DNA of 64,000 nucleotides from Vicinamibacteria bacterium (GTDB lineage: Bacteria > Acidobacteriota > Vicinamibacteria > Vicinamibacterales > JAENWD01): contig CAWDZE010000008.1 in the NCBI GenBank assembly GCA_963806705.1, positions 104,700 to 168,699 on the forward strand, written 5' to 3'. The notes under the pieces were generated by a model. It searched no databases and was not told where the DNA came from. It saw only the letters and a program-made list of their open reading frames with translations. Shown here piece after piece: positions 1 through 64,000 of the stretch (positions are counted from its first letter, which is position 1; the number at the start of each line of letters is the position of its first letter). The position numbers and the translations under genes were made by a program.

Positions 1-2
1 GT

Positions 3-2445
3 CTGGACCTCACACTGGGCAGCGGGTGGCCGTACGGCGGGCCCACCGTCGGGATCAAGGACGCGGCCAGCCGTCTGCGCCTCGACAGGATCGTCGTCGG
101 GCCCGGGGCGCCGCGCGTGGCGCGGCCGGCGATGACGGCCGGCGAGACATGGATTGGCGCGTTTGTCGGACCCGACGGCAACACGCCGGTGACCCCGGCG
201 TCGATGCAGCCACTGGCATGGCCCGACGCCGCCGATGCCGTGACGCTTCCCCCTGCGCCGCAGACGCGGCAGGTGTGGTTCTTCATCGCCGGGCGGACCG
301 GAATGCAGGTGAAGCGTCCCTCCATCGGCGCTGAAGGCTACGTCCTGAGCCACTACGACCGCGGGGCGTTGAACCGCTATCTCGAGCAGGTAGGTGCGCG
401 GCTGCTGACGCCGTTTGCCGGACGCCTCCCCTTTGCGATCTTCTGTGACAGCCTGGAAGTGTACGACTCGGACTGGTCGCCGGATCTCGCTTCGGAGTTT
501 AGGGCGCGCCGGGGCTACGACGTCACGCCGCTGCTCCCGCTGCTTGCGGCCGATCGCGGCGTGGAGGGCGCCATGGTCCGCGAAGACTGGGGCCGCACGC
601 TGACGGAGTTGCTCGACGAGCGGTTCATCGCACCGCTTGCCGTATGGGCGCGCGAACGCGGCACGCGGCTGCGCATCCAGGGCTACGGCATCCCACCGGC
701 GACCGTGTCGAGCAATGCCGCGGCCGATTTACCGGAAGGTGAAGGGCACCAGTGGCGCGAGCTCACCGCGTCGCGGTGGGCATCCTCGGCGAGCCACCTG
801 TTCGACAAACCCGTGGCGAGCAGCGAAACGTGGACATGGCTGCACTCGCCGTCGTTTCGCGCGACGCCGCTCGACATCAAGGCCGAAGCCGACCGCCACT
901 TCCTGCAGGGCATCACCCAGCTCATCGGCCATGGGTGGCCTTCGACGCCAGAAGGCGAGGCGTATCCGGGCTGGCGTTTCTACGCTGCCGGGGTTTTCAA
1001 CGATCGCAACCCGTGGTGGATTGCGATGCCGGACATGTCGCGCTACCTGCAACGGGTGAGTGCGGTGCTGCGCCAGGGGCGGCCCGGCAACGACGTCGCG
1101 CTGTACCTGCCGGTGCACGACGGCTACGCGCACGCGGCGGTGGGCCGGATGCACCTGCTCGAGCTGGTGAGAGAGCGGCTGGGGAGGGAAGTCATCGGCT
1201 CGATTCTCGACGCCGGCTACGGCTTCGACCTCGTCGACGACAAGGCACTGGCGCATCACGCCCGCATCGACGGTCAGGCGCTGGCGATCGGCGCGGGCCG
1301 CTATCGCGTGGTCGTCGTGCCGAACGTCGAGGCGATGGCGACCGAGACGCTCGACGTGCTTGCGCGCTTCGTCGACGCCGGCGGGCTCATCATCGCCACG
1401 ACGCACGCTCCCGCGCGCCCGCCCGGCCGCTCGACCGTTGCCGCACGCGACGACTTTGCAGCGCGCGCGAAGGCGCTGTTCACTCGCGCTGATGGCCGCG
1501 CGACGGTGACCTCCGATGCCGGCGCCGCGTTTCGCCGCGCGCTCAACGAGCGCGTGCCGCCTGCGATTCGCATCACGTCCAGGGACCCCGCGGTCGCGGA
1601 CGCTGAAAAGGCTGTTCTGTCCGACATCGGCGTCATCGAGCGGCGGTTCGGCGCGGAGGCGTCGCTCTTCTTCGTCGTCAACACATCGAATGAAGCCAGG
1701 GTGCTGACGATCCGCCTTGGGACGGCAGGGCGACAGGTCGAGTGGTGGAATCCCCTGGTGGACCACAAAGCGACGCTCGTGACCGACGCCGCCGGCACCA
1801 TCACGCTGACGCTGGCGCCCTATCAGTCATGCTTCCTCGTGCGCTCGACCAGCGCGGGACAACCTGATTTGCCATCAACGGCGGACCCGGCGCGCGAGAG
1901 CACGACCGGCACGCGCGTGCTGGGCCCCTGGCAGGTTACTGCCGGCACGGAGGCCTGGACAGCCATGGGCGCGTCGCTCTCGGGCTGGGATCAGCGCGAC
2001 ACCACACGGGTACTTCTCGGGCGTGGCGACCTATGAGACGACGGTGACGCTGAGCGAGGCGGAACTGCAGAACACGCGCGTCTGGCTCGACTTCGGCGAG
2101 GGCACGCGGGTTGCGGAGTACCCGATGCGTAACGGCTTCCGCGCCTGGCTCGATGGGCCCATCCGTGAAGCCGCGTGGGTGGACGTCAACGGCGGCCGCG
2201 TCGTTGGCGCCGTCTGGGCGCCGCCGTACCGCATGGACATCGCGGCCGGCGTCCGCGCCGGAGACAACCGCATTCACGTCCGCGTCGGCAACACCGCGAT
2301 GAACCACATGGCGGGGCAGTCGCTGCCGAACTATCGGCTGCTCAACCTGCGCTACGGCGAGCGGTTCGTGCCGCAGGACATGGATCAGGTGAAGGTGCTG
2401 CCATCGGGACTGACGGCGCCGGTGCGGTTGGTGTTGGGGAACTGA
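3..2445 (+). CDS. Glycoside hydrolase family 106 (alpha-L-rhamnosidase-like); 5'-partial, frameshift near 2020
   Basis: Frame is open from position 3 (LDLTLGSGWPYGGP), with CDSLEVY and ADRHFLQGITQLIGHG motifs. ORF 2023-2445 supplies the C-terminal VWAPPY...VGNTAMN...LPSGLTAPVRL domain typical of GH106. Confidence 0.8.
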
Positions 2446-2463
2446 CGCAGGGACCGTCTGGCA

Positions 2464-2643
2464 CTAGGCGCTGCGTTGCTCGCGGTCGCGCACGGCTGCA
2501 CTGCGGCGCACGAGCTCCTCGAACAGCCGATTGGCGAAAACCTCGAGCGAGACTTCCTGCTGAGGCACGGCGGCCGGCTGTGGCTTCACGAGCTGCAGCG
2601 CCGGGTCGAAGGGCAGCGGTGGCTGGTCGCATCGGTCAGACAT
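2464..2643 (-). CDS. Small hypothetical protein (59 aa, MSDRCDQPPLPFDP...EVFANRLFEELVRR...)
   Basis: ATG-to-TAG ORF read by hand, genome-like codon usage, fills the intergenic gap; below the track cutoff. Confidence 0.35.
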   Translation of the reverse strand: MSDRCDQPPLPFDPALQLVKPQPAAVPQQEVSLEVFANRLFEELVRRSAAVRDREQRSA

Positions 2644-2942
2644 GGGCGTCCGATCAGCCGTATCGGACCGACGGCGGCGCGTCTGCAGGGGAGGTGTAGA
2701 AGACCTGGAGGGACGCGGCCGTCGGGGAGCCGAACGGCCACGTGCCCCCGACCGTGACTGCCGTGGGCGCGGTCACAGTCGACCCCCCGGATCCCTCGAT
2801 GAGGACCGCGGAGTGCGCTGAGTATGCGGAGCCGGGCACGGCCCGGCAATGGACCGAAGGTACCTGGTACTGGAGGCGTGGTTCGTTGGTACTGAGTCGA
2901 ATCGCCGCGGCTACCGAAGTGGGGCGCCGGGCCGACCGCCGG

Positions 2943-3599
2943 CTACGGCTCGAACCGGTTGGCCAGCAGCTTGTGATGAACGGCATAGGAAGCCAGCTCC
3001 AGCCTGGTCGAAACGCCCAGCTTGTCGAAGATCCGCTGCAGGTGGTTCTTCACCGTCTGCTCTCGCAGGCCGCACCGGTCGGCGATCTCGCGGTTGCTGG
3101 CGCCATCCACGATGGCCGCGACGATGTCCAGCTCGCGCGCGGTGAGCCCGGTGGCTGGATGCCGCCGCGCCGGATGCAGCTGAAGCGCCGCCACCATGTC
3201 GCGCACGGCGTCACGGTCCACCCAGAGCTCGCCCGCCACGACCGTGCGGATGCAATCGAGCAGCACGGTCGTCGCTGTCTCCTTTGTCACGATCCCGCGG
3301 ACGCCCAGCTGCACGGCGTTCAATTGCTCGGCGCGATCGATTGCTGCGGTCAGAAGGATCACGCGAGTCGGGATTGGATCGGGCACAAGCTCGCGCAGCG
3401 TCGCCAGCCCGCCGCCGCCGGGCATCAGCAGATCGAGCAGCAACACGTCTGGCAGATGGTGCCGCGACAGCTCCACGGCCTGCCGCGCGTCGCTCGCCTC
3501 GGCCACGACCTGCATTCCCGGTTCGGAATCGAGCAGCCGGCGCAGCCCCTGACGGAAGATCGGATGGTCGTCGGCGATGACGATCCGGATGGGGGTCAT
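2943..3599 (-). CDS. NarL/FixJ-family response regulator (REC + LuxR HTH)
   Basis: IADDHPIFRQG, LLDLLMP, LTARELDIV...SNREIA...TVKNHL motifs. Confidence 0.95.
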   Translation of the reverse strand: MTPIRIVIADDHPIFRQGLRRLLDSEPGMQVVAEASDARQAVELSRHHLPDVLLLDLLMPGGGGLATLRELVPDPIPTRVILLTAAIDRAEQLNAVQLGVRGIVTKETATTVLLDCIRTVVAGELWVDRDAVRDMVAALQLHPARRHPATGLTARELDIVAAIVDGASNREIADRCGLREQTVKNHLQRIFDKLGVSTRLELASYAVHHKLLANRFEP

Positions 3600-5314
3600 C
3601 GGCCACTCCGGGGCACTTCGATCTCGAGCCGCGAGCCTCGCCCAGGCGCCGAGTCCAGCGTCAGCGTGCCGCCCAGGCCGCGCACGCGCTCCTTGATCAC
3701 CATGGGGCCGCGGCGTTCGGCGTCGAGCTGGTCCAGCGAGTAGCGGCCGTTGAACTCGAAGCCCTTGCCGTCGTCGTCGATCGTGAGCTGCCAGCGCTCG
3801 CCTTGGGCGCCGAATCGAAGCAGCACGTGGCGCGCGCCGCTGTGCTTGCGGATGTTGACCAGCGCCTCCTGCGCGATGCGGAGGATCTCGCGCCCCACGC
3901 GCGGCGCGATCTGCACGTCGTTGAGGTCGCAGACGAAGCGGGCGTCGATGCTGGTGTCGCGCCGAAAGCGATCCGCGGCCGAGGCCAGCTGGCCCGGCAG
4001 ATCGGCCACCCCGAGATCGACGGGCTTGAGCTGCTGCATCAGCTCGCGCGTGTTCAGGGCCGAAGCCCGCAACGTCTCGCGGATAGCCTGCAGCTCGGTG
4101 GCCGTCGCCGGGCTGGTCTTCTCGAGCTCCCGGCGCAGGGTCTCTACGTGCATTTCCAGTCCCACGAGTTGCTGGATCACGCCGTCGTGCAGCTCGCGCG
4201 CCACCCGTGCACGCTCCATCGCGGTCGCACGCGAGCGAAGGCGTCCCAGCAGGTACAAGCTGTAGAGCGCCGGGCCGATCTGCGGCAGCATGCTCGACAG
4301 CCAGCGCTGGCCCCGCTCGTCGGTCGACGAGGACGGATCATAGAGAAAGAGGCGGCCCGCCCACTCGTGAGAGATCTGCCATTCACCAATGAGCGCGCGC
4401 CGTGCGCTGCCAAGCTGCGCGTGGAGTGCGCCGGTCGTCGTGGCGTCGGCGCGGAGCAGCCGGTCCTCGTAGGCGATCTCAAACCGCCCGCGACGGCGCT
4501 GGACGAAACGGACGGCTGACACTCCGGGCAGCGGCGCCCACCAGATGGCGCGTCGGTCCTCGTCGAGCTCGGAGAGGTGCACCTCGGCGTCGCGCGACGG
4601 CAGGTCCCACAGATACATGCGGCCAGACGTCACCTCCTTCACCGCCAGCGCCGCGCGCGTGGCGCCAAACGCGGTGGCCAGTTCCGCCAGGAGCGGCCGC
4701 AGGCTGGCCCGCATCCCGCCGGCCAGGCTGACCGTGGCCAGCACGCGCGCCACGGTGGCCGACTGGCGCCGGGCGTGATGCTGCTCTTCGGCCAGCGCGC
4801 CGATCAGGTAGGCGATGCCCGTGACATAGGCGGCGCTCACGGCTAGAGAACCGCTGGCGGGCCCGCCGGCAAACGGCCCCAGGGGCGGCAGCGCGCCCTC
4901 GACCATCAGCAACGCGCCCGTCACCAGCCCGGTGAGCACGGTCGCTTTCTGGCCCCAGCGAAACCCTGCGGCGATGACCGGATACGCGGACACGACGAAG
5001 AAGAGGGTGGCCGGCCGGTCGCTGAGCGGGGCCACGGCCAGAATCCACGCGACGTCCAGCGCGTGCAGGGCGATGCTCAGCGACCCGATGAATGGCGTGA
5101 GCAGCGCCACCAGGACCGCGGCGGTCAGCGCAAAGATGGTGTACGACCAGATGAGCATCGCGCCCAGGGTGGAGTCGACCCTGGGCGGCTCCGGGTCTGC
5201 CTGGACGAGCAAGATGGCGATGAGGGCCAGCCCGAGCCGCGCCAGAGCCAGGACCCGCTCCAGGCGGACGCGCCGATCGTCGTCGAACGAGGGGTTCAGC
5301 AAGTGACTGGACAC
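3596..5314 (-). CDS. Membrane sensor histidine kinase (HisKA_3 + HATPase)
   Basis: ERARVARELHDGVIQ, QEALVNIRKHSGA, DDDGKGF; N-terminal TM helices; overlaps the regulator start. Confidence 0.95.
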   Translation of the reverse strand: MSSHLLNPSFDDDRRVRLERVLALARLGLALIAILLVQADPEPPRVDSTLGAMLIWSYTIFALTAAVLVALLTPFIGSLSIALHALDVAWILAVAPLSDRPATLFFVVSAYPVIAAGFRWGQKATVLTGLVTGALLMVEGALPPLGPFAGGPASGSLAVSAAYVTGIAYLIGALAEEQHHARRQSATVARVLATVSLAGGMRASLRPLLAELATAFGATRAALAVKEVTSGRMYLWDLPSRDAEVHLSELDEDRRAIWWAPLPGVSAVRFVQRRRGRFEIAYEDRLLRADATTTGALHAQLGSARRALIGEWQISHEWAGRLFLYDPSSSTDERGQRWLSSMLPQIGPALYSLYLLGRLRSRATAMERARVARELHDGVIQQLVGLEMHVETLRRELEKTSPATATELQAIRETLRASALNTRELMQQLKPVDLGVADLPGQLASAADRFRRDTSIDARFVCDLNDVQIAPRVGREILRIAQEALVNIRKHSGARHVLLRFGAQGERWQLTIDDDGKGFEFNGRYSLDQLDAERRGPMVIKERVRGLGGTLTLDSAPGRGSRLEIEVPRSGR

Positions 5315-5444
5315 CTAGCCCGGCGATTCTACGCGCGACCCCAACTGCCGTGGTAGTGGCCCCTGGATTCTCCTTGTTGCCGCCATATGGCAGCGCTAGG
5401 ATTGACGAAGAACTCCCATCCGTGTCGCCTCAAGGAGGCCTTTC

Positions 5445-5783
5445 ATGAATCGTGTGGTCGGATTGCTTGCTGCGCTGCTGCTCGTCGGATTCGTTTCTAC
5501 CTCGTCTGCGTCGGACAAGACCAAGAACGCCAAGGGCACCGTCAAGACGGTCGCCGCCGACACCGTCACGGTGACCGACGCCGCCGGCAAGGACTGGACC
5601 TTTGCCGTCGACGCCAAGACCAAGTTGATCGCCAGCGGCGGCTCGCACAAGACCGCCGAGACCAAGAGCATGGGCAAGTCGCCGTTGATCACCGACCTGG
5701 TGAAGGAGGGCACGAAGGTCACCGTCAAGTACCACGAGCTCGAGGGCGGCAAGATGCATGCGGCGGAGGTGCGGGTGCTCTGA
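5445..5783 (+). CDS. Secreted small beta-rich protein (DUF5666/OB-fold-like)
   Basis: AAGGAGG RBS, signal peptide, KGTVKTV...VTVTD...KVTVKY pattern. Confidence 0.75.
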   Translation: MNRVVGLLAALLLVGFVSTSSASDKTKNAKGTVKTVAADTVTVTDAAGKDWTFAVDAKTKLIASGGSHKTAETKSMGKSPLITDLVKEGTKVTVKYHELEGGKMHAAEVRVL

Positions 5784-5841
5784 TCGGCGAAGTCTTTTGC
5801 AGGAGTTGGTCACGCGCCGCGGCGCCTGACCAGCTCCTGTG

Positions 5842-6780
5842 TCACTCCTTCCGCACGTAGTCGCGGTCGATCCGCACCGCCAGCGCGCTCAGGCCGATCA
5901 TCACTATCCCGAACACGATCAGCGCCAGCGGCCAGCCGATGGAGTCGGCGAAGTGCTCGCTTGTGAACCAGCCGGTGTAGGCGAGCAGCGCCAGCGTCGA
6001 GACGGCGAGCAGCGTGCGGCTATGCAGCACCGCGCTGAGATAGACGAAGCCGGCGGCCACTGCAAGGAAGCCGATCTCGAGCGGCGTGCGCTCGACGGCG
6101 TCGAACACCCCATACAGAAACGACGCGGCGCCTACGAAGTACCAGACCGGCGTGATGTCGCGATGCCCGGCGCGGTCCGTGCCCACCGCCGCGAGCAGCA
6201 GGCTTCCGCCCAGTACGAGGTCGACGACCGTCTGGTCGGCGTCGAGCAGGTCGAGCGCCGTCCAGCAGAAGAGCACTCCGAACAGGATGACGAGGAAGAG
6301 CGGCGTCGATCGACGGGTGCCACGGAACACGGCAATGAATTGCAGCGCCATGGTGCCGGTCGTGACGAGGCTTGCCCAGCGCCAGTCGCCGCCCGTGCCG
6401 AACTCGTCGAACGCGACGAGCATGCCTGTCGGTTCGAGCACCGCCGCCGCCAGCAGCAGCGGCATCGTCGCCGCGCCGTAGCGCGGGTCACGATGCGACA
6501 GCACCGCGAGCGCGAACGCCGCGAGGCCCGACCCCAGCGTCACGATCACGCGCGCCGCCGAGTTCATGTCGTTCCACTGCAGCGCGATGAACACGCCGAC
6601 GCCGGCGAAGACGAAGATGCCGCCGAGGACCCCCAGCACGCGAACGAGCACGCTCTTGCCGCGGGTGGCGACGGTGTCTACCGGCGGGTTTCCCAGAGCC
6701 GCGGCGATGTCGTCGGCCGAGAGCCCATGCTGGCGCGCCAGGGCGGTAATCTGGTCGAGCGCGCGAGCCCGTTCCTCCAC
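5842..6780 (-). CDS. DUF2157-like integral membrane protein
   Basis: LGGIFVFAGVGVFIALQWNDM motif and ~9 TM segments. Confidence 0.75.
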   Translation of the reverse strand: MEERARALDQITALARQHGLSADDIAAALGNPPVDTVATRGKSVLVRVLGVLGGIFVFAGVGVFIALQWNDMNSAARVIVTLGSGLAAFALAVLSHRDPRYGAATMPLLLAAAVLEPTGMLVAFDEFGTGGDWRWASLVTTGTMALQFIAVFRGTRRSTPLFLVILFGVLFCWTALDLLDADQTVVDLVLGGSLLLAAVGTDRAGHRDITPVWYFVGAASFLYGVFDAVERTPLEIGFLAVAAGFVYLSAVLHSRTLLAVSTLALLAYTGWFTSEHFADSIGWPLALIVFGIVMIGLSALAVRIDRDYVRKE

Positions 6781-6781
6781 G

Positions 6782-7414
6782 TCAGCGAGCCTCGCCGTCG
6801 ACGAGCCAGCCCACGGAGTACACGGGGGCCTGATATGGGGAGGCCGCCGGCAGCACGATCGGCACGACGCGTCCGCGGTTGACCAGCGTCGCCGCCTGGT
6901 CGTAGCGGTTCATCCCGAAGAGATCGCCGACCAGGCCCGGGCCGCGGCGTGTGCGCACCTCGAACTCGTAGCCGTCAGGCGCCTTGGCCTGGGCCAGAAC
7001 GCGCCGGCCGGCCAGCGCCTCGACGACGATCGTCTGCGGCGGGTCGTTCTCGGCCATGGTGGCTGGCAGCGGCACCGGGATCTCCCGCACGTTCATCGTC
7101 GCGTGCTCGACGAGCACGAGCGAAGCGATTTGCGGATACCCGTGCATGGGGAGCGGGCGCACGGTCGCTTCGATCCTGCCGTCCCGGACCGCGAACTCCA
7201 CGCTGATGCGGCGCGCAGGGTCGTACTGGCCGGATGCGCGCAGGACCAGGTCGTAGGCTGGCGGTGGCACGGTCCAGCGCGGGATTACGGAGGCCACGAA
7301 GAACAGCAGCACCACCGCGACCGGCAGCGCAAAGGCTGCGACCAGGAAGGCGTTGTCGCGAAGAAAGCGCCCGCCACGAGGCATGCGGGATTCTAGCAGG
7401 ACCAGCCCAGCCAT
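6782..7414 (-). CDS. Hypothetical membrane-anchored protein
   Basis: Single N-terminal TM helix; abuts the downstream DUF2157 gene; start may be 7385. Confidence 0.7.
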   Translation of the reverse strand: MAGLVLLESRMPRGGRFLRDNAFLVAAFALPVAVVLLFFVASVIPRWTVPPPAYDLVLRASGQYDPARRISVEFAVRDGRIEATVRPLPMHGYPQIASLVLVEHATMNVREIPVPLPATMAENDPPQTIVVEALAGRRVLAQAKAPDGYEFEVRTRRGPGLVGDLFGMNRYDQAATLVNRGRVVPIVLPAASPYQAPVYSVGWLVDGEAR

Positions 7415-7469
7415 GATGTAGGCTGTGGCTGAGTTTCGGGTCGCCCCGCTCGCTTACGAGGAGTTCAGC

Positions 7470-8774
7470 ATGCGTTCACGGATCGTGGTTGCCGGTTTGT
7501 GCCTGCTTCTGAGCTCGGTGGCCTCTGCGCGGCAACCCGAGCCAGTCCCTCCGCAGCTGCCGCCGACGACGGCCAGCACCGCACGGGCCGACGAGCCCGT
7601 CGCGGTTCCGGAACCGACGGAGCTCGCGCTGAGGTATCACCACACGGGTCTGGTCCTTTGGGCCGTCACGATCGTCTGGGGGCTGGCGATCCCGGCGCTG
7701 TTCCTCTTCACGGGGTTTTCCGCGCGCATCCGCACCTGGGCCCAGAAGCTCGGCAAGAAGTGGTTCTTCGTCATCGGCCTGTATTTCGCGATCTTCAGCG
7801 TCATCACCTTTCTCATCGATCTGCCCCTGTCGTACTACCAGGGCTTCGTGCGGCAGCACGCGTACGGGCTCTCGAACCAGACGCTGGGGAAGTGGATCAC
7901 CGACTCGTTGACGGGGCTGGCCGTCGGCATCGTGATCGGGGGGCTGTTCCTGTGGGTGCCGTACCTGCTGCTGAAACGAAGCCCGCGCCGGTGGTGGCTC
8001 TACACGGGCCTGCTGATGATTCCGTTTCTGGTCCTGATGATCCTGGTACAGCCGGTGTGGATCGATCCGCTGTTCAATGACTTCGGGCCGATGAAGAACA
8101 AGGTGCTCGAGGCCAACATCCTGGCCCTGGCCGAGCGGTCGGGCATCGAAGGCGGCCGTGTGTACGAAGTCGCCAAGAGCGAAGACACGAAGGTCCTGAA
8201 CGCGTACGTCACGGGATTCGGCAACACCAAGCGCATCGTCCTGTGGGACACGACCATCGCCAAGCTCGACGAGCAGGAGCTGCTCTTCGTGATGGGCCAC
8301 GAGATGGGGCACTACGTGCTTGGTCACGTGTGGAAGTCGATCCTGTTTTTTTCCGCCGTGATCATGGCGACGCTGTTTGCCATCCACAAGACTGCCGGAT
8401 GGCTCATCGCCCGATACCAGGGCCGCTTCGGCTTCAGCGAGCTGTCCGACGTCGCGTCGCTGCCGCTGATACTCCTGCTGTTCGGCGCGTACCTGTTCGT
8501 CGTGACGCCAGGCGTGCTGGCATTCACTCGCAGCCAGGAGCACGAATCGGATCGGTTCGGCCTGGAGATTCTGCAGAACAACCGTGCTGCCGCAACCGCG
8601 TTCGTCAAGCTGCAGACCGAGAACCTGGGCATTCCCCGCCCGCACTGGCTGGTCAGGTTGTGGCAGGCCAGCCATCCGACGCTCGGGGAGCGCATTGATT
8701 TCTGCAACGCGTATCGCCCGTGGACCAAAGGCGAGGCTTTGCGCTATGGGCACCTCTTCAAGGACGGGAAGTAG
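7470..8774 (+). CDS. M48 family (Ste24-like) zinc metallopeptidase
   Basis: NAYVTGFGNTKRIVLWDT, GHEMGH, EHESD, SHPTLGERI motifs. Confidence 0.93.
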   Translation: MRSRIVVAGLCLLLSSVASARQPEPVPPQLPPTTASTARADEPVAVPEPTELALRYHHTGLVLWAVTIVWGLAIPALFLFTGFSARIRTWAQKLGKKWFFVIGLYFAIFSVITFLIDLPLSYYQGFVRQHAYGLSNQTLGKWITDSLTGLAVGIVIGGLFLWVPYLLLKRSPRRWWLYTGLLMIPFLVLMILVQPVWIDPLFNDFGPMKNKVLEANILALAERSGIEGGRVYEVAKSEDTKVLNAYVTGFGNTKRIVLWDTTIAKLDEQELLFVMGHEMGHYVLGHVWKSILFFSAVIMATLFAIHKTAGWLIARYQGRFGFSELSDVASLPLILLLFGAYLFVVTPGVLAFTRSQEHESDRFGLEILQNNRAAATAFVKLQTENLGIPRPHWLVRLWQASHPTLGERIDFCNAYRPWTKGEALRYGHLFKDGK

Positions 8775-8775
8775 G

Positions 8776-9225
8776 TCAGTCGCACCGCATCGGGTCGGAT
8801 ATTCGCGACACCCTGGTCAGGTTGAACCAGGCGACGTCCGGGTCTACGCCGGCGCCTGCACGGGCCGGCCGTGCGCGGACCCAGGAGCCCTGCACGCCTT
8901 CGACACGCCATGGCACATCGCGCCACCGCGCTGCGCCGGTCAGGTCGATGAAGTAGCAGCGGCCCTCCTCCACGAATGAAGGCGCTGCCGGAGCGGCGCT
9001 TCCGGCCGCGCCGGCGATACGCACGGGCAACGGCGCGCTTGCCGTGACGCTCACTTCACCCGTGACGGGAAGCGGAAGCGGCTCGACGACCCGCGCCGAC
9101 ATCGGCCGGGGATCTTCTCCCGGCCGGGCGAGCTGCGCGCTCGCCCCCGGCGTCCACATGCTGACGGCGCCCGCGACGAGCGAGAGCGTCACGACGAGTC
9201 CAAGTGCACGAAGGCATGTAGTCAC
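8776..9225 (-). CDS. Hypothetical exported protein
   Basis: AGGAGG RBS, signal peptide-like N-terminus; fits between neighbours. Confidence 0.65.
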   Translation of the reverse strand: MTTCLRALGLVVTLSLVAGAVSMWTPGASAQLARPGEDPRPMSARVVEPLPLPVTGEVSVTASAPLPVRIAGAAGSAAPAAPSFVEEGRCYFIDLTGAARWRDVPWRVEGVQGSWVRARPARAGAGVDPDVAWFNLTRVSRISDPMRCD

Positions 9226-9240
9226 GAGTCCCTCCTGACC

Positions 9241-10302
9241 TCAGCGGAACCAGGCGCCGAACCCCCAGCAGATGAGCGCGTTGGCAGTCGCCATCGTGAA
9301 GTCGTCGGTGCCGCGCGGGGAGTACAGCTCGAGCAGCGTGTTCGACGTCGCGATCACCAGCGAGAGCGCCAGCCACGGCGTCCCGAGGCCGTGCGCCGTC
9401 ACGACCCCTGCGCCCACGACCAGCGACGCCAGGAATCCCGCGACGATTCCGGTCACCGACTTCCGGTTGACGTCGCCGATCCCCCAGACTCGAATCCGTT
9501 GTTTGCCGAAGAGCGATCCGAACACCTCGGCGCTCGCGTCGGTCGCTATATAGGAGCCCCAGATCATCGCGAAGACCGGCGCAAACTCCTCCTTCGGGAA
9601 GACCTCCGCCAGCTGGACGCCGATTGGGACCATCACGAACTTGAAGCCGGTCCACAGCGTCGCGATGAGCAGGCAGTTCGCGCGGCCGAGCACGCCGTCC
9701 ATCACGCGCGACTGCGGTCCGTAGAAGAATGCCCCCAGCAATCCGCTGGAGCGGAAGAAGGCGAGGAAGATCCAGCTGGTCACGACGCCGTCGAGCAGGT
9801 TGTCCTGGAAGGCCTTGCTGGCAAAGTCGGGGTTCTGCTCCTGCGCGACCTGCACGTAAACATAGTAGAAACCGGCGGCGGCCAGCGTGATGAACCGGCC
9901 GCGGCGGCCAATCATGTCCGTGATGCGGATGCGCCGCTCGGAGTAGCGGCTGACCAGGTCGCCGACGTCGTACGGCCGGTCCATACGCGAGGAGAACGCG
10001 TCGCGCCGCTCCTGCTTCGTGAACCCGACGAAGTAGCGAAGCAGCGCCCCCTTGATCGCCCACCAGATGACGCCCCAGATCACGTACAGGAACATCACCC
10101 CGAAGAAGACCCGGCCCGCGGTGTCCAGGTTGACCGTGTAGTCGCGGAAGAAGAAGGATCCGCCGGTGAAAAACGTCACCAGCCAGAAGACCGACAGCGC
10201 CGCGTTGAACGCCAGCGCGCTCTTGTAGATGACGTCGGCCGTCCTGCGGCGACTGTCGGATGGCGCCGCTGCTGGCGAAGAATCGCCAGTCACTGGCTGC
10301 AT
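9241..10302 (-). CDS. Membrane protein with C-terminal CTP_transf_1 / phytol-dolichol-kinase-like domain
   Basis: DASAEVFGSLFGK...NRKSVTG...ELYSPRGTDD motifs resemble polyprenol kinase/cytidylyltransferase signatures. Confidence 0.65.
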   Translation of the reverse strand: MQPVTGDSSPAAAPSDSRRRTADVIYKSALAFNAALSVFWLVTFFTGGSFFFRDYTVNLDTAGRVFFGVMFLYVIWGVIWWAIKGALLRYFVGFTKQERRDAFSSRMDRPYDVGDLVSRYSERRIRITDMIGRRGRFITLAAAGFYYVYVQVAQEQNPDFASKAFQDNLLDGVVTSWIFLAFFRSSGLLGAFFYGPQSRVMDGVLGRANCLLIATLWTGFKFVMVPIGVQLAEVFPKEEFAPVFAMIWGSYIATDASAEVFGSLFGKQRIRVWGIGDVNRKSVTGIVAGFLASLVVGAGVVTAHGLGTPWLALSLVIATSNTLLELYSPRGTDDFTMATANALICWGFGAWFR

Positions 10303-10422
10303 GGCCTGCTATTGTTCACCTCCGCAGCTCTTCGACCAAATGGGGCCGGCACGTCGCAGGCAAGGCCGGGGCATGACAGCGAGGCCGGAGTCAGCCGGCC
10401 TTCGGCCTGCCTACCGAATTGG

Positions 10423-10503
10423 TCAACGGCGCCGGAAGAAAAATCCGCCGCCGCCAAGGAGAAGAATGACCACGACGATGAGGAGTAGCGTGTTGGTGTC
10501 CAT
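10423..10503 (-). CDS. 26-aa small membrane protein MDTNTLLLIVVVILLLGGGGFFFRRR
   Basis: Read by hand: single TM helix, Gly run, basic C-terminus; not in the ORF track. Confidence 0.7.
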   Translation of the reverse strand: MDTNTLLLIVVVILLLGGGGFFFRRR

Positions 10504-10669
10504 GGCGTCCCGGTGGGGCAACAGCCGTGCCAGATGACCGGTGCAGGGCTTTCGGCGACCATCTGAACGAGCGACGCCCGCAGCCAAGCCTGGCGAACCC
10601 GCCGTGATATGTAAGTTCCACTCACATGAAGCCCAGCAACACCATCAGATTCAGCCGTGATGCCGTCCT

Positions 10670-11074
10670 ATGAAGACCCAGATCTCGCCCATGCTGGCCG
10701 TCAACGACGGCAACGCGGCTATTGCGTTCTACAAAGCTGCCTTCGGAGCGGTGCTGCTCTGGCGCCTGGGCGACGAGCACGTCGTCGCCGGACTCGCCAT
10801 TGAGGGCGCCCAGTTCTTTCTCGCGCACGAGTCGCCGCCGCACGGCACGCGGAGCCCGGCCTCGGTGAGCTTCACGACGGTGCGGATCGAGCTCTTCGTG
10901 GATGACCCCGTCGCCGTGCACCGGCGCGCCCTGGCCGCCGGTGCGATCGATCACAGCCCCGTGGTCGAACACGCGCACACGACGGTCGGACCCCGCCCGA
11001 TTGCGCGCATGCTCCAGGGCGCTGTGGTTGACCCGTTCGGTCACCTGTGGCTCGTTGGGAAGATCCTCGAGTAG
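10670..11074 (+). CDS. VOC/glyoxalase (PhnB-like) protein
   Basis: AIAFYKAAFGA...DPFGHLWLV. Confidence 0.9.
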   Translation: MKTQISPMLAVNDGNAAIAFYKAAFGAVLLWRLGDEHVVAGLAIEGAQFFLAHESPPHGTRSPASVSFTTVRIELFVDDPVAVHRRALAAGAIDHSPVVEHAHTTVGPRPIARMLQGAVVDPFGHLWLVGKILE

Positions 11075-11198
11075 GCGCGGCGGCTCGAGCATTGAGCCTG
11101 AGCCGGCCTCGTGGTCAACCGCGCCCTTTCGCGTAGGATGTCGGTCGATGATCCGACGGGGGCGGCGGCCGCACGAAGGTGACCTACGCGACGGAGGG

Positions 11199-11666
11199 CT
11201 ACGTCGAACGCAAGCTCGGCTGGAGCGGTGACTTGGCGCGGTGAGTCCAGCGCATCAACAATTTGTGCGGCCCGTTCCGGTCGTAAACGTCGAATCCGGA
11301 CCGCTTGTACAAGGAGACCGCAGGGTTGTTGCGCAGAACCTGCAGCGTGAGTGGCTTTCCGGCTTCGAGAGCCTGCCGCTGGCAATGCTCGATCAAGGCA
11401 CTGCCCAGACCCTGTCGTTGCATCTCCGGCAGAATGGCCATCCACACGAGATGCATTTCGTCGGTCCAGTCAGCCAGCGTGAGAACACCAACCGGTCTTT
11501 CATCGATCAGAACGATCTCTCCTCGCAACGATTCGGCGGCGTAACCGCGCTGCGTCTCTTCATCCCAGCCGTAGGATTGACTGATGGCCTCCTTCATCGT
11601 TGCGACGCGAAGCCGCCAGATGAAATCCAGGTCAGCTTCTTCGGCCTTTCGCAAACGGAAGGTCAT
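11199..11666 (-). CDS. GNAT family N-acetyltransferase
   Basis: ILPEMQRQGLGSALI (motif A), LQVLRNNPAVSLYKRSGF. Confidence 0.9.
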   Translation of the reverse strand: MTFRLRKAEEADLDFIWRLRVATMKEAISQSYGWDEETQRGYAAESLRGEIVLIDERPVGVLTLADWTDEMHLVWMAILPEMQRQGLGSALIEHCQRQALEAGKPLTLQVLRNNPAVSLYKRSGFDVYDRNGPHKLLMRWTHRAKSPLQPSLRST

Positions 11667-11683
11667 CAGTGTCCGCGCCCACG

Positions 11684-11770
11684 ATGATGGCAGGGTTTGG
11701 CGGGCGCATCCCGGACAACGAGATCTGGAGCGTGGTGAACTACCTGCGCGCGCTCACTGAAAAGAAGTAA
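11684..11770 (+). pseudogene. C-terminal remnant of a c-type cytochrome
   Basis: MMAGFGGRIPDNEIWSVVNYLRALTEKK* matches the axial-Met plus C-terminal helix of class I cytochromes c; no CxxCH upstream. Confidence 0.6.
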
Positions 11771-11776
11771 CGCCAA

Positions 11777-13207
11777 TCACTCGTACGTGAACGACACGTA
11801 CATCAGGCGACCCTCTCTCTGAATCTGCAGCGTGACCGGCGCACCCGGCTTGAGCTCGCCCAGCGCGCCTCGCAGCTGATTGAGCGTGAACATCTTCGTG
11901 TTGTTGAGGGTGCGGATGACGTCCCTCGGCATGACTGGCACTTCGCTTCGCGCGCCTGCCGCACGCGCGGCGACCACGATGCCGTACGGGTCCCTGAGGC
12001 CGCTGGCCATGGTCACGACCCGCGGATCGATCTCGACGGCGAGGATGCCGAGCTCTGACACCAGGTTCTTCTCCGGGTCGGCGAGCGACGACACGGAATC
12101 GAACTCGCTCTTCTGCTCGACCGCCGTGACGCCCAGGTTCACCTCGCTCGTCCCGCGCAGGACCGCGAGCTGCACCTTCTCCGTCGAGTCACGAAGCCTG
12201 AACTTGTAGTTCACGGTCGGCAGGTTCTCTGCCGGCTCGCCGTCGACCGATACGAGGATGTCGCCAGGCTGCAGTCCAGCGGCCTCTGCCGGACCGCGAG
12301 GCCACACATCGGACACGATCACGCCCGAATCGCGAGCCAGGCCGAGACCACCGGCCATCTCGGGAGTGATGGTCTGAAGGCTCATGCCCACTTCCTGGCG
12401 CCGCAACTGCCCGTACTGCTTGAAGTGCCGGAACGCAGTGCGGATCGTCGCGCTCGGAATGGCGAAGCCGAGCCCGTCGCTGCCGCCAGACTGCGACATG
12501 ATGAACGTGTTGACGCCGACGACCTCGCCGCGCACGTTGACGAGCGGTCCGCCGGAATTGCCGGGATTGATCGGCGCGTCGGTCTGCAGATAGATGAGTG
12601 GCGAATCGGGATCGGGTTGCCGGGCGACGGCGGAGACCAACCCGTGCGTCAGGGTATGACGCAGTCCCGAGGGGCTGCCGAAGGCGAACACGGTCTCGCC
12701 CTGACGCACCTGCGAATAGGTTGCCAGCGTCAGGGCCGGCAGCGTCATGTTGTCGATCTTCAGCAGCGCAAGGTCGATCTCGCTGCTGATGCCCACGATG
12801 CGGGCGGGCACGATGTTCATCTTCGGCGAGAGCGCCGTAGCCAGCGATCCGTCGGCCTTGGTGGGCGGCAGCAGGATCTGTACGCGCTGCGCATTGGCCA
12901 CCACGTGAGCGTTGGTCATGATGTAGCCGTCGGGATCGACGACGAACCCCGAGCCCACCGATCGCTGGCGGCCGACGACCAGCGCGGTCTCACCCGGCAC
13001 GCTTCGCTCCTGCGGGCCGTAGCTGGTCACGAGGACCTGGACGACGCTGGGCCAGACTTTCCTGGTGAGCGCGTCAATCGACTCGTTCACCCGCTCGAGC
13101 GCGTCGGGATACGGGACGGGCTTTTGGGTCTGCGCGTGCGCCGCGCCGGACGTCGCGAAAAGGGCGACCAGAGCCACTATCAGCCGGAGCAGACGCACGC
13201 CGATCAT
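11777..13207 (-). CDS. HtrA/DegP-family serine protease with two PDZ domains
   Basis: TNAHVV, DLALLKI, TDAPINPGNSGGPL; signal peptide begins at MIGVRLL (13207). Confidence 0.93.
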   Translation of the reverse strand: MIGVRLLRLIVALVALFATSGAAHAQTQKPVPYPDALERVNESIDALTRKVWPSVVQVLVTSYGPQERSVPGETALVVGRQRSVGSGFVVDPDGYIMTNAHVVANAQRVQILLPPTKADGSLATALSPKMNIVPARIVGISSEIDLALLKIDNMTLPALTLATYSQVRQGETVFAFGSPSGLRHTLTHGLVSAVARQPDPDSPLIYLQTDAPINPGNSGGPLVNVRGEVVGVNTFIMSQSGGSDGLGFAIPSATIRTAFRHFKQYGQLRRQEVGMSLQTITPEMAGGLGLARDSGVIVSDVWPRGPAEAAGLQPGDILVSVDGEPAENLPTVNYKFRLRDSTEKVQLAVLRGTSEVNLGVTAVEQKSEFDSVSSLADPEKNLVSELGILAVEIDPRVVTMASGLRDPYGIVVAARAAGARSEVPVMPRDVIRTLNNTKMFTLNQLRGALGELKPGAPVTLQIQREGRLMYVSFTYE

Positions 13208-13227
13208 CGTGTTCCTTCCTCGGGGGA

Positions 13228-13689
13228 CTACTTCACCGTCAGGACGCCCTTCATCCCTGCCACGAAGTGACCCGGGAAGCTGCAAAGGTAGGGATAGCTG
13301 CCTGCCGCGGCCGGCACTTTGAACGTCACCTCCACGGTCTCGCCGGGACCTGCCAGCGTCGTCATCGCCAGGATCTTCGGTTTCATCGCCGCGGGGATGT
13401 AACCGGTGGCGCTTGCGGTCGCCGCTGCGTTGGCAAACGCCGCCGCATCGGTCCCCTTGGCGAGCAACACGAAGTTGTGTCCCATCACGACCTTCGGCAG
13501 CGTGCCGACCGACTTCAGGCGCACCTTGATCGTCTCGCCAGGCTTGGCGCTGATGGCCGTGAGATTGAACTTCATCTGGTCGTTGCCGGTGAGGTCCACG
13601 ACTCGCGGCTTGGCCTGCGCCATCGCGAGCGAGGAGGCGGACCAGAGGGTGACCGTGGCGACCAGTCGGACGAACCAACGATTACGCAT
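13228..13689 (-). CDS. Azurin/auracyanin-like blue copper protein
   Basis: NDQMKF, MGHNFV, YLCSFPGHF..M type-1 Cu ligands; signal peptide. Confidence 0.9.
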   Translation of the reverse strand: MRNRWFVRLVATVTLWSASSLAMAQAKPRVVDLTGNDQMKFNLTAISAKPGETIKVRLKSVGTLPKVVMGHNFVLLAKGTDAAAFANAAATASATGYIPAAMKPKILAMTTLAGPGETVEVTFKVPAAAGSYPYLCSFPGHFVAGMKGVLTVK

Positions 13690-13879
13690 GTGATCAATCG
13701 CTCCATCATCATCAGGCCGTGCACTCGACACGCAGTCCCGGATGGTGTCTGCGCGGGCCAGCCTCTATGCCGTCATCAGAGTCATACGCGAACTGGGACA
13801 GTCGGCGCAAGCCCGGAGTCGTCATCAGCAGGCGGTGTTGGACGGTGCGGACTTGGACGGATGGTGGCTTTAGCGCATC

Positions 13880-14329
13880 ATGGGGTGCAAGGGAGGCAGT
13901 GACGTGTTTCGATTGCTCCGGACGATTCTGCTGCTAGCGATCCTGGGTGCCATCGGCGTGATGGCCTACAACTACTCCATGGGGCGCGGATTCACGTTGA
14001 GCTACCCGGCCGGGCCAGGCCTCGATGCCGACGCTGCCAGGCGGCGCGGCGGCGAGTTGACCAAGGACGCCGCGCAGAAGGCCGGGGAAGCGGCGACAAA
14101 GATCGAGCAGGCCGTCGGTGAAGGCGCCGTGACGGCGAAGATCAAGTCGAAGATGGCCCTCGACGACCACGTGAAGGCCCGCGCGATCGACGTGGACACG
14201 TCGGGAAGTGTCGTCACGCTCAGCGGCGTCGTCCAGTCCGATGACGAGCGCGAGCGTGCCCTGAAGCTGGCGCGCGAAACCGCGGGCGTCACCCGGGTGA
14301 TCGACCGCCTTGAAGTGAAAGCACCGTAG
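13880..14329 (+). CDS. BON (OsmY-like) domain protein
   Basis: VTAKIKSKMALDD..IDVDT..VVTLSGVV..GVTRVIDRL; likely start at GTG 13904. Confidence 0.88.
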   Translation: MGCKGGSDVFRLLRTILLLAILGAIGVMAYNYSMGRGFTLSYPAGPGLDADAARRRGGELTKDAAQKAGEAATKIEQAVGEGAVTAKIKSKMALDDHVKARAIDVDTSGSVVTLSGVVQSDDERERALKLARETAGVTRVIDRLEVKAP

Positions 14330-14347
14330 GCGGTTCGGAATCAACCA

Positions 14348-15337
14348 GTGATCGTGCGTCTTGCTTGTCCGGCTCTGTTAGCGATGTGCCTCGCCGCCGG
14401 GTGCGGCGGGGAGCGCCGGCCGGGCGCGCCGGCCGCGCCGAGTGGAACCATTTCGCCGCTGGCGCTCGCGTATCTCAACGAGCTGGTCGCGCTCATGGAG
14501 GCGCATTCCGTCAATCGCCTGAAGATCGATTGGAACGCTTTCCGAACGAGCGTCGTGGCGGCGGCCGGGGCAGCGCAATCGGTGCAGGCGACGTTCCCGG
14601 CGATACAGACGGCACTCACGCTGCTAGGCGATGGCCATAGTTTCTACCGGCCGCTGAACGGGTTCACCATGTCGGCAGTCACTCGAACCTGTCGCGGGGT
14701 GAGCATGGGCGAAGTGACGCTGCCCGACACCGTGGGGTACGTCAGAGTCGGTGCCTTCGGTGGAAGCGCCGCCGAAGCGAGCGACTTCGCGAACGGGCTG
14801 CAGCGTGCCATTGCCAGCGCCGACCGCAACGACATGGCCGGCTGGATCGTCGACTTGCGAGGCAATGGCGGCGGCAACATGTGGCCTATGATCGCTGGTG
14901 TCGGGCCGGTTCTCGGGGAGGGCCGTGCCGGCTACTTCATCGACCCTGTCGGAGCCGAGAGCTGGTGGGAGTACCGGGACGGCGCGTCCTGGAACGACGG
15001 GGCAGTGATGCAACGCGTCGACGCCCCCTACCGTCTGCGTCAGGAATCGCCCAGGGTCGCCGTCCTCATCGACAACGGAACCGCAAGTTCCGGAGAAGCG
15101 GTTCTGATCGCGTTTCAGCGGCGCCCCGACACGCGTTCCTTTGGCAACTTCACCTGCGGTCTATCCACATCCAATGAGGAATACGTGATGAGCGACGGCG
15201 CCAGTCTGTTCCTCACGGTGTCGGTCATGGCCGATCGAACGAAGTTCCTTTATGGAGCCCAGATCGGGCCCGACGAGGAGTTTGTCTCCCCGAGGGATGC
15301 AGAACAGCGCGCCGTCGCCTGGCTCAACACCCCGTGA
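14348..15337 (+). CDS. S41 family peptidase, lipoprotein
   Basis: LAAGC lipobox, IVDLRGNGGG, TASSGE catalytic motif. Confidence 0.9.
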   Translation: MIVRLACPALLAMCLAAGCGGERRPGAPAAPSGTISPLALAYLNELVALMEAHSVNRLKIDWNAFRTSVVAAAGAAQSVQATFPAIQTALTLLGDGHSFYRPLNGFTMSAVTRTCRGVSMGEVTLPDTVGYVRVGAFGGSAAEASDFANGLQRAIASADRNDMAGWIVDLRGNGGGNMWPMIAGVGPVLGEGRAGYFIDPVGAESWWEYRDGASWNDGAVMQRVDAPYRLRQESPRVAVLIDNGTASSGEAVLIAFQRRPDTRSFGNFTCGLSTSNEEYVMSDGASLFLTVSVMADRTKFLYGAQIGPDEEFVSPRDAEQRAVAWLNTP

Positions 15338-15483
15338 CGCGGTGTTCGCGCGAGGTGGCGCGCATTTCGGCTGCTCTGCTACTCTAGACGGCCCGGCCGG
15401 ACCCAGGAGGCAGGTGACTTTTCTCGAAGCGGCGGCGGCGGTCGACAGGTTCCTGTTACGGGTGAACCGACCGGTTCAGTACC

Positions 15484-16624
15484 GTGGTGATCGCCGCGAC
15501 GATCCTGCACATGATCGCCGTGGCGATTCCGAACGTCCCGCGGCCTTACGTCGATTACGCCCGTTTCCCGCTGCTGAGCGGCGTTCACCAGTACGAGACC
15601 TACGGCACGGACACGATCGGCAATTCATACGTCGCCAAGGTCGTGTTGAATGATCCGCTCGACATGTACACCAAGGCGCGTCTTGAACAGACACCGCTCG
15701 AGAAGGCGACGTGGACCAGGGAGTCATCAGCCCCCTACCCGCCGGCGGCCTTGCTGACGGCGGCGGGGCTGTATGCCGTCGGGGAGGTGACGGGAGTCGG
15801 GTTCTACGGCATGGTCGTGCTGCTCGCCGCGCTGTTCATCGCGCTGTCGCTCTGGTATTTTCTGAATACGCGATGGTACCTCTTTCCCCTCCTGTACCTG
15901 AACTTCGCGTACTTCGGACATCGGTTCGTCTACGTACAGGACGACTCGTACCTCGCCATGCTCGTCGTGGTCATGATCGCGCTCGTCCTCGCGCGCTCGA
16001 GGCGCCAGGCCAGTCACATCCTGATGGCGCTCGCCATCACGATGAAGCTCTCGCCGGCGGCGTACGCGTGGCAGATCCTGACCATGAGACGTCGGTACGG
16101 CGATGATCTTTGCCGCCATCCTGCTTGCCGGTCTCGTGCTCCCTTATTTCATCTGGGACAACTACCTGTACATCTTCACATTCCACGAGCAGGTCAAAGG
16201 CAACGTCTACGACACGGTCGCGGCGGTCGCGCTGGTCGTGCCCTTCACGATTGTGCTGTGGTATGTCGAGACGCGGCTTGGGTTCGACATGGAGGATCGG
16301 ATCGGGTGGTCGCTGGTTCCGTTCGCGATGTTTGTCGGCATCAAGATGCGGGTCGCCCGGCACCTGCTGATCGTGCTCCTGGTGCCGGACAAGCGGGGTC
16401 CGCGCAACATCGCGGCATCCATCGGCCTCGCGCTCCACGCCGCGGCTCCGGATGTGTTCCGACTCGGGTCGGTGCTTTACATCACGACCGTTCTGCTCTT
16501 GGCACTCCTGGCGCATTATCTGTGGAGAATCGGCTGGGCGACGGTTCGCGATGACGCGCGGCATCCGCTGCGCACCGCCAGGCTGCTGTTGTCGGAGCGC
16601 CGGCCGGGTTCTATGGCGGCATAG
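15484..16624 (+). CDS. GT-C type (GT87-like) membrane glycosyltransferase; frameshift near 16100
   Basis: APYPPAALL, VQDD, ALAITMKLSP motifs with multiple TM helices; continues in ORF 16103-16624. Confidence 0.55.
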
Positions 16625-16670
16625 TCGCGGTGCAGATCGCACCGCGGCGGCCATTGGAAACGAGACTGCC

Positions 16671-17927
16671 TTGAATGCGGACCTGATGCGGGCCATCGAC
16701 TACTGGGTCGGGATCCCGCTCGCCTTTCTCCTCACCATCGCCTGCCGCGTCCAGCGCCTCATCGGACTGGCCAGTTCTCCGGTCGGCAGGCCCCGGAACA
16801 TCCTGTTCATTCAGCTCGCCGAGATGGGGACGATGGTCGTGGCCTATCCCTCGCTCAGGAAAGCGCGCGAGCTCCATCCGGACGCCACGCTGCACTTTCT
16901 CTGCTTCAAGCAGATCCGGTCGAGCGTGGAGATCCTCGATATCATCCCATCCGAGAACATCATCACCCTTGACGCGGATTCCGGCCTGTCACTCGCGCGC
17001 GACACGCTGCTGTTTCTGTGGCGGGCCCGCGTCCGCCGCATCGACACCGTGATCAACATGGAAGCCTTCGTCAGGTACAGCAGCATGCTGAGCTACCTGT
17101 CTGGCGCTTGCCGACGCGTCGGGTTCCACCGGTTCAACCAGGAAGGGCTGTACGCCGGCGACCTGCTGACACACAAGGTGCTGCACAACGCCCACATCCA
17201 TGCCGCGCACACCTTCCTCGATCTCGTGCACGCGCTCGACTCGCCGCCAGACCAGGTGCCGCTGGTGAAACGGCCGAGGACCATGGACCGCCTGGACGTG
17301 CCGAAGATTTCGACCGACGCGAGCACGGCTGCCGAAATCTGGCGGAAGCTCCGCGCGATCCATGCCGACATCGGACCGACCCGCAAGCTCGTCGTTCTGA
17401 ATCCCAACGCCAGCGCCAGGTTTCCAATGCGCCGCTGGCCGCTCGAGTCGTTCACCGAGCTCGCCCGCCAGCTGCTGGACGATCCCGAGGTCTTCGTGCT
17501 GATCACGGGTGTTGCCAGCGAGAAGCCCGACGCGCAATACATGTGCGCGCGGCTCGGCTCGCCACGTGCGCTGGACCTCACTGGCCAGACCACGATGACA
17601 GAGCTGCTGCATCTGTTCGATCTCGCGCACGTGCTGGTCACCAACGACTCGGGACCGGCCCACTTCGCGGCGCTGACACGGATCCGCGAAGTCGTCTTCT
17701 TCGGGCCGGAGATCCCCGAGCGCTATGGGCCGCTGACGACCAACTCGGACGTGATCCACACTGGTTACTCCTGCAGCCCATGCATCGGTCCGCTCAACCA
17801 GCGGCGGTCGCCCTGCAACGACAACTTGTGCCTGAAGAGCATCACGATCGAGGAGATCGCCGTGCTGGTTCGCTCGCGTCTCGAGGCGGTGCGCTCCTCA
17901 GCTGCACCCGTTGGCGCTGCTCGCTGA
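16671..17927 (+). CDS. Glycosyltransferase family 9 (heptosyltransferase-like)
   Basis: QLAEMGTMV, RRWPLESF, DLTGQTT, VTNDSGPAHFAA, CSPC..C..C. Confidence 0.9.
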   Translation: MNADLMRAIDYWVGIPLAFLLTIACRVQRLIGLASSPVGRPRNILFIQLAEMGTMVVAYPSLRKARELHPDATLHFLCFKQIRSSVEILDIIPSENIITLDADSGLSLARDTLLFLWRARVRRIDTVINMEAFVRYSSMLSYLSGACRRVGFHRFNQEGLYAGDLLTHKVLHNAHIHAAHTFLDLVHALDSPPDQVPLVKRPRTMDRLDVPKISTDASTAAEIWRKLRAIHADIGPTRKLVVLNPNASARFPMRRWPLESFTELARQLLDDPEVFVLITGVASEKPDAQYMCARLGSPRALDLTGQTTMTELLHLFDLAHVLVTNDSGPAHFAALTRIREVVFFGPEIPERYGPLTTNSDVIHTGYSCSPCIGPLNQRRSPCNDNLCLKSITIEEIAVLVRSRLEAVRSSAAPVGAAR

Positions 17928-18363
17928 TCGGCGATTCACGGGATCTCGCCACAGCGCTGGTTTGGCGAGGGCTCGCGACGCCGTCACTGGACGTCTCGCA
18001 GGTCCAATCGTCTTGGCTTCCGCCGCGCGTTTCGTTCGGGGACTCACCAACACTCGCGGAGGCCGTTGGAAAATCGTCGCCCACACCCGATATCGCGCCG
18101 TCCTCCTGCACTCTTGAGATCATGGCCGACGCGATCGCGTAGCGCTTCTCCGCGGCCGTGAGCCAGGTGGCCTCGACTTCGGCGCGGCGGGTCGTGTCGA
18201 CGGGGCCGAGGAACAGCCGGTCGATCTCGTTGAGGACGGCGAGCCCGCGTGACAACAGTTTCCTGAGGAACGGGTCGCGCACCGCGTGCCGCAGCGCCTG
18301 GGCTTCCGCGCGCCGGGCGTCGACGCGGTCTCGAAGCTCGTGGCGTCGCCTTGCGTCGATCAT
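17842..18363 (-). CDS. Hypothetical helical protein (3' end uncertain, overlaps the GT9 end)
   Basis: AGGAG RBS; amphipathic helical first ~100 aa; resembles 41047-41356. Confidence 0.5.
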   Translation of the reverse strand: MIDARRRHELRDRVDARRAEAQALRHAVRDPFLRKLLSRGLAVLNEIDRLFLGPVDTTRRAEVEATWLTAAEKRYAIASAMISRVQEDGAISGVGDDFPTASASVGESPNETRGGSQDDWTCETSSDGVASPRQTSAVARSRESPISEQRQRVQLRSAPPRDASEPARRSPRS

Positions 18364-18744
18364 CGTGTCACTCCTGCGGTACCCTGGGCCTCCCTGGCCG
18401 TCGAGGTGAAGCGGGTGTGTCGCGCTGGGCGGCGGCGCGTCGGGAAGCGGGCGTCAGGCTTCGGTTTCAGTCTGACCTCGCCGCCGCCGACCGCTGGACC
18501 ATGCAGTTTCCACCCGTCGTGCAGTGATTCAACACCGGGGCCGGCGTCTCATCGCCGGTAGTGGCCGGGCACACCCAATGGCTTACACAAGGGGTGTGCC
18601 AGCCCCTGACGAGCGACGCCGCACGGCTACGCCGGAAGCCCGCCTGCAGCTCATCACTGCGAGTTGGATTCCGTCGGCACTCAACCCAGGCCGGAGGTTC
18701 GGCGAAGCGGGGCACTCGCAGTGAGCGGGACCTTGCCTTACCGG

Positions 18745-18773
18745 TTGACACTCAGCGGATGAAGGCTCAGCAT
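18745..18773 (+). promoter_or_regulatory. Possible sigma70 promoter for the metal operon
   Basis: Perfect TTGACA at 18745, but only a weak -10 (CAGCAT) at 17-bp spacing. Confidence 0.3.
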
Positions 18774-18777
18774 CTAG

Positions 18778-19140
18778 TTGGTGCCCGGTCTCCGAGTGTT
18801 CAGCGCGGGTTTGTTGCTGACGGCCCTGTTCGCCGGCAACGCCGCCGTGTGCGCCGCTGCAGCCCGAACCGCTGACGCGGAGATGGCGTGTTGCAAGGCC
18901 GGCCATCGCACGTGCGGGCGAATGACCAGCGCGAGCGATTGCTGCAAGTCGCGCCAGCAGACCGCCCCTACCAGCCCAGTCGCCAAACAGGTCGATGTCG
19001 CGGTCGTGATTGCTCTCCCGGCCAGCGTCCCGGCGCTGTTCGCGTTGGTCACGGAAAGTCGCCTGGACGTGCCGGCGGACGGCACGTGGAAGCGGCCGCA
19101 CGATCCCCCCCACCTCCACGCATTCTCCATGCTGATCTAG
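18778..19140 (+). CDS. Cys-rich leader protein of the metal operon (DUF2946-like architecture)
   Basis: Signal/TM segment, MACCKAGH..C..DCCK, Pro-rich C-terminus RPHDPPHLH. Confidence 0.65.
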   Translation: MVPGLRVFSAGLLLTALFAGNAAVCAAAARTADAEMACCKAGHRTCGRMTSASDCCKSRQQTAPTSPVAKQVDVAVVIALPASVPALFALVTESRLDVPADGTWKRPHDPPHLHAFSMLI

Positions 19141-19195
19141 CTCCTCGCGGCTCACAACGCAGCGGCCGGTATTCGTCTGCTTCAAGGAGTGCGAG

Positions 19196-19573
19196 ATGCG
19201 GGAACGTGTGTACGCCGCCGCCGGGCTGATGTCAGCTCTGACGACGCTCGTCTGTTGAACGCTGCCGATCTTGTTCGTGAGCCTAGGTCTAGGCTCCGTC
19301 ATTGCGTCGGCACTTAGCGCAGCGCCCTGGATCGCGTCAGTCGGACGCCACAAAAACGGCGTCTTTCTGACCGTCGCGGCGCTGCTCGCCTTTAACTATT
19401 GGATCGCCATTGCGCGCCCTCGCCGCCAGGCGTGTCCACCGGGAGAGGTGTGTCACATCGACAGCCCGGCCATGCGCGTCAATCGCTGGCTGTACTGGGC
19501 GTCGGTGGTGATTTACCTGGTCGCGGTGGTGGTGACGTACGCGGCGCTGTGGTGGGTGGAGAGGCAGTCATGA
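19196..19573 (+). CDS. MerT-like mercury/heavy-metal transporter, predicted selenoprotein (Sec21, TGA 19256-19258)
   Basis: AAGGAG RBS then ATG 19196: MRERVYAAAGLMSALTTLVC-TGA-TLPILFVSLGLG, in frame with ORF 19271-19573. The TGA sits in the MerT CC motif; loop CPPGEVC is retained; 3 TM helices. Confidence 0.8.
19263..19312 (+). promoter_or_regulatory. Candidate bacterial SECIS element (MerT-like gene)
   Basis: Upper stem GAGCCTA/TAGGCTC (19279-19296) with GGTC loop; lower stem TGCCGA/TCGGCA; loop lies 27 nt after UGA; uses rare CTA codons. Confidence 0.7.
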
Positions 19574-20415
19574 ACACGACCGCGGCCTGCCTGGCCGCCG
19601 CGCTTTGCGCCCTTCCCCAGGCGACCCTAGCCTCTGGACATGGGCCGGTCTTCGGAGCCACAACGCCGACGCTTGGCAAAGGGGGATGGAGCGTCGACAC
19701 GGCATGGACGCTGCGCGCCAGTGAGCCTGAGGGCGCAGAGCAGATGCTCAAGAGCATGATCAGTTTCGGCATCACCGAGAACCTGCAGCTCTCGGCATCG
19801 CTGCCCCTCGCAACCACGAGCGGAACACTGCCTGGGGCTCGCATGATGAGCCTGATGTCGAATGAGCGGGAACTCGAGGTGCTGGCCGGCTATCGGTTTC
19901 AACGCCGCGTGGTCGGCATCGGCGGGCGGCAGGAGAGTACCGTCTACGCCGGGTGGACGCTTCCATTTGAATCGACACGGGGAGGCATCCGGGCGTCACC
20001 GTCGCTGTACCTCGGGGCCGCAACCGGTTACGCGTCGCGGTCGCACTATGTCTGGGTGGGAGGCGGCCTGCAGCACTTCACCGAGGACCAGGGCGACCAG
20101 CTGGGGGCCAGCCGCTTCGCCAGCGTCGTCTATGGCTTCCGGCCCAAGCCGTTGCGCGTCGAGGCGCACAAGCCCGATGCGCGGCTGTTTGTCGAGGCGA
20201 CTGCCGAGGATCGGCAGCCGGACAAGGCGGGCGGAGTCCGGCAGGCCACCGCCGCCCGATCCGTGTTTGTTGGACCGACGACGCTGATCCTGTATAAGGC
20301 GTTCGCCTTTGAGGCGGGGGTGCTCTTTCCGGCCTACCAGCGTGTGGACGCGGGACGGAGCAAGGAGCGTCTCCGCGTGGCCGTGAACCTGAGTTATTTC
20401 TTTTGGCTGAAATGA
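19570..20415 (+). CDS. Putative outer-membrane beta-barrel transporter
   Basis: ATGA overlap with the merT-like gene; signal peptide then HGPVFG; alternating aromatic beta strands; ends VNLSYFFWLK. Confidence 0.75.
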   Translation: MNTTAACLAAALCALPQATLASGHGPVFGATTPTLGKGGWSVDTAWTLRASEPEGAEQMLKSMISFGITENLQLSASLPLATTSGTLPGARMMSLMSNERELEVLAGYRFQRRVVGIGGRQESTVYAGWTLPFESTRGGIRASPSLYLGAATGYASRSHYVWVGGGLQHFTEDQGDQLGASRFASVVYGFRPKPLRVEAHKPDARLFVEATAEDRQPDKAGGVRQATAARSVFVGPTTLILYKAFAFEAGVLFPAYQRVDAGRSKERLRVAVNLSYFFWLK

Positions 20416-20425
20416 GAGGTGCGAT

Positions 20426-20926
20426 ATGCGGCGGACCCTTCTGGCGTTGGCGGCAGTCATGCTGGCGGCAACTTCCGTGCGTGCCGAGTTGCGCCACGCT
20501 GAAATCAAGACCCTGGGGATGGATTGAGAAATCTGCGCCCACGCCGTGAGCGTGGCCATGCGGAAGATTCCAGGCGTCAGGGCAGTCCGGGTGAGCCTCA
20601 ACGACGGGTCGACGCTGCTCGACTTGACTCCGAGTAACACCGTGACCCTCGCCCAATTGCGGACCGTTTTGAAGAACAGCGGGTTCGTGTCCAAAGAGGC
20701 GCGGCTTGAAGCGGCCGGGATGGTGACTGCGGACGGTCCGGGACTGTTGTTTACCGTGGCCGGGACTGGGGAGAAGTTCACGCTCTTGCCGGGCCTGACC
20801 ACTCGTGCGGCGTATGAAGGTCTGAAGGGACGCCTGCAGGAGGGGCCTCTTGCGCTGCAGCTCAAGGGGACAGCACGCGCCCCTGACGAGAAGGCGCCAT
20901 CGCTGGTACTCGACGCGGTGCAGTAA
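20426..20926 (+). CDS. Periplasmic HMA (MerP/CopZ-like) protein with C-terminal extra domain, predicted selenoprotein (Sec34, TGA 20525-20527)
   Basis: GAGGT RBS, ATG 20426, signal peptide, then KTLGMD-TGA-EICAHAVSVAMRKIPGVRAVRVSL = GMxCxxC motif as UxxC; in frame with ORF 20546-20926. Confidence 0.82.
20533..20563 (+). promoter_or_regulatory. Candidate bacterial SECIS element (HMA gene)
   Basis: Stem CCACGC/GCGTGG (20539-20555), loop CGTGA with G at position 2, 17 nt after UGA; possible lower stem CTGCG/TGCGG. Confidence 0.55.
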
Positions 20927-21063
20927 CGAAGAAAATTGGAACAACGACGCAACGTGCCGACCTGCGGAGCCAACTGCTGACCTGGCCGGGCGCCTACGCC
21001 AGGGCTACGGTAGACTGCGGTCGTAGGCCAGTGAGCCATTTCCACGGGCAGGCAAGGAGACGC

Positions 21064-21675
21064 ATGCTCAAGCTGCTTGGCATCGTCATACTCCTGGTTG
21101 TCGCGCTTGTGGCGGGCGTGTTCGTCTACGCCAGAAGCACGGGCCTGCGAGCCCGCAGCCAGCCCGGCACACTTGAAACGGTCGTCGCGCGTGCTGTGCG
21201 TGCCGCTGCAATTCCACCCGACGACCGTCAGCGCCGCAATCCGGTGCCCGCATCTGCGGAGGCGGTCACTCACGGGATGGAGCACTTCGCCGATCACTGC
21301 GCGACCTGCCACGCCAACGACGGGAGCGGAAAGACCGATTTCGGACGCGGGCTGTTTCCGAAGCCGCCGGATTTGCGCGCGGCTGCCACGCAGGGCCTGA
21401 CCGACGGCGAGTTGTGCTACATCATTGAAAACGGCGTCCGGTTCACCGGTATGCCCGCATTCGGATCGGCCGACGCCGCGGGAGCCCCAGATACGTGGCA
21501 TCTGGTCCACTTCATTCGCGAACTTCCGCGGCTCACGCCCGAGCAGATCAAGCAAATGGAAGCGCTGAATCCGAAGGCACCCGACGAGATTCGGCGGCAG
21601 ATCGCCGAAGAAGAGCGGCGGAATGGACGTAGTCGACAGCCCCAGCCCCCTCCGTCAAAGCCGCACCATCATTGA
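21064..21675 (+). CDS. Membrane-anchored monoheme cytochrome c
   Basis: HCATCH, PKPPDL, GVRFTGMPAFG, WHLVHFIREL; AAGGAG RBS; His-rich tail. Confidence 0.92.
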   Translation: MLKLLGIVILLVVALVAGVFVYARSTGLRARSQPGTLETVVARAVRAAAIPPDDRQRRNPVPASAEAVTHGMEHFADHCATCHANDGSGKTDFGRGLFPKPPDLRAAATQGLTDGELCYIIENGVRFTGMPAFGSADAAGAPDTWHLVHFIRELPRLTPEQIKQMEALNPKAPDEIRRQIAEEERRNGRSRQPQPPPSKPHHH

Positions 21676-22253
21676 GGAGGGACTCCCTGGCTATCCCTGG
21701 CCGCCAGGGCCAGCTGGCGCATCCGCGTACCAAACCAGGCAAAAGAGAGGCAACTAAACAGATAGATGGTGACGGCGTGGAGCGCGTACCTGTCGTACCG
21801 GATGAGTAATCGTGCCTGGCCCGCGGCCAAGAAATCCGGGTTGTCCTCGACGTACGGCATGAGCCACCCGACATAAAAGCCCGCCGCCTGGGCGAGGACG
21901 AAGAAGAGGAACCATTCGCCGACCCGCTGCCAACACTCCCGCGGGTCCGTCCGCCAGAGGAGGCGGGTCGTTCGGCACGCGGTGCCCGGGGTCCACACTT
22001 CCGTTTCTGGCGCTGCCAAGGCACTCACGGGCGCCGCGGTCATCAAGGCGACGGCGACGAGCCCGAAGTAAAGGGTCGTCCCGACGAAAAGCAATGCTTC
22101 GGACCCCGCCCGGCTGCGCATGAGCTGCGGCACGAGAAGGAGGGCCAGCATCGGGATGTTGGCGAGCAGGCTGGTGAGCAGACCCTTCCGCAGAACGGCA
22201 AGGAACGGTCCAGGCGCCGCAGCCCCGTAGGCGGCGTTCAGCGTTCCACCCAT
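21669..22253 (-). CDS. Hypothetical membrane protein
   Basis: 4 hydrophobic segments; AAGGA RBS. Confidence 0.6.
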   Translation of the reverse strand: MGGTLNAAYGAAAPGPFLAVLRKGLLTSLLANIPMLALLLVPQLMRSRAGSEALLFVGTTLYFGLVAVALMTAAPVSALAAPETEVWTPGTACRTTRLLWRTDPRECWQRVGEWFLFFVLAQAAGFYVGWLMPYVEDNPDFLAAGQARLLIRYDRYALHAVTIYLFSCLSFAWFGTRMRQLALAARDSQGVPPQ

Positions 22254-22428
22254 GTGCGCTTTCCTTACGTCTCTTACTTTCTGATACGTAGTGCTCTGTC
22301 ATACAGCTCTGCGATCCGAAAAAATCGGGCAGATATTCGGAGCGGTATTCACATGCGCCGCCCCGTTTCAGTTTTCGGGAGGAGCGGTGGCGTCAACCCC
22401 GGGCCGACTTGTCCCCGGTGGCAGGCGG

Positions 22429-22515
22429 ACACCAAGCCAGCAGGCTGATTCGACGGGCGCCACACAACTGGATGGCGTCCCAAGCATCCCGAGTTGGAAC
22501 CAGCTACACGAATGG
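22429..22515 (+). mobile_element. att-like junction: recombinase C-terminal remnant plus tRNA-Glu 3'-end core
   Basis: ACACCAAGCCAGC..TTCGA..CAACTGGATGGCGTCCC is shared with 46569-46620, and AGCAT-CCGAGTTGGAACCAG is shared with 47674 onward. Confidence 0.6.
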
Positions 22516-22530
22516 AATGCTGGTCACTCC

Positions 22531-22782
22531 TCACCGCTGGCTCGATTCGGGGTCGGCGGGCTCGGGGATTTGAAATTCACAGCCAGGGGGCAGCGGACGC
22601 TCGTCGTTCCAACAGGCTCTCGGAGGACCGAACCTCTTGCCGTGGCTCGGGCCAATGCTGACAGCTCCACACCCGTAGTAGATCACGTACCTCGTTTTGG
22701 TGGCGAGCCGCACGGTGTGGCCCTCGCAGTGGGGACAGGTCCATTGGGAGATAACCGGACGCTCGCTCAGGGTGTCGGACAT
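22531..22782 (-). CDS. Small putative Zn-ribbon protein (possibly degraded)
   Basis: WTCPHC...IYYGC; GGAG RBS. Confidence 0.4.
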   Translation of the reverse strand: MSDTLSERPVISQWTCPHCEGHTVRLATKTRYVIYYGCGAVSIGPSHGKRFGPPRACWNDERPLPPGCEFQIPEPADPESSQR

Positions 22783-22803
22783 GGCGTCTCCGGAAGGCTC
22801 GAA

Positions 22804-23055
22804 TCAAAGGCACAGTGCCTGCGACCATGACCAATCGCAGCGGGGGCAGTACCAACGCAGGGCGACCCGCGACCGCTCGCGCACCGTGACGCCATCGCGC
22901 CATTGGCAGCGGGGGCAGTCCGGCGTGACCACTCGGTTTTGGCGGCGATCAGGCTTTGGGACCAACCGCACGGGATCCTCCGTCGCCACTGACCGTGTAG
23001 TTTCTGTGGCAGTGTCGGGCCGCAATGCAGCGTGAGTGCCGTCTCCGCCCCCCAT
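22804..23055 (-). CDS. Small putative Zn-ribbon protein
   Basis: CPRC-x17-CPRCDWSW. Confidence 0.5.
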   Translation of the reverse strand: MGGGDGTHAALRPDTATETTRSVATEDPVRLVPKPDRRQNRVVTPDCPRCQWRDGVTVRERSRVALRWYCPRCDWSWSQALCL

Positions 23056-23380
23056 GCCCGTATGGTCAGCAAGTGTCGGGCCACAGAGAGCTTCCGGGGG
23101 GGCCTGTTACAGCAGATCCGCCGTCCGCACGGTGATGCCGAAGGCGGTCGACCGGGCCGACAGCGCCTGCGGCACCGGCAGCGCCGGCGCCCGCCGGGCC
23201 GAAGCCGGCACGGCCGCCGCTTCCCCCGCCGGGACCGAGCTTCGCGGTCAGTGGCGCGGCACGATCAGTTCATGCGCTCGCCCGCTCGAGTCTTCGCTTG
23301 ATATCCGGAGACCTGAAGGGAGCGACAATCGGCGCCATGATTCGCTCTCGCAACGGAGCGGTGACAGGATGGGGTGCCGC

Positions 23381-23900
23381 ATGACGTCAGAGCGGCTGGA
23401 GTATCGGCCGGTGACGGCCGCGACCCTCGACGAGTTTCACAGGCTCGTTCAGGACGATCACGTCCGACGCTACCTGATGGACGGCGAGCTGTTGCCTCGT
23501 GAATGGAGCGAGCAGCGCATCCGCGACAGCGCCGGCTTGTTCGAACGATGCGGTGTGGGGTTGTGGTTGGCTCGCCAGCAGGAGACCGGCGAGGTCGTAG
23601 GGTTCTGCGGTTTCCTCGACATACCGTCGATGCATTCGCAACCGCAGCTCGTGTACGCACTGTTCGAGCGATTCACTGGCCACGGGTATGCGACGGAGAT
23701 GGCCCGCGCGTCAATCGCGGAAGCTCGTCGCCATTCCGGTTTCGCACAAAGTCGTCGCCAGCGTTGACGAGGCCAACGTCGCGTCGGTTCGCGTGCTGGA
23801 GAAGCTTGGGTTCCGGCGGGCCGCGATCCACCGAGGCGCCTTCGGCGATGTGCTCGTGCTGGTGCGCGAGGCCTCGCACGTCGATGAACCGATATTCTGA
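23381..23900 (+). CDS. RimJ/RimL-type GNAT acetyltransferase, frameshift near 23745
   Basis: GHGYATEMARA, then in a second frame NVASVRVLEKLGF. Confidence 0.8.
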
Positions 23901-24171
23901 ATCAGTCGCGAGAGGCTCGCGTAGCGAACTGCCAGCGGTTCAGCTGATGTGCCAATCATGCGGCGCCGTCATTGAGAGCGCCGCTGCCTCGAAGCCCTTA
24001 ACGCGGTGGCGCGGTCTGTGCGATACCGGACGCCGTCCGTCCGGTTTCGGGACGATGGGATCGGTCTCGATCCCAGCTACGGACGGCATGAGGCTGAAGT
24101 TGAATGAATCGCCTCCTATGGACATGGCATACGAGCAACGATCGGCTCATGTTGAACGTCCAAAAGCGTAG

Positions 24172-24303
24172 AGCGCGTGGGCCCACCCCACCGCCTTCAT
24201 CGTCGTCGTGGCAACTCTCGTCGGCGCGGCCCTCGTCGCGTGCCTGCTGCCCGCGTCCCGCGCCGCATCGGTGGATCCGATGACGGCACTCCGGCAGGAG
24301 TGA
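24172..24303 (+). pseudogene. C-terminal remnant of an ABC/ADOP (FtsX-like) permease
   Basis: LVGAALVACLLPASRAASVDPMTALRQE*; in-frame TAG immediately upstream (24169). Confidence 0.75.
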
Positions 24304-24329
24304 GAGCTTTGCACGAAAGGAATCGCGAC

Positions 24330-25076
24330 ATGAAACCGATCACACTCTTCACTGTCCTTTTCAGTCTTGCGGCCGCCGTCTGTGCAAGCGCGCAAACACC
24401 CCCACCGGCCAAGGCCCGCATCTGTATGGACGTTGCGCACGAGCAGAAATTCTGGCGCGACCCCGCAGACACGGCAGGCGTGGACGTCAAAGTGATCGAA
24501 CGAGCGAAGTACATGACGGCCGAGTTCGTCAAGACGGCGGCCGCTGTAAACGCGAGCCTGTCCTATCTGAAGAACGAGGTGACCTCCAAGGGCCTGGAAG
24601 GATGTGATCTGCTGTTCATCCATATTCCTTCCGCAAAGTACACACCCGGCGAGGTCAGCGCCATATCGAAATACATCGCCGGCGGCGGTTCGCTGTTCAT
24701 GGTGATGGATCAGGACATGTGGTCGACCCTGGAGCAGACCGGGGTGAACGACGTGATCCATCCGTTCGGCATACAGTTCGGTGCCGAGAGTCCCGACTCG
24801 TTGGCGGGTGGCCACACCCAAGCAGGCCTCATTACCGAGAAGCGCTTGAAAATCTCTTATCACGGCGCGAGGACGGTCGCCGGCGGCACTCCATTTGCCT
24901 TCAATGACCGATCTGATGCCCATCCGTTCGGCACATTCACGGAGGTGAACAACGGCGGGAAGATCATCGTGATGGGCGACGGCATGGTGTCCTTGTACAT
25001 GACCAGCTGGGAAGGCGTTCACGATTACCAGTGCCAGGAGTTCATGCAGGCTGCGTTTCGGTGGTTGTTGAAGTGA
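24330..25076 (+). CDS. Secreted GATase1-like/DUF4350-type protein
   Basis: Signal peptide; MDVAHEQ, YIAGGGSLF, GGKIIVMGDG, ending FRWLLK. Confidence 0.7.
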   Translation: MKPITLFTVLFSLAAAVCASAQTPPPAKARICMDVAHEQKFWRDPADTAGVDVKVIERAKYMTAEFVKTAAAVNASLSYLKNEVTSKGLEGCDLLFIHIPSAKYTPGEVSAISKYIAGGGSLFMVMDQDMWSTLEQTGVNDVIHPFGIQFGAESPDSLAGGHTQAGLITEKRLKISYHGARTVAGGTPFAFNDRSDAHPFGTFTEVNNGGKIIVMGDGMVSLYMTSWEGVHDYQCQEFMQAAFRWLLK

Positions 25077-25378
25077 TTGACGTCATCGCTGGCGATGGCC
25101 TCGTTGGAGTCGCTGTGCTTGGCGCTGGCCTGTGGGACTAGTCCCCGCGGAATCGAGATCGCACGCAACGTGCGCCCCAATGGTCATGTGGGCCTGTCGG
25201 CGAGCGCCGTGCCTGCCGGCGGTCGGGTGACGGTTGATAGCGGGATCGGATTCCCGGCGCCGCCACCGCGGGACAGCCTCACCGTCACCGGCATCGTCAG
25301 ACTGACCGACGGTCGCGAGGCGTCAGCGTCGGCGCCGCTGGTCGTCGTCAACTGATTGGTCAGCACACACGCCTGGCC

Positions 25379-25503
25379 GCCGCACCGACGCCACGCAGGT
25401 AGTACGGATGAAAGCCGGCCACGGTCAACGCAAGCATCACGAGCGCGGCGGAAGTGTGAAGGAATCGCCGCACGGTGACGCCGCCGGCGCCAGGCGAGAC
25501 ACG
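25379..25503 (-). pseudogene. Internally deleted partial copy of the membrane-protein gene 45698-46501
   Basis: Near-identical to 46323-46438, fused to 46108-46123 at an ACGCCAC microhomology. Confidence 0.8.
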
Positions 25504-25641
25504 GGGCAGGGCCTCGGAATGCACGGCCTATGGTGGATCGAAGACGCTCGGCGCACCAACCCCAGCACGCCTGCGCGGGTCAAGGAGCCCTGACAGATCT
25601 GCGCGGGCGTCTGTGCGCGAGCAGTGATACATTTCGCCGCT

Positions 25642-26739
25642 ATGAAATTCATCGGGACTTTAGCGGTGTCGACCGTGCTCCTCGCCGCCGTGCCCGCGCC
25701 GGCACAGCAAGCGGCGGCCACGCTTGACGCGTCCACCGCAGGACGGTTTGCTGCCCTGACGCTGGCCTGCATCCGGAAGGAGTACCCGAACAAGATCACC
25801 CATATCCTGAATTCCCCCGATGACGTGAAGGCGCCGCATGAACTGACGCCCGCGTTTTACGGGTGTTACGACTGGCATTCGTCGGTGCATGGCCACTGGC
25901 TGCTGGCGCGCCTGGTCCGTGAGTTTCCGAAGGCGGCCTTTGCGACCGATGCGGCCGCTGCACTCAAGGCGAATCTCACCGCGGCCCGCATCGCCGGAGA
26001 GGTCGTCTACCTGAAGGGCACCGGGCGCGAGTCGTTCGAACGCCCCTACGGATTGGCATGGCTGCTACAGCTGGCCGCCGAGCTGCGCGAATCACAGACG
26101 CCTGACGCGGCTGCGTTGTCCGCCGCGCTGAAGCCGCTCGAAGCGGCTGTGGTCTCCCAGCTCGAGGCATGGCTGCCGAAGCTCGCATATCCCATCCGGG
26201 AAGGGGAACATGCGCAAACCGCATTCGCATTTGGGTTGATCCTTGACTACGCTCGCGGAACAGACGCGGCACTGGCGGCGATGGTGGTCGCCAAGGTTCG
26301 CGAGTTTCATCTCAACGATCGCGACTGCCCGATCAGCTACGAGCCGTCCGGTCAGGACTTCCTCTCGCCTTGCATCGCCGAGGCCGACTTGATGCGGCGC
26401 GTCCTGCCGCCTACCGAGTTCGCCTCGTGGTTGACGACCTTCCTCCCGCGGCTCCCCACAACCAATTCAGGCGCGTGGCTGCCGATTGGAGTCGTCACCG
26501 ATAAGTCGGATGGCAAGCTCGCGCATCTGGACGGCCTCAACCTCAGTCGGGCGTGGATGCTGGAGGGTATCGCGGCGGGATTGCCCTCCGGCGATCCGCG
26601 CCGACGCGCCCTGATGGCCGCGGCTCACACGCATGCCGCCAGTGGACTCGCTGCCGTGACCGGCGAGCACTACGCCGGCGGTCATTGGCTCGGCAGCTTC
26701 GCCACCTACCTCGCCACTCGCCGGGGTATCGGCCAGTAG
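25642..26739 (+). CDS. DUF2891 domain protein
   Basis: PAFYGCYDWHSSVHGHW, SFERPYGLAW, HLDGLNLSRAW, HYAGGHWLGSFA. Confidence 0.9.
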   Translation: MKFIGTLAVSTVLLAAVPAPAQQAAATLDASTAGRFAALTLACIRKEYPNKITHILNSPDDVKAPHELTPAFYGCYDWHSSVHGHWLLARLVREFPKAAFATDAAAALKANLTAARIAGEVVYLKGTGRESFERPYGLAWLLQLAAELRESQTPDAAALSAALKPLEAAVVSQLEAWLPKLAYPIREGEHAQTAFAFGLILDYARGTDAALAAMVVAKVREFHLNDRDCPISYEPSGQDFLSPCIAEADLMRRVLPPTEFASWLTTFLPRLPTTNSGAWLPIGVVTDKSDGKLAHLDGLNLSRAWMLEGIAAGLPSGDPRRRALMAAAHTHAASGLAAVTGEHYAGGHWLGSFATYLATRRGIGQ

Positions 26740-26897
26740 TCCCTCGGGTCTGCAGCGGCAAGGGCTTCGCGATGATGGAGGGGCGTTTTACTCTTGCGCG
26801 CGCGGAAGGAGGAGGCACGCGGTGTGACATGCAGATCGCGACAGGGCGCGTTGACCCGCGCGTTACATCGCCTCGCTGATCGATGTGGGGCGTCTCG

Positions 26898-27146
26898 TCA
26901 ACTCCGGCTGGTCGCGTTTGAGAGTCGCCGAGCATACCGGTCGCTGTCGGCTCGCTTCATCTGGGCATCAGCCTTCTCGAGCGCCTTTTCAATTCTGACG
27001 CTGATCTTCGCTTCGGTTCTGGCGAGATTCGCTTGGGCTCTGGCGATTTTGCGTTCGGCCTTGATTCTGGCCGAATCGAGGTCGTCCTGTGCCTTCACAC
27101 GAGTCTCAATAATCTTCGCCTGGGTTCTTTCCAATGTGCTCATCAC
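26898..27146 (-). CDS. Small coiled-coil hypothetical protein
   Basis: GAGG RBS; Ala/Lys/Glu-rich helical sequence. Confidence 0.5.
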   Translation of the reverse strand: MMSTLERTQAKIIETRVKAQDDLDSARIKAERKIARAQANLARTEAKISVRIEKALEKADAQMKRADSDRYARRLSNATSRS

Positions 27147-27328
27147 GTCCTCGTCGCGACTCGGAAAGTGTATTGCCGGCGAGGCGCAAGTTTGTAGTGC
27201 GTTACAGAAATTTTACGGCCGTGGCAGAGCATCACGGGATGCGGGAGCATTCGAGCACGGCAGTCGCAGCGCAGGCATACATTCGCGCGAGCAATCGAAT
27301 TGCCCAGCTGCGGCGGACGGGACCGGCG

Positions 27329-27553
27329 TTAGCCGATGGCCAGTGCCGGGTGCAACTTCTGTTCGTGGATGTCCTGGAGCACCGCTGTCTCGACCGCTCG
27401 AGTTGACGTCCAATGGCACCCACATCGGTAGCAACCGAAGCGCAAGGCGCCGGCGCGGATTTGTGCCTCTGTGAACTGTTGGACGGCGGAGTGCCCGAGG
27501 GGGCACTCGACCACGAACGCATAGCGCGAGGCGGTGAGAACTGGGACGTGCAT
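27329..27553 (-). CDS. Small putative Zn-binding protein
   Basis: ECPLGH...CYRCGCHW. Confidence 0.5.
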   Translation of the reverse strand: MHVPVLTASRYAFVVECPLGHSAVQQFTEAQIRAGALRFGCYRCGCHWTSTRAVETAVLQDIHEQKLHPALAIG

Positions 27554-27736
27554 GATGGTACCCCCGAGGATTCCAGCAGCCTACCGCCGTGGCCGCACGT
27601 TTGCGTTACCGTGACGTAACGATTGTGATCCTGCCGAGGGAATGCCGGACATGAAGCGGTGGCACGACTATCCTGTCGTCAAGATGAAGCCGTGCGCGAA
27701 GTGTCTCAAGCCGACCCGCAACCAGGCCGTCGCGCC

Positions 27737-28300
27737 TTATGCCGCGCCTGCCTTCAGGCGCTTGCGCTGGAGGTTGCTTTCGTAGTGCTGCTCCAGGTAG
27801 TCCACGCCGTCGGCCGTGATCATCAGGCGCGACGAGTCGCCGCGCTTCACGAGGTTCTTCGAGATCAAATACCAGAACGTGAATTCGAGATGTTCGCGCG
27901 ACTGCCCGGTCAGGCCTTCGAGATCGAGGTCGAAGATGCCGGGGTTGTTCGGGTTCACGCGGCGTTGCGTGTAGAGCGCCTCGAGCACCGTGAGGCGCAC
28001 CAGCTGCTCGATTTCGAAGTCGCTGTTCGCCTTCGCGCCGTCGCTGACGATCCGCATGCGCTCCTGACGCACCGACTGGTGTCGCACGTCGAACGCGGCG
28101 CGGGTTTCCGGATCGTGCAGGGCTTTGTATGCCTCGGTGATCGCACGGAACCGCGCGGTGTCGCCGGTCTCCAGGTTGTCGGGATGAAAGCGTTGCGCCA
28201 GCAGGCGATAGACCCGGTGAATGGTGTCCGGGTCCGCATTCGGGCTGATCTGCAGCGTCTCGTAGTAGTCGGGCAGCCGTTCTTGCATGAGCATTGTCAC
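27737..28300 (-). CDS. DnaJ (J-domain) protein with wHTH-like C-terminal domain
   Basis: DYYETLQI, RFHPDN, EAYKALHDPETRAAFD. Confidence 0.9.
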   Translation of the reverse strand: MTMLMQERLPDYYETLQISPNADPDTIHRVYRLLAQRFHPDNLETGDTARFRAITEAYKALHDPETRAAFDVRHQSVRQERMRIVSDGAKANSDFEIEQLVRLTVLEALYTQRRVNPNNPGIFDLDLEGLTGQSREHLEFTFWYLISKNLVKRGDSSRLMITADGVDYLEQHYESNLQRKRLKAGAA

Positions 28301-28859
28301 GTTCCCATCTGTCCGGAGAACGAGTTCGACGGAACCGTACCGGCAAGTGCAATGGTTGTTCGAGTGGGGGCGAGGCCGCGTTGCGCGTACGCAAACACCG
28401 GCTCAGCATGGCGAACTGTGAGTGTTTTGACGGAAGGGCTCGGGGGCGCCGGGGCAAGCGCGACAATAGATTTGCGCCTTTTTCTGCGTGGACTTTGCTC
28501 GGAAATCCTGCGTTCACACGGTAGAGGGGCACGCCCGATGGAAATCGAATGATGGGTTTCAGGAGGAAACGTGGAACACGTTTGTTAGCGGGACGGCAAC
28601 CGCGACTGGCCTGATATTCCTCGAGGGCGAATTTGTGATCAGCCGATAAACCCGCAGACGCGTGCAGACGCGTTCCGCCAATCTGGCGAGACTTTGCATC
28701 GCAAAGGTAGTGGCCGTCGCCCTGACGTTAAGAGGCTGTATCAAGAACCCGCTAGGGTAGTGGGTCACTCTTGGCCGTTCGGCGTGGCGCTCGACGCTGT
28801 GATCGACGGCTCCAATCATCGCTGCTATACTCCGACCGCGATTCGGTGCGGCAGGAGGC

Positions 28860-29303
28860 TTGGGCCATGAAGAGTTCGGCGTAGCCACCCTGGGAATCGT
28901 TGTCGTCCTTGCTGGATGCTCCAGTGAAGGCGTCCCACCCACACCGTCGGCTCCTAGTTCGCCCGTCGCTCCTGCTCCCGCTCCCCCCGCTCCGCCACCC
29001 CCGACTACTGGTTCCGCGCTGCTGTGGGTGATGGTGATGCCCGCCGGCAGCGCTATATGCATCGAAGGCGCGACGATCCAGATCGTCGGGGCGCAGGGCG
29101 CAGGCGAGGCCATCCCCCAGGAGACTCCCTGCGACTACTGGGGTTATTACGGCGGGCTGCTCCTGAAAGACCTGACGCCGGGCGTAGAGGTGACGCTGCA
29201 TGGTGCGGCACCCGGCTACACACCGCGCGAGGTGAGCTTCCTTCCGTTTGAGGTGCCGGGGTCCTACGAGGCTGTTTTTATCGAATTGTCGAAGGCACAA
29301 TAG
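28860..29303 (+). CDS. Lipoprotein with Pro-rich linker and carboxypeptidase-regulatory-like domain
   Basis: VLAGC lipobox; IEGATIQI...LHGAAPGY. Confidence 0.65.
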   Translation: MGHEEFGVATLGIVVVLAGCSSEGVPPTPSAPSSPVAPAPAPPAPPPPTTGSALLWVMVMPAGSAICIEGATIQIVGAQGAGEAIPQETPCDYWGYYGGLLLKDLTPGVEVTLHGAAPGYTPREVSFLPFEVPGSYEAVFIELSKAQ

Positions 29304-29507
29304 CCGTCAGTCAAATCGCAATCAGCCAATCGCATACGGTGACTGATGCCGTGCCTGCTGAAACGGGTGCGGCTGGTGGACGAGCAAAGCTGAAACGTAC
29401 CTAGAACGGCCGATCGTGGGAGCTACGCGGGCTGCGTGACGGTTGGCGTTCCCCGACGGGAACCGTCAAATCATTCCCCTCCTCCTCGCGCGCCTTCGGC
29501 TCTGCGC

Positions 29508-30596
29508 TCACCGGAAGTCTTCGATGAGCACCACGTCGGCGCCGCGTCCGACGAAGCCTCTGAAGAGAACGGTCGTGCCGTCGGGCGACACCGCGAGGTT
29601 CACATGCGACCCTCCCGGAGGGAAATTCTCGGGTCGCCCGAGGAGACGGTCATTCCCGCTGACGGGATCGATGGCGCGAAGCGGCGGCCTCGCGCTTGGG
29701 TCGCACGGCACGTACACAACGGTTCGCCCCGCCGGAGCGAATGCCGCCGATCTGACGCAGTCGACGAGACGCCGTGGTCCGGTGCCTGCCGCGATCGGCA
29801 GCACTAACAACGCTGAGTCTCCGTGAACCGGCTGGTAGAGGAGACTGGGACCGGAACCGAATTCATAGCCGACAAAGCCGCTGCCCGTCCGGGTCACCTG
29901 TTGCGGCTGCCCTCCAGGCGTAGGGACCCGCCAGATATCTCGCGTGGCTCCCAGGTCGTTCGCGAAATAGCAGCGTGACGTAGATATCGGTGTTGTCGAA
30001 CTTCTCGCCGGACCAGACGAACGCGACCTGCTCGCCGTCGGGCGCGAACGCCGGCCCTGTTTCCCTGCCGGCCAGCCTCGTGACCGCCACGACTCTTGGA
30101 GATGGGCTCTCCACCGAGGGGGCTTTGCGCAGGAGCGCAATGGCCGCGACAACCAGGATGATGCCGGCCGCGCCGATCACCATCCATGGACGCTGGCGTG
30201 TTTCGAGGACTCTGGTCGGCGGTTCCGGCACCGCTGCCGGTGCCTCGATCCCACTTTCGACCGGTGCAATGAAGCGATAGCCGCGCCTGGGGACGGTCTG
30301 AATGAAGCGGGGCGACTCTGCCGAATCGCCCAGCGTTTCGCGCAGCGGTTGATGACCGCGTTCAGGCCGTGCTCGAAATCCACGAACGTGCCGTTCGGCC
30401 AGAGGCGCTGGCGCAGCTGCTCGCGCGTGACCAGCTCACCGGGCCGCTCCACCAGCTCGACCAGCACCTTGCGTGACTGGTCCTGCAGGCCCAGGACGAC
30501 CCCGGCCTTGCGCAGCTCTCCTGACTCCGGATTGAGTTCGAAGCTGCCGAATCGCAGCGGCCGGCGTGCTGGCGCCGGGATTTCTGCCATCGCCAT
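29508..30596 (-). pseudogene. CadC-like wHTH + TM + PD40 propeller protein; frameshifted and internally deleted
   Basis: RFGSFELN..ELVERPGELVTREQL..LNAVIN, IQTVPRRGYRF, PAFAPDGEQVAF; abrupt jump near 29970 to the last propeller blades. Confidence 0.75.
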
Positions 30597-30794
30597 TCCG
30601 TTCAGCAAGGGTCGAGAGAAGGGCGCCATCCTAGCACGCGCGCTCAGCCAGCTGTGAGTTGTCCCGCTAACTGCTTCTCTGCAGGCCATTTGGCCTGCGA
30701 TGTTCGTACGAGGCAGTTATGACCGGCAGGTCATTGAGGTAGCCGGGGCCAACGCTCAGCGTGCACGCACATCCGCCAACCCGGAGGTGCGTGC

Positions 30795-31262
30795 ATGCTG
30801 CGTGGTCTTGTTGGTCGACGTGCTCTCGGATTGTTCCTGGTCGCGGCGGCTCTCCTCGGATTGTCACCCGTTGGGGCCCACGCCAGCCCCTACGATGAGG
30901 CCATCGCGCGAGCGCTTCGCTTGCTACCGCGACAACCGGAAAAGATCGTGTTGGTCGAACGGCCGAACGCCACTCGCCTGGATGAAGGCAAGCCGAACGT
31001 GGAGGCGTTCATCAATCAAGGAGGTCGGATCGTCTACCTGGTGCGGCAGGGCGCCACCCTTCAGGGAGCGTTGAAAGGGCCAGGAGTCTTCGACTACGCG
31101 CTGGCCGCCATCATCTGGCATGAGATGGCTCACATCGATGGCGCCGATGAGCCGGCAGCTCGGCGGGCGGAAGAACAGCTGTGGAAGGAGTTCATCCTCG
31201 CGCGCCGTGTGGACAGCCGCCAGGGCATGAGGTACCTGGCGTTGCTACAGAACCGGCGCTGA
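30795..31262 (+). CDS. Exported hypothetical protein with HExxH motif
   Basis: GGAGGT RBS, signal peptide, IIWHEMAHIDG. Confidence 0.7.
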   Translation: MLRGLVGRRALGLFLVAAALLGLSPVGAHASPYDEAIARALRLLPRQPEKIVLVERPNATRLDEGKPNVEAFINQGGRIVYLVRQGATLQGALKGPGVFDYALAAIIWHEMAHIDGADEPAARRAEEQLWKEFILARRVDSRQGMRYLALLQNRR

Positions 31263-31507
31263 TCTGATCGGCTGTGTCAGTCGCACGCAGTGCGCCCCCC
31301 AACGTGGAAGCGCTTGCGTTCATTGCTCGTCATTCAGAGGCAATGTCGGACCGCTCGCAATAAGCCACCGCACAGAGGGACGTCGGGCCAAAGGGCAGCC
31401 CATCCCGACTCAGACTGGTGCTCGTAGTTGGAAGTGTGCCGAGTCGGCTTTTGGCGATTATCTACCGGCCGTCCTGGCGATGGCCTAATATGGGTGCTGG
31501 AGCAAGT

Positions 31508-31714
31508 ATGCAGGACCATTTTGAATTGCAAAAGGTCGCTGATGGCAGCAGGGGTGAACGGTTCATCATCCTTATCGAAGGCGTCGGCAGGTTCACTGAG
31601 TCCTCGAAACCGTTGACTGAATCCGACTCGCGCAGGGTCCTTCACAAGTTGGGCCACCCTGCCGCCGTCATCGAGTCTATGGTTGACCGCGCCAAAGCGG
31701 CCCAGCCAAAGTAG
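31508..31714 (+). CDS. Small hypothetical protein
   Basis: GGAG RBS before MQDHFELQK; 68 aa. Confidence 0.45.
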   Translation: MQDHFELQKVADGSRGERFIILIEGVGRFTESSKPLTESDSRRVLHKLGHPAAVIESMVDRAKAAQPK

Positions 31715-32005
31715 GCGGTAATTGCCCGTTCGGCGAACTCATCACTTCTCGAAGACCGTATCCCCGATAGACACGGCCTCTTGCCGGGTACCCAGACTAC
31801 ATTGGTAAACGGTAGGCGTTACCCGTTATCTATCCTTTAGAGAAGCTGACATTGTAGGTTTTTCCTCGTAATGTCGCGCGGGATGCCATTGTCGTTCGCA
31901 GCGTTGAAGATAGGGATAGATATCAAGCCCCGTGACGGGCGCGGTCGTGTTACTCCGGCGATGGCCGTCTTGGATGCAAGTGCAAGCGGACGTTGACGCT
32001 CGGAT

Positions 32006-32845
32006 TCAATGGGAAGGATCGGACCGCACTGGGATCGATGCCGAGGCCTCGTCTTCGCGAACCGATTCGGCCGCTTGCACTGACGACCTCGATGGTGAAA
32101 CAGCGGCCGCAGTCGCTTCATCAAGCGGACGATTCGCGCGGACGGTTCGAAGCTGGGATTCATCCGTCAGATCGAGCCGGAGGGGAGTGAGGGAAACCCA
32201 GCCTTGTTCGGCGGCCCATCGATCGGTGCCTTCTTCGGCGCCCTCGATGGGACTCACAGTGAACCAGAACAGTTCGCGCCCGAGCGGGTGCTTCGTCGGA
32301 ACAATCTGGCCGTCGTAACGGCGTACGGACGCGCGCGTCCACACCAGACCTCTTGGCTCGCGCGGGAAATTCACGTTCACAAGCGGCAGACTCGACTCCG
32401 CCAAAAGTATCTCGAGCACTCGCCGGATCCACGGCTTGAGGTACCCGTAATCAGGTTCCACTCCCGCCGGAGCGCTCAGCGCCACGCCGCGCACTCCGAG
32501 CAGCGCCGCCTGTTTCGCGGCGGCGAGCGTGCCGGAGTGCCAGATGGAATTGCCGAGATTCAACCCGATGTTGAGGCCCGACAGCACCACCTCCACGTGC
32601 TCCCAGTGATACACGCCCAGCGCCACGCAGTCGGCTGGTGTCCCGTTGACGCGAAAGGCGTCGAGATTGCCGATGCGTGTCCGTCGATACGACAGGGGGC
32701 GTGTGGCGGTAATTGCGTGCCCCATCGAAGATTGCTCCACGTCAGGCGCAACCACACGCACGGTGCCGAACTCTGACGCCACCTCGGCAAGCACCGCGAG
32801 GCCAGGGCTGTAGATCCCGTCATCGTTCGAGACGAGGATGCGCAT
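32006..32845 (-). CDS. surE: 5'/3'-nucleotidase SurE
   Basis: ILVSNDDGIYSPGL, VNGTPADCV, SGLNIGLNLG..HSGT. Confidence 0.95.
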   Translation of the reverse strand: MRILVSNDDGIYSPGLAVLAEVASEFGTVRVVAPDVEQSSMGHAITATRPLSYRRTRIGNLDAFRVNGTPADCVALGVYHWEHVEVVLSGLNIGLNLGNSIWHSGTLAAAKQAALLGVRGVALSAPAGVEPDYGYLKPWIRRVLEILLAESSLPLVNVNFPREPRGLVWTRASVRRYDGQIVPTKHPLGRELFWFTVSPIEGAEEGTDRWAAEQGWVSLTPLRLDLTDESQLRTVRANRPLDEATAAAVSPSRSSVQAAESVREDEASASIPVRSDPSH

Positions 32846-32913
32846 AATCCACCCCGTTATGCAAACCGTCGGCCGAATTCAGAATCGGCACAACTCTTGT
32901 AGAGGCTTCCTGC

Positions 32914-33783
32914 GTGAGAGTATCGCTCTTCTTCAACAAGAATGCGGGCGACGGCGTGACGCTCGACCATATTCGCGACGCTATTGAGCAGCGTGGCCAC
33001 GAGTTGGTTCGCGTCATCGAAAACCGCACCAATATGGAGCGATTGCTCGAGGAGCGTCCCGACATCGTTGTCGCGGCGGGAGGCGACGGCACCATCGCTC
33101 ATGTCGCGCGCCTGCTCGCGCACCGGGGAATTCCGCTTGCGATCCTGCCGCTCGGTACGGCAAACAACATCGCGAAGAGCGTTGGGATCACGGCCTCGAT
33201 CGAGGATGTCATTGGTGGCTGGGAGTCGGCCGGGCGCCTGCCGCTCGACCTTGGCGTTGCGGAGGGCGTCTGGGGCCGGAGGCACTTCGTGGAAGCGGTC
33301 GGGGGCGGGCTGATTCCCACCGCGATTGCCCACATGAAAACGCGAACCGATCAGGATGTTCCCGCACGTTCGAAAGTGGCCGGAGCAGTTCGAGCGTTCA
33401 GAGAGCTGCTATCGCGGCTCCAGCCGGGCGAATGGACGATCGTCGCGGACGGTGCTCGAACGACTGGCGAGTTTCTTCTCGTCGAGGTCCTCAATATCCG
33501 CTCGATCGGCCCAAATCTCGTGCTTTCGGCCGACGCAACCCCGCTCGACGGTCTGTTCCAGGTGGTTATGGCGGGCGAGGAACACCGTGAAGAAATCGCC
33601 CGTTACCTGGAGGACTTACTCGAGGGACGCGACCACCCGCCGCCACTGACATCGCAGTGCGCCCGGCAGGTGACGCTTCAGGGCACGACGGATATCCATG
33701 TGGATGACCAGGTTCTTTTAGCCTCGGCTCACCGAACGGTTTCGATTCGCGTGGAAGCGGGAGCCTTGGAACTCTTGGCATGA
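32914..33783 (+). CDS. Diacylglycerol kinase family lipid kinase
   Basis: AAGGDGTI, LPLGTANNIA, DGLF, IHVDD. Confidence 0.9.
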   Translation: MRVSLFFNKNAGDGVTLDHIRDAIEQRGHELVRVIENRTNMERLLEERPDIVVAAGGDGTIAHVARLLAHRGIPLAILPLGTANNIAKSVGITASIEDVIGGWESAGRLPLDLGVAEGVWGRRHFVEAVGGGLIPTAIAHMKTRTDQDVPARSKVAGAVRAFRELLSRLQPGEWTIVADGARTTGEFLLVEVLNIRSIGPNLVLSADATPLDGLFQVVMAGEEHREEIARYLEDLLEGRDHPPPLTSQCARQVTLQGTTDIHVDDQVLLASAHRTVSIRVEAGALELLA

Positions 33784-34003
33784 GGTGCCGTAGTTCCCGC
33801 GTTGCACACGTCGGCAGACCCACGTAGTTGCTGTTCCCGACGCGGTTCTGGAGGCCGGATGTGCCGACGGCCGGAAGGGCCCGGTACCGCGCGAAACCAG
33901 TCATCCGGGCCCCGGTTAGGTGCTGCCGTGCATTTACTCTTCTTTTCACACGGCCGCGCTTGAAGATCCGCGCGCGGCCCGCTAGCCTGGATGAACGAAC
34001 ACG

Positions 34004-34429
34004 ATGAAACAGAAGGAGGCTATCGTGGCGACAACGCAAGAAGCTGTGCAGATCAGCGCTATCGTTCCCACTTTGACTGTCGACGATTTGCAAAAGAGCA
34101 TCACCTTTTACGAGGCGCTGGGCTTCGCGATCGACGAGCGGTGGGAAGAGAAAGGGACGCTGCTCGGCGTGATGCTGCGAGCGGGCAGGACCCAGATCGG
34201 CTTGAACCAGGACGATTGGAAGAAGGGCCGCGACCGCAAGAAGGGAATCGGCGTGCGCCTGTCCATCTCGACGACGCCGGGTAACGTCGACGAGATCGCC
34301 AAGCGGGCCAGGGCCGCTGGCATCACCCTCAAGTCGGACCCTCACGACACGGAGTGGAAGAGCCGTGCGTTCGAGGTCGGCGATCCGAGCGGTTTCCTGC
34401 TGACGATCTTTTCGGAGACATCCGAATAG
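34004..34429 (+). CDS. VOC/glyoxalase family protein
   Basis: LTVDDLQKSITFYEALGF...DPSGFLLTI. Confidence 0.9.
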   Translation: MKQKEAIVATTQEAVQISAIVPTLTVDDLQKSITFYEALGFAIDERWEEKGTLLGVMLRAGRTQIGLNQDDWKKGRDRKKGIGVRLSISTTPGNVDEIAKRARAAGITLKSDPHDTEWKSRAFEVGDPSGFLLTIFSETSE

Positions 34430-34443
34430 GCCCGAGAGGACAC

Positions 34444-34560
34444 ATGCGGAAAATCATCGTCGGCGCCCAGGTTTCCATGGACGGCGTCATGCAGGCGCCA
34501 GGCGGACCGACCGAGGATCCGACCAAGGGTTTCAAGTTCGGCGGCTGGGTGATGCCCTAT
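34444..34560 (+). pseudogene. N-terminal remnant of a dihydrofolate reductase/RibD-C family gene
   Basis: GAGG RBS; MRKIIVGAQVSMDGVMQAPGGPTEDP..GFKFGGW, then truncated by the convergent SnoaL gene. Confidence 0.8.
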
Positions 34561-34583
34561 TGCGAGCGCGTCGCGCGAGTGCC

Positions 34584-34946
34584 TCAAGGTAACTGGTCGA
34601 AAAAGAGATAGACGGCGGCAATCCGGCCGTCCCGGGCAATGATGAAATCAGTCCCGGCGTACGCTGGCGCCTCACCAGGACGGCCCGAGACCCACCGGAC
34701 CCGCCCGCCATTGGCCAAATCCTCGGGCGGGCCAATCGGCTGATATCGAAAGTCGGGGTGCGTTGCCTTGATCGCGCCAGCGACGCGATCGATTTCGTCG
34801 CGGCCACGGTAGACGCCCCTGGGCTCGTGGAACACGCAATCTTCGGTGTAGATCTGGTCGATGGCCGCGCGCCGACGCGCGGGATCGTTTTCACCGAAGA
34901 CGTCATCAAGATTACGGGTCAACAAGGTCGATATGGTGTAGGACAC
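34584..34946 (-). CDS. SnoaL-like (NTF2 fold) protein
   Basis: DVFGENDPARRRAAI, GTDFIIARDGRIAAVYLF. Confidence 0.9.
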   Translation of the reverse strand: MSYTISTLLTRNLDDVFGENDPARRRAAIDQIYTEDCVFHEPRGVYRGRDEIDRVAGAIKATHPDFRYQPIGPPEDLANGGRVRWVSGRPGEAPAYAGTDFIIARDGRIAAVYLFFDQLP

Positions 34947-35072
34947 AGCGTGTCTCCTCTCCGCATTGGGAAACGTGCGGCGAGCGCATTGGGCAAACCG
35001 CGGACCCGCCCACGAGACGACGGGGCGGGTTTCGGTGCGCGCAGGCCACGGACCCGTCCCGCAGAATGGTGG

Positions 35073-35963
35073 TCATCCCCGGAACACGGGCGTTGAGCCC
35101 GATGCCGTACGCCGATCGCCTCTCGCGTCCAAGCGCTCCTTGAGTTCACGGATCTGCCGCTCGCCCGCCGCGAGAGCGTCAGCGGACGTGTGGACGGAGT
35201 AGGCGCCCAGGTGCAACTCGTACGGGTGCGGCACTGCAGAGCCCAGGACGAAGGTTGCGCCAGTGCCTTCCGCTCCCTCAAACCCGATAGGTGCCTCGCC
35301 TGGCTCGAAGATCACGAGTTCACCGTTCGACAGCCGCTCGTTGCCGCTGAGCGTGCCCGCGCTAACCGCGACCCACGCAACTGTGTGACCCACAGGAGGT
35401 TCATACGTCCACGGCTCACTGGGCTTGAGCGTGACCAACACGTAGTTGATCCCGCGTGGAGCCCGCACCTGGCTCGTCGCGGTTTTGTACGTACCGACGA
35501 TGAGGCGTGCCGGACCAATGCTTGGCACCAGCTCGGGGCCGAGGTATTGGGCTTCTGGATCGGCGCATTCCAGTTCAGGCGGAAGGGCGATCCATAGCTG
35601 AAAGCCCTGCACCATCGGCGATGATCCAACGGAAAGCTCTTTGCCGTGCCACATACCGATTCCGGCACGCGCCCATTCCAGGCCGCCGTAGCCGATCGTG
35701 CCGTGTCCCGCGATCGGGTCGTCGAAGGTCACGTCGCCTTGGGTAAACACCGTCATCGTCGCGATTCCCGAATGTGGATGCACGGGCATACTTCCCGCCA
35801 ACGCTCGCATGTCCGCCTCGAACAGGTCGAGAAAGACAAACGGCTTGAGCTGCTCGCCCAGATCCGATGGGCTCATCAAACGAGTGATCGGACCATGGCG
35901 ATATCCGCGGGTGCGATGAACGACTTTTCGGTTCTGGATTTGAACTGACGTTGATGATTTCAC
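35073..35963 (-). CDS. Pirin family protein
   Basis: KPFVFLD, HPHSGIAT, GMWHGKE, GFQLWIALP. Confidence 0.92.
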   Translation of the reverse strand: MKSSTSVQIQNRKVVHRTRGYRHGPITRLMSPSDLGEQLKPFVFLDLFEADMRALAGSMPVHPHSGIATMTVFTQGDVTFDDPIAGHGTIGYGGLEWARAGIGMWHGKELSVGSSPMVQGFQLWIALPPELECADPEAQYLGPELVPSIGPARLIVGTYKTATSQVRAPRGINYVLVTLKPSEPWTYEPPVGHTVAWVAVSAGTLSGNERLSNGELVIFEPGEAPIGFEGAEGTGATFVLGSAVPHPYELHLGAYSVHTSADALAAGERQIRELKERLDARGDRRTASGSTPVFRG

Positions 35964-35997
35964 GGCTTCCCCCTATATGCGTGCAACATTCAGATCG

Positions 35998-36410
35998 TCA
36001 GCGGACGATCGGCTGTACGCCGAGCAGTTGATGCCGGCGAGCCCAGACGACGCCTGCTGACCCGAGCAGCAGGATCGCCGGCATCGCAGGCGAGCCTCCG
36101 ACGATGAAGAGGTGTGTTGCGACCGCACCGACCATCGTCGCCACGAGTGCCAAGGCGCCGAACACCGCGATCGAGGGCACGAGCAGCGCAAGCGCCGAAC
36201 CGACCTCGATGAAGCCGGTGAGGTAGCGGAACCACTGACCGATGCCGATGGCATCGAAGAGTCCCACCATCGCGGGGGCGCCTAGGAGCTTCGAGCTGCC
36301 GGCGAGCAAAAACATTCCGGCGAGCGCGATCTGGACAACCCAGAGAACAATGAGTCCACTGCGACCGCTGCGGACCGGCGATGTCTGCGTCAGTGATGGT
36401 GCGAGAGACA
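35998..36410 (-). CDS. DoxX family membrane protein
   Basis: GSSKL..MVGLF..QWFRYLTGFIEV..MVGAVATH; start could be 36429. Confidence 0.88.
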
Positions 36411-36430
36411 TGAGCAACCTCCCTTTCATA

Positions 36431-36452
36431 AATAGTTAGAAATCTAACTATT
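36431..36452. promoter_or_regulatory. Palindromic operator upstream of doxX (likely MarR site)
   Basis: AATAGTTAGA-AA-TCTAACTATT, a perfect 10-bp inverted repeat. Confidence 0.75.
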
Positions 36453-36478
36453 CAGCCAATTTTTTTTGAGGCTCGGCC

Positions 36479-36976
36479 TCAGTCGTCCTCCGTGACCCGT
36501 TCGCCGGTGGCGCGGCGAGCATGGAGGCTGAGCGCGCGCAGCAGTCGACTCGCGTCGCGCTTCTGCGAAACCGACAGACCCGCCATGACGTGACGAAGCC
36601 GCTCCACGTGCGCTGGAAAGACCTCGTCGATCAACGCTCGTCCTTTCGCGGTGAGCTCGCCGAACACCACACGCTGATCCTCGGTGCACGCTCGCCGCCG
36701 CATCAAGCCACGTTCCTCGAGCTTCTTCACGACATACGTCGTACTCGCGCCCGTCAGCAGAATCCTGTCGCGAATCTCACCAAGTGGCAGGGCGCCCTTG
36801 TGGTACAGCGCCTCCAGCACGGCGAACTCGGTCAAGCTCAGTCCGCATTCAACCAGATGCGGTCGCACCCCTCGCTCGATCGCTTGAAGAGCGCGCCCAA
36901 GAGCGATGATCAACTGCAGCGTCGCAGCCCGATCGCCGTCGGTGTTGGGGGCAAGCGGCTGTCCGGCTTTCGTCAC
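36479..36976 (-). CDS. MarR family transcriptional regulator
   Basis: GLSLTEFAVLEAL, TYVVKKLEERGL, DQRVVFGELTAKG; GTG start chosen at 36976. Confidence 0.92.
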   Translation of the reverse strand: MTKAGQPLAPNTDGDRAATLQLIIALGRALQAIERGVRPHLVECGLSLTEFAVLEALYHKGALPLGEIRDRILLTGASTTYVVKKLEERGLMRRRACTEDQRVVFGELTAKGRALIDEVFPAHVERLRHVMAGLSVSQKRDASRLLRALSLHARRATGERVTEDD

Positions 36977-36978
36977 AA

Positions 36979-36996
36979 TATTTAGAATTCTAAATA
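36979..36996. promoter_or_regulatory. Second palindromic operator, at the marR start
   Basis: TATTTAGA-AT-TCTAAATA; same TAnTTAGA-N2-TCTAAnTA core as 36431. Confidence 0.75.
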
Positions 36997-37182
36997 AAGT
37001 CGCGCAGGTCGTCAACCCCAGCTAAAGGCACCTGCCACCGTTCGGGCCAAGTCGTCGGCGCGTTGGATTTGCCAGGAAAATCAAGCGGTGTCCGCGAGAC
37101 GGGTTTTCTGTTTACAAACCACCCAGGCGGCCTCACGGATGAGCCAGTTGCGGACGTCGTCCAGTGCGGCGAGCCATTCCCT

Positions 37183-37285
37183 CCCAAGTCATAGTGCCTG
37201 AAGGTGACAAGCCGGATCTGGTCGTCGACCTGCTTCACGCCGACTTTCTGTCCGCAAACACGGGGCTCACGTTGATCTTCGCGCC
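37183..37285 (-). mobile_element. IS481-family transposase C-terminal remnant
   Basis: KINVSPVFA/QKVGVKQVDDQIRLVTFRHYDLG resembles IS481 transposase C-termini (recognised from memory). Confidence 0.6.
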
Positions 37286-37432
37286 TAAAACAGATTCGCC
37301 GCGCAGGTCGTACTCATGTCCACGCCCTTGCGCTCTTGAACGGCGCGGCGTGAGATCGAACCTTGAAATGAACACACTGTTTCCCAGTCACACAGGAGGG
37401 AGCTATCCGGTCCAATTTTATGGGAGGCACGC

Positions 37433-38050
37433 ATGCGGCTCTTGATCCTCGGCGCCAACGGCAAGACGGGGACACAACTCGTCGATCTCGCCCTCGCCCG
37501 TGACCACGAAGTCACCGCGTTCGTACGCTCTCCCGCCAGGGTCACGCGCCGCCATCCGCTGTTGAAGGTGTTTCCAGGTGATCCTTGCAGCGCCGATGAG
37601 CTGGCGGACGCGCTTCCAGGGCAGGACGTCGTGCTCTCCGCTCTGGGCGTTCGGCCGCCGCACGCGTTCCGCCCGCACACCGTGATCCAGGACTGTGCGG
37701 CCAGCACCGTCGCCGCGATGACGAGAGCCGGGGTGGAGCGGCTCGTGCTGGTCTCGGCCGCGGTCCTGTTTCCGGAGAAGGGCGTTCGCTTCGCATTCTT
37801 CCGCTGGCTGCTCACGCAGGTGAGGCGCGATTTGGAGGCGGCCGAACAGATCGTGCGCGCCACGTCACTCGAATGGACGATCGCCAGGCCGCCACGTCTG
37901 ATCCACACTTCCGATGAGGCGTATCGCGCAACGCGGGACGCGCTTCCGAGCGGCGCCTTCTCGATGTCGTTCCGCGCAGTTGCCGCCTTTATGCTCGACA
38001 CAGTGGAGCATCGTACGCACGTGCACCAGATCGTCGGCCTGGCCAGCTGA
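37433..38050 (+). CDS. NAD(P)H-binding flavin reductase-like (BVR-B/YwnB) oxidoreductase
   Basis: ILGANGKTG, DVVLSALG, EWTIARPPRL. Confidence 0.9.
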   Translation: MRLLILGANGKTGTQLVDLALARDHEVTAFVRSPARVTRRHPLLKVFPGDPCSADELADALPGQDVVLSALGVRPPHAFRPHTVIQDCAASTVAAMTRAGVERLVLVSAAVLFPEKGVRFAFFRWLLTQVRRDLEAAEQIVRATSLEWTIARPPRLIHTSDEAYRATRDALPSGAFSMSFRAVAAFMLDTVEHRTHVHQIVGLAS

Positions 38051-38094
38051 AGGATACTGGCCCATATCGGTATCCGCATGAAGGTGACGCCATC

Positions 38095-38994
38095 GTGAGG
38101 GTGAAGGAGCGGGCGACAGAAGATCTCGCGGTCTTCGAGTCCCACCGGCCGGCGCTGGTGGCGCTCGCCTATCGCATGCTCGGAGACGTGGGCCGCGCGC
38201 AGGACATGGTGCAGGAGGCGTGGCTGCGCTGGCACGGCCGCGACGTGGAGGTGGAGTCACCGAAAGCGTTCCTGGTGACTGTCGTGACGCGCCTCTGCCT
38301 GAACGAGCTCGGCTCGGCGCGGGCTCGACGCGAGGAGAGCCGCAGCGATCGGTTACCGGAGCCGGTGAACCTCGAGCAGGGCGGAATGTCGCGCCTGGAG
38401 GATCTCGAGCAGCTCTCCATGGCCATGCTTGTGGTCCTGGAGCGGCTCTCGCCCGCCGAGCGAGCCGTTCTCCTGCTCCACGACGTGTTCGATTTTCGCC
38501 ACGAGGAGATCGCCGAGCTCGTCTCGCGGAGCGCTGCCGCTTGCCGGAAGCTGCTCGAGCGCGCCCGTCAGAGGATCAATGCTGGCCGGCGCCTCGTCAC
38601 CGCATCTCGCGAGGAGCATCAGCGCCTGCTGGATGCCTTCTTGCGCGCGGCCTCTGACGGCGACGTCGCGGCTCTCACGGACCTGCTCGCCGCCGACGCC
38701 GTCTTGATCACGGACGGCGGAGCCGACGGCCGCATTTTCCGAGGCATCCGCAACCTCCGGCGGCCGCTCGAGGGCGCGGCGCACGTGGCCGCTTTCGTGG
38801 CCGCGACGTCCCGCCGCGCCGAGCTCGAGGTCGAACAACGGGAGCTCAACGGGCAGCCCGCGCTGGTCTTCTATCGCGACCGGAATCCCTTCGCCGCTGT
38901 CACCCTGGCGGTTGCCGACGGCAAGATCCATCGCGTCTTCTTCCACGCCGACGCGACCCGCCTTCGGAATCTCGGCGGCAGCGTCCCCCGTTGA
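38095..38994 (+). CDS. ECF sigma factor, SigJ/ECF41 type with SnoaL extension
   Basis: ALAYRMLG..DMVQEAWLRW, LPEPV, ERLSPAERAV, TDGG, ELNGQP. Confidence 0.92.
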   Translation: MRVKERATEDLAVFESHRPALVALAYRMLGDVGRAQDMVQEAWLRWHGRDVEVESPKAFLVTVVTRLCLNELGSARARREESRSDRLPEPVNLEQGGMSRLEDLEQLSMAMLVVLERLSPAERAVLLLHDVFDFRHEEIAELVSRSAAACRKLLERARQRINAGRRLVTASREEHQRLLDAFLRAASDGDVAALTDLLAADAVLITDGGADGRIFRGIRNLRRPLEGAAHVAAFVAATSRRAELEVEQRELNGQPALVFYRDRNPFAAVTLAVADGKIHRVFFHADATRLRNLGGSVPR

Positions 38995-39064
38995 TGACGC
39001 AGGTGCGTGGGGCGACGTGAGAGCGGTCACACCCAGAGGGGCTGTCCGGTCAATCCTGTAGGAG

Positions 39065-39544
39065 GTGGCATCCACCATGGTCACGAGGATTGAAAAAGAT
39101 CGGGCGATCTACTGGGCGACGACGGGCATGGTCCTTCTCGTCATGGTTTACAGCATCATCACGTTTACGTTCTTCGATCGGGCGCTCTACCCGGAGGGCG
39201 CCTTCGTCCATTTGCAACTGCCGAACTACTTCAGAATTGAACTCACCGTCGCAAAGACCTTGGGGGTGTTGGCGCTGTTGATTCCGAGCGTCCCGCTCAA
39301 GGTGAAGGAGTTCGCCTACTTCGGCTTTGCCATCACGCTGGTCTCCGCCAGCATCGCGCATTTCTCGGTCGGGGACGCCGGAAGGCCTCCTTTGTACGCC
39401 TTCTACATCGTCGATCCGTTGATCTTCCTGGGTATGCTCATTGTTTCCTATCGGTACTTCCACAAGCTGAGAAAGCAGTCGTCTGCAAGGCCCGTGAAGT
39501 CCGACGCCGCCGAACAAGGAGTGGCTCGTGAGGTTCTCGCCTAG
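39065..39544 (+). CDS. DoxX-like (DoxX_2) membrane protein
   Basis: YWATT, HLQLPNYFRIELTVAK, KEFAYFGF, SASIAH. Confidence 0.88.
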   Translation: MASTMVTRIEKDRAIYWATTGMVLLVMVYSIITFTFFDRALYPEGAFVHLQLPNYFRIELTVAKTLGVLALLIPSVPLKVKEFAYFGFAITLVSASIAHFSVGDAGRPPLYAFYIVDPLIFLGMLIVSYRYFHKLRKQSSARPVKSDAAEQGVAREVLA

Positions 39545-39789
39545 CCCAGGTGAAATCGAGAGGAAGCCACTCGACTCAGGCGATGAGGCACCGCGGCAGG
39601 CAGCAGAGACGCGAACTTCAGTCTGTGCTACGGATGAGCCATGGTCGACATCCCGGCCGCTCCCGGCCAGCCGCCAGGACGAGAGGGGATGAAGCATCTC
39701 ATCGTGCAACTGACGACTCGGATAAGCTGCCGAGGGCGACTCAGTCCTCGACCGAGGTGGGCCAACTTCATTCCATAGGGCCGACGTCC

Positions 39790-40763
39790 ATGAACAAGAT
39801 CGCGCTCTTTGGTGCCGGCGGGGCGATCGGCCACAGCATCGCGAAGGCGGTCAGCGCCAAAGGTGCACCATACCGAGTGGTCGGCCGATCGCGAGATGCG
39901 CTGGCGGCAGCCTTCGGCGCGGATTCGCTCGCCGAGATCGTGACCTGGAATCCAGACGATGCGGCGTCCGTCAAGCAGCGGCGACCGGCGTTGATGCGAT
40001 TGTCTACCTCGTGGGCGTGAACTACTGGCAATTCGAGCTCCATCCGCGCTTGATGAAACAGACGCTTGACGGCGCGATCGCCGCTGGCGTGAATCGCATC
40101 GTGCTAATCGGCACGGTCTATCCGTATGGGCGGCCGCGAACGCGGCCGGTTCGCGAAGACCATCCCCGCGAGCCGCATACCTTCAAAGGGCGCATGCGCA
40201 AGGCGCAGGAGGATCTGCTGCTCGCCGCGCATGCTGAGGGGAAGATCCAGGCGACCGTCCTGCGCCTGCCCGATTTCTACGGTCCCGGCGTCGACAAGAG
40301 CTTCCTGCATTCCGCGTTTACTGCCGCGGTGAACGGCGGCGTTGCGAACATGGTGGGTCCTCTCGATACGCCGCACGAGTTCGTCTTCGTGCCGGACGTA
40401 GGCCCCGTCGTCGCCCAACTGACGTTCACGCCGACCGCATATGGACGCGTGTGGCACCTCGCCGGAGCCGGCGTGACGACGCAGCAGGCGATCGTCGAGG
40501 AAATCCAGCGTCAGATCGCACATCGGCTGCGCGTGCGTGTCGCCGGAAAGACGATGCTGCGGCTGCTCGGTCTATTCAACCCGTTGATGCGCGAAATGGT
40601 CGAAATGCACTATCTCCTCACCGATCCCGTCTTGATGGACGACAGCGCCTTGCAAGAGCTGCTCGGCCAGATACACAAAACGCCGTATTCGGACGGTGTC
40701 CGGAAATGCCTGGCGGCTATTCGCGCCACCCCAACCCAAGGCCCGTCTGCTCCGCGCCGGTGA
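39790..40763 (+). CDS. NAD-dependent epimerase/dehydratase; frameshift near 39980
   Basis: ALFGAGGAIG in ORF 39550, continuing as VYPYG..KGRMR..RLPDFYGP in ORF 40011. Confidence 0.85.
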
Positions 40764-40847
40764 TTCGTGCGGTGTTGGACGCCTGTTGGACGAGCCTATC
40801 CTCGGAGGCAGGGAGCGCTGAAGATCGGCCCTTTTTCGTAGGATTTC

Positions 40848-40893
40848 TGGAACCGGCGCGCGGGCTCGAACCCCGGACCTGCTGATTTACGAA
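40848..40893 (-). mobile_element. 3' fragment of tRNA-Thr(CGT); att-site scar
   Basis: Reverse complement reads TTCGTAAATCAGCAGGTCCGGGGTTCGAGCCCGCGCGCCGGTTCCA (anticodon loop through T-arm to CCA); the 5' half is absent. Confidence 0.7.
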
Positions 40894-41046
40894 CCGTCAG
40901 CAGGGCAGACGCGGTGGTATCCGGTGGACACTACTGGACGATTTACTGAGCAAATCCGTGCATCAGCGTCCAGCCCTCCGATGGTTTCTGGCGGCTTGGG
41001 TGTCGGATTGGGCGTCAGGCACTCTGCGGTCGTATTATTCGGGTCC

Positions 41047-41356
41047 ATGGACTACGACACCGATCGACTGACCGCTCTCCAAACCAGGGCAGCCCACCAA
41101 AGGGAGCGCGCGCTCGCTCTGAATGAACTGCTACAACAGCCAAGTGCCCGAGTTCACCTGGTCGCGCCGGCAGTCAGGCACATCGATGACGTACTTCAGC
41201 CTTTGGTTGCCTCAGGCGGCCAAAGCGAATACCCCCGAGGTCGAGACCCTCGCGCTAGGCAGCGCTGAGATGTTCCTGGGTCTCGCCGACAGCATCCTGG
41301 ACCACGCTCAGAAAATGCTTGATACGTACGGGTCTCACGTGGTGGCGATAGGGTAA
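41047..41356 (+). CDS. Hypothetical helical protein; frameshift near 41200
   Basis: MDYDTDRL...IDDVLQ joined to LWLPQAAKA...LDTYGSHVVAIG. Confidence 0.45.
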
Positions 41357-41518
41357 GTCAGTGCAGCATGTGGTCGGTCAATCGTCATGGTTCTTTTGCC
41401 CGCTGCTGAGGCGTCCTCTTTCATAGAAGAGATGCGACCCGGCAGATGCAGTTGCTATCGCAAAAATCCTTGTTTACGAGGCAGCCAGCACGGCACACGT
41501 CTTGCCACCCTGTTCGAC

Positions 41519-41671
41519 GTGCCTGAGACTCTAATTTGCCCATGTTGTCAGTCGACCAGAGTCGTGGTGCTCTGGTTCAAATGCGATGACTGCGGAGCCG
41601 TGACCGCGCGGCAGCACGAGCTGCCGTACGCCCGAGAAAAGCGCGATCGTCGCCAGGAGCCACGGGAGTGA
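41519..41671 (+). CDS. Small Zn-ribbon protein
   Basis: ICPCCQS...FKCDDCG. Confidence 0.5.
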   Translation: MPETLICPCCQSTRVVVLWFKCDDCGAVTARQHELPYAREKRDRRQEPRE

Positions 41672-41733
41672 CCGATCATCCAGCGAGAGCTCGATCACCG
41701 CCGGCTCGCCTCCAGTCGTCGCGCCAGCGGACC

Positions 41734-42246
41734 GCCACTTTCAATCTCGATGTCGATTACGCGATGCTTCAGAAGATTTATCGTCACCGGCCGAATTCGT
41801 TGAAGTCTTTCGGAGGGCGAACCTTTTTGAGCGAACGCCGCTTGGCCCAGCCCGAAATCAGCTTTCCAAACATGAAGTACACGATGCCCTGGACGATGAC
41901 GGCTGCTCCGTGGGCCAACACGAAACTATCAGACTCCGGAATCCCAACGAACGAGGCGAGTACAACGACGGAGAAGACGGTGGCGATCCACACGGGCATG
42001 CACGTAACGAGCAGTACGAGCAGCAGCGCTTCTCCGAGCGGATTGCCTGTAAGGAAGTCTGGCACGACGGAGCCTTCGACGGGATTGACCCGCCACACGG
42101 CGGTCAGGATCATCAGGGCTATCCCGATGCCTGAGGTCACCAAGGCAATCCGGTCGGTCCAGAATTTCTTCATGGCTGGCAGTGCGCAGCAGGACCAGGT
42201 CGCCGCACCCGCCGCACGTCAGCGATTTTCAAAGTAGCCCACTACC
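41734..42246 (+). mobile_element. IS1-family remnant (transposase fragment plus terminal IR)
   Basis: DVDYAMLQKIY peptide (41734-41781) and TTTCAAAGTAGCCCACTACC end (42227-42246); both resemble IS1-family elements (from memory). Confidence 0.45.
41784..42173 (-). CDS. Hypothetical membrane protein
   Basis: 3-4 TM helices, basic C-terminus. Confidence 0.6.
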   Translation of the reverse strand: MKKFWTDRIALVTSGIGIALMILTAVWRVNPVEGSVVPDFLTGNPLGEALLLVLLVTCMPVWIATVFSVVVLASFVGIPESDSFVLAHGAAVIVQGIVYFMFGKLISGWAKRRSLKKVRPPKDFNEFGR

Positions 42247-42669
42247 GGGCATCACAGAACGTCGCAATCGACGCGCGATCCCCTCCGAGGCCGCCGGACG
42301 TTGGGCCGGTGCGAGGGTGATGGTAGCACCGGCCCTCGTCGGGCCGGCGGCTGGCGTCGGTGTTGGCGTGGTTTCGTCGTCACGTCACGCGCAACGGCCG
42401 GGCGCTGGCGCGACACTGGAACGGCATCAATGACCGGAACAGATTGAGTTGACGATCCCGATGTTGCCTGGTTCCGGCAACGCTTCAAACCGCGCGAGGT
42501 TCGAGGCGTCACCGTGATCGTCGTTGAAATTCCTGGGCGACTTGCTCCGCCAGGTCGAAGCAGCAGTGGTTGTCGGGGGAAGGCGCCGCCCTCGGAGCAT
42601 CCGGCAGGTGTTACTGACACGTTCGAGGAGAGGTGGCCGGCCTGACGGTCTCCAACGCGATAGCAAGGC

Positions 42670-45285
42670 TCATCGGAGGCCCGTCACCCGGTACAGATCG
42701 GAGCGGTACTCTTGATACCCGTATACGTACGCCGAGCGGTCGGGAGTCATCAAAGCCTGAACGAGTCCGTAGACGCCGGCACTGTCGGGCGGCAGCAGTT
42801 CGCGAACCAGTTGGCGGCGGCCGCCTTCGAGATCGATCGCGGAGATCCTGGCCGGCAACGAGCCCGCGTTGAACACCAGGAGACGGCGTCCGTCCGGCGT
42901 CCACTGGATGGGTAGCTCGCTCGGGCCGCACCCCGGCACCGCCCGCGATTCTCCTCCATCGAGCGGCACCAAGAGGATCTCGCCGCTGGCGACAGAGGCC
43001 GCCACGAAGCGCCCATCCGGGGAGACCGGTGACAGCGACCGGTTGCCCCAACTGGCGAACCGCAGCTCGAGCGATTCGGAAATGCGCCGCACACCACCTC
43101 TCGAGAAGCTGGTCACGCTCGCGACGCTACGGCCCTGCGCGTCGTTGGCCAATACCAGCACTCCGTCACCGTCCGGCAGCCATCGCGCCGCGGTGACCAT
43201 GGGAAAGCCGGTTTCGATCGTCCGTTCTTTGCCGGCTGCGGTGGGCATCGCGACGACGGTGCCCCCTCGGATGGCCAGCGCCCAGTTCCCGTCGCGGGAG
43301 AGCTCTTGCGGCAGCCCGTAACCGAGACGGACGGGCGAGGAGCCGTCCATGAGGCGGAGAAAGACGGCGGTGCGGCCGGGATCCCGCTCGGACGTGACGC
43401 GGAGCAGCACCTTCCTTCCGTCGGTCGATAGATCCACCGCGCCCGATCCTTCCAGCCAGGAGAGATCGCGCTCCACAGGTTCCGCTTGTGTTCGGCCGAG
43501 CACGTGGTTCACCAACGTCACGTGCGCGATGAGTGCTGCCGAAGTAGTCGGCGCGTCGAGGAGGACCAGCGTGCCCACGGCAGACAACAGGATCCTCAGC
43601 TTGTTGCTCCGGTCGACTGCGTAGAGGCTCGAAGCCATACCGGCGCGTGCGGCGGCAAACCAGATCTCGCGGCCGTCAGGCGACCACACCAGGTTCCACC
43701 AGTCGGCCCAGTCCTTCGACAGAATCTGCCGCTGGCCGGAACGATCGACAAGGACGACCGACCACAGGCCCGACGCATCCAGCTCGAAGAAGGCCACGCT
43801 GTCGCCGTCTGGCGACACACGAGGCGCGAAGATCCGGGATGCCGACTCGTAGAGCGTCGTTCCCAGGGGGTATTCCAACCGCTGCCTGCTTCCGACAACC
43901 CTGAGCGCCGCCAGACTCGCGCCGTCCGGTGCCCAGTCGGCGCCAGAGACGTTCTCGGCGAGCTCCCGCGGTGTTCCCCCGCTGGCAGCCACCACGGCCA
44001 GCGTGCCGTAGTTGACGTACGGATTTCCCGTTTCCACGCGTGGCAGGAGCAGGGCGAGCTCCCCTGATCGCGACACCGAGAGCAGCTCGGCGTTCGGGAA
44101 CCCGACCGGCAATTCGCGGGCCTGCGGCTGCACCTGGAAGACTTCCCGCGCCCCTCTCCAGGCCGCGCTCAGGAAAACCGTCTGCCTGTCAGGAGCGAAG
44201 CGGGCGTTGACGAAGTGGCCCGCCTGGTAGGTGAGGCGCTCGAAGGCAACCGGAGCCGCCGCAATTGCGGCTGGGTCGGGGCCGGAAGGCCACCCTGCGA
44301 ACCGCCCCAACGCGAAGCCGAGTGCGAGCAGAGCCACGGCAGATACGACGGTCAGGGGCCGCCCGGCGCGCGCACGCACCGCGGACATGACTCCGGCCGG
44401 TGGGACGGGCGCGTCGGCCTTGTGGCTCGCACCTTGCGCAAGCTCGTCGAGCGCGACGCGCGCCTCGCCGATGTCGCGCAGGCGCTGCCTCGGGTTCCGT
44501 TCGAGACATCGCTCCAACAGCCACCGCAGCCGTGGTGGCGTGCCGGCGGGCAACGCGCGCCAGTCGATCTCCTGGAGCAGCACGGCAGCGAGCACGTCCG
44601 AGGTCGCATCTCCCGCGAAGGTTCGCCTGCCGGCCAGCATTTCGAAGAGGACGACGCCGAAGGCCCAGATATCGGCGCGGCGATCGACCGCCTTCCCGCG
44701 CGCCTGCTCGGGGGCCATATAGGCGGCCGAACCGATTATCGTCCCGTGCTGTGTGGCGCGCGCTGTGAATGTCGGTGAGTTGCCGACGCCGGCCAGCCCG
44801 GTCGGATCCAGCGCCTTCGCCAACCCGAAGTCGAGCACCTTGACGATGCCGTCTGGGCTAACCTTGACGTTGGCCGGCTTGAGGTCGCGGTGGACGATCC
44901 CGTGCTCGTGCGCCGCTTCGAGCGCCTCGGCGATCTGTTTTGCGATCGGCAACGCCTCCTCGAGCGGGATCGGCCCGTCCGCGATGCGCGCCGAGAGGTC
45001 TTGGCCGTCGATGAACTCCATCACGAGCGCTTGCTCGCCGCTCGACTCCTCGAGGCCGAACACCGTCGCGATGTTCGGATGGTGAAGCTGGGCCAGAAGC
45101 TGCGCCTCCAGCGTGAACCGCTGCAGACGCTCGCCGTTCTCGATAAACGCCGCGGGGAGCACCTTGATCGCGACGTCGCGATTCAATTTCGTATCGCGCG
45201 CGCGGTAGACCTCTCCCATTCCGCCCGCGCCGATGGCCTCGAGGATCACGAAAGGTCCAAGCCGGGTTGACGGAATCAGGGCCAT
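42670..45285 (-). CDS. Hanks-type Ser/Thr protein kinase with TM and PD40 beta-propeller
   Basis: GAGGMGEVY, HRDLKPAN, DFGLAK, YMAPEQ, DIWAFG; repeated (W/F)SPDG. Confidence 0.96.
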   Translation of the reverse strand: MALIPSTRLGPFVILEAIGAGGMGEVYRARDTKLNRDVAIKVLPAAFIENGERLQRFTLEAQLLAQLHHPNIATVFGLEESSGEQALVMEFIDGQDLSARIADGPIPLEEALPIAKQIAEALEAAHEHGIVHRDLKPANVKVSPDGIVKVLDFGLAKALDPTGLAGVGNSPTFTARATQHGTIIGSAAYMAPEQARGKAVDRRADIWAFGVVLFEMLAGRRTFAGDATSDVLAAVLLQEIDWRALPAGTPPRLRWLLERCLERNPRQRLRDIGEARVALDELAQGASHKADAPVPPAGVMSAVRARAGRPLTVVSAVALLALGFALGRFAGWPSGPDPAAIAAAPVAFERLTYQAGHFVNARFAPDRQTVFLSAAWRGAREVFQVQPQARELPVGFPNAELLSVSRSGELALLLPRVETGNPYVNYGTLAVVAASGGTPRELAENVSGADWAPDGASLAALRVVGSRQRLEYPLGTTLYESASRIFAPRVSPDGDSVAFFELDASGLWSVVLVDRSGQRQILSKDWADWWNLVWSPDGREIWFAAARAGMASSLYAVDRSNKLRILLSAVGTLVLLDAPTTSAALIAHVTLVNHVLGRTQAEPVERDLSWLEGSGAVDLSTDGRKVLLRVTSERDPGRTAVFLRLMDGSSPVRLGYGLPQELSRDGNWALAIRGGTVVAMPTAAGKERTIETGFPMVTAARWLPDGDGVLVLANDAQGRSVASVTSFSRGGVRRISESLELRFASWGNRSLSPVSPDGRFVAASVASGEILLVPLDGGESRAVPGCGPSELPIQWTPDGRRLLVFNAGSLPARISAIDLEGGRRQLVRELLPPDSAGVYGLVQALMTPDRSAYVYGYQEYRSDLYRVTGLR

Positions 45286-45543
45286 TGGCAGAGTGCGACG
45301 TCGTCATCGGCCACGTGACGTGGTTTCTTGGTCGTGGCGGCAGCGAGGCGCAGTTCGCAGCCTGGCGGCGAATGATCCTCGGAAATGGCTGCGCCCGCCC
45401 CGACGACTCTCATGATTCCGGTTCTTCCGGGCATCGTCTTACCATGGATGAGCTGGATCGATCCTACAGCCAAAGCTGTGCACGAAGACGACTTTTGTGG
45501 TTCCCGGCGATCCCTCCTTCTCCGAAGGATTTCACGAGTGGGG

Positions 45544-45607
45544 GTCGTGCCGAGTCGTGCCGAATCCTGCCGAGTCGTGCCGGGAGTGTTCCGGTGAGTG
45601 TTCCGGT
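45544..45607. repeat. Short tandem repeats: 4x 10-bp GTCGTGCCGA-like plus 2x GAGTGTTCCGGT
   Basis: Read directly in the intergenic sequence; resembles integrase arm/accessory sites. Confidence 0.7.
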
Positions 45608-45697
45608 GGCGCCGGGCACACCCCAACCGGCGAAGCCTCGAGGGGACCTGACCGTCTCTTGAGACCCGACTAGATGGTCGAAGTGGCTGCCGCCTGA

Positions 45698-46501
45698 CTA
45701 CAAGCCGAACCCCCCCTGCAGCACGCCGTTCCACCAACCGCTGACCGCCAGCGTGCCCGCGCTCGCATACACGGCAACGAGCGCGACGTAGCCGCCAGTC
45801 AACCAGATGTCGAGTCGCGCGTTCACCCACGTGCGCGCCGCGACGAGGATCAACCCCAGCGCGAAGATCGGTCCGAAGATCCCTGGCCATCCCGTCTGGC
45901 CGAACACGGGATAGAAGACCGGCATCCGCACCGTCGCGCCCGCCAGAATGCTGAGGCTTGCGAGCAGCATCATCGCGCGATGCCGCTCGGGCCGCCGGCG
46001 CCAGAGCAGCCCGGCGCCAAGCAGCGTGGTGAACGCCGCCATCTCGGCGAACATCACCAGCAGAAACTCCTTGTACGCCATGCCCCAGAACTGGAACACA
46101 GGCGTCAGCCGCACCGACGCCACCGCCAGCAGCGTGCCGCTGACGGCCACCCCGAGCCCCACCGCTGCCACGCCCCAGCCAAGCCGCATATGCACGCGCC
46201 GTCGTCCGGTCGGCACGAGCGTCGCCTGCACGAAGAAGAGCACGAACCACGCCGTCGCGAGCCCGCCGTGGATGGCCACAAGCGTCAGCACCCCGGGCGC
46301 AATCAGTCGCTCGCCCTGGCCCACGCCACGCAGGTAGTACGGATGAAAGCCAGCCACGGTCAACGCAAGCATCACGAGCGCGGCAGTGGTGTGAAGGTAC
46401 CGGCGCACGGTGACGACGCCGGCGCCAGGCGAGACACGATGAACGACTCCGGTTGACAATGCAGGACCCCTGGTTGAATGACCGGAATCAACGAGAGGCA
46501 A
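45698..46501 (-). CDS. Hypothetical integral membrane protein (6-7 TM, His-containing)
   Basis: GFHPYY, IHGGLATAW..VQATL..VHMRLG, HRAMMLLAS. Confidence 0.8.
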   Translation of the reverse strand: MPLVDSGHSTRGPALSTGVVHRVSPGAGVVTVRRYLHTTAALVMLALTVAGFHPYYLRGVGQGERLIAPGVLTLVAIHGGLATAWFVLFFVQATLVPTGRRRVHMRLGWGVAAVGLGVAVSGTLLAVASVRLTPVFQFWGMAYKEFLLVMFAEMAAFTTLLGAGLLWRRRPERHRAMMLLASLSILAGATVRMPVFYPVFGQTGWPGIFGPIFALGLILVAARTWVNARLDIWLTGGYVALVAVYASAGTLAVSGWWNGVLQGGFGL

Positions 46502-46568
46502 GCGCCTCGATGCTTCGCCGATGGCGTCGGTATGGTATCAAAAGACGAGCTGCCCTACTGGCTCGCGA

Positions 46569-46626
46569 ACACCAAGCCAGCGGGCCTGTTCGATAGGCTA
46601 TCCAACTGGATGGCGTCCCCGACGGG
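46569..46626 (+). mobile_element. att-like junction with a 16-bp direct repeat of the tRNA-Glu 3' end
   Basis: TGGCGTCCCCGACGGG (46611-46626) is identical to 51580-51595; translates as TKPAGLFDRLSNWMASPTG. Confidence 0.75.
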
Positions 46627-46860
46627 CCTGACACCCTTTCCCGCAGACCGGCGCGCGCGGCCGTCGTTCCTGGTCGGGAGCGTTAGTCGCGCGGCTTGAT
46701 AGCTGCTCTCGACTATGTCCCTTCTGGCCCTACGGCAGGTTTACGGGGCCGCGACAAGCCCATACCCAGTGGTGCGCTCGGCGTTTCCGACGGCGTCGAA
46801 CCACGACCAAGAACGGCGATGAGGAGGTGATGAGATCGCCTACACTCCGGCAACCGCCGA

Positions 46861-47658
46861 ATGGAGGTCTGGATGACCGTCGGCCCAGATGTGCCTGACT
46901 ACTCGCGACCATCGGTCGACGTCGACCGCCGAACCGACGCCGACTGGGAATGGGGCGTTACTCATACCGTTCGGCCCGAGAGGCTCGCGCCGATGTTACC
47001 GGATGTGGAATACAGCATCACCGTCAAGGTCCAGCGAGCGGTGACGGAGGCTGGTTGCGAGACGACGTTTGCAGGCTTGTATGCGCGAGCCATCACAATC
47101 GCGGGCGCCAGATGCCATGACTTCGGTCGGCAAGACCAGGGCGTGCATCACTGGGTCATGTGCCACGCCTGGCGCACCGTGCCAGCAGGAAGCAGCTCCA
47201 TCGCCTTGGCCATCGTCATGATGGGACTGATGCGGCCCACCTCGGGCGAGATGCCACCGCCCGGGAAGCCGGCGCCCACGAGACAGGAGCTGATGACGAA
47301 CGGGGGTGCAACGATGGAGGAGATGCAGCACCGATCTCCGCAGCGTGCAACGGAGGTATTCGTGGAATTCGATCATCGTCCCCCGGCAGCGGGTGGCGCG
47401 CCGCTCTTCATGTATTCATATGGCGAGCGGGTGGCGGTGGATTCCGTCGATAGCTTTGAACCGTTCGTGCAGCGGGCGGAGAATAACGCTCGCGCGCACC
47501 AGCAGCTGTTCGACGTGCCAGGCACGCCGGCGTTACCGTTCTCAATTGCCCACCGTGAGTGGTACATGGCCGATAACCTTGTCACGGTGGAACTCCACCT
47601 GAGGCATTACGCGAGGGTCGTCAGGCGAGGTAACCATCGCCGGCCGGTTCACCCATGA
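46861..47658 (+). CDS. Hypothetical protein
   Basis: 265-aa ORF with protein-like composition; likely start at 46873 after GGAGG. Confidence 0.6.
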   Translation: MEVWMTVGPDVPDYSRPSVDVDRRTDADWEWGVTHTVRPERLAPMLPDVEYSITVKVQRAVTEAGCETTFAGLYARAITIAGARCHDFGRQDQGVHHWVMCHAWRTVPAGSSSIALAIVMMGLMRPTSGEMPPPGKPAPTRQELMTNGGATMEEMQHRSPQRATEVFVEFDHRPPAAGGAPLFMYSYGERVAVDSVDSFEPFVQRAENNARAHQQLFDVPGTPALPFSIAHREWYMADNLVTVELHLRHYARVVRRGNHRRPVHP

Positions 47659-47673
47659 AGCTTTCCCGCAAGC

Positions 47674-47748
47674 ATGGCGTCCCACAGCATTCCGAGTTGG
47701 AACCAGATCGAGCGGTTTTTGCAGGATATGGCGCAATTGCGACAATAG
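47674..47748 (+). mobile_element. att-like junction / alternative recombinase tail (MASHSIPSWNQIERFLQDMAQLRQ)
   Basis: Starts with the ATGGCGTCCC core; the downstream part matches 22472-22504. Confidence 0.6.
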
Positions 47749-47993
47749 GCCGAGTCATCAGCCTAAACCTGCTATGGGAGTGCCCAACGACTGACTTCGA
47801 GCGGGCCGCCTTTGCATCCCTTAGCGGTGTGAACCGGAGGTACCCAGTTCCGAAGGTTGACAAAGCTCGGTCGAGGACCTGTGCGTGTGGTGGGGCAACC
47901 TCGGCCTTCTGTGCCCGGGACGGAGCGCCGTAAAGCTTTGAACGGAGGGCGTTCCGCTCGCGGCGAGGGGGGATTTCCGCTCGATCCTGGACG

Positions 47994-50631
47994 TCAACGA
48001 GGCTCGAGGGTCGCGCTCACTTTCACGAGCTTGCCCGTGTTCACCTGCACGGAGGCCGTCCATCGCGCGTGGCCTGGGCTCTCGATCCAAATCACGTGAG
48101 CGCCGGCGGTGACGCCCGTCAGTTGAAGAGGAGTCTCGCCGACACGCTGGCGGTCCAGGAAAACGGTGCCACCCGCTGGATTCGACTGGACGGCAAGCGC
48201 TCCTGCGAAGACAGGTGGTGCGCTTGGATCTCCTCCTGCGGGCTGTGGCCTTCGAGCGCGATGTTGGGTCGCCGCCTTTGAAGACGTTGCCTTTCGGGAC
48301 GCCGACTTGGTCGCGGCCGGGATCACTCTGGGCGTCGTCGGCGCGGCCGTGGCGAGGGGTGTCGGGGCCGGGGGAATCGGTACATCCACGGCAGGACTGG
48401 GCAACACCGGACTCGAGGCCGCCGTTGCAATGTGCGCCTCGGACTTGTGCTGTGTCACAGCGGCCTGAACGGGGGGACGTGCCCAGCGCGCCGCGAGGCC
48501 GCTGCCAACAACGACTAGCGCCAATATCCCTACCACACCGGTCGCGACTGCGAGACGTCCGATGGTACGCTTCGGCTCGCCGAGTCGAGATCCGTCGCCG
48601 TTGGAACCCCCAGCATCGACAGAAACCAGCGGGAGGGGTGCCGCTGGCTCGTCAGCGCGATCGTGAAGGGCCTGCCCCACGATTGGTTCCGCCGCCTGGG
48701 TGAGGGAGTGTTCTCGTGCAAGCAGTGCAGCGATTCGCGTCTTCACGCGCGACACGACCGCGGCGAGGCGGTCGGCTTGGGCCAGACCGGCGGCGATTCT
48801 CTCCGCCGTCTGGGAGAGTGAGTGTTCTCGTTCAAGTAGCGTCGCGATCCGCGTCTCCACACCCGACACGACCGCGGCGAGGCGGTCGGCTTCGGCCAGA
48901 CCGGGAGCAATCCGATCCGCCGCGTGGGTGAGGGAGTGTTCTCGGTGTTCCAGGGTGGCGATCCGCGTCTCCACGCGCGACACGACTTCTGCGAGGCGTT
49001 CGGCTTCGGCCAGACCGGGGCCGATCCTCTCCGCCGTCTGGGTGAGTGAGTGTTCTCGTTCAAGTAGCGTCGCGATCCGCGTCTCCACGCCGGACACAAC
49101 CGTTGCCAGGCGGTCGGCTTCGGCCAGGCCGGGGCCGATCCTCTCGGCCGCCTGGATGAGTGAGTGTTCTCGTTCAAGTAGCGTCGCGATCCGCGTCTCC
49201 ACACCCGACACAACCGTTGCCAGACGGTCGGCTTCGGCCAGACCCGGAGGGATCCGGTCCGCCGCGTGGGTGAGGGAGTGTTCTCGTTCTTCCAGGGTGG
49301 CGATCCGGGTCTCCACGCCCGACACGACCGCGGCGAGGCGGTCGGCTTCGGTCAGACCGGCGCCGATCCTCTCGGCCGTCTGGGTGAGTGACTGTTCTCG
49401 TTCAAGTAGCGTCGCGATCCGGATTTCCACACCCGACACGACCGCGGCGAGGCGGTCGGCTTCGGCCAGACCGGGGCCGATCCTCTCCGCCGTCTGGGTG
49501 AGTGAGTGTTCTCGTTCAAGTAGCGTCGCGATCCGGGTCTCCACGCCGGACACAACCGTTGCCAGACGGGCCGGCTTCGGCGAGACCCGGCGCGATCCGA
49601 TCCGCCGCGTGGGTGAGGGAGTGTTCTCGTTCTTCCAGGGTGGCGATCCGCGTCTCCACACCCGACACAACCGTTGCCAGACGGTCGGCTTCGGCCAGAC
49701 CCGGAGCGATCCGGTCCGCCGCGTGGGTGAGGGAGTGTTCTCGTTCTTCCAGGGTGGCAATCCGCGTCTCCACACCCGACACAACCGTTGCCAGACGGTC
49801 GGCTTCGGCCAGACCCGGAGCGATCCGGTCCGCCGCGTGGGTGAGGGAGTGTTCTCGTTCTTCCAGGGTGGCGATCCGGGTCTCCACGCCCGACACGACC
49901 GCGGCGAGGCGGTCGGCTTCGGTCAGACCGGCGGCGATCCTCCCGGCCGTCTGGGTGAGTGACTGTTCTCGTTCAAGTAGCGTCGCGATCCGGATTTCCA
50001 CACCCGACACGACCGCGGCGAGGCGGTCGGCTTCGGCCAGACCAGGAGCAATCCGATCCGCCGCGTGGGCGAGGGACTGTTCTCGTTCAAGTAGCGTCGC
50101 GATCCGCGTCTCCACGCCGGACACAACCGTTGCCAGACGGTCGGCTTCGGCGAGACCCGGAGCGATCCGATCCGCCGCGTGGGTGAGGGAGCGTTCTCGT
50201 TCTTCCAGGGTGGCGATCCGCGTCTCCACGCCCGACACGACCGCGGCGAGGCGGTCGGCTTCGGCCAGACCGGCGGCGATCCTATCCGTCTGATCTCCGA
50301 ATCCCGCCAGGACTCCTTCGAGTTGCGTCGTCATCGCGCCGAACGCGCCCTCGTCGAGTCGAGCGACGTTTGTTTGGCCCGGTGCAAGGGGCTGATCTGG
50401 TTCGGCGACCTTCTGAATGCGCGCTTCCAAGCCAACCACGCGCTCCTCGCGTCGGTTGATCTCGATCGGTGTCGGCTCGAAGAAGGTTTTGTTGAGGGTC
50501 GAAGACCTCGAATTCGAGTCGTCCCGGGGTTTCGGCGGTGCTGGCCTGATCGACGCTTGACGCCCGCGGCTCGGCACCGGGCTTTTTCTTTGGGCTAAAG
50601 AACGAGAAGACATCTGGCGCCACGGCCACAC
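47994..50631 (-). CDS. Membrane protein with 14x38-aa cytoplasmic coiled-coil repeats, TM, Pro/Ala linker and C-terminal PEGA domain; 1-bp frameshift near 49568
   Basis: ORFs 49516-50631 and 47994-49784 join within repeat 7; LAVQSNPAGGTVFLD..VGETPL..GAHVIWIESPGH is a PEGA domain. Confidence 0.75.
48693..50289 (-). repeat. Coding tandem repeat, 14 units of 114 bp
   Basis: Unit ADRIAPGLAEADRLAAVVSGVETRIATLEEREHSLTHA; counted in the translations. Confidence 0.92.
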
Positions 50632-51124
50632 CTCTTGTCGTCTGCACGCCTAACGTGCGCGTGGTGGTTTCTTCTCCGGGGCGGCCTCCGGAGTTGGAGA
50701 CTTGAACCCGGCCCAAAGAATACTCGGCTTGTGGCGGTTGGTGAAAGTTTCGGGGCGGTCTTGTCGCTGCCTCAGCCGTCGCCCAGCCTCGCGAATCCGA
50801 TACAGTCTCGCTTGAATTGGCAGAGGCAATCCTCAGATCCAGCCAGGCAGCTCATCAATTCAGAGTGGAAACGATGTCCCCAATGACACTCCTGTGGAAT
50901 ACGCGTTGTCGGCTGTGCAGCACGTCACCGGCGTGGTGGACGGCGGGGCTTTGCTGGGGGTTGTTTCTCGCATGGCTCCTTGCGGACGGGCTCACCGCCT
51001 CATTGCTCCGCTTTGTCACGCAGCCATTTCACGCCCTTTTCGCTGCAAGCGGCGTTGCAGTCCCGTCTGATGCGCTTGTTGCGGTTGGGAGGGCGATTTA
51101 CTCGAAGGCGCTCGCGGGACCTAC

Positions 51125-51540
51125 GTGGCCACGCTGGTGGAGCGTCAGTCACGGTATGTGATGCTGGCACGCGTACCGAATAAAGAAACGCAGACCGTGG
51201 TCCGCGCCATCGCCCGGCGAATCCGGCGCTTGCCGCACGGGCTGGCCAAGTCCCTGACGTGGGATCAAGGTACGGAATTCGCCGCGCACCGTTGCATTTA
51301 CGATGGCCACCAACGTCCACGTCTATTTCTGCGATCCTCAGAGCCCGTGGCAACGAGGGTCGAATGAAAACACCAATGGGCTGCTGCGCCAGTACCTGCC
51401 ACACGCGGCGGACCTCTCTTGTTACAGCCAGGCGCAGCTCGACGCGATCGCGACGAGGCTTAACACGCGGCCTCGCATGACACTCGCGTATCAAACGCCC
51501 GCGGCTAAACTAGCGGAGATCGTTGCGTCGATGCGTTGAA
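51125..51540 (+). mobile_element. IS30-family transposase, 3' fragment (frameshifted)
   Basis: TLVERQSRY, SLTWDQGTEF, YFCDPQSPWQRGSNENTNGLLRQYLP, LNTRPR. Confidence 0.9.
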
Positions 51541-51579
51541 CCCACTTTACCTATGTGTCCGGAATGGACCGATCTGATT

Positions 51580-51655
51580 TGGCGTCCCCGACGGGATTCG
51601 AACCCGTGTTTTAGCCTTGAAAGGGCCACGTCCTGGGCCTCTGGACGACGGGGAC
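51580..51655 (-). tRNA. tRNA-Glu (anticodon TTC)
   Basis: 76-nt cloverleaf GTCCCCG...TGGCC-CTTTCAA-GGCTA...GGTTCGAATCCC...CGGGGAC-GCCA. Confidence 0.96.
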
Positions 51656-51770
51656 GGCTGGGTGGGTGGTCGCCCTCGTGGGCAACCTTTCAATTCTAAC
51701 CCAGCCTACCTATATCGACAAACTCGCAGACTGTCGGCGCATCGGCCCATCCCAACGTTATCCTTGCGGC

Positions 51771-52172
51771 GTGGAACTGTCTCGTCGCGCGTTTTTCACG
51801 GTGGCCGGAATGATCGCCTTCACAAGCGCGGCGCAGGCACGGTCTCGACCACATCACCAGGGTGCGTCTGCCATGTACGGACTGATTGGAAAAGTGAACG
51901 CAGTCTCGGGCCAGCGCGACGCGCTGGCGGCGGTGCTGCTCGAAGGTACCGGGGACATGCCCGGTTGCTTGAGCTACGTCGTCGCCACGGATCCCGTCGA
52001 CGCTGACGCCCTGTGGATCACCGAAGTGTGGGACAGCCAGGCGAGCCACCAGGCCTCGCTCGCCCTTCCCGGCGTCAAGGCCGCCATCGCCAAGGGACGC
52101 CCGCTGATTGCCGGCTTCAGCAATCGCGTGGAAACGACACCGCTTGGCGGCCACGGTCTGGCCAGGCGGTAG
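51771..52172 (+). CDS. Antibiotic biosynthesis monooxygenase (ABM/putative quinol monooxygenase), possible Tat signal
   Basis: SRRAFF leader; MYGLIGK..MPGCLSY..WITEVWDSQASHQASL. Confidence 0.85.
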   Translation: MELSRRAFFTVAGMIAFTSAAQARSRPHHQGASAMYGLIGKVNAVSGQRDALAAVLLEGTGDMPGCLSYVVATDPVDADALWITEVWDSQASHQASLALPGVKAAIAKGRPLIAGFSNRVETTPLGGHGLARR

Positions 52173-52183
52173 GACGAAAATCG

Positions 52184-53269
52184 CTACTGCTGTCGCAGCG
52201 GGGGCATGGGAATCGGCACCGCGTAGGCCGTCGCGCCAGCGCCGACGCCGCCCTGGCACGTGTTGGGTGGCGTCGTGCACACCGAGCGCGAGCCCTGGCA
52301 CTCCGCGGCCCAGAACATGTAGCCCAGCATGCCGCTGGTCGTCCCCGGACTTTGCGGATGGGGCGCGACGGTCCGCACGAACGTCCCGGTCGAGTTCTGC
52401 AGCGACTGGCTGAAATTCGTGCACTCCGCAATCGGCTTGCTGCCGACGAGCCACAAGCTGCCGGTGAACTTCGCCGGCGCCAGCGGAAGAATCGGCGGGC
52501 TGTACTGCGGCTTGCCGTCGACGTGCTCCTGCCAGTTGCCCTGGGCGTCCGACGCGCTGCGCGGCTGCCGCGCGGGCACCATTGCGTTGGCGTAGTCCAG
52601 CACCGGAATCCGCGGGTCGAGCCAGTCGCGCGTGGCCTTTTCGGTGATCCCGATCAGCCAGCGGTCGCCGGCAGCCAGGTCGATCGTCAGCCGTGCCGCG
52701 GGGTTGGCGCCCGTTGCGTCGTACGGATGCCGCGAGCGGTACGCGCCGATGAACGCCTCGAGCCCGGCCAGGTCCGGACTGCGGTTCTCCTCGTAGTCGA
52801 TCTCGATGCCGACACCAAGCTGCTCCGCCGCTTCGGCCGCGTTCAGACCGAGCTGCACGGGATCGGCTGCAAGCGCCTGGTTCCACGCGGTCACGTACGT
52901 GATGCCGCCGATTGACAGCATCACGCGCACGCCACGGCTGGTGAAGTAGCTGACGACCTGCGAGTTCATGCCGCGCGGGATGCCGTCCAAGGTCTGCGCG
53001 TCGGTGGTCTTCTGCAGCAGGCGCAGGGGGTGCACGAAGCTCAGGATGACGAGGTTGACCGAAGGGCGGCCGTCACCGCGATCGATGAGCCAGCGGTTCT
53101 TCGAGTCGAACTCGGTCGGCGTGCGGGGCACGCTCCACGTGCAGGCGTCGTTGCCGCAGTGCCAGGCGCCGTAGACCTGCAGGGAGCCGGCTTGCGTGTG
53201 GACGGGCGCGACAGCGAGCCACCAGGCGGCGGCCGTCAACAATATCAGGCGGGATGCGAGCTTCAACAT
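52184..53269 (-). CDS. Secreted GH18/chitinase-like TIM-barrel protein
   Basis: Signal peptide; VMLSIGG, GIEIDYEE, LGYMFW. Confidence 0.65.
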   Translation of the reverse strand: MLKLASRLILLTAAAWWLAVAPVHTQAGSLQVYGAWHCGNDACTWSVPRTPTEFDSKNRWLIDRGDGRPSVNLVILSFVHPLRLLQKTTDAQTLDGIPRGMNSQVVSYFTSRGVRVMLSIGGITYVTAWNQALAADPVQLGLNAAEAAEQLGVGIEIDYEENRSPDLAGLEAFIGAYRSRHPYDATGANPAARLTIDLAAGDRWLIGITEKATRDWLDPRIPVLDYANAMVPARQPRSASDAQGNWQEHVDGKPQYSPPILPLAPAKFTGSLWLVGSKPIAECTNFSQSLQNSTGTFVRTVAPHPQSPGTTSGMLGYMFWAAECQGSRSVCTTPPNTCQGGVGAGATAYAVPIPMPPLRQQ

Positions 53270-53337
53270 GAACGACTCCGTGACAGACCCCGGATTGTAG
53301 CCGCACGGCTGCCGCGATCACAGAACCGTCGCATGGA

Positions 53338-53946
53338 ATGGACGCACCGGCTGGTCGTCGTGCAAGGTTCCACGCAATCGAGCCCCTGGCATCGGTGCAG
53401 TTCTTGCACTTGTCGCGGCCAAGCTTTGCCCGGAGGCGGCCGATTGTGTGGGACCAACGAATTCCAGGCCGGTCGATTCGCCTCGCCGCGCTGGCGACGC
53501 TGCTGGCCGCCCTCGTCTTAAACCAGTCCGCTGCGGTTGCGGCAGACCGCGCCGAGACGCTGCTCTTCGCCAGCGAGCTGGAGTATTGCGTCGCCGAGAC
53601 CAATCAGTACCGCACCAGCATCGGCCGTCCGGCCCTCATTCGATCGGTCGAACTCGAAGCCTACGCAGCTGCAGCAGCGCCGTACGACACCAAGGCCCGG
53701 GCGGCCCATCACTACTTCCGAAAGACTCGCGGCGGAGGCGTGGCGTTTGCCGAGAACCAGATCCCCGGATGGCCCCTGCCGCGCTTCGGCAGCGTCCGCG
53801 AGATCATTCGCAGCGGCCTGGCGATGATGTGGGCGGAGGGGCGAGGCGGCGGGCATTACGACAACCTCGCCGGGCGCTACACGCAGGTCGGCTGTGGCGT
53901 GTTCGTGCAGACAGACCTGGTGACGGTGGTCCAGGCGTTCCGCTGA
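53338..53946 (+). CDS. CAP (SCP) domain protein (start uncertain)
   Basis: TNQYR, AENQ, MWAEG..GHYDNL..YTQVGCG. Confidence 0.8.
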   Translation: MDAPAGRRARFHAIEPLASVQFLHLSRPSFARRRPIVWDQRIPGRSIRLAALATLLAALVLNQSAAVAADRAETLLFASELEYCVAETNQYRTSIGRPALIRSVELEAYAAAAAPYDTKARAAHHYFRKTRGGGVAFAENQIPGWPLPRFGSVREIIRSGLAMMWAEGRGGGHYDNLAGRYTQVGCGVFVQTDLVTVVQAFR

Positions 53947-54139
53947 CTCGGCCTCGCGGGTCGCCGAACGGTCATCGCAGCGCGCGTCCTGCGCGTCGGT
54001 TCGAGCGCACGCAAAAGTGTGCGTCCGATCTCAGGCGCTTCGCGGTATTACTTCCATGACAGGGGACCGCCCGCAGACGCCTGGTGCGTCGCTGATGCGG
54101 CTGCACCCGTGCAACGTCAGCTGATTTCGGGAGGGCACC

Positions 54140-55660
54140 ATGGCTCGTTATGTGATGGCGAACCGCCGCGCCGGCAAGTTCCTCGAGGTCGAAAAGCGGG
54201 CATCGCGCGCCGCCGTGGCCGCCGGGTTCAACCAGCTGTCCGCCAGCGTCGACGTCATCGCCGATCGCAACCCGGCAGATGAGCTGGCGCGACGCGTCGA
54301 TCGTGTTCGAGGCCGAGCCTGAGGAGATTGCCGCCAAGGCGGCGGCGCTTCCCACCGACTGCATTGTCGAAGCCGAGATCCTCCACTTCCCGCTGGGCCA
54401 GACGCTCGAGCGTCGCCCGGGCGCGCGGATCGTCGGGCTGCGCTCGTCGACGGTGCTCGATCTGTCTGCCATCGACGCGCCGCTGACGGCGTTCACGGCG
54501 ATGGTCAGCGGCAGCGGGGCGCCGCTCGTTCGGCGCCGAAGCGATCCTCTTTCTGCGCGACCAGTTCAACCAGCAGAGCAACATTACCCAGATCGCCGAG
54601 CGTAGCGGCACGGTGTCGTTTGCGGTGCCCGCGGGCCATCAGGCGTTGGCACTGGTGATCCTGCCGGCCGGCGGGCACTGGAGCATGGTGGTCCGCAACC
54701 CGACGAGCGGCGCGGCGCACGAATGCCCCCCCTTTGCCGACGTCGGCGCGCTCGACTGGTGGCACAACCAGCTCGGCGTCACCCAGTTCGATCCTTCGCT
54801 CGGGACGGGCATCAAGGTCGGCGTCATCGACACCGGTGTCGGGACCCAACGGCTGTCTCGCACATGTGATCGACGTCGGCGCCTTCATCGACGGCACCTT
54901 CGATGCCAGCGGCGGCGCGGACGTGGACTCGCACGGGTCGCACGTCTGCGGCACGATCGGAGCGCGGCCGATCGGCCCCAGCCACCGCGCGGGCATCGCC
55001 GCGGGCGTGTCGCTGTTCTGCGCGAGAGTCTTCCCACCAGACGAAGGGGCCAGCCAGGGCGACATCGCCAACGCGATCGACGAGCTGTCGCGTGAGCGGG
55101 GCGTCGACCTCATCAACATGAGCCTGGGCGCGGTGTCGGGCTCGCAGATCGAGCTCGACGCGATTCAGGACGCACTGCAGCGCGGGACCCTGTGCGTCTG
55201 TGCGGCCGGCAACGACGGCGGCGCTGTCGCGTTCCCGGCCGCGTTTCCCGAAGTCGTGGCGGTCTCGGCGGTCGGGCTGAAGGGCGCGGCGCCAACCGGC
55301 TCGCTCTCGGCGACGCGTCTGCCAACGGACCCGGACAAACACGGCGCCGGCGATCTGTTCCTCGCCGAGTTCAGCAACTTCGGCAACCAGGTGGACTGTG
55401 CGGCGCCAGGCGTCGGGATCATCTCGACCGTGCCCGAGCGATTCGATCAGGTCCAGCCGTACGCGGTGATGGACGGGACGTCGATGGCCAGCCCGGCGGC
55501 GTGTGGCGCGCTGGCGGCATTGCTGGCGTCCTCGCCGGGCTACCACGCGCTCACCGGGTCGGCACGGGCCGAAGCGGCACGGACCATGCTCCGCAACAAC
55601 GCGCAGAGCATTGGCCTCTCCACCGTGTTCCAGGGCGCCGGCATGCCGCAAGTCCCGTAG
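54140..55660 (+). CDS. S8 subtilisin-like serine peptidase; several frameshifts
   Basis: VGVIDTG, HGSHVCGTI, AAGND, GTSMASP spread over ORFs 54140/54279/54613/54734. Confidence 0.85.
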
Positions 55661-55675
55661 CGTGTCAATGCGCAT

Positions 55676-55969
55676 ATGATCCTCGTCCCGCCGCATTGGT
55701 CGGGCCGGCGGGACGGAAGGACGGTCGAGATGGCGTCCGACGACGAGTTCGTGGTGGCGGTGAAGCGTGATCAGCGCTCGGAGGTGCCGCGCGACTGGGT
55801 GGAGACCGTGCGCGCCATCTCCGGCCTCACGATTCGCGGCGAGGCCAGCCCGATCCGCATCCAGGTGAAGGCAACGCCGGAGGCCATCGACGAGGTCCGT
55901 CGGCGGCTCGGAGAGTTTGTGACCGTCGAGAAGGTGATGCCGCGAGCACGGTACGAGGGGGATGGCTAA
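55676..55969 (+). CDS. Small protein resembling a subtilisin prodomain (I9-like)
   Basis: IQVKATPEAIDEVRRRLGEFVTVE parallels IVFEAEPEEIAAKAAALPTDCIVE in the upstream protease N-terminus. Confidence 0.55.
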   Translation: MILVPPHWSGRRDGRTVEMASDDEFVVAVKRDQRSEVPRDWVETVRAISGLTIRGEASPIRIQVKATPEAIDEVRRRLGEFVTVEKVMPRARYEGDG

Positions 55970-57256
55970 CGCGCCTGCCTGATCACCGTCCCCGCCTTCA
56001 TCACGAACGCCACCTTCCTCAGCGCCTGGATGTTCTGCAGCGGGTTCTCCGGCGTCGCGATGATGTCGGCGGCCAGGCCCTTCGCGATGGCGCCTCGCTC
56101 GTCTTTCATCCGGAACAGCGCGGCCGCGTCGGTGGTCATCGCTTTCAGGATCGCGGGAGCGGGCACGCCGGCGGCCTCCCACACGGCCAGGTAGTCGAGC
56201 ATCATGTCCGCGCGCGTCTTGCCCGGCATGTCCATCACCACGTCGGTGCCAAACGCCATCGGGACGCCAATGCGATACGCGCGACGCAGGCGATCGATGA
56301 TGGCGTCGCCTGCCGACTTGGAATCGCGGCCCGCGCCGACGCTGGTGTTCATCGCCTGCAGGTGCTCGGTGGGGAAGTCGGTGCCCACCAGCACCGTGCC
56401 CTTCTCCTTCATCAGCGTCAGCACGGCGTCGGAGAGCTGGAAGCCGTGCTCGATCGACTCGGCGCCGCCGAGGATGGCGTTGCGCGCGGACTCGTCGCGA
56501 CTAGGCATGCACGGCCACGGTCATCCCCGCGGCGTGGGCCTCGGCCACCGCCGCCTTGATCTCGTCCACCGAATAGAAATAGGCGTGGCTGTCGGAGACG
56601 AGCTTGATCGTCGTGGCGCCGTAGTAGATGTTCTGCCGGACCGCCTTGCGGATTTCGTCGGGCGTGTCGGCGTCGATGTACTCGACCTGCCAGTAGGTGC
56701 CCTGCTCGGGCGGGACGTTGCGCGACTGGCCGCCATACGGCGCGATGATCTTGCCGGCATTCAGGAACGTCGGCCCGATGAACCACCCGCGCTCGACGGC
56801 CCGGCGCACGTCCACGCCGGCGTAGTCGGCGTCGTTGCCGATGTCCTTCACCATGGTGAAGCCGGCACGCAGCACGTCCTGCGCGTTGCGGGCGCCCAGC
56901 AGCGCCCGCAGCGCCTTGCTCTGCCGGATGTACGACCCGATGTAGTCCAGCGTGCCCAGCGTCAGGTGGGTGTGCGCGTCCATCAGGCCGGGCATCACCC
57001 ACTGGCCGGACAGGTCGATCACGGCGGCGCCCGCAGGGATGGCGACCTGCGGGCCCACGTCCAGGATCTTGCCGCCGTCGACGAGGACGATCTGGTTCGT
57101 CGCGCGACCGATGCCGGTGGCCGGGTCGATGAGGTGCCCGGCGCGAATGGCGGTGACCTGCGCAAAGGCGCTCGTCGCGACGGGAAGCAGCGAGAGCGAG
57201 CAACGACGCCAGAGTGCCCGAACTGAAGTTCGGGCCTGCGTACGGACGAGCCTCAT
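55966..57256 (-). CDS. Amidohydrolase family (Xaa-Pro dipeptidase-like); frameshift near 56500
   Basis: [34 protein letters not shown]. Confidence 0.88.
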
Positions 57257-58139
57257 GCCTTCAGGTGCTTCGCGAAAAACGCCATCGTCCGCTCCCACGC
57301 CAGCTTCGCCGACTTCTCGTCGTAGCGCGGCGTCGTGTCGTTGTTGAACCCGTGCTGCGCGCCCTCGTAGATGTGGGCTTCGTAGCGCACCTTGGCCTCC
57401 TTCAGCGCGGCCTCGTACGCCGGCCACGAGGCGTTGACGCGCTCGTCGGCGCCGCCAAACTGCAGCAGCAGCGCGGCCTTGATCTTCGGCACGTCCGCCA
57501 GCGGCGCCGGCCCGCCGTAGAAGGGCACGCTGGCCAGCAGCTCCGGCACCCGCGTCGCCAGCAGGTTGACGATGCGCGCCGCCGTAGCAGAAGCCGACGG
57601 CGCCAAGCTTGCCGGTGGAGTCGGGACGGGTGCGGAGGTAGTTGGCCGCGGCGACGAAGTCCTCGCGCGTCTTGGTCTGGTCCAGCGTCGGGAACAGCTC
57701 GCGCGCCTTGTCCTCGGTGCCCGGATACCCGCCAAGCGGGAACAGCGCGTCGGGCGCAAAGGTCATGTAGTCGTCGAGCGCGATGCGGCGCGCGATGTCC
57801 TCGATGTGCGGGTTCAGCCCGCGGTTCTCGTGCACGACCAGCACCGACGGCAGCTTGCCCGTCGCCTTGGCCGGCCGCACGAGATACCCGCGCATCTTCT
57901 GGTAGCCCTGCGGCGACTGGGTACTCGACGTACGACGCCGTCAGCCGCGCGTCGTCTTTGGGCACCTGCTGCGCTTCGGCGAACTTCGGGTTCAGCGCGT
58001 CGAGCACCATCGCGGCGGTCATGCCGCCCACGGCGTACTTGCGGGCCTTGTCCAGGAAGCCACGGCGGTCGAGCGCGCCGTGGACGTAGGCGTCAAACAG
58101 GATCAGCAGTTCGGGATCGAAATCAGCCGCGGTCTTCAT
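57253..58139 (-). CDS. Dienelactone hydrolase family (YghX-like); frameshifts
   Basis: [44 protein letters not shown]. Confidence 0.88.
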
Positions 58140-58228
58140 CGTCGACCCTCCGGCTGGTGAGCATACTGCAGGCGTGAAGGCTCCTAGCCTGCGCTACACG
58201 CGATAAGACGCCATAGAATCAACGCGGC

Positions 58229-59620
58229 ATGCAGGTGGGCGATGGCGGGGCTCCCCGCGACGGATACGATTGCTTTGTCGTGGGCTCCGGTCCGGCGGGT
58301 GTGAGCCTGGCGCTCGCGCTGGCCGACGCCAGGAAGCGGGTGCTCATCTTCGAGTCGGGCGACGAGCAGACCGTCCGCAGCGAACTGGCCAACACCATCG
58401 GCTACGGCCACTACTCCGGCGCCTACTGGAACGCTCACTGGATCCGGACGCCAGGCGGCACGTCCAACGTCTGGGCCGGGTGGTCGCCGACGCCGCGGCC
58501 GATCGATCTGGACAACCCGGCCGTCGGCGTCCGCTGGCCCATCGCCCGGTCCGAGCTGCTCACGTACTGGAAGCGCGCCGCGCCCATCCTGAACCACGAT
58601 CCCGCGTACGTCGACTTCGAAGCGCCCCTGACGCCCGGGTTTCTCTACAGGCCCGTGCCGACGCCTCCGCCGAAGAACTTCGGCAGCTATATCGCCACGT
58701 TGAAGGCGTCGCCCTACGTGGACATCGCGCTGGGCTACTCGCTGGTGGGCCTCGACGCCGATCGCTCGCGTTCCACGGTCACGCGGCTGGAGTACCTGGA
58801 CCATCGGCTCAACACCCGAGGCCAGTTCGTCACCAGCCCCTCGCAGGCGGTGGTCCTTGCGGCCGGCGGCATGGGCAACGCGCAACTGCTGATGCTGCCG
58901 AGGGCCGACGGCAGCGTGCCGGTGGGCAACGAGGGCGGGCAGGTCGGCAAGTACCTGATGGAGCACCCGGAGTTCCAGGTGGGGGGCGAGATCGCCATCG
59001 ACCTCGAGCTCGATCGCTACTGGCCGGCCGCCAACAAGGGCCGCGGCGTGCACGCCATCGTCGCCGACGACGAGACGGCGCGCGAGCACGGGTTGTATGG
59101 GTGCAGCCTGCAGTGCACGCGGAAGACGACCGACCATCCGATGGCGCGGTTTCTGGCGAGCGAGGCCGGGCGTCCGTTCTACTACTACAGCATCACGCCG
59201 CGCGCCGAGATGCTGCCGTCACCGGGCAACCGTGTCTTTCTCACCGGCGAGCGCGACGCGTCGGGCTTCTACCGGCTGGCCGCGCGATGCGTGCTGGACG
59301 CGCGCGACTTCCTGAACGTCGAGCTGACGCTGCGGACGCTCGGCGACGCGCTCATCCGCCTGGGGAAGGGACGGGTGCGCGTCAACAACGACCGCATCTA
59401 CAAGCAGGTGTGGGGAGGCGGCCATACGATGGGCACGACGAGAATGGGGCAGAGCGCCTCGACGTCGGTCGTGGACGCCGACTGCCGCGTGCACGGGTAC
59501 GACAACCTGTTTGTCGCCGGGTCGTCCGTCTTCCCGAGCGGCGGCGGCTCCGCCAACCCGACATTGACCATCGTCGCGCTGGCGCTGCGCCTGGCCGACA
59601 AGCTCGTGGCGAGGAGGTAG
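58229..59620 (+). CDS. GMC family FAD oxidoreductase
   Basis: VGSGPAG, GGTSNVW, LAAGGMGN, HTMGTTRMG, SANPTLTIVALA. Confidence 0.92.
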   Translation: MQVGDGGAPRDGYDCFVVGSGPAGVSLALALADARKRVLIFESGDEQTVRSELANTIGYGHYSGAYWNAHWIRTPGGTSNVWAGWSPTPRPIDLDNPAVGVRWPIARSELLTYWKRAAPILNHDPAYVDFEAPLTPGFLYRPVPTPPPKNFGSYIATLKASPYVDIALGYSLVGLDADRSRSTVTRLEYLDHRLNTRGQFVTSPSQAVVLAAGGMGNAQLLMLPRADGSVPVGNEGGQVGKYLMEHPEFQVGGEIAIDLELDRYWPAANKGRGVHAIVADDETAREHGLYGCSLQCTRKTTDHPMARFLASEAGRPFYYYSITPRAEMLPSPGNRVFLTGERDASGFYRLAARCVLDARDFLNVELTLRTLGDALIRLGKGRVRVNNDRIYKQVWGGGHTMGTTRMGQSASTSVVDADCRVHGYDNLFVAGSSVFPSGGGSANPTLTIVALALRLADKLVARR

Positions 59621-59624
59621 GAAC

Positions 59625-59856
59625 ATGGCCCCGGCAAGACTGTCGCGCAGAGCGTGGTTCGCGGTGGCGGGCGGCATCGCTGTTCGCCGCAGGGTCGGCA
59701 GCTGTCGTGTGGAAGTCGAGCGGACCAGGCGCGGCTCGTCGTTCGGCGGCGGCAGGTGCGCCGGCCACCTACGTCGATCACGAGGGCTGGATGCTGACGC
59801 CCGCCGACAAGCAGCGGCTGGCGCAGACCAGCCCGCCCGCGGTGCAGAGCCCGTAA
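59625..59856 (+). CDS. Small twin-arginine-leader protein; frameshift near 59680
   Basis: MAPARLSRRAWF..., then ...YVDHEGWMLTPADK. Confidence 0.5.
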
Positions 59857-59857
59857 C

Positions 59858-62524
59858 GTGGAGCGTCGCGACCTCCTCTGGGCCGCTGCGGCCGGCTGCG
59901 CCTCGCTGGCCGTCTACGTGCGAACGCTGGCGCCCGGCGTCGTCGCCGAGCTGGACACGCCGATGTTCCAGTTCATCGGCCGCGTGCTCGGCGTCGCGCA
60001 CAACCCCGGCTACCCGCTCTACGTCCTGCTCACGTATCCGATTGCGATCCTGCCCATCGGGTCGCTGCCGTACCGGATCAACCTGTTCTCGGCGGTGTGT
60101 GGCGCGCTTGCCGTCGGACTCGTGTTCCTGGTTGCACGCCGGCTGGGATGCGGAAGGCCGGCGAGCCTCGCAGCGTCGCTCGGGCTGGCGTTCGGCCAGG
60201 TGTTCTGGTCGCAGGCGGTGATTGCGGAGGTCTACACGCATGCATGCCGCGCTCGTCGCGGGCGTGTTGCTGGGCATGCTCAGTGGGGACGCTCGCGCCG
60301 CGCCTCCTGCGTATTACATTGGCGTCGTGGCGCTTGCAGCCGGATTTGCGCACCACACGACGATCGTCGCGTTCCTGCCCGCGATGGTCGTCGTACGTGT
60401 GGCTGACGGACGCGGCGTTCCTCCTGCGCCTGCGGACGCTGCTCACGACCGGCGCGATCCTTGCCGCGGGATTGCTGCCGTACCTGTTCATCGTCATCCG
60501 CTCGAACCAGCCAGGCGCGTATCTGGAATCGAAGGCCACGTCGATCGCCCAATTGCCAGACGTGATCTTCGCCAGGCAATTCAGGGACCGCGTGTTCGCG
60601 TTCGACTGGCTGACCGTCGTGACCGACCGGCTTCCTGCACTCGTCATGGGCGTGCTGGCCTCCGAGTTGACACTTCCCGGGCTGGCGCTGGCCATCGCCG
60701 GCGCCGCGGTTCTTGCTTCGACGACGGCTCGCGGACGCGCTGCTGCTGTTGGTTGGCGCTGCGGCCGTCTTTGGTCGTTCGCGCTCAACTACTCGGTCGT
60801 GGACACGCCGGTCTTTCTCATTCCGGTCCTGCTCGTGCTCTGGCTGCTCGCGGCCGTTGGAGCCGAGCGACTCGCCGGCCTTGCCCGAGAGCGCGTCGCG
60901 GCGAGTCACGCCATCGTGCTCGCACTCGCTGCTGCTGCCGGCCTGGCTGCTCGCGCACAACTTCGAGGTCAACGACCGCAGCCGCGACACGGGCGCGTCG
61001 GTGTATCCTCGACCGGCTGTTCGAGGCGCTGCCGGCGCGGACGGCGCTGGTGCACGAAGACTTCCTCGTCGATCGACTGGTGATGTACAAGCTCCTCGCC
61101 GACGATGCGGCCCGCGGCCGATCGATCGATCTGGTCGACCGCGACGCCGGCGGCCTTCGCCGACGGATCGACGACGGCACGGCGGTGTTTGCGTTCAGCA
61201 AGTCGGCCCGCAGGGTTCGGCTCGACGGCCTCGCCGTCGGCTTCGAGCCGCTGCCGCTCGCGAATCTCTCGCTCGCCGAGCTCGCGGCCTCCGTCGCCGA
61301 CGGGTCGGTCGTCGCGCTGGCCGCGCCCGCGAGCCTCGCCGCGCAGTTTGCGGCGAGCGCCGGCGCGTCGTTCACTGAAATCGGCGGTCCGAATGTGCTG
61401 ACGCGCGCGGCTCGAGCGAGCGTCGCGATCGTGGGAGTGCGCGGCGCGCGATCTGGCGCGCTCGTCCGCGCCGATGCCGTCGACACCGACCTCGACATCG
61501 CCCCCGGCGGCGCCATCGGCGAGACCGGCCGCAAGGCGCCGTCGGAGATCTCGATTCGCGCGGGCGCGACCGACGTGAGCATCCGGCAGGGGTCGCGCGA
61601 CCTCGTGCGCACCTCCGAGGGGGCCGTCCTGGCGGTCTGGGGACGGGACGGCCGGCTGACGCATGCGCTGGTCCTCGAGGCCGTCGACGGCTTCCGCGCG
61701 TCGCTTCCCGCCGGGCCGATGTCCGCTTGTCTCCGTGCGCCGGGCGTCCCAGCAGGATGTGCAGGCCGGCTGGACTGACCTCGCGCAATCGGTCGCCACC
61801 GGCGGCGTCGTGGCGCACGTGCCGGCGGGGCAGACGCTGGTGATGCAGGTCTCCGACGATGCGCCGCTTCAACCGCGTGTCGTCGATCAGTCGGCGGACG
61901 GGACCCAGGTCGAGATCACGCGGCGCGGCGGCACAGCCGCTCGATCTGTATCGACACACGTACTGGATCGAGGTGCGATGCGACCGGAGTCGGAGGCCGC
62001 CTCGGCGCTGCTCGTCGTTTGGCGGCGTGCCGCGGCGCGCACTCGGCCGCCTCGTCACGGAAGGGCCGGCGGTTTCGCTCGTCGCCGTGGACTATCGGGG
62101 CCTGCTGCGCACGCCCGACCGCGCCAGCGAGATGCTGCTGATGTCGCGCGACGAGCAGTCGCAGCTGGTTGGCGCGGGATGGTCGAGGTCGCCGCCGATG
62201 CGCGGCGGCGGCTTCCGCTGGATGACCGCGCCGAGGCGCGCGTGCTGCTGCCGGTCGCGCGCGCAGGCGCGCGGCGGATCCGCATCCAGGCCCTGCGCGA
62301 GGCCAACGGCCCGGCGTCGATCCGGCTGGCGCTCAACGGCGCGGCGCTGCCATGGCAGCCGCTGCAGCGCGGCTGGCAGGCGTACGAGTGGGATCTGCCC
62401 GAAGGGCTGGTGCCGCCAGGGCCCACTCGAGGCCGCCGTCATCGTCGACGCGCTTCCGGCGTCGGCGGACGACGAGGCGCCCAGGGCGGTGGCGATTGCC
62501 GATATTCGTCTGATCGCACGCTGA
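59858..62524 (+). CDS. DUF2723 (TMEM260-like GT-C) membrane glycosyltransferase; many frameshifts
   Basis: RTLAPG..D..FQ..GVAHNPGYPLY..RINLFSA..FWSQAVIAEVY; C-terminal GWS..FRW beta domain. Confidence 0.75.
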
Positions 62525-62539
62525 CGTTACAATCGCGCG

Positions 62540-64000
62540 GTGAGAGTCCGCAAGGGCATCGCGCTGGGACTGGTCGTTGGCGCGATCGGGATGATCGTGC
62601 GGCCGACCGCCGTCGGGGTGCGCCTGGAAGAAGACGTGGGAATCCCATGGCTCTTCGCCCTGCGCGGACCTGCCACACCACCTCCTCAAGTAGCCGTCGT
62701 CAGCATCGACAAGACGTCGGCCCAGCAGCTCGGTCTCGACGCGGGCGAGTGGCCGCCGACCCGTCGCGTCCACGCCGGCGTCATTCGCAGCCTCACGCGT
62801 CACAAGGTCTCGGCCATCGTCATGGACGTGTGGTTCGAGGGGCATCGGACGCGGGAGGACGACGACGATCTGGCAGGGGCGATGGCCGAGAACGGCGCGG
62901 TCGTGCTGGTCCAGCGACTGGATCGCGCTCGCGTGTCCGGAGCCGCGGTGTCCACCGACCTGCTTCAAAATCCAATCATCCAGTTCCAGCAGAGTGTCAT
63001 CAGTCTGGCGCCGTTTCCGCTCCCCAGGGACTCGCGGACGTCATTGTTCTGGCCGTTCTTCGAGACCTCGATCGGCATCGTGCCGACGCTGCCGGCCGCC
63101 GCGCTGCAGGTGCACGCGCTGCCGGTCCTCGACCGCTTCCTGTCTCTGCTCGGGCAGGCAGGCGTCGGGCATCTCGACGTGGTGCCGCGCCAGGTGCGGT
63201 CTGCGGCCGACCTGCAGCAACTGATGGGTTCGTTGCGTCGAGCGATTGCGGGCAATCCAGCGGCGGCTCGCCGCGTAATGGCCCGGCTCGAACCTGATGG
63301 CGGCGGCTCTGCCCGGGTCGACTCGCGCCACGCCGCCCTGTTAGGGCTCTACGCTGGTGGCGACGCATACTACCTGAACTTCTACGGGCCTCCAGGGACC
63401 ATCGAGACGATCCCGTTTCACGAACTGCTGCAAGAGCGGCAGTCACGACGCAGTCTGGCGGGCAAGGTCGTCTTCGTCGGCGAGAGCGCTTCCTCTTTCG
63501 TGACCAGCGCCGAGCAGCAGGGAGACACCTATGTGACGGTGTACTCGACCGCCGACGGCATCGATCTCAGCGGCGCCGAGATCGGCGCGACGGCATTTGC
63601 CAACCTCCTCTCCGGCCGAATGCTGCGCCCCACTGGTGCCGGGATGTCGCTTGCCGTGCTCCTTGTGTTTGGCACCCTCGTCGGTGTGCTCGCGCGGCTG
63701 CTGCCAGGCGCGTGACGCGACCGCGATCGCAGTCGCGCTTGGCGCAGTCGGCGCCGCGCTAGCGCAGTACCTCTTCACGGCACACTCGCTTCTGGTGCCC
63801 CTTGCCGTGCCGCTGCTGGTGCAGTTGCCACTCGGCTTGTTCGTAGGCGTGCTGTCGCGGTACATGGACATCCGGAAGCAGGTGCCCATCGAAGTCGACC
63901 CGCACGCACGGCAGCAGCTCTTTCTAGGGGTGTGCCTCGCCACCGATGTTGCCGGCTACACAAGCCTCACCGAGCACCTCAGCCGCGACGAGTTGCACGA
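62540..64000 (+). CDS. CHASE2 domain adenylate/guanylate cyclase; frameshift near 63710, 3'-partial
   Basis: VVSID..WPPTR..H, MDVWF, NFYGPPG, GKVVFVG, SGAEI; TM helices then CLATDVAGYTSL at the window end. Confidence 0.82.

What the first reader, a model, noticed from the sequence alone, without database searches (positions are those of the whole stretch)
18778..21675. Candidate double-selenoprotein heavy-metal operon (Sec-MerT + OM barrel + Sec-HMA + cytochrome c)
Seen in sequence: five co-directional, tightly coupled genes. Two contain an in-frame TGA precisely at a conserved metal-binding Cys (MerT-like V-C-TGA-T-L-P; HMA G-M-D-TGA-E-I-C). Each has an RBS and ATG upstream, an intact frame downstream and a hairpin 3' of the TGA. 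Established: UGA at conserved Cys positions plus a downstream SECIS marks selenocysteine, and selenolates bind soft metals (Hg, Cu(I), Ag) tightly. Inference: an OM channel / periplasmic Sec-chaperone / inner-membrane Sec-transporter / cytochrome module. No merA or merR is nearby, so it is not a classical mer operon. Standard gene callers truncate both genes, so the system would be overlooked. Individual Sec MerT/MerP-like proteins may already be known; I cannot confirm novelty of the whole operon without a search.
Basis: partly seen in the sequence, partly recalled or inferred. Interest (0 to 1): 0.93.

Follow-up and report, generated by a model that had tools for sequence, protein, structure and literature searches.

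The report
Hidden selenocysteine soft-metal capture cassette
Two genes in this bacterium carry a conserved stop codon that almost certainly encodes selenocysteine, and with an outer-membrane channel gene and a short leader gene they form a four-gene cassette, cut short in the database entries found, that likely catches copper-, silver- or mercury-type ions and passes them into the cell.

Summary

Both TGAs are almost certainly selenocysteine. The genome has selA/B/C/D. Relatives keep TGA or Cys at these columns (MerT 64 TGA/31 Cys; HMA 89/11). Downstream hairpins with compensatory changes occur in 54/54 and 83/83 TGA alleles, against 1/30 and 1/11 Cys alleles.

The cassette is a CutF-like Cys-rich leader with an RBS-hiding hairpin, a Sec-MerT (C-U), a COG4313/FapF-fold barrel with conserved His/Met, and an exported Sec-HMA (GMD-U-xx-C) with an extra beta domain. 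Barrel plus HMA is the core, found in Acidobacteriota, Gemmatimonadota and others. Elsewhere MerR- or CsoR-family regulators replace the leader.

MerA was found in 0 of 23 genomes with this Sec-MerT, so mer-type mercury reduction is unlikely. The best reading is a metal-induced capture and import chain, Cu(I)/Ag(I) slightly favoured. Metal and direction are untested.

CU-type MerT selenoproteins are already noted in print. The exported Sec-HMA family and the cassette were not found in the searches made. The scan noted a different Sec barrel operon before.

The parts
18745..18750 (+). Putative -35 box (TTGACA) upstream of the leader
   Evidence: Present at the same place in the window and 7 of 7 close relatives inspected. 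The -10 match is weak and the promoter scan listed no site.
18778..19140 (+). Leader gene, 120 aa: hydrophobic N-terminus, CC-x6-C-x8-CC, conserved C-terminal KRPHDPPHLH...LI; predicted CutF-like metal-sensing uORF
   Evidence: Sequence; alignment of 41 rows, window plus 40 relatives; no Pfam or NCBIfam hit; Atlas leads DUF8199, DUF6769, DUF2946.
19138..19198 (+). Intergenic hairpin pairing the bases after the leader stop with the merT ribosome-binding site
   Evidence: pairing above the shuffle mean in 28 of 40 distinct regions; cognate duplex better than the non-cognate mean in 31 of 40 (related sequences, not independent).
19196..19573 (+). Sec-MerT-like inner-membrane protein, 125 aa, C20-U21 in the first hydrophobic segment, C80/C86 loop pair
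19256..19258 (+). In-frame TGA (U21)
19279..19296 (+). SECIS-type stem-loop of the merT gene (7 pairs, GGUC loop)
   Evidence: Intact in 54 of 54 TGA alleles, 1 of 30 Cys alleles; one pair switches G-C to C-G in 15 alleles; rare CTA and GGT codons fixed in 53 of 54.
19570..20415 (+). Outer-membrane beta-barrel, 281 aa, COG4313/FapF-like fold, N-terminal GHGPVFG segment, Met-rich loop, no Cys in the mature part
   Evidence: AlphaFold2 pLDDT 92; Foldseek best hits FapF and Pput2725, TM 0.60-0.65; Atlas lead PF13557; H24 in 127/128, M96 in 129/133.
20426..20926 (+). Sec-HMA protein, 166 aa: signal-peptide-like N-terminus, HMA domain with GMD-U-EI-C, C-terminal beta-rich domain
   Evidence: model pLDDT 93; HMA domain matches CopZ/MerP/Atx1 structures.
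20525..20527 (+). In-frame TGA (U34)
20539..20555 (+). SECIS-type stem-loop of the HMA gene (6 pairs, 5-nt loop)
   Evidence: Intact in 83 of 83 TGA alleles, 1 of 11 Cys alleles; G-C to A-U in 4, C-G to U-A in 4.
21064..21675 (+). Membrane-anchored monohaem cytochrome c; a neighbour, not a conserved part
   Evidence: Pfam PF13442/PF00034; hit in 2 of 132 related loci, both upstream of the cassette.

Best explanation
This is a four-gene cassette whose two in-frame TGAs almost certainly encode selenocysteine and which likely works as a metal-induced chain that captures soft metal ions, Cu(I)/Ag(I) more likely than Hg(II), and moves them inward. Shown by sequence comparison: the recoding signals, the Sec machinery, the gene order, the folds. 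Inferred steps: (1) the nascent leader is exported, binds metal with its Cys clusters and, through its Pro-containing C-terminus, changes whether the hairpin over the merT ribosome-binding site opens, as CutF does; (2) the barrel admits the ion along His/Met ligands; (3) the periplasmic HMA binds it with U-xx-C; (4) it hands the ion to the C-U pair of the MerT-like protein, which passes it to its cytoplasmic Cys pair. The likely purpose is to clear or meter periplasmic metal and feed cytoplasmic sensing and handling systems, not to reduce mercury. Selenium would give tighter binding at trace concentration, and Sec on both partners would keep hand-over possible.
For: Recoding. Metal handling: MerT architecture with both Cys pairs conserved (C20 97/97, column 21 Cys or TGA in 98/98, C80 102/102, C86 69 of 88, alignment includes canonical MerTs); HMA fold. 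Induction by metal: where the leader is absent, a MerR-family gene lies directly upstream in 22 loci by my reading, and a CsoR-family gene in one; leader-family genes also precede CusA/CzcA efflux genes in L149 and L152; the leader fits the CutF-like filters of PMC9973294. Cu/Ag lean: barrel ligands are His/Met, not Cys; 9 of the 22 MerRs lack the Cys82-equivalent, a mark of monovalent sensors (recalled); copper-resistance multicopper oxidases above cut-off flank 3 loci and CusA/CzcA-type pumps 8. Against Hg reduction: MerA above cut-off in 0 of 23 Sec-MerT genomes and not in G000.
Against: No expression, Sec incorporation, binding or transport data. 13 of the 22 MerRs keep the Cys82-equivalent (divalent type), 3 of them mercury-type; none of 21 scanned reaches a curated CueR, MerR, ZntR or CadR cut-off. 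MerA is present in 14 of 27 Cys-MerT genomes and within 6 kb in at least 3 loci. CusA/CzcA does not separate Cu/Ag from Zn/Cd, and one neighbouring ATPase is Zn/Cd-type. 24 of 80 loci had no main-family MerT (at least two of them carry another CU membrane gene), so inward transport is not obligatory. Twelve Sec-MerT sites show no leader, 5 with a -10-like box right before the start, which may mean constitutive expression. COG4313 channels are described as carriers of hydrophobic molecules (PMC4493636). The leader's PP lies 11 codons before the stop, so the sign of control cannot be read from sequence.
Confidence: 0.5

Rival explanations
1. Mercury or organomercurial scavenging accessory: a MerP/MerT-like chain with its own outer-membrane channel, feeding MerA where present and acting as a selenium-based sink where it is not.
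For: MerT architecture. Cassette adjacent to merR-merT-merP-merA in L128, L131, L133, L141 and behind a mercury-type MerR in L126. MerA in 14 of 27 Cys-MerT genomes. COG4313 channels suit hydrophobic solutes. Haft links CU motifs to heavy-metal contact. Selenolate-Hg affinity is very high (recalled).
Against: MerA in 0 of 23 Sec-MerT genomes and not in G000; importing Hg without MerA is harmful (recalled). Where a mer operon is adjacent the cassette usually has its own regulator, often lacking the Cys82-equivalent. The barrel has no Cys.
Confidence: 0.2
2. Nutritional high-affinity copper uptake for cuproproteins, switched off by copper in the manner of CruR-bfrG.
For: Channel + chaperone + permease layout; His/Met barrel; CruR is a leader of similar build that represses a Cu importer (PMC9426467); no MerA needed; a stall 11 codons before the stop would leave the hairpin closed (inference).
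Against: MerR activators and a CsoR repressor, which respond to metal excess (recalled), head many copies; neighbours are resistance genes; no cuproenzyme or PCuAC/Sco-type partner recurred among neighbours; found in only about 10 of 301 class genomes.
Confidence: 0.15
3. Outward or purely periplasmic role: the Sec-HMA buffers periplasmic metal and the barrel releases it; MerT is an optional add-on.
For: Barrel + HMA occur without main-family MerT in 24 of 80 loci; efflux-type neighbours.
Against: A MerT-like gene accompanies the pair in 54 of 80 loci; a passive barrel has no energy source for export (inference).
Confidence: 0.1
4. Redox relay rather than metal transport: U-xx-C and C-U shuttle electrons across the inner membrane.
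For: Most selenoproteins are redox enzymes (PMC13188914); a thioredoxin-like gene reading through TGA flanks two cassettes.
Against: HMA and MerT folds, metal-sensing regulators and metal-resistance neighbours; the cytochrome c is not linked; a barrel would have no role.
Confidence: 0.04
5. The TGAs are true stops (pseudogenes, assembly errors or another code).
For: No direct protein evidence; the window hairpins alone are not significant; selA was not found in 10 of 76 carrier genomes (incomplete assemblies).
Against: TGA fixed at a Cys column across several phyla, frames conserved beyond it, hairpins tied to TGA alleles; TGA is the normal stop of the merT, barrel and cytochrome genes; independent contigs agree.
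Confidence: 0.01

Closest known systems
mer operon uptake chain MerP/MerT (Tn21/Tn501 type; recalled, Pfam PF02411, TIGR02052)
   Same: Exported HMA protein plus a small three-helix membrane protein with a Cys pair in the first helix and a loop Cys pair.
   Different: Sec in both partners; HMA has an extra beta domain; a dedicated barrel; no MerA or MerR in the Sec-MerT form; scores far below the MerT and MerP cut-offs (31.3 vs 150; 26.5 vs 92.55).
CU-motif MerT selenoproteins such as WP_250634603.1 (Haft preprint 10.1101/2022.07.06.499078; passages and section 25 read)
   Same: MerT family with a C-U motif.
   Different: The text read gives no operon, host range or partner. I could not retrieve that accession, so it may be this very family. 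Its supplements were not available.
NCBIfam NF045683 (MerT/CopZ fusion-like selenoprotein) and NF041115 (UxxU metal-binding selenoprotein)
   Same: Sec in MerT-like or HMA-type domains.
   Different: Here the two are separate genes, the HMA is exported and U-xx-C; scores 23.8 vs cut-off 375 and 26.1 vs 95.
CutF (Rhodobacter) and CruR (Bordetella) leader peptides (PMC9973294, PMC9426467, 10.1101/2025.02.05.636593; passages read)
   Same: Short first gene with export-type N-terminus, Cys cluster, C-terminal PP, short spacer with an RBS-hiding hairpin.
   Different: CC-x6-C-x8-CC instead of CxxC/CxxxC; HDPP instead of PPP/RAPP; no DUF2946 Pfam match; controls a selenoprotein gene.
COG4313 / Phenol_MetA_deg / FapF barrels (PMC4493636; passages read)
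   Same: [quoted passage not shown]
   Different: 11-13% identity, no Pfam match, conserved His/Met and a metal context instead of hydrophobic-compound uptake or amyloid export.
SAO system of Clostridioides difficile (same preprint)
   Same: Several selenoproteins with CU motifs in one transport operon.
   Different: No shared proteins seen; SAO is an ABC system with a MerB-like lyase in anaerobes, mostly without an outer membrane.

Membership tests
Bacterial selenoprotein (Sec by UGA recoding) | In-frame UGA aligned to Cys of homologues | tested here: met
   MerT 64 TGA/31 TGY in 95 loci; HMA 89 TGA/11 TGC in 100 loci, of 129 examined.
Bacterial selenoprotein (Sec by UGA recoding) | SECIS hairpin just 3' of UGA, tied to UGA alleles | tested here: met
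   54/54 vs 1/30 and 83/83 vs 1/11, with compensatory pairs. The stem positions were taken from the TGA alleles, so the contrast and the covariation carry the weight.
Bacterial selenoprotein (Sec by UGA recoding) | selA, selB, selC, selD in the genome | tested here: met
   All four above cut-off; selD itself has one TGA.
Bacterial selenoprotein (Sec by UGA recoding) | Enrichment of Sec machinery among carriers | tested here: inconclusive
   selA in 66 of 76 carriers but also 54 of 61 relatives regardless.
Bacterial selenoprotein (Sec by UGA recoding) | Selenium detected in the protein | not testable with these tools
   Needs MS or 75Se.
mer operon | MerA in the operon or genome | tested here: not met
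   Best 329.7 bits vs cut-off 454.45, top hits lack the C-terminal CC; 0 of 23 Sec-MerT genomes.
mer operon | Adjacent three-Cys MerR | tested here: not met
   None of 7 MerR_1 hits is on contig C8.
MerT (PF02411) | Family score above the curated cut-off | tested here: not met
   30.7 vs 32.9 bits; 31.3 vs 150 for NF010314.
MerT (PF02411) | Three hydrophobic segments, Cys pair in the first, loop Cys pair | tested here: met
   Hydropathy and column counts. It works like a MerT; MerT-like, not an equivalog.
HMA domain (PF00403) | Score above cut-off, ferredoxin-like fold, GM-x-C-xx-C motif | tested here: met
   25.2 vs 24.8 bits; model matches CopZ/MerP at 1.2-1.6 A over about 67 residues.
NF045683 / NF041115 selenoprotein families | Score above cut-off; fusion or UxxU motif | tested here: not met
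   motif is UxxC and the genes are separate.
CutF-like leader (filters of PMC9973294) | Under 150 aa, PP within the last 15 residues, next gene same strand within 1000 nt | tested here: met
   120 aa, PP at -11/-10, 55-nt spacer.
CutF-like leader (filters of PMC9973294) | N-terminal signal peptide | tested here: inconclusive
   Hydrophobic N-terminal segment by hydropathy only; no signal-peptide predictor was run.
CutF-like leader (filters of PMC9973294) | Stem-loop hiding the downstream RBS | tested here: met
   (28 of 40 above shuffle mean; absent in the long-spacer subgroup).
DUF2946 (PF11162) | Pfam match, CxxC and RAPP motifs | tested here: not met
   No hit at E 0.1; motifs absent; only an Atlas lead at 0.93 with 23% share.
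CutF-like leader (filters of PMC9973294) | Metal-dependent stalling in cis | not testable with these tools
   Needs reporter or toe-printing assays.
COG4313 / PF13557 barrel | Fold similarity to Pput2725/FapF | tested here: met
   Foldseek E 3e-8 to 1e-7, TM 0.60-0.65.
COG4313 / PF13557 barrel | Sequence-family match | tested here: not met
   No Pfam hit; no PDB sequence hit with a 138-row profile.

The most novel reading that the evidence does not exclude
An uncatalogued, complete envelope-spanning metal pathway built on selenocysteine relays: a His/Met COG4313-type channel hands metal to a new exported U-xx-C metallochaperone family and then to C-U permeases, gated by a metal-sensing nascent peptide. 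It would be a selenium-dependent route for trace Cu(I)/Ag(I)/Hg(II) in widespread Acidobacteriota and Gemmatimonadota that needs no reductase, coupling selenium supply to soft-metal handling.
Probability: 0.35. Interest if true: 0.8.

Novelty: new variant of a known kind. Interest (0 to 1): 0.62.

Why it matters
Selenocysteine in bacteria is mostly read as a redox residue. Here it sits at metal-binding positions of two proteins of one transport chain. The exported Sec-HMA family is not among the 119 families of a 2026 inventory (Table 1 of PMC13188914) and reaches no NCBIfam cut-off. All 120 listed MerT hits cover only the post-TGA part, and the window's own HMA is stored as a 122-aa fragment, so the system is invisible in standard annotation. 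Natural Sec/Sec, Cys/Sec and Cys-only versions exist, which gives a ready comparison for what selenium adds to metal binding and hand-over. It also points to a possible metal role for a COG4313-fold channel and to a new CutF-like leader type.

Tried and rejected
Cytochrome c as a fifth member: 0 of 53 loci, 2 of 132 (both upstream; 83 of 103 HMA-bearing loci had at least 900 nt downstream); DNA similarity with close relatives stops at 20704-20927.

Azurin-family gene at 13228-13689 as a client: 0 of 132 loci.

Single-sequence folding as SECIS evidence: not significant.

selA co-occurrence: not discriminating.

Expression: no RNA holder listed; no evidence either way.

Promoter/terminator scan: no promoter by its thresholds, no informative terminator. 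Plasmid collection: no barrel match. PDB sequence search for the barrel: none.

Tree: only the quick tree finished, 65 of 80 barrels, midpoint root; used descriptively. The automated regulator tally (6 without, 13 with the Cys82-equivalent) missed short loci; the 9/13 split is my reading.

Two class-level hits without TGA (G201, G225) are a distant HMA family with no barrel seen in the fetched regions. Earlier-finding look-ups by sequence and place were empty.

Literature searches listed no paper describing this cassette; the library lacks most subscription papers, and the preprint's supplements could not be seen. PMC12013277 and PMC1976440 were searched by term and added nothing. One search gave no usable paper on MerT without MerA.
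Full report
Observation. Read through, the 125-aa protein has C20-U21 and matches MerT weakly; the 166-aa protein has GMD-U34-EI-C37 and matches HMA above the Pfam cut-off. The genome (97.8% complete) has selA, selB, selD with its own TGA, and tRNA-Sec. The closest named relatives are Vicinamibacteria, Acidobacteriota.

Recoding. In the first set (49 metagenome loci, 3 same-genus regions, 1 own-genome region) the MerT column was TGA in 44 of 45 readable cases and the HMA column in 26 of 27; the exception is one distant locus with Cys at both. Over 129 loci the counts are 64 TGA/31 Cys and 89 TGA/11 Cys. The window's hairpins are no more stable than shuffles, but they are intact in 54 of 54 and 83 of 83 distinct TGA alleles and in 1 of 30 and 1 of 11 Cys alleles, with compensatory pairs in both. 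The MerT stem fixes CTA and GGT in 53 of 54 alleles, against 0.8% and 7.3% genome-wide use. Contigs from independent runs carry both TGAs. In a sample of 301 genomes of the class, 12 matched the HMA profile and the 10 strong matches each had one TGA. selA is in 66 of 76 carrier genomes, but also in 54 of 61 relatives, so that test does not discriminate. I put Sec at about 0.97.

Boundaries. Similarity with close relatives spans about 18.8-20.9 kb and ends at or before the HMA stop; flanks differ even within the genus. The cytochrome c was hit in 2 of 132 loci, both upstream. Of 80 genome loci found with the barrel, 24 were Sec-MerT + Sec-HMA, 30 Cys-MerT + Sec-HMA, 13 Sec-HMA only, 11 Cys-HMA only, 2 unread. 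Some of the 'HMA only' or Cys loci carry a second, divergent membrane gene with C-U (L143, L146, L152, L159, L124) or C-C (L142, L145, L149, L155). In a quick tree of 65 barrels the main Sec-MerT form lies in one acidobacterial clade (SH-aLRT 99) and the Cys-HMA forms are nested inside Sec clades, consistent with reversion; the root is midpoint only.

Parts. The barrel models confidently (pLDDT 92) and is closest to FapF and the COG4313 channel Pput2725, in line with an Atlas lead to PF13557. It has no Pfam or PDB sequence match. His24 in the N-terminal segment and Met96 in a Met-rich loop are almost invariant, and no Cys is conserved; whether they line the pore was not checked. The HMA protein has a signal-peptide-like start in the 87 relatives listed, an HMA domain that overlays CopZ and MerP, and a further beta-rich domain without a match in the rows shown. 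The MerT-like protein keeps both Cys pairs.

Leader. The first gene has a hydrophobic N-terminus, CC-x6-C-x8-CC and a C-terminus that is nearly invariant in the close group. It meets the length, PP and spacing filters used for CutF-like proteins in PMC9973294 (passages) but does not match DUF2946. The bases after its stop pair with the merT RBS more than shuffles in 28 of 40 regions and better with their own RBS than with others in 31 of 40 (related sequences). CutF activates and CruR represses on copper, so the sign is open. A TTGACA box is conserved upstream. Twelve Sec-MerT sites show no leader.

Which metal. By my reading, 22 loci have a MerR-family gene directly upstream: 9 lack the Cys82-equivalent, 10 have it with a different C-terminal Cys pattern, 3 are mercury-type. 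That missing Cys marks monovalent sensors is recalled knowledge; none of the 21 scanned reaches a curated cut-off. One locus has a CsoR-family gene. Among 92 loci annotated, 8 of 10 scanned RND genes are best matched by CusA/CzcA, 3 copper-resistance oxidases pass cut-off, and 3 of 6 scanned reductases are MerA. MerA passes cut-off in 0 of 23 Sec-MerT genomes and 14 of 27 Cys-MerT genomes (incomplete assemblies, 25 candidates scored each, confounded with phylum), and not in G000.

Mechanism. The best-supported reading is a metal-induced capture chain running outer membrane to periplasm to cytoplasm, without a reductase. Shown: recoding signals, order, folds, regulator swaps. Inferred: leader function, metal identity, direction, hand-over. 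My odds are about 0.8 for soft-metal trafficking of some kind and 0.5 for the specific reading; a mercury accessory (0.2) and nutritional copper uptake (0.15) are the main rivals.

Known and new. Haft's preprint mentions a small group of CU-motif MerT selenoproteins (section 25 and passages read); this MerT may belong to it. Table 1 of PMC13188914 (parts 1 and 2 of section 7 read) lists a C/SxxU MerT, a UxxC P-type ATPase and a UxxU metal-binding family, but no exported stand-alone UxxC HMA. NCBIfam has a MerT/CopZ fusion selenoprotein that these proteins do not reach. Searches listed no description of the cassette; supplements of the preprint were not seen. Database entries are truncated after the TGA.

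Verdict. A real, overlooked selenoprotein cassette, a new variant of mer/cop-type metal handling. Interest 0.62; 0.8 if the selenium relay and leader control are shown.

Noticed in passing
L067:4584-4880 (-) and L093:7315-7551 (-): A small thioredoxin-like gene beside two double-Sec cassettes reads through TGA in both loci (PAPT-U-RLYPGG); relatives with Cys sit in mer operons. Possibly a third selenoprotein.
   Followed up: partly
L146:~5500-5800, L152:~5450-5750, L159:~5460-5760, L143:~5450-5750, L124:~3790-4070: A second, divergent small membrane gene with C-U (RPC-U-ALP or PWC-U-V), the first three with a hairpin carrying a GGUC loop; C-C versions in L142, L145, L149, L155.
   Followed up: partly
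L156:~841-1269 (-): MerP-like protein with GMT-U-AGC in a merR-merT-led operon.
   Followed up: no
L172:1038-8095: CsoR-family repressor heads barrel + Sec-HMA, with a zf_CopZ gene next and selB 3.5 kb away.
   Followed up: partly
L098-L115 (Cys-HMA loci): Barrel + Cys-HMA without MerT sits divergently beside a conserved FAD oxidase, VTC, DUF4956, CotH, DUF7790 block in 9 loci.
   Followed up: no
window 13228-13689 (-): Azurin/plastocyanin-family gene 5 kb upstream; not syntenic in 132 loci.
   Followed up: yes
G000:C3:332383-332553: A 57-codon stretch 63% identical to the C-terminal domain of the HMA protein elsewhere in the genome; looks like a remnant.
   Followed up: no
L040, L042, L044, L063, L093: Sec-MerT start codon preceded closely by a TAnnnT box and no leader gene, suggesting leaderless transcripts.
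   Followed up: partly
window 25385-25558 and 45696-46438: Both stretches match one region next to the cassette in relative L083 (94-95% identity), suggesting a partial duplicate and local rearrangement.
   Followed up: no

Follow-up and report, generated by a model that had tools for sequence, protein, structure and literature searches.

Two predicted selenoproteins, a MerT-type and an HMA protein, in a conserved four-gene operon of Acidobacteriota

The locus and its MerT-like gene

The window, a 64,000-nucleotide stretch of a Vicinamibacteria bacterium genome (contig CAWDZE010000008.1), carries on its plus strand a gene for a MerT-like membrane protein of 125 amino acids (19196..19573). The gene starts with an ATG at 19196, behind the RBS AGGAG (19185-19189), and its codons 20 and 21 read TGT-TGA. 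Beyond this in-frame TGA (19256..19258, +), the predicted codon for selenocysteine (Sec, U) 21, the frame runs to 19573 without another internal stop. The product would carry C20-U21 in its first hydrophobic stretch and C80-x5-C86 in a basic loop, with hydropathy maxima around residues 5-45, 97-123 and, less marked, 53-75. Only four genes recur around this CU gene, namely a Cys-rich leader, the MerT-like gene itself, an outer-membrane barrel and an HMA protein, and the genes flanking the operon are mostly unrelated between loci. A monoheme cytochrome c gene (21031-21675, +) follows the operon in this genome; it was considered as an operon member and set aside, as tblastn gave no match in the relatives' loci shown. 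Elsewhere in the window, a GT87-like membrane gene (15484-16624, +) is seemingly split over two overlapping frames near 16100, a possible frameshift; it lies ahead of a GT9 glycosyltransferase gene. A promoter scan of the locus found none, terminators occurred at chance level, and the one RNA contig (run X20, depth 3) covers the leader only and is no evidence of transcription.

The MerT-like protein is a clear homologue of MerT that stays below the family cut-offs, scoring 30.7 against 32.9 bits on PF02411 (E 3e-7) and 31.3 against 150 on NF010314. Over 117 residues, it aligns with the MerT of a real mer operon at 27% identity and with C-U on C-C, which bears out the original prediction that the TGA replaces the second Cys of the CC pair in TM1. 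The UGA column is an invariant Cys in the 13 Cys rows of our alignment A2, and CCxxP is found in 138 of 150 wider relatives; one weak match (L016) has no Cys in this column and another (L014) is unalignable. Across 49 rows, C20/U21 is invariant and C80/C86 is kept in at least 90%. The AlphaFold model is poor (pLDDT 65), and at this low confidence it drew no Foldseek match and only generic helical bundles in another structure comparison (Z ≤8.3). No sequence relative was found in the PDB.

A search of metagenomes with two patterns drawn from the C-terminal half of the MerT-like protein gave 119 relatives. In all of the best 80, which were kept, codon 21 is TGA and never TAA or TAG, and coding is conserved on both sides of it. 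Together with the genome loci, these make 93 TGA rows when duplicates are counted, corresponding to 74 distinct genes and, at less than 90% nucleotide identity (median 74%), 58 clusters; the start codon lies exactly 20 codons 5′ of the TGA in 56 of the 58. Both the TGA of the CU gene and that of the HMA gene are the same in contigs of the public DNA runs X1 and X3, the best run possibly being the source of the window. A copy in genome G012 (L012/L017/L023) has a frameshift near codon 47 with TGA and hairpin intact, and is either an assembly error or a pseudogene. Among protein-database entries, the best 120 of 965 matches all start after the UGA, so that their metal site is absent; these annotations call for correction, and this same set holds no full-length Cys member of the CU clade. 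Full-length CC relatives in a 50% library match the MerT-like protein partially.

In a midpoint-rooted tree of 61 rows (36 CU, 14 Cys and 11 canonical MerT-like proteins), a branch (99/95) splits off the 36 CU proteins, which have a long stem and group with the 14 Cys proteins, apart from the canonical ones; this grouping carries a warning of long-branch joining, and the G410 gene described below is absent from the tree. For 13 of these 14 Cys proteins, the fetched locus contains a barrel gene or an HMA gene like those here. The distribution of the CU gene is patchy, as it occurs in 4 of 14 genomes of the genus, while a sample of 401 genomes of the phylum yielded 24 that match, 2 of them with TGA forms. 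Named relatives at 64-87% come from Vicinamibacteria and other Acidobacteriota MAGs.

Hairpins, a second UGA gene and the selenocysteine machinery

Downstream of the UGA lies the candidate bacterial SECIS 1 (19277..19297, +), a 7-bp stem (19279-19285/19290-19296) closing a GGUC loop (19286-19289), with a further pair at +19/+39 and a bulged base at +20. The original prediction had the stem and loop right and placed the hairpin 27 nt downstream; this figure is the distance from the UGA to the loop, and the stem begins at +21. Judged by our own script rather than bSECISearch, its loop of 4 nt with GG, stem of 7 bp, spacing of 27 nt and energy of -9.5 kcal/mol fall within the bSECIS model, for which the source text gives a loop of 3-9 nt, a stem of 4-16 bp, a G in the first two loop places, 16-37 nt from the UGA and at most -7.5 kcal/mol (PMC13188914). 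Taken in this genome alone, the hairpin is suggestive and chance is not negligible: the fold z-score is -0.2 over 80 nt and -2.8 and -2.9 when trimmed, and an equally stable G-loop hairpin follows 96 of the 1105 true TGA stops of this genome, or 11 of 1105 with a GG loop. Its reality is settled by conservation, because all 7 stem pairs are intact in 58 of 58 clusters; the bare stem reaches -7.5 kcal/mol or better in 56 of them. Among 25 Cys homologues, none has the complete 7-bp stem and at most 5 of the 7 pairs form, so the refuting outcome named originally, a hairpin equally conserved in Cys-encoding homologues, did not come about (58/58 against 0/25). A looser search found another hairpin of -7.5 kcal/mol or better in 3 of the 25, none of them among the nearest 14. 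The covariation proposed as a check is thus only partly seen, in that the hairpin is lost from Cys homologues and its stem has no two-sided compensatory change across the 58 clusters; of nine stem substitutions in the 74 distinct genes, eight keep the pairing through one-sided G-U changes and one breaks the end pair. Rfam gave no match within 18300-21100.

Codon usage offers a second view of the same element. CTA, described at the outset as a rare Leu codon, indeed makes up 0.8% of Leu codons in the 1905 long ORFs of this genome, and none of its 956 LGL tripeptides is written CTA-GGT-CTA. Within the CU gene, CTA accounts for 108 of 115 hairpin Leu codons against 11 of 700 elsewhere. Codons 28-35 are almost frozen, with a top codon at 89-100%, compared with only 39-53% for the invariant residues L18, A43, P44, P82, P91 and R94. 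These frozen synonymous codons, together with the stem lost in Cys homologues, uphold the earlier proposal that the RNA structure is under selection. The resemblance to the E. coli fdhF SECIS (NC_000913.3) is narrower than first described. The six-letter apex (AGGTCT in DNA, AGGUCU in RNA) is identical and a bulged U lies below the stem in both, but the apex sits at +27 instead of +18, 9 nt farther out, 7 rather than 4 bp stand above the bulge, and the lower stem is unconserved. This lower closure, TGCCGA/TCGGCA, does form in the fold of this genome as noted originally; with its six pairs kept in only 33-53 of the 58 clusters, we rejected it as a conserved element. The fdhF element is described as needing its upper stem-loop at 11 nt from the UGA (PMC8659212). 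Compared with seven further candidate Sec genes of this genome, whose loops lie 15-22 nt from the UGA, the SECIS 1 loop is also about 5-12 nt farther out.

The HMA gene (20426..20926, +) likely encodes selenocysteine as well, as judged from its sequence and that of its relatives. It is predicted to specify a signal peptide, an HMA (MerP/CopZ) domain with GMD-U-x-x-C and a further C-terminal part, and its in-frame TGA (20525..20527, +) would give selenocysteine 34 in place of the first metal Cys. The protein matches CopZ models at E 1e-8, below the equivalog cut-offs, and its profile finds CopZ, MerP and Cu-ATPase domains in the PDB. Its own hairpin, SECIS 2 (20539..20555, +), has a 6-bp stem and a 5-nt loop with G in the second place, 17 nt from the UGA; all 6 pairs are present in 48 of 48 distinct sequences, compared with 1-4 pairs in seven Cys forms. 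Pair +12/+28 covaries (C-G 45, A-U 2, U-A 1), a two-sided change in three sequences. Across the phylum sample, 12 genomes from 9 families carry the HMA TGA, which is more widely spread there than the CU form of the MerT-like gene; six of their loci, outside the first set, retain 4-6 pairs. selA is present in 11 of these 12 genomes, G386 being the exception, and in 1 of 5 genomes with an all-Cys operon, four of those five belonging to one genus. Three states of the operon were seen, CC with CxxC, CC with UxxC and CU with UxxC. In 58 of 58 loci (duplicates included) that cover both the CU gene and the HMA motif, both genes have U, and none of the 58 combines a CU carrier with a Cys chaperone; the existence of the state with CC and U shows that a Sec chaperone can function with a carrier that has Cys. 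A separate stretch of genome G000 (C3:332383-332553, L174) matches only the C-terminal part of the HMA protein (residues 110-166; 63%).

The genome of the window has selA, selB, selC (tRNA-Sec) and selD, the last itself with a TGA. In seven other genomes with the CU gene, tRNA-Sec was found in 7 of 7, selA in 6 of 7 and selB over its cut-off in 6 of 7 (split in G001). With selA so widespread in the sample (14/20), this co-occurrence carries little weight. G000 has five more candidate Sec codons with G-loop hairpins, in UxxC, CxxU and related motifs, at C5:225417(+), C4:154373(+), C4:18149(-), C1:84307(-) and C13:52921(+); the genome-wide scan was strict and missed both window genes, so it gives no selenoproteome count. 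ARAGORN labelled a 92-nt tRNA in G000 (C11:165026-165117, -) as Cys(GCA); this tRNA reaches 45.5 bits with the tRNA-Sec model and was not re-called when the piece was scanned alone; a normal tRNA-Cys is present on C17.

G386 (L151, C9:249292-249714) has the HMA TGA with an intact hairpin in a genome that is 100% complete by markers, and selA, selB, selD and tRNA-Sec were not found in it; matches of EF-Tu strength are missing too, so an assembly gap is possible. We regard G386 as a real counter-case to the Sec reading, with such a gap as one possible explanation. G410 (L154:3019-3309 (-), C126:8100-8390) holds a very divergent CU membrane gene of 97 amino acids in the same operon position, before the barrel and HMA genes. 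Its loop Cys pair is absent, and its hairpin is weak (-4.8 kcal/mol), with the GGUC loop again 27 nt from the UGA but on a stem of different letters. Relatives of this gene were sought in a protein search, in which none scored, and in 121 genomes, which gave five weak matches without the stop; hhalign against A2 reached only 57% over 27 columns, which fits one or two origins of CU. The G410 operon is flanked by MerR-family regulators, themselves below cut-off, and a MerTP fusion, in a MerR/MerTP/CopZ island.

How the UGA is read can now be weighed. Were it a true stop, a 20-residue peptide would be followed by a protein of 98-100 amino acids started at TTG26 or GTG28, with the hairpin serving as re-initiation control or as a DNA operator. 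Gene callers do pick these starts in the best 120 of 965 matches, GTG28 is kept in 57 of 58 clusters and, read as DNA, the stem is almost perfectly palindromic. One of the stem bases, however, is the G of GTG28, and eight of the nine stem changes yield G-U on the coding strand, a pattern that fits RNA better than a DNA operator. A product truncated in this way would moreover lose the metal site, and the UGA falls on a position that is Cys in all 13 Cys rows of A2 and lies within the CCxxP of 138/150 wider relatives, without ever becoming TAA or TAG. We consider this reading very improbable. Still more remote is the idea that an altered code or a suppressor tRNA has the UGA read as Cys or Trp, to which G386 lends something by keeping its HMA UGA with no Sec genes found. 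In the genome of the window, TGA is the commonest stop and ends 1097 of 1905 long ORFs, and the sole TCA tRNA called is tRNA-Sec. A suppressor tRNA was looked for in G386, and no tRNA was found at its two anticodon-like matches; under this reading the hairpin would also be needless. Homology, TGA conservation, frozen synonymous codons and Sec machinery agree with the MerT-like C-U protein as originally proposed, and on these sequence grounds the gene very likely encodes selenocysteine at position 21.

The barrel and the leader

The gene between the two predicted selenoprotein genes (19570..20415, +) overlaps the MerT-like stop with its start (ATGA) and encodes a signal peptide and a predicted 12-strand outer-membrane barrel of COG4313/FapF shape. 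The model is of high confidence (pLDDT 92), and its closest folds are FapF and a COG4313 channel (TM ~0.69), which are not metal channels. After a small-residue cleavage motif, the mature N-terminus is predicted to read x-x-His in 44 of 48 barrels, with the cleavage site judged by eye. A terminus of this form recalls the ATCUN motif (defined in PMC12509749). Five Met residues of the barrel are conserved in 71-83% of 48 rows.

At the head of the operon, the leader ORF (18778..19140, +; about 120 amino acids, start uncertain) has a hydrophobic N-terminus, a CC-x6-C-x8-CC cluster and a conserved C-terminal RPHDPPHLH tail. The five Cys and the tail are invariant in 17 chosen rows, with the tail at a fixed distance from the stop. 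Of the 51 clusters that extend far enough upstream, 38 have the leader and 13 lack it. It has no Pfam family, PF11162 (DUF2946) being unmatched in the 17 rows, and DUF2946 is no more than a weak neighbour of it (Atlas 0.93, 113 features), a lead only. The features of the leader recall CruR and CutF (DUF2946), which are described as the first gene of a metal operon with an export-like N-terminus, a Cys cluster, a C-terminal PP and a hairpin over the next RBS (PMC9426467; bioRxiv 10.1101/2025.02.05.636593). In contrast to these, the window leader has HDPP instead of RAPP, CC pairs instead of CxxC and no Pfam DUF2946. From its sequence, it is predicted to be a metal-sensing arrest peptide, a candidate for a new one.

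The intergenic region that follows (19141..19195, +) is predicted to form a duplex pairing bases after the leader stop with the RBS of the MerT-like gene. The effect is modest: the duplex has a median of -12.4 kcal/mol with its own sequence versus -10.0 swapped and -9.9 shuffled, and it beats the shuffle mean in 34 of 38 cases. In a folding test, the unpaired fraction of the RBS rose from 0.18 to 0.21 with a ribosome at the leader PP and to 0.40 with a ribosome at the stop. The test lends no support to plain control of the CutF type, since stalling at the PP leaves the RBS largely paired (0.18 to 0.21).

Proposed metal handling and relation to known systems

These parts are likely joined in a relay of four genes for import of a soft metal, most probably copper, in which the MerT-type Sec21 protein would perform the inner-membrane step. 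SelB with Sec-tRNA would bind the GGUC loop 27 nt downstream and insert Sec, creating C20-U21. Metal would cross the barrel, past its x-x-His N-terminus and Met cluster, to the periplasmic HMA U-x-x-C. From there it would pass to C20-U21 in the membrane and on to C80/C86 at the cytoplasmic side, by analogy with MerP and MerT. The leader would sense the metal during its own translation, as CruR and CutF do, and a ribosome at the leader stop would free the MerT-like RBS. Output would then depend on selenium as well as metal, because the UGA stops translation without selenium. Taken as a whole, with copper and import included, the mechanism has in our judgement about an even chance of being right. 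The case for copper is circumstantial and consists of the x-x-His terminus, the Met residues, the CruR/CutF-like leader and neighbours in two loci, where YcnI-type DUF1775 genes lie beside L022 and L104 and a Cu/Zn SOD gene beside L022. Selenolate is softer and more acidic than thiolate, giving tighter binding of Cu(I) and Hg(II).

The same two selenoproteins could instead protect against an excess of soft metal (Cu, Ag, Cd, Zn), with the HMA protein sequestering metal in the periplasm and the barrel letting it out as proposed for PcoB, itself a 12-strand barrel with His/Met. The MerR-family regulators that adjoin the G410 operon would agree with this, and MerR-family and MerTP neighbours suit induction by a toxic metal; CutF, too, activates a gene for detoxification. 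Genes for RND and outer-membrane efflux lie near L073, L095 and L178, and L090 contains an ArsP-type permease, though RND neighbours are common and sporadic, and neither an oxidase nor a reductase nor an exporter is a conserved member of the operon. As characterised MerT moves metal inwards, protection seems to us unlikely, while remaining a serious contender. Capture of mercury or organomercury, with selenium lending very high affinity for Hg, would fit the best family matches, which are MerT and MerP/CopZ, and the link drawn by Haft and Gwadz between CU motifs and heavy-metal binding, including HgcA (bioRxiv 10.1101/2022.07.06.499078). The operon is not a mer operon, however, because MerA is over its cut-off in only 1 of 19 operon genomes; counting this genome separately, where the best MerA score is 330 against 454, the tally is 0/1 and 1/19. 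Import of Hg without a reductase would presumably do harm, and the proteins sit on a long branch away from canonical MerT, below every MerT cut-off. Mercury capture therefore strikes us as quite improbable.

Several relatives of the import relay are in print. MerT has C24/C25 and C76/C82 and takes metal from MerP (PMC5715351), and the mer pair shares with our operon the TM1 pair, a loop pair five residues apart and a periplasmic HMA partner. It differs from the present operon, in which the conserved block contains neither merA nor merR, a barrel and a leader are added, both metal sites hold Sec and the branch is long. Haft and Gwadz mention that a small set of selenoproteins in the MerT family, for example WP_250634603.1, has a CU motif (bioRxiv 10.1101/2022.07.06.499078), and reviews give a C/SxxU motif for ABB16073.1 (PF02411), a "putative mercuric transport protein" (PMC9312934, PMC13188914). 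Both are MerT-like with Sec and are set beside the CU clade here by their descriptions only; the source text available for them gives no operon, SECIS or host group. The MerT/CopZ fusion selenoprotein NF045683 combines MerT-like and HMA parts with Sec, and both window proteins match it weakly. It is a 235-aa fusion with a cut-off of 375 bits, on which the 125-aa MerT-like protein scores 23.8 and a canonical MerTP fusion 91, whereas here the MerT-like and HMA parts belong to two genes that each have a UGA and a hairpin of their own and flank the barrel gene.

HMA-type selenoproteins are likewise listed in reviews and surveys (PMC9312934, PMC13188914, PMC2398784, PMC1976440). NF041115 (UxxU), an E1-E2 ATPase (UxxC) and the "MerP" of the GOS survey (PMC2398784) share Sec in the HMA motif; the window protein scores 26.1 against 95 on NF041115 and is distinct in being exported, in its U-x-x-C and in its extra C-terminal part. 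A 2026 review treats Sec-containing transporters as predicted only and calls their role open (PMC13188914). Term searches of the selenium-related literature, deep-Sep and BSepDB returned, in the text they cover, no description of the CU clade, the exported UxxC HMA partner or the operon; BSepDB covers Vicinamibacteria and may hold these genes. As far as these sources go, the CU-type MerT selenoprotein is thus a kind already in print, the clade fails the NCBIfam model, and the operon is undescribed in the literature searched. The locus is more interesting as an operon of two selenoproteins than as a single gene.

The three natural states of the operon (CC with CxxC, CC with UxxC and CU with UxxC) make the contribution of selenium to metal hand-over testable with small proteins, and SECIS 1, lying 9 nt farther out than in fdhF, is a natural test of SelB reach. 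A bolder form of the copper reading, which we hold tentatively and think possible though doubtful, is a Se-to-Se import chain widespread in uncultured Acidobacteriota, made of a metal-gating barrel, a Sec chaperone, a Sec membrane carrier and a new HDPP arrest leader. Sec would have arisen first in the chaperone and then in the carrier at least once, perhaps twice (in the main clade and in G410), as a tighter donor favours a tighter acceptor. If this chain is real, it would supply S/S, Se/S and Se/Se versions of one relay with which to ask why metal transporters use selenium, and it would mean that the MerT fold can serve nutrition rather than mercury resistance.

Follow-up and report, generated by a model that had tools for sequence, protein, structure and literature searches.

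The locus analyzed here raises the question of whether an in-frame UGA in a gene for a small, apparently exported protein specifies selenocysteine (Sec) or ends translation, and in what process such a protein takes part. The gene lies on the + strand at 20426-20926 of the window, by which we mean the whole 64,000-nt stretch of DNA under study. It starts with ATG at 20426, ends with TAA at 20924-20926, and encodes 166 aa with the motif GMD-U-EIC when the UGA at codon 34 (20525-20527, +) is read as Sec34, an assignment based on the sequence and on comparison with orthologues.

Reading of the UGA codon in the HMA gene

The first-pass annotation had described the product as an exported protein that has an HMA domain and a Sec residue in UxxC, and this description held, given the match to PF00403, the Sec machinery of the genome, and the conservation of either TGA or a Cys codon at this position. 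The HMMER search that it had proposed, with U replaced by C, gave 25.2 bits for residues 31-87 against the PF00403 cut-off of 24.8. It had also argued that a true stop would leave a 33-aa peptide and a GTG ORF without ligands; the table-11 ORF from GTG 20546 is indeed 126 aa long and has neither the signal peptide nor the two ligands. A base-call error at 20527 was ruled out by independent contigs with an identical TGA: a contig from run X3 covers 20481-20631 with 0 differences and one from run X1 covers 20491-20657 with 1 difference, although one of the two runs may be the source sample. For distant relatives, alignment is confined to the surroundings of the two UGA/SECIS elements of the locus. 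No RNA run was listed among the holders of the sequence, which carries no information about expression. None of the orthologues stops at codon 34; the codon is TGA or TGC/TGT, never TAA or TAG, and the frame stays open after it.

A hairpin, CCACGC-CGTGA-GCGTGG (20539-20555, +), follows the UGA, with a 6-bp stem and a 5-nt loop carrying G at loop position 2. The first-pass annotation was correct about the hairpin and its G, but the 17 nt that it gave as the distance from the UGA to the hairpin applies to the loop; the stem begins 11 nt after the UGA. The bSECIS model in PMC13188914 has a loop of 3-9 nt, a stem of 4-16 bp, a G in loop position 1-2, and a loop 16-37 nt after the UGA, and the hairpin of the HMA gene falls within every one of these ranges (5-nt loop, 6-bp stem, G at position 2, 17 nt). 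Taken alone it is modest (z -1.82), and 219 of the 14155 TGA triplets sampled from the genome (1.5%) have a perfect hairpin of a similar kind after them; it is more than chance because it is conserved. Among the 23 TGA forms, pairing in the stem is kept in 99.3% of 138 cells. Double changes occur at 2 stem pairs in 7 cells, a level reached by 0 of 500 shuffles, with kinship inflating this covariation. Codons 39-43 show a synonymous freeze, using the majority codon in 103/105 cases versus 278/497 elsewhere. Of the Cys forms, 4/5 no longer have the hairpin. L065 keeps a remnant SECIS after TGC, and such remnants after Cys codons have been described (PMC1794560). The Asp codon before the UGA (20522-20524) is GAT in 23/23 order-level Sec forms and in 67/70 metagenome sequences despite a GC content of 67%, and before TGC it is GAC in 3/5 Cys forms; this preference is possibly a context effect on read-through.

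The source genome (G000) contains selA, selB, and selD above their cut-offs and a tRNA-Sec. Its SelD gene (L009, G000:C20:289286-290212) has an in-frame TGA of its own in the motif CAG-U-ASK. Orthologues of the HMA protein were found in 25 of the 401 genomes of the order, a tally that, like the other tallies over the 401 order genomes, takes in the unpublished genome G319, on which nothing else in the analysis depends. Codon 34 was TGA in 23 and TGC in 5 of the 28 full-length loci of the order, a count that leaves out L034, a C-terminal fragment in G000. This isolated piece of the C-terminal domain (L034:1500-1675; G000:C3:332383-332553) corresponds to residues 110-166 with 63% identity, has no start, HMA domain, or operon, and by its sequence looks like the relic of a second copy. 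A 401-genome sample of the phylum added 17 loci, 10 with TGA and 7 with Cys. The motif was also found in 70 of the best 80 of 391 metagenome loci, with TGA in 70/70 and no match in the other 10; these loci were retrieved with the neighboring barrel gene, and the set is skewed to close relatives and includes near-duplicates. Among 81 database homologues, none has CxxC and most begin at about Met45, and a search of genome contigs for homologues with the single HMA protein returned only one distant match from Chitinophaga.

An unrooted tree of 43 of the 45 rows (L106 and L109 were left out) requires at least five Sec/Cys changes, four of them forced by well-supported branches, and Cys forms are nested among Sec forms. 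Sec and Cys paralogues occur within one genome in two cases, L061/L065 (G361) and L047/L063 (G249). L116 and L117 are distant, Cys-only relatives (GLACAFC and GMACPFC) that keep the HMA and second domains and have weak barrel neighbors; they suggest that the Sec clade may be only a later, narrower part of the module's history and distribution. SelA co-occurs with the family in 22/24 cases, which is not discriminating because SelA is present in 314/401 genomes of the order.

We put the probability that the UGA of the HMA gene encodes Sec at about 97%. That the TGA is instead a true stop or a sequencing error in a pseudogene is most improbable. Such a reading could draw on the high background of SelA, on a metagenome merT gene with TAA, on the frameshifted merT gene of L022, and on G140. 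This genome is ~100% complete and has the TGA form, selA and selB were not found in it, and its tRNA-Sec match (50.4 bits) resembles the tRNA-Ser cross-match in G000; the TGA form is probably not translatable there. By contrast, TGA is retained across proteins that are 30-70% identical and is aligned to Cys in others, the hairpin covaries, the downstream frame is intact, and the independent contigs are identical; in practice, the conservation already refutes a pseudogene. We also considered and rejected TGA as a Trp codon (code 4), as neighboring genes end in TGA in the same genome and homologues carry Cys. Three JGI proteins read the TGA in this way (GMD-W-EIC).

Domains of the HMA protein

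An AlphaFold2 model based on 28 sequences (pLDDT 91) consists of a signal helix, the HMA domain, and a second domain at residues 88-165. The signal peptide claimed in the first-pass annotation is predicted here from an n/h/c pattern, a helix at residues 2-16 of the model, and a nearly invariant A20-E21; together they place the putative Sec-pathway signal peptide at residues 1-20 (20426-20485, +), with cleavage between Ala and Glu in V-R-A-E-L. The HMA domain, assigned by profile and predicted fold, spans approximately residues 22-87 (20489-20686, +) and includes G-M-D-U34-x-x-C37-A-H39. It superimposes on Ccc2a (1fvq) with a Z of 9.2 and an rmsd of 1.4 over 72 aligned residues. Asp33 and His39 are invariant in the HMA proteins. 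We take an Asp before the first ligand to resemble Zn/Cd-type HMA sites, for example that of ZntA; the Cu(I) HMA domains compared mostly have Thr or His at this position.

The extra beta-rich C-terminal domain noted in the first-pass annotation was recovered in the model, in which 78 aa are predicted to fold separately as three strands, a helix, and two strands (residues 88-166; 20687-20926, +). A PDB profile search matched the HMA part alone. In a search with the whole model, the matches to the C-terminal domain were weak (Z 5.3-5.7) and included NlpE (2z4h, 5.7), RPA (8c5y, 5.7), and 3k0y (5.5), the matched regions of which we take to be OB folds. The predicted topology would fit a five-stranded barrel with a helix between strands 3 and 4, and a weak case can be made for an OB-fold-like domain. 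The domain has no Cys, no His, and no invariant column, is variable, and is shortened in many homologues; we take its role to be docking or spacing, not that of a second metal site.

Sec in HMA domains is already known. UxxC occurs in the HMA domain of cation-transporting ATPases (PMC13188914, Table 1; also the table of PMC9312934), and the present protein differs from these in its signal peptide, its added OB-like domain, and the lack of an ATPase fusion. The UxxU metal-binding (seleno)protein model NF041115 also has Sec among the metal ligands of an HMA fold, but here the motif is UxxC and the score is 26.1 bits against a cut-off of 95. With MerP (TIGR02052) and CopZ (NF033795), the common features are an HMA domain, exported in MerP, and a neighboring MerT-like gene; the scores are 26.5 bits versus 92.55 for MerP and likewise far below the cut-off for CopZ. 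Unlike MerP and CopZ, the protein has GMD-U-xx-C-A-H instead of GMTCxxC, two domains, a barrel partner, and a lineage without MerA. The GOS selenoproteome table lists two "Mercuric transport protein MerP" sequences (PMC2398784), which may belong to the same family, the comparison being with the table entry alone. No NCBIfam model covers the HMA protein above its cut-off, and Table 1 of PMC13188914, a 2026 inventory of 119 selenoprotein families, contains no secreted stand-alone UxxC HMA protein; the secreted UxxC family with HMA and OB-like domains is absent from it.

The four-gene cluster

The HMA gene is the last of four tightly coupled genes on one strand, preceded by genes for a Cys-rich leader, a MerT-like protein, and an outer-membrane barrel. 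The operon, the second selenoprotein, the barrel, and the leader did not appear in the first-pass annotation. The cluster of four genes is conserved among soil Acidobacteriota and contains a second likely selenoprotein.

This second selenoprotein is a MerT-like inner-membrane protein of 125 aa (19196-19573, +) with a Cys-Sec motif, LVC-U-TLP (TGA at 19256-19258), and a second Cys pair, C-x5-C. Its SECIS, GAGCCTA-GGTC-TAGGCTC (19279-19296, +), has its loop 27 nt after the UGA and is near-invariant in 59 metagenome loci; the GGTC loop is presumably the same as that of E. coli fdhF. The part after the UGA scores 26 bits with PF02411 (MerT; cut-off 32.9), and C-U and C-x5-C are present. A MerT-like gene lies within ~1.5 kb of the HMA gene in 20/28 genome loci, with CU in 14 and CC in 6, and in the metagenome loci the codon is TGA in 58/59 and TAA in 1. 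In L022 (G012), the MerT-like frame changes shortly after the SECIS and the barrel gene also seems broken, from assembly error or decay. MerT-family selenoproteins with a CU motif have been reported (10.1101/2022.07.06.499078), and the MerT-like gene may belong to that group, to which we liken it by description and by the shared CU motif. NF045683, a MerT/CopZ fusion-like selenoprotein model, joins MerT and HMA in one protein; here the two functions are split between two genes, both of which have a Sec codon and a SECIS, and the score is 12.2 bits versus 375.

The third gene (19570-20415, +) encodes a protein of 281 aa that is predicted to be a COG4313/FapF-like outer-membrane beta-barrel with a signal peptide at residues 1-21. 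The model has 12 strands and an N-terminal segment and resembles FapF (Z 22.2, rmsd 2.3, 221 aligned residues) and Pput2725 (4rl8; Z 20.7, rmsd 2.4, 219 aligned residues). A barrel match adjoins the HMA gene in 28/28 genome loci. The PF13557 profile matches 0/25 barrel members, and an atlas cluster in which 77% of members have PF13557 scores 0.98. The family comprises 1544 proteins at E <= 1e-20, one of them named Vicinamibacterales, and its atlas clusters are mostly from Acidobacteriota; no barrel match was found in the plasmid collection. After the predicted A-x-A-type cleavage site, residue 3 is His in 119/120 members, as X-G-His following Ala or Gly; position 1 varies between S, N, A, and T, and residue 2 is Asp in several phylum members. 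In the present protein the mature N-terminus would be Ser-Gly-His (19633-19641, +), and X-X-His is predicted from the sequence to form an ATCUN-like Cu(II)/Ni(II) site, provided that cleavage occurs exactly after Ala21. Met63 and Met96 are invariant. Compared with Pput2725 and FapF (COG4313/PF13557), the barrel is only 12-13% identical, has the conserved X-X-His and Met residues, and stands in a context of metal genes rather than of hydrophobic solutes or amyloid. The COG4313 channel whose structure has been determined to date is associated with hydrophobic molecules and not with metals, and the N-terminus of Pput2725 occludes the channel lumen (PMC4493636).

The first gene (18778-19140, +; start codon uncertain) encodes a Cys-rich leader of 120 aa with a hydrophobic N-terminus, the pattern CC...C...CC, and a C-terminal RPHDPPHLHxFxLLI-stop, a predicted metal-sensing uORF of the CutF/CruR kind. 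It is present, by clustering, in 9/28 genome loci, and its pattern occurs in 40 of the best 80 of 391 metagenome loci; it has no match in Pfam or NCBIfam, DUF2946 included. The filters for CutF-like proteins given in PMC9973294 are a length of <150 aa, a signal-like N-terminus, and PP within 15 residues of the end. The leader has 120 aa, PP at 11-10 residues from its end, a same-strand gene downstream, and a signal judged by eye. It shares with CutF/CruR (DUF2946) a small, exported-type, Cys-rich product with a C-terminal PP, the first place in an operon, and a short spacer (PMC9973294, PMC9426467). It differs from the CutF/CruR proteins described there in having CC...C...CC and HDPPHLHxFxLLI-stop, not CXXC and RAPP, and in that the regulated gene is a MerT-like selenoprotein gene. 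Cys-rich CutF-like members mostly precede copper genes, although not all CutF-like leaders are Cu-specific (PMC9973294). The 55-nt spacer between leader and merT (19141-19195, +) has a pyrimidine-rich tract directly after the stop codon and an SD, AAGGAG, at 19184-19189. TCC or CCT lies at most 14 nt from the leader stop in 30/33 distinct spacers, and the pairing probability of the SD is 0.82 versus 0.73 in shuffles, so that the stem-loop over the SD is barely above composition-matched shuffles. A translational pause at the last leader codons would fit the sequences because the distance from motif to stop is fixed, and metal turns such operons on in the case of CutF or off in the case of CruR (PMC9426467).

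A gene for a membrane-anchored c-type cytochrome that ends in His-His-His follows the operon (21064-21675, +) and is an accessory neighbor rather than a core member; a related gene is found close to the operon in L074, and in L069 one precedes a cluster for multicopper oxidase and CopB. Approximately 5 kb upstream is a gene for a copper protein of the azurin/plastocyanin family (PF00127; 13228-13731, -). Neither the cytochrome gene nor the azurin-like gene is conserved beside the operon in the other loci. The sole tRNA gene in the window is tRNA-Glu at 51580-51655 (-).

Proposed metal and transport route

The three products downstream of the leader span the outer membrane, periplasm, and inner membrane, with the barrel in 28/28 and the MerT-like gene in 20/28 loci, and for this reason a trans-envelope metal relay is, judged from sequence, the probable function of the operon. 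The HMA protein would likely be a periplasmic, Sec-containing metal chaperone that works with the barrel and the MerT-like protein. Cu(II) would be caught by the X-X-His N-terminus, which would plug the lumen of the barrel in the manner of the Pput2725 N-terminus, and the conserved Met residues of the barrel would be suited to Cu(I). The HMA domain would then take the ion through Sec34 and Cys37, possibly with the assistance of Asp33 and His39; the selenolate of Sec34 would stay deprotonated and be re-reduced more readily than a thiol in the oxidizing periplasm, with the OB-like domain acting as a docking or spacer module. Next, the Cys-Sec pair of the MerT-like protein would accept the ion and pass it into the cytoplasm. 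Meanwhile, the exported Cys-rich leader may sense metal during translation, and its pause near the stop codon may open or close the predicted spacer hairpin that covers the ribosome-binding site of merT. Import is the direction suggested because MerT is an importer and the channel is plugged.

As for the metal, we consider it about an even chance that it is mainly copper in this lineage; copper is favored because of the X-X-His/Met barrel, the CutF-like leader, the metal-related neighbors, and the lack of MerA over the cut-off. The neighbors outside the MerA-linked clade include multicopper oxidases, CopB, YcnI-like DUF1775 proteins, P1B ATPases, TonB receptors, PepSY_TM proteins, and MerR-family regulators, in a scan that covered 104 of 334 called ORFs in the first set and 64 of the second set. 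Most loci lack copper genes nearby, several of those that have them are near-duplicates, and no such neighbor is conserved. The TGA form of G140 (L050/L077) sits on a heavy-metal island.

It is unlikely, in our judgment, though a serious alternative, that the operon is instead a mer-type mercury uptake module that uses the very high affinity of Se for Hg(II) and either feeds MerA or traps mercury where there is none. The named families matched are indeed MerT and MerP, yet the MerP score is far below and the MerT score below the cut-off. A supported clade of eight (95/93) has the order barrel-HMA-MerT(CC) wherever the MerT gene was seen (6/8), and MerA is present in 6/8 genomes of this sister clade versus 20/401 in the order, with kin that are not independent; it adjoins the cluster in two loci, L073 and L087. 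MerR-family genes lie near 5/28 genome loci, and in L069, of the same lineage as the source, the adjoining regulator is best matched as an Hg-type MerR at 149.6 bits (cut-off 150.85). Outside this clade, by contrast, none of the 17 genomes, G000 included, has MerA over the cut-off; the best match in G000, which is 97.8% complete, is 329.7 bits versus 454.45, and in 47 metagenome loci of >3 kb no ORF clustered with the two MerA proteins. To our knowledge, X-X-His barrels and CutF-like leaders are not components of mer operons, and the two would be foreign to such a module.

We likewise hold it to be improbable, though again a serious alternative, that the system has a wide specificity, is dedicated to another soft metal (Zn, Cd, Ni, Co, Ag, or Au), or handles several metals according to its island. 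The invariant Asp33 and His39 would suit this reading, as would the facts that ATCUN sites bind Ni(II) too (PMC7701195) and that, according to PMC9973294, CutF-like leaders are not tied to copper in every case; a Cd/Zn-type ATPase (L077), CusB/CzcB-type pumps, and an ArsP permease are among the neighbors. The conserved Met-rich barrel loop and a leader that is Cys-rich and not His-only nevertheless point to copper, and no recurring Ni/Co or Zn uptake genes were found among the scanned neighbors. A purely redox role, in which UxxC and CU are redox centers and the operon moves electrons or reducing power rather than metal, is very unlikely: most UxxC selenoproteins are thiol-type oxidoreductases (PMC13188914), and a cytochrome c gene follows the operon here and lies near two other loci, but the fold is HMA and not thioredoxin, the cytochrome is not conserved, and the recurring neighbors are all metal-related.

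Returning to copper, a fuller proposal can be made only tentatively, with the odds against it: the locus may represent an undescribed Se-dependent copper import route in soil Acidobacteriota, from an ATCUN-plugged COG4313 channel, in what would be a first metal role for that family, through a selenolate chaperone to a Cys-Sec MerT-type permease, under the control of a His-rich, metal-sensing arrest peptide. The module would have been recruited into the mercury islands of the sister clade, and gene callers would hide it by truncating both selenoproteins. We found no description of the operon in the open literature, though subscription journals, preprint supplements, or RefSeq annotations may contain one. 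The HMA protein is almost certainly a selenoprotein, in an apparently undescribed metal-transport operon with two selenoproteins, in which Sec in MerT, as in HMA domains, has precedents.

How ionic copper enters Gram-negative bacteria is not yet well understood, and few transport proteins contain Sec. The operon points to a possible metal role for a channel of the COG4313 type. Because natural Sec/Cys pairs exist in a small soluble HMA domain, the effect of Se on metal affinity and selectivity is directly testable. The HMA/barrel family is sizeable, yet its database entries are truncated hypothetical proteins, and it adds a concrete family to the selenoproteome of bacteria that are abundant in soil.
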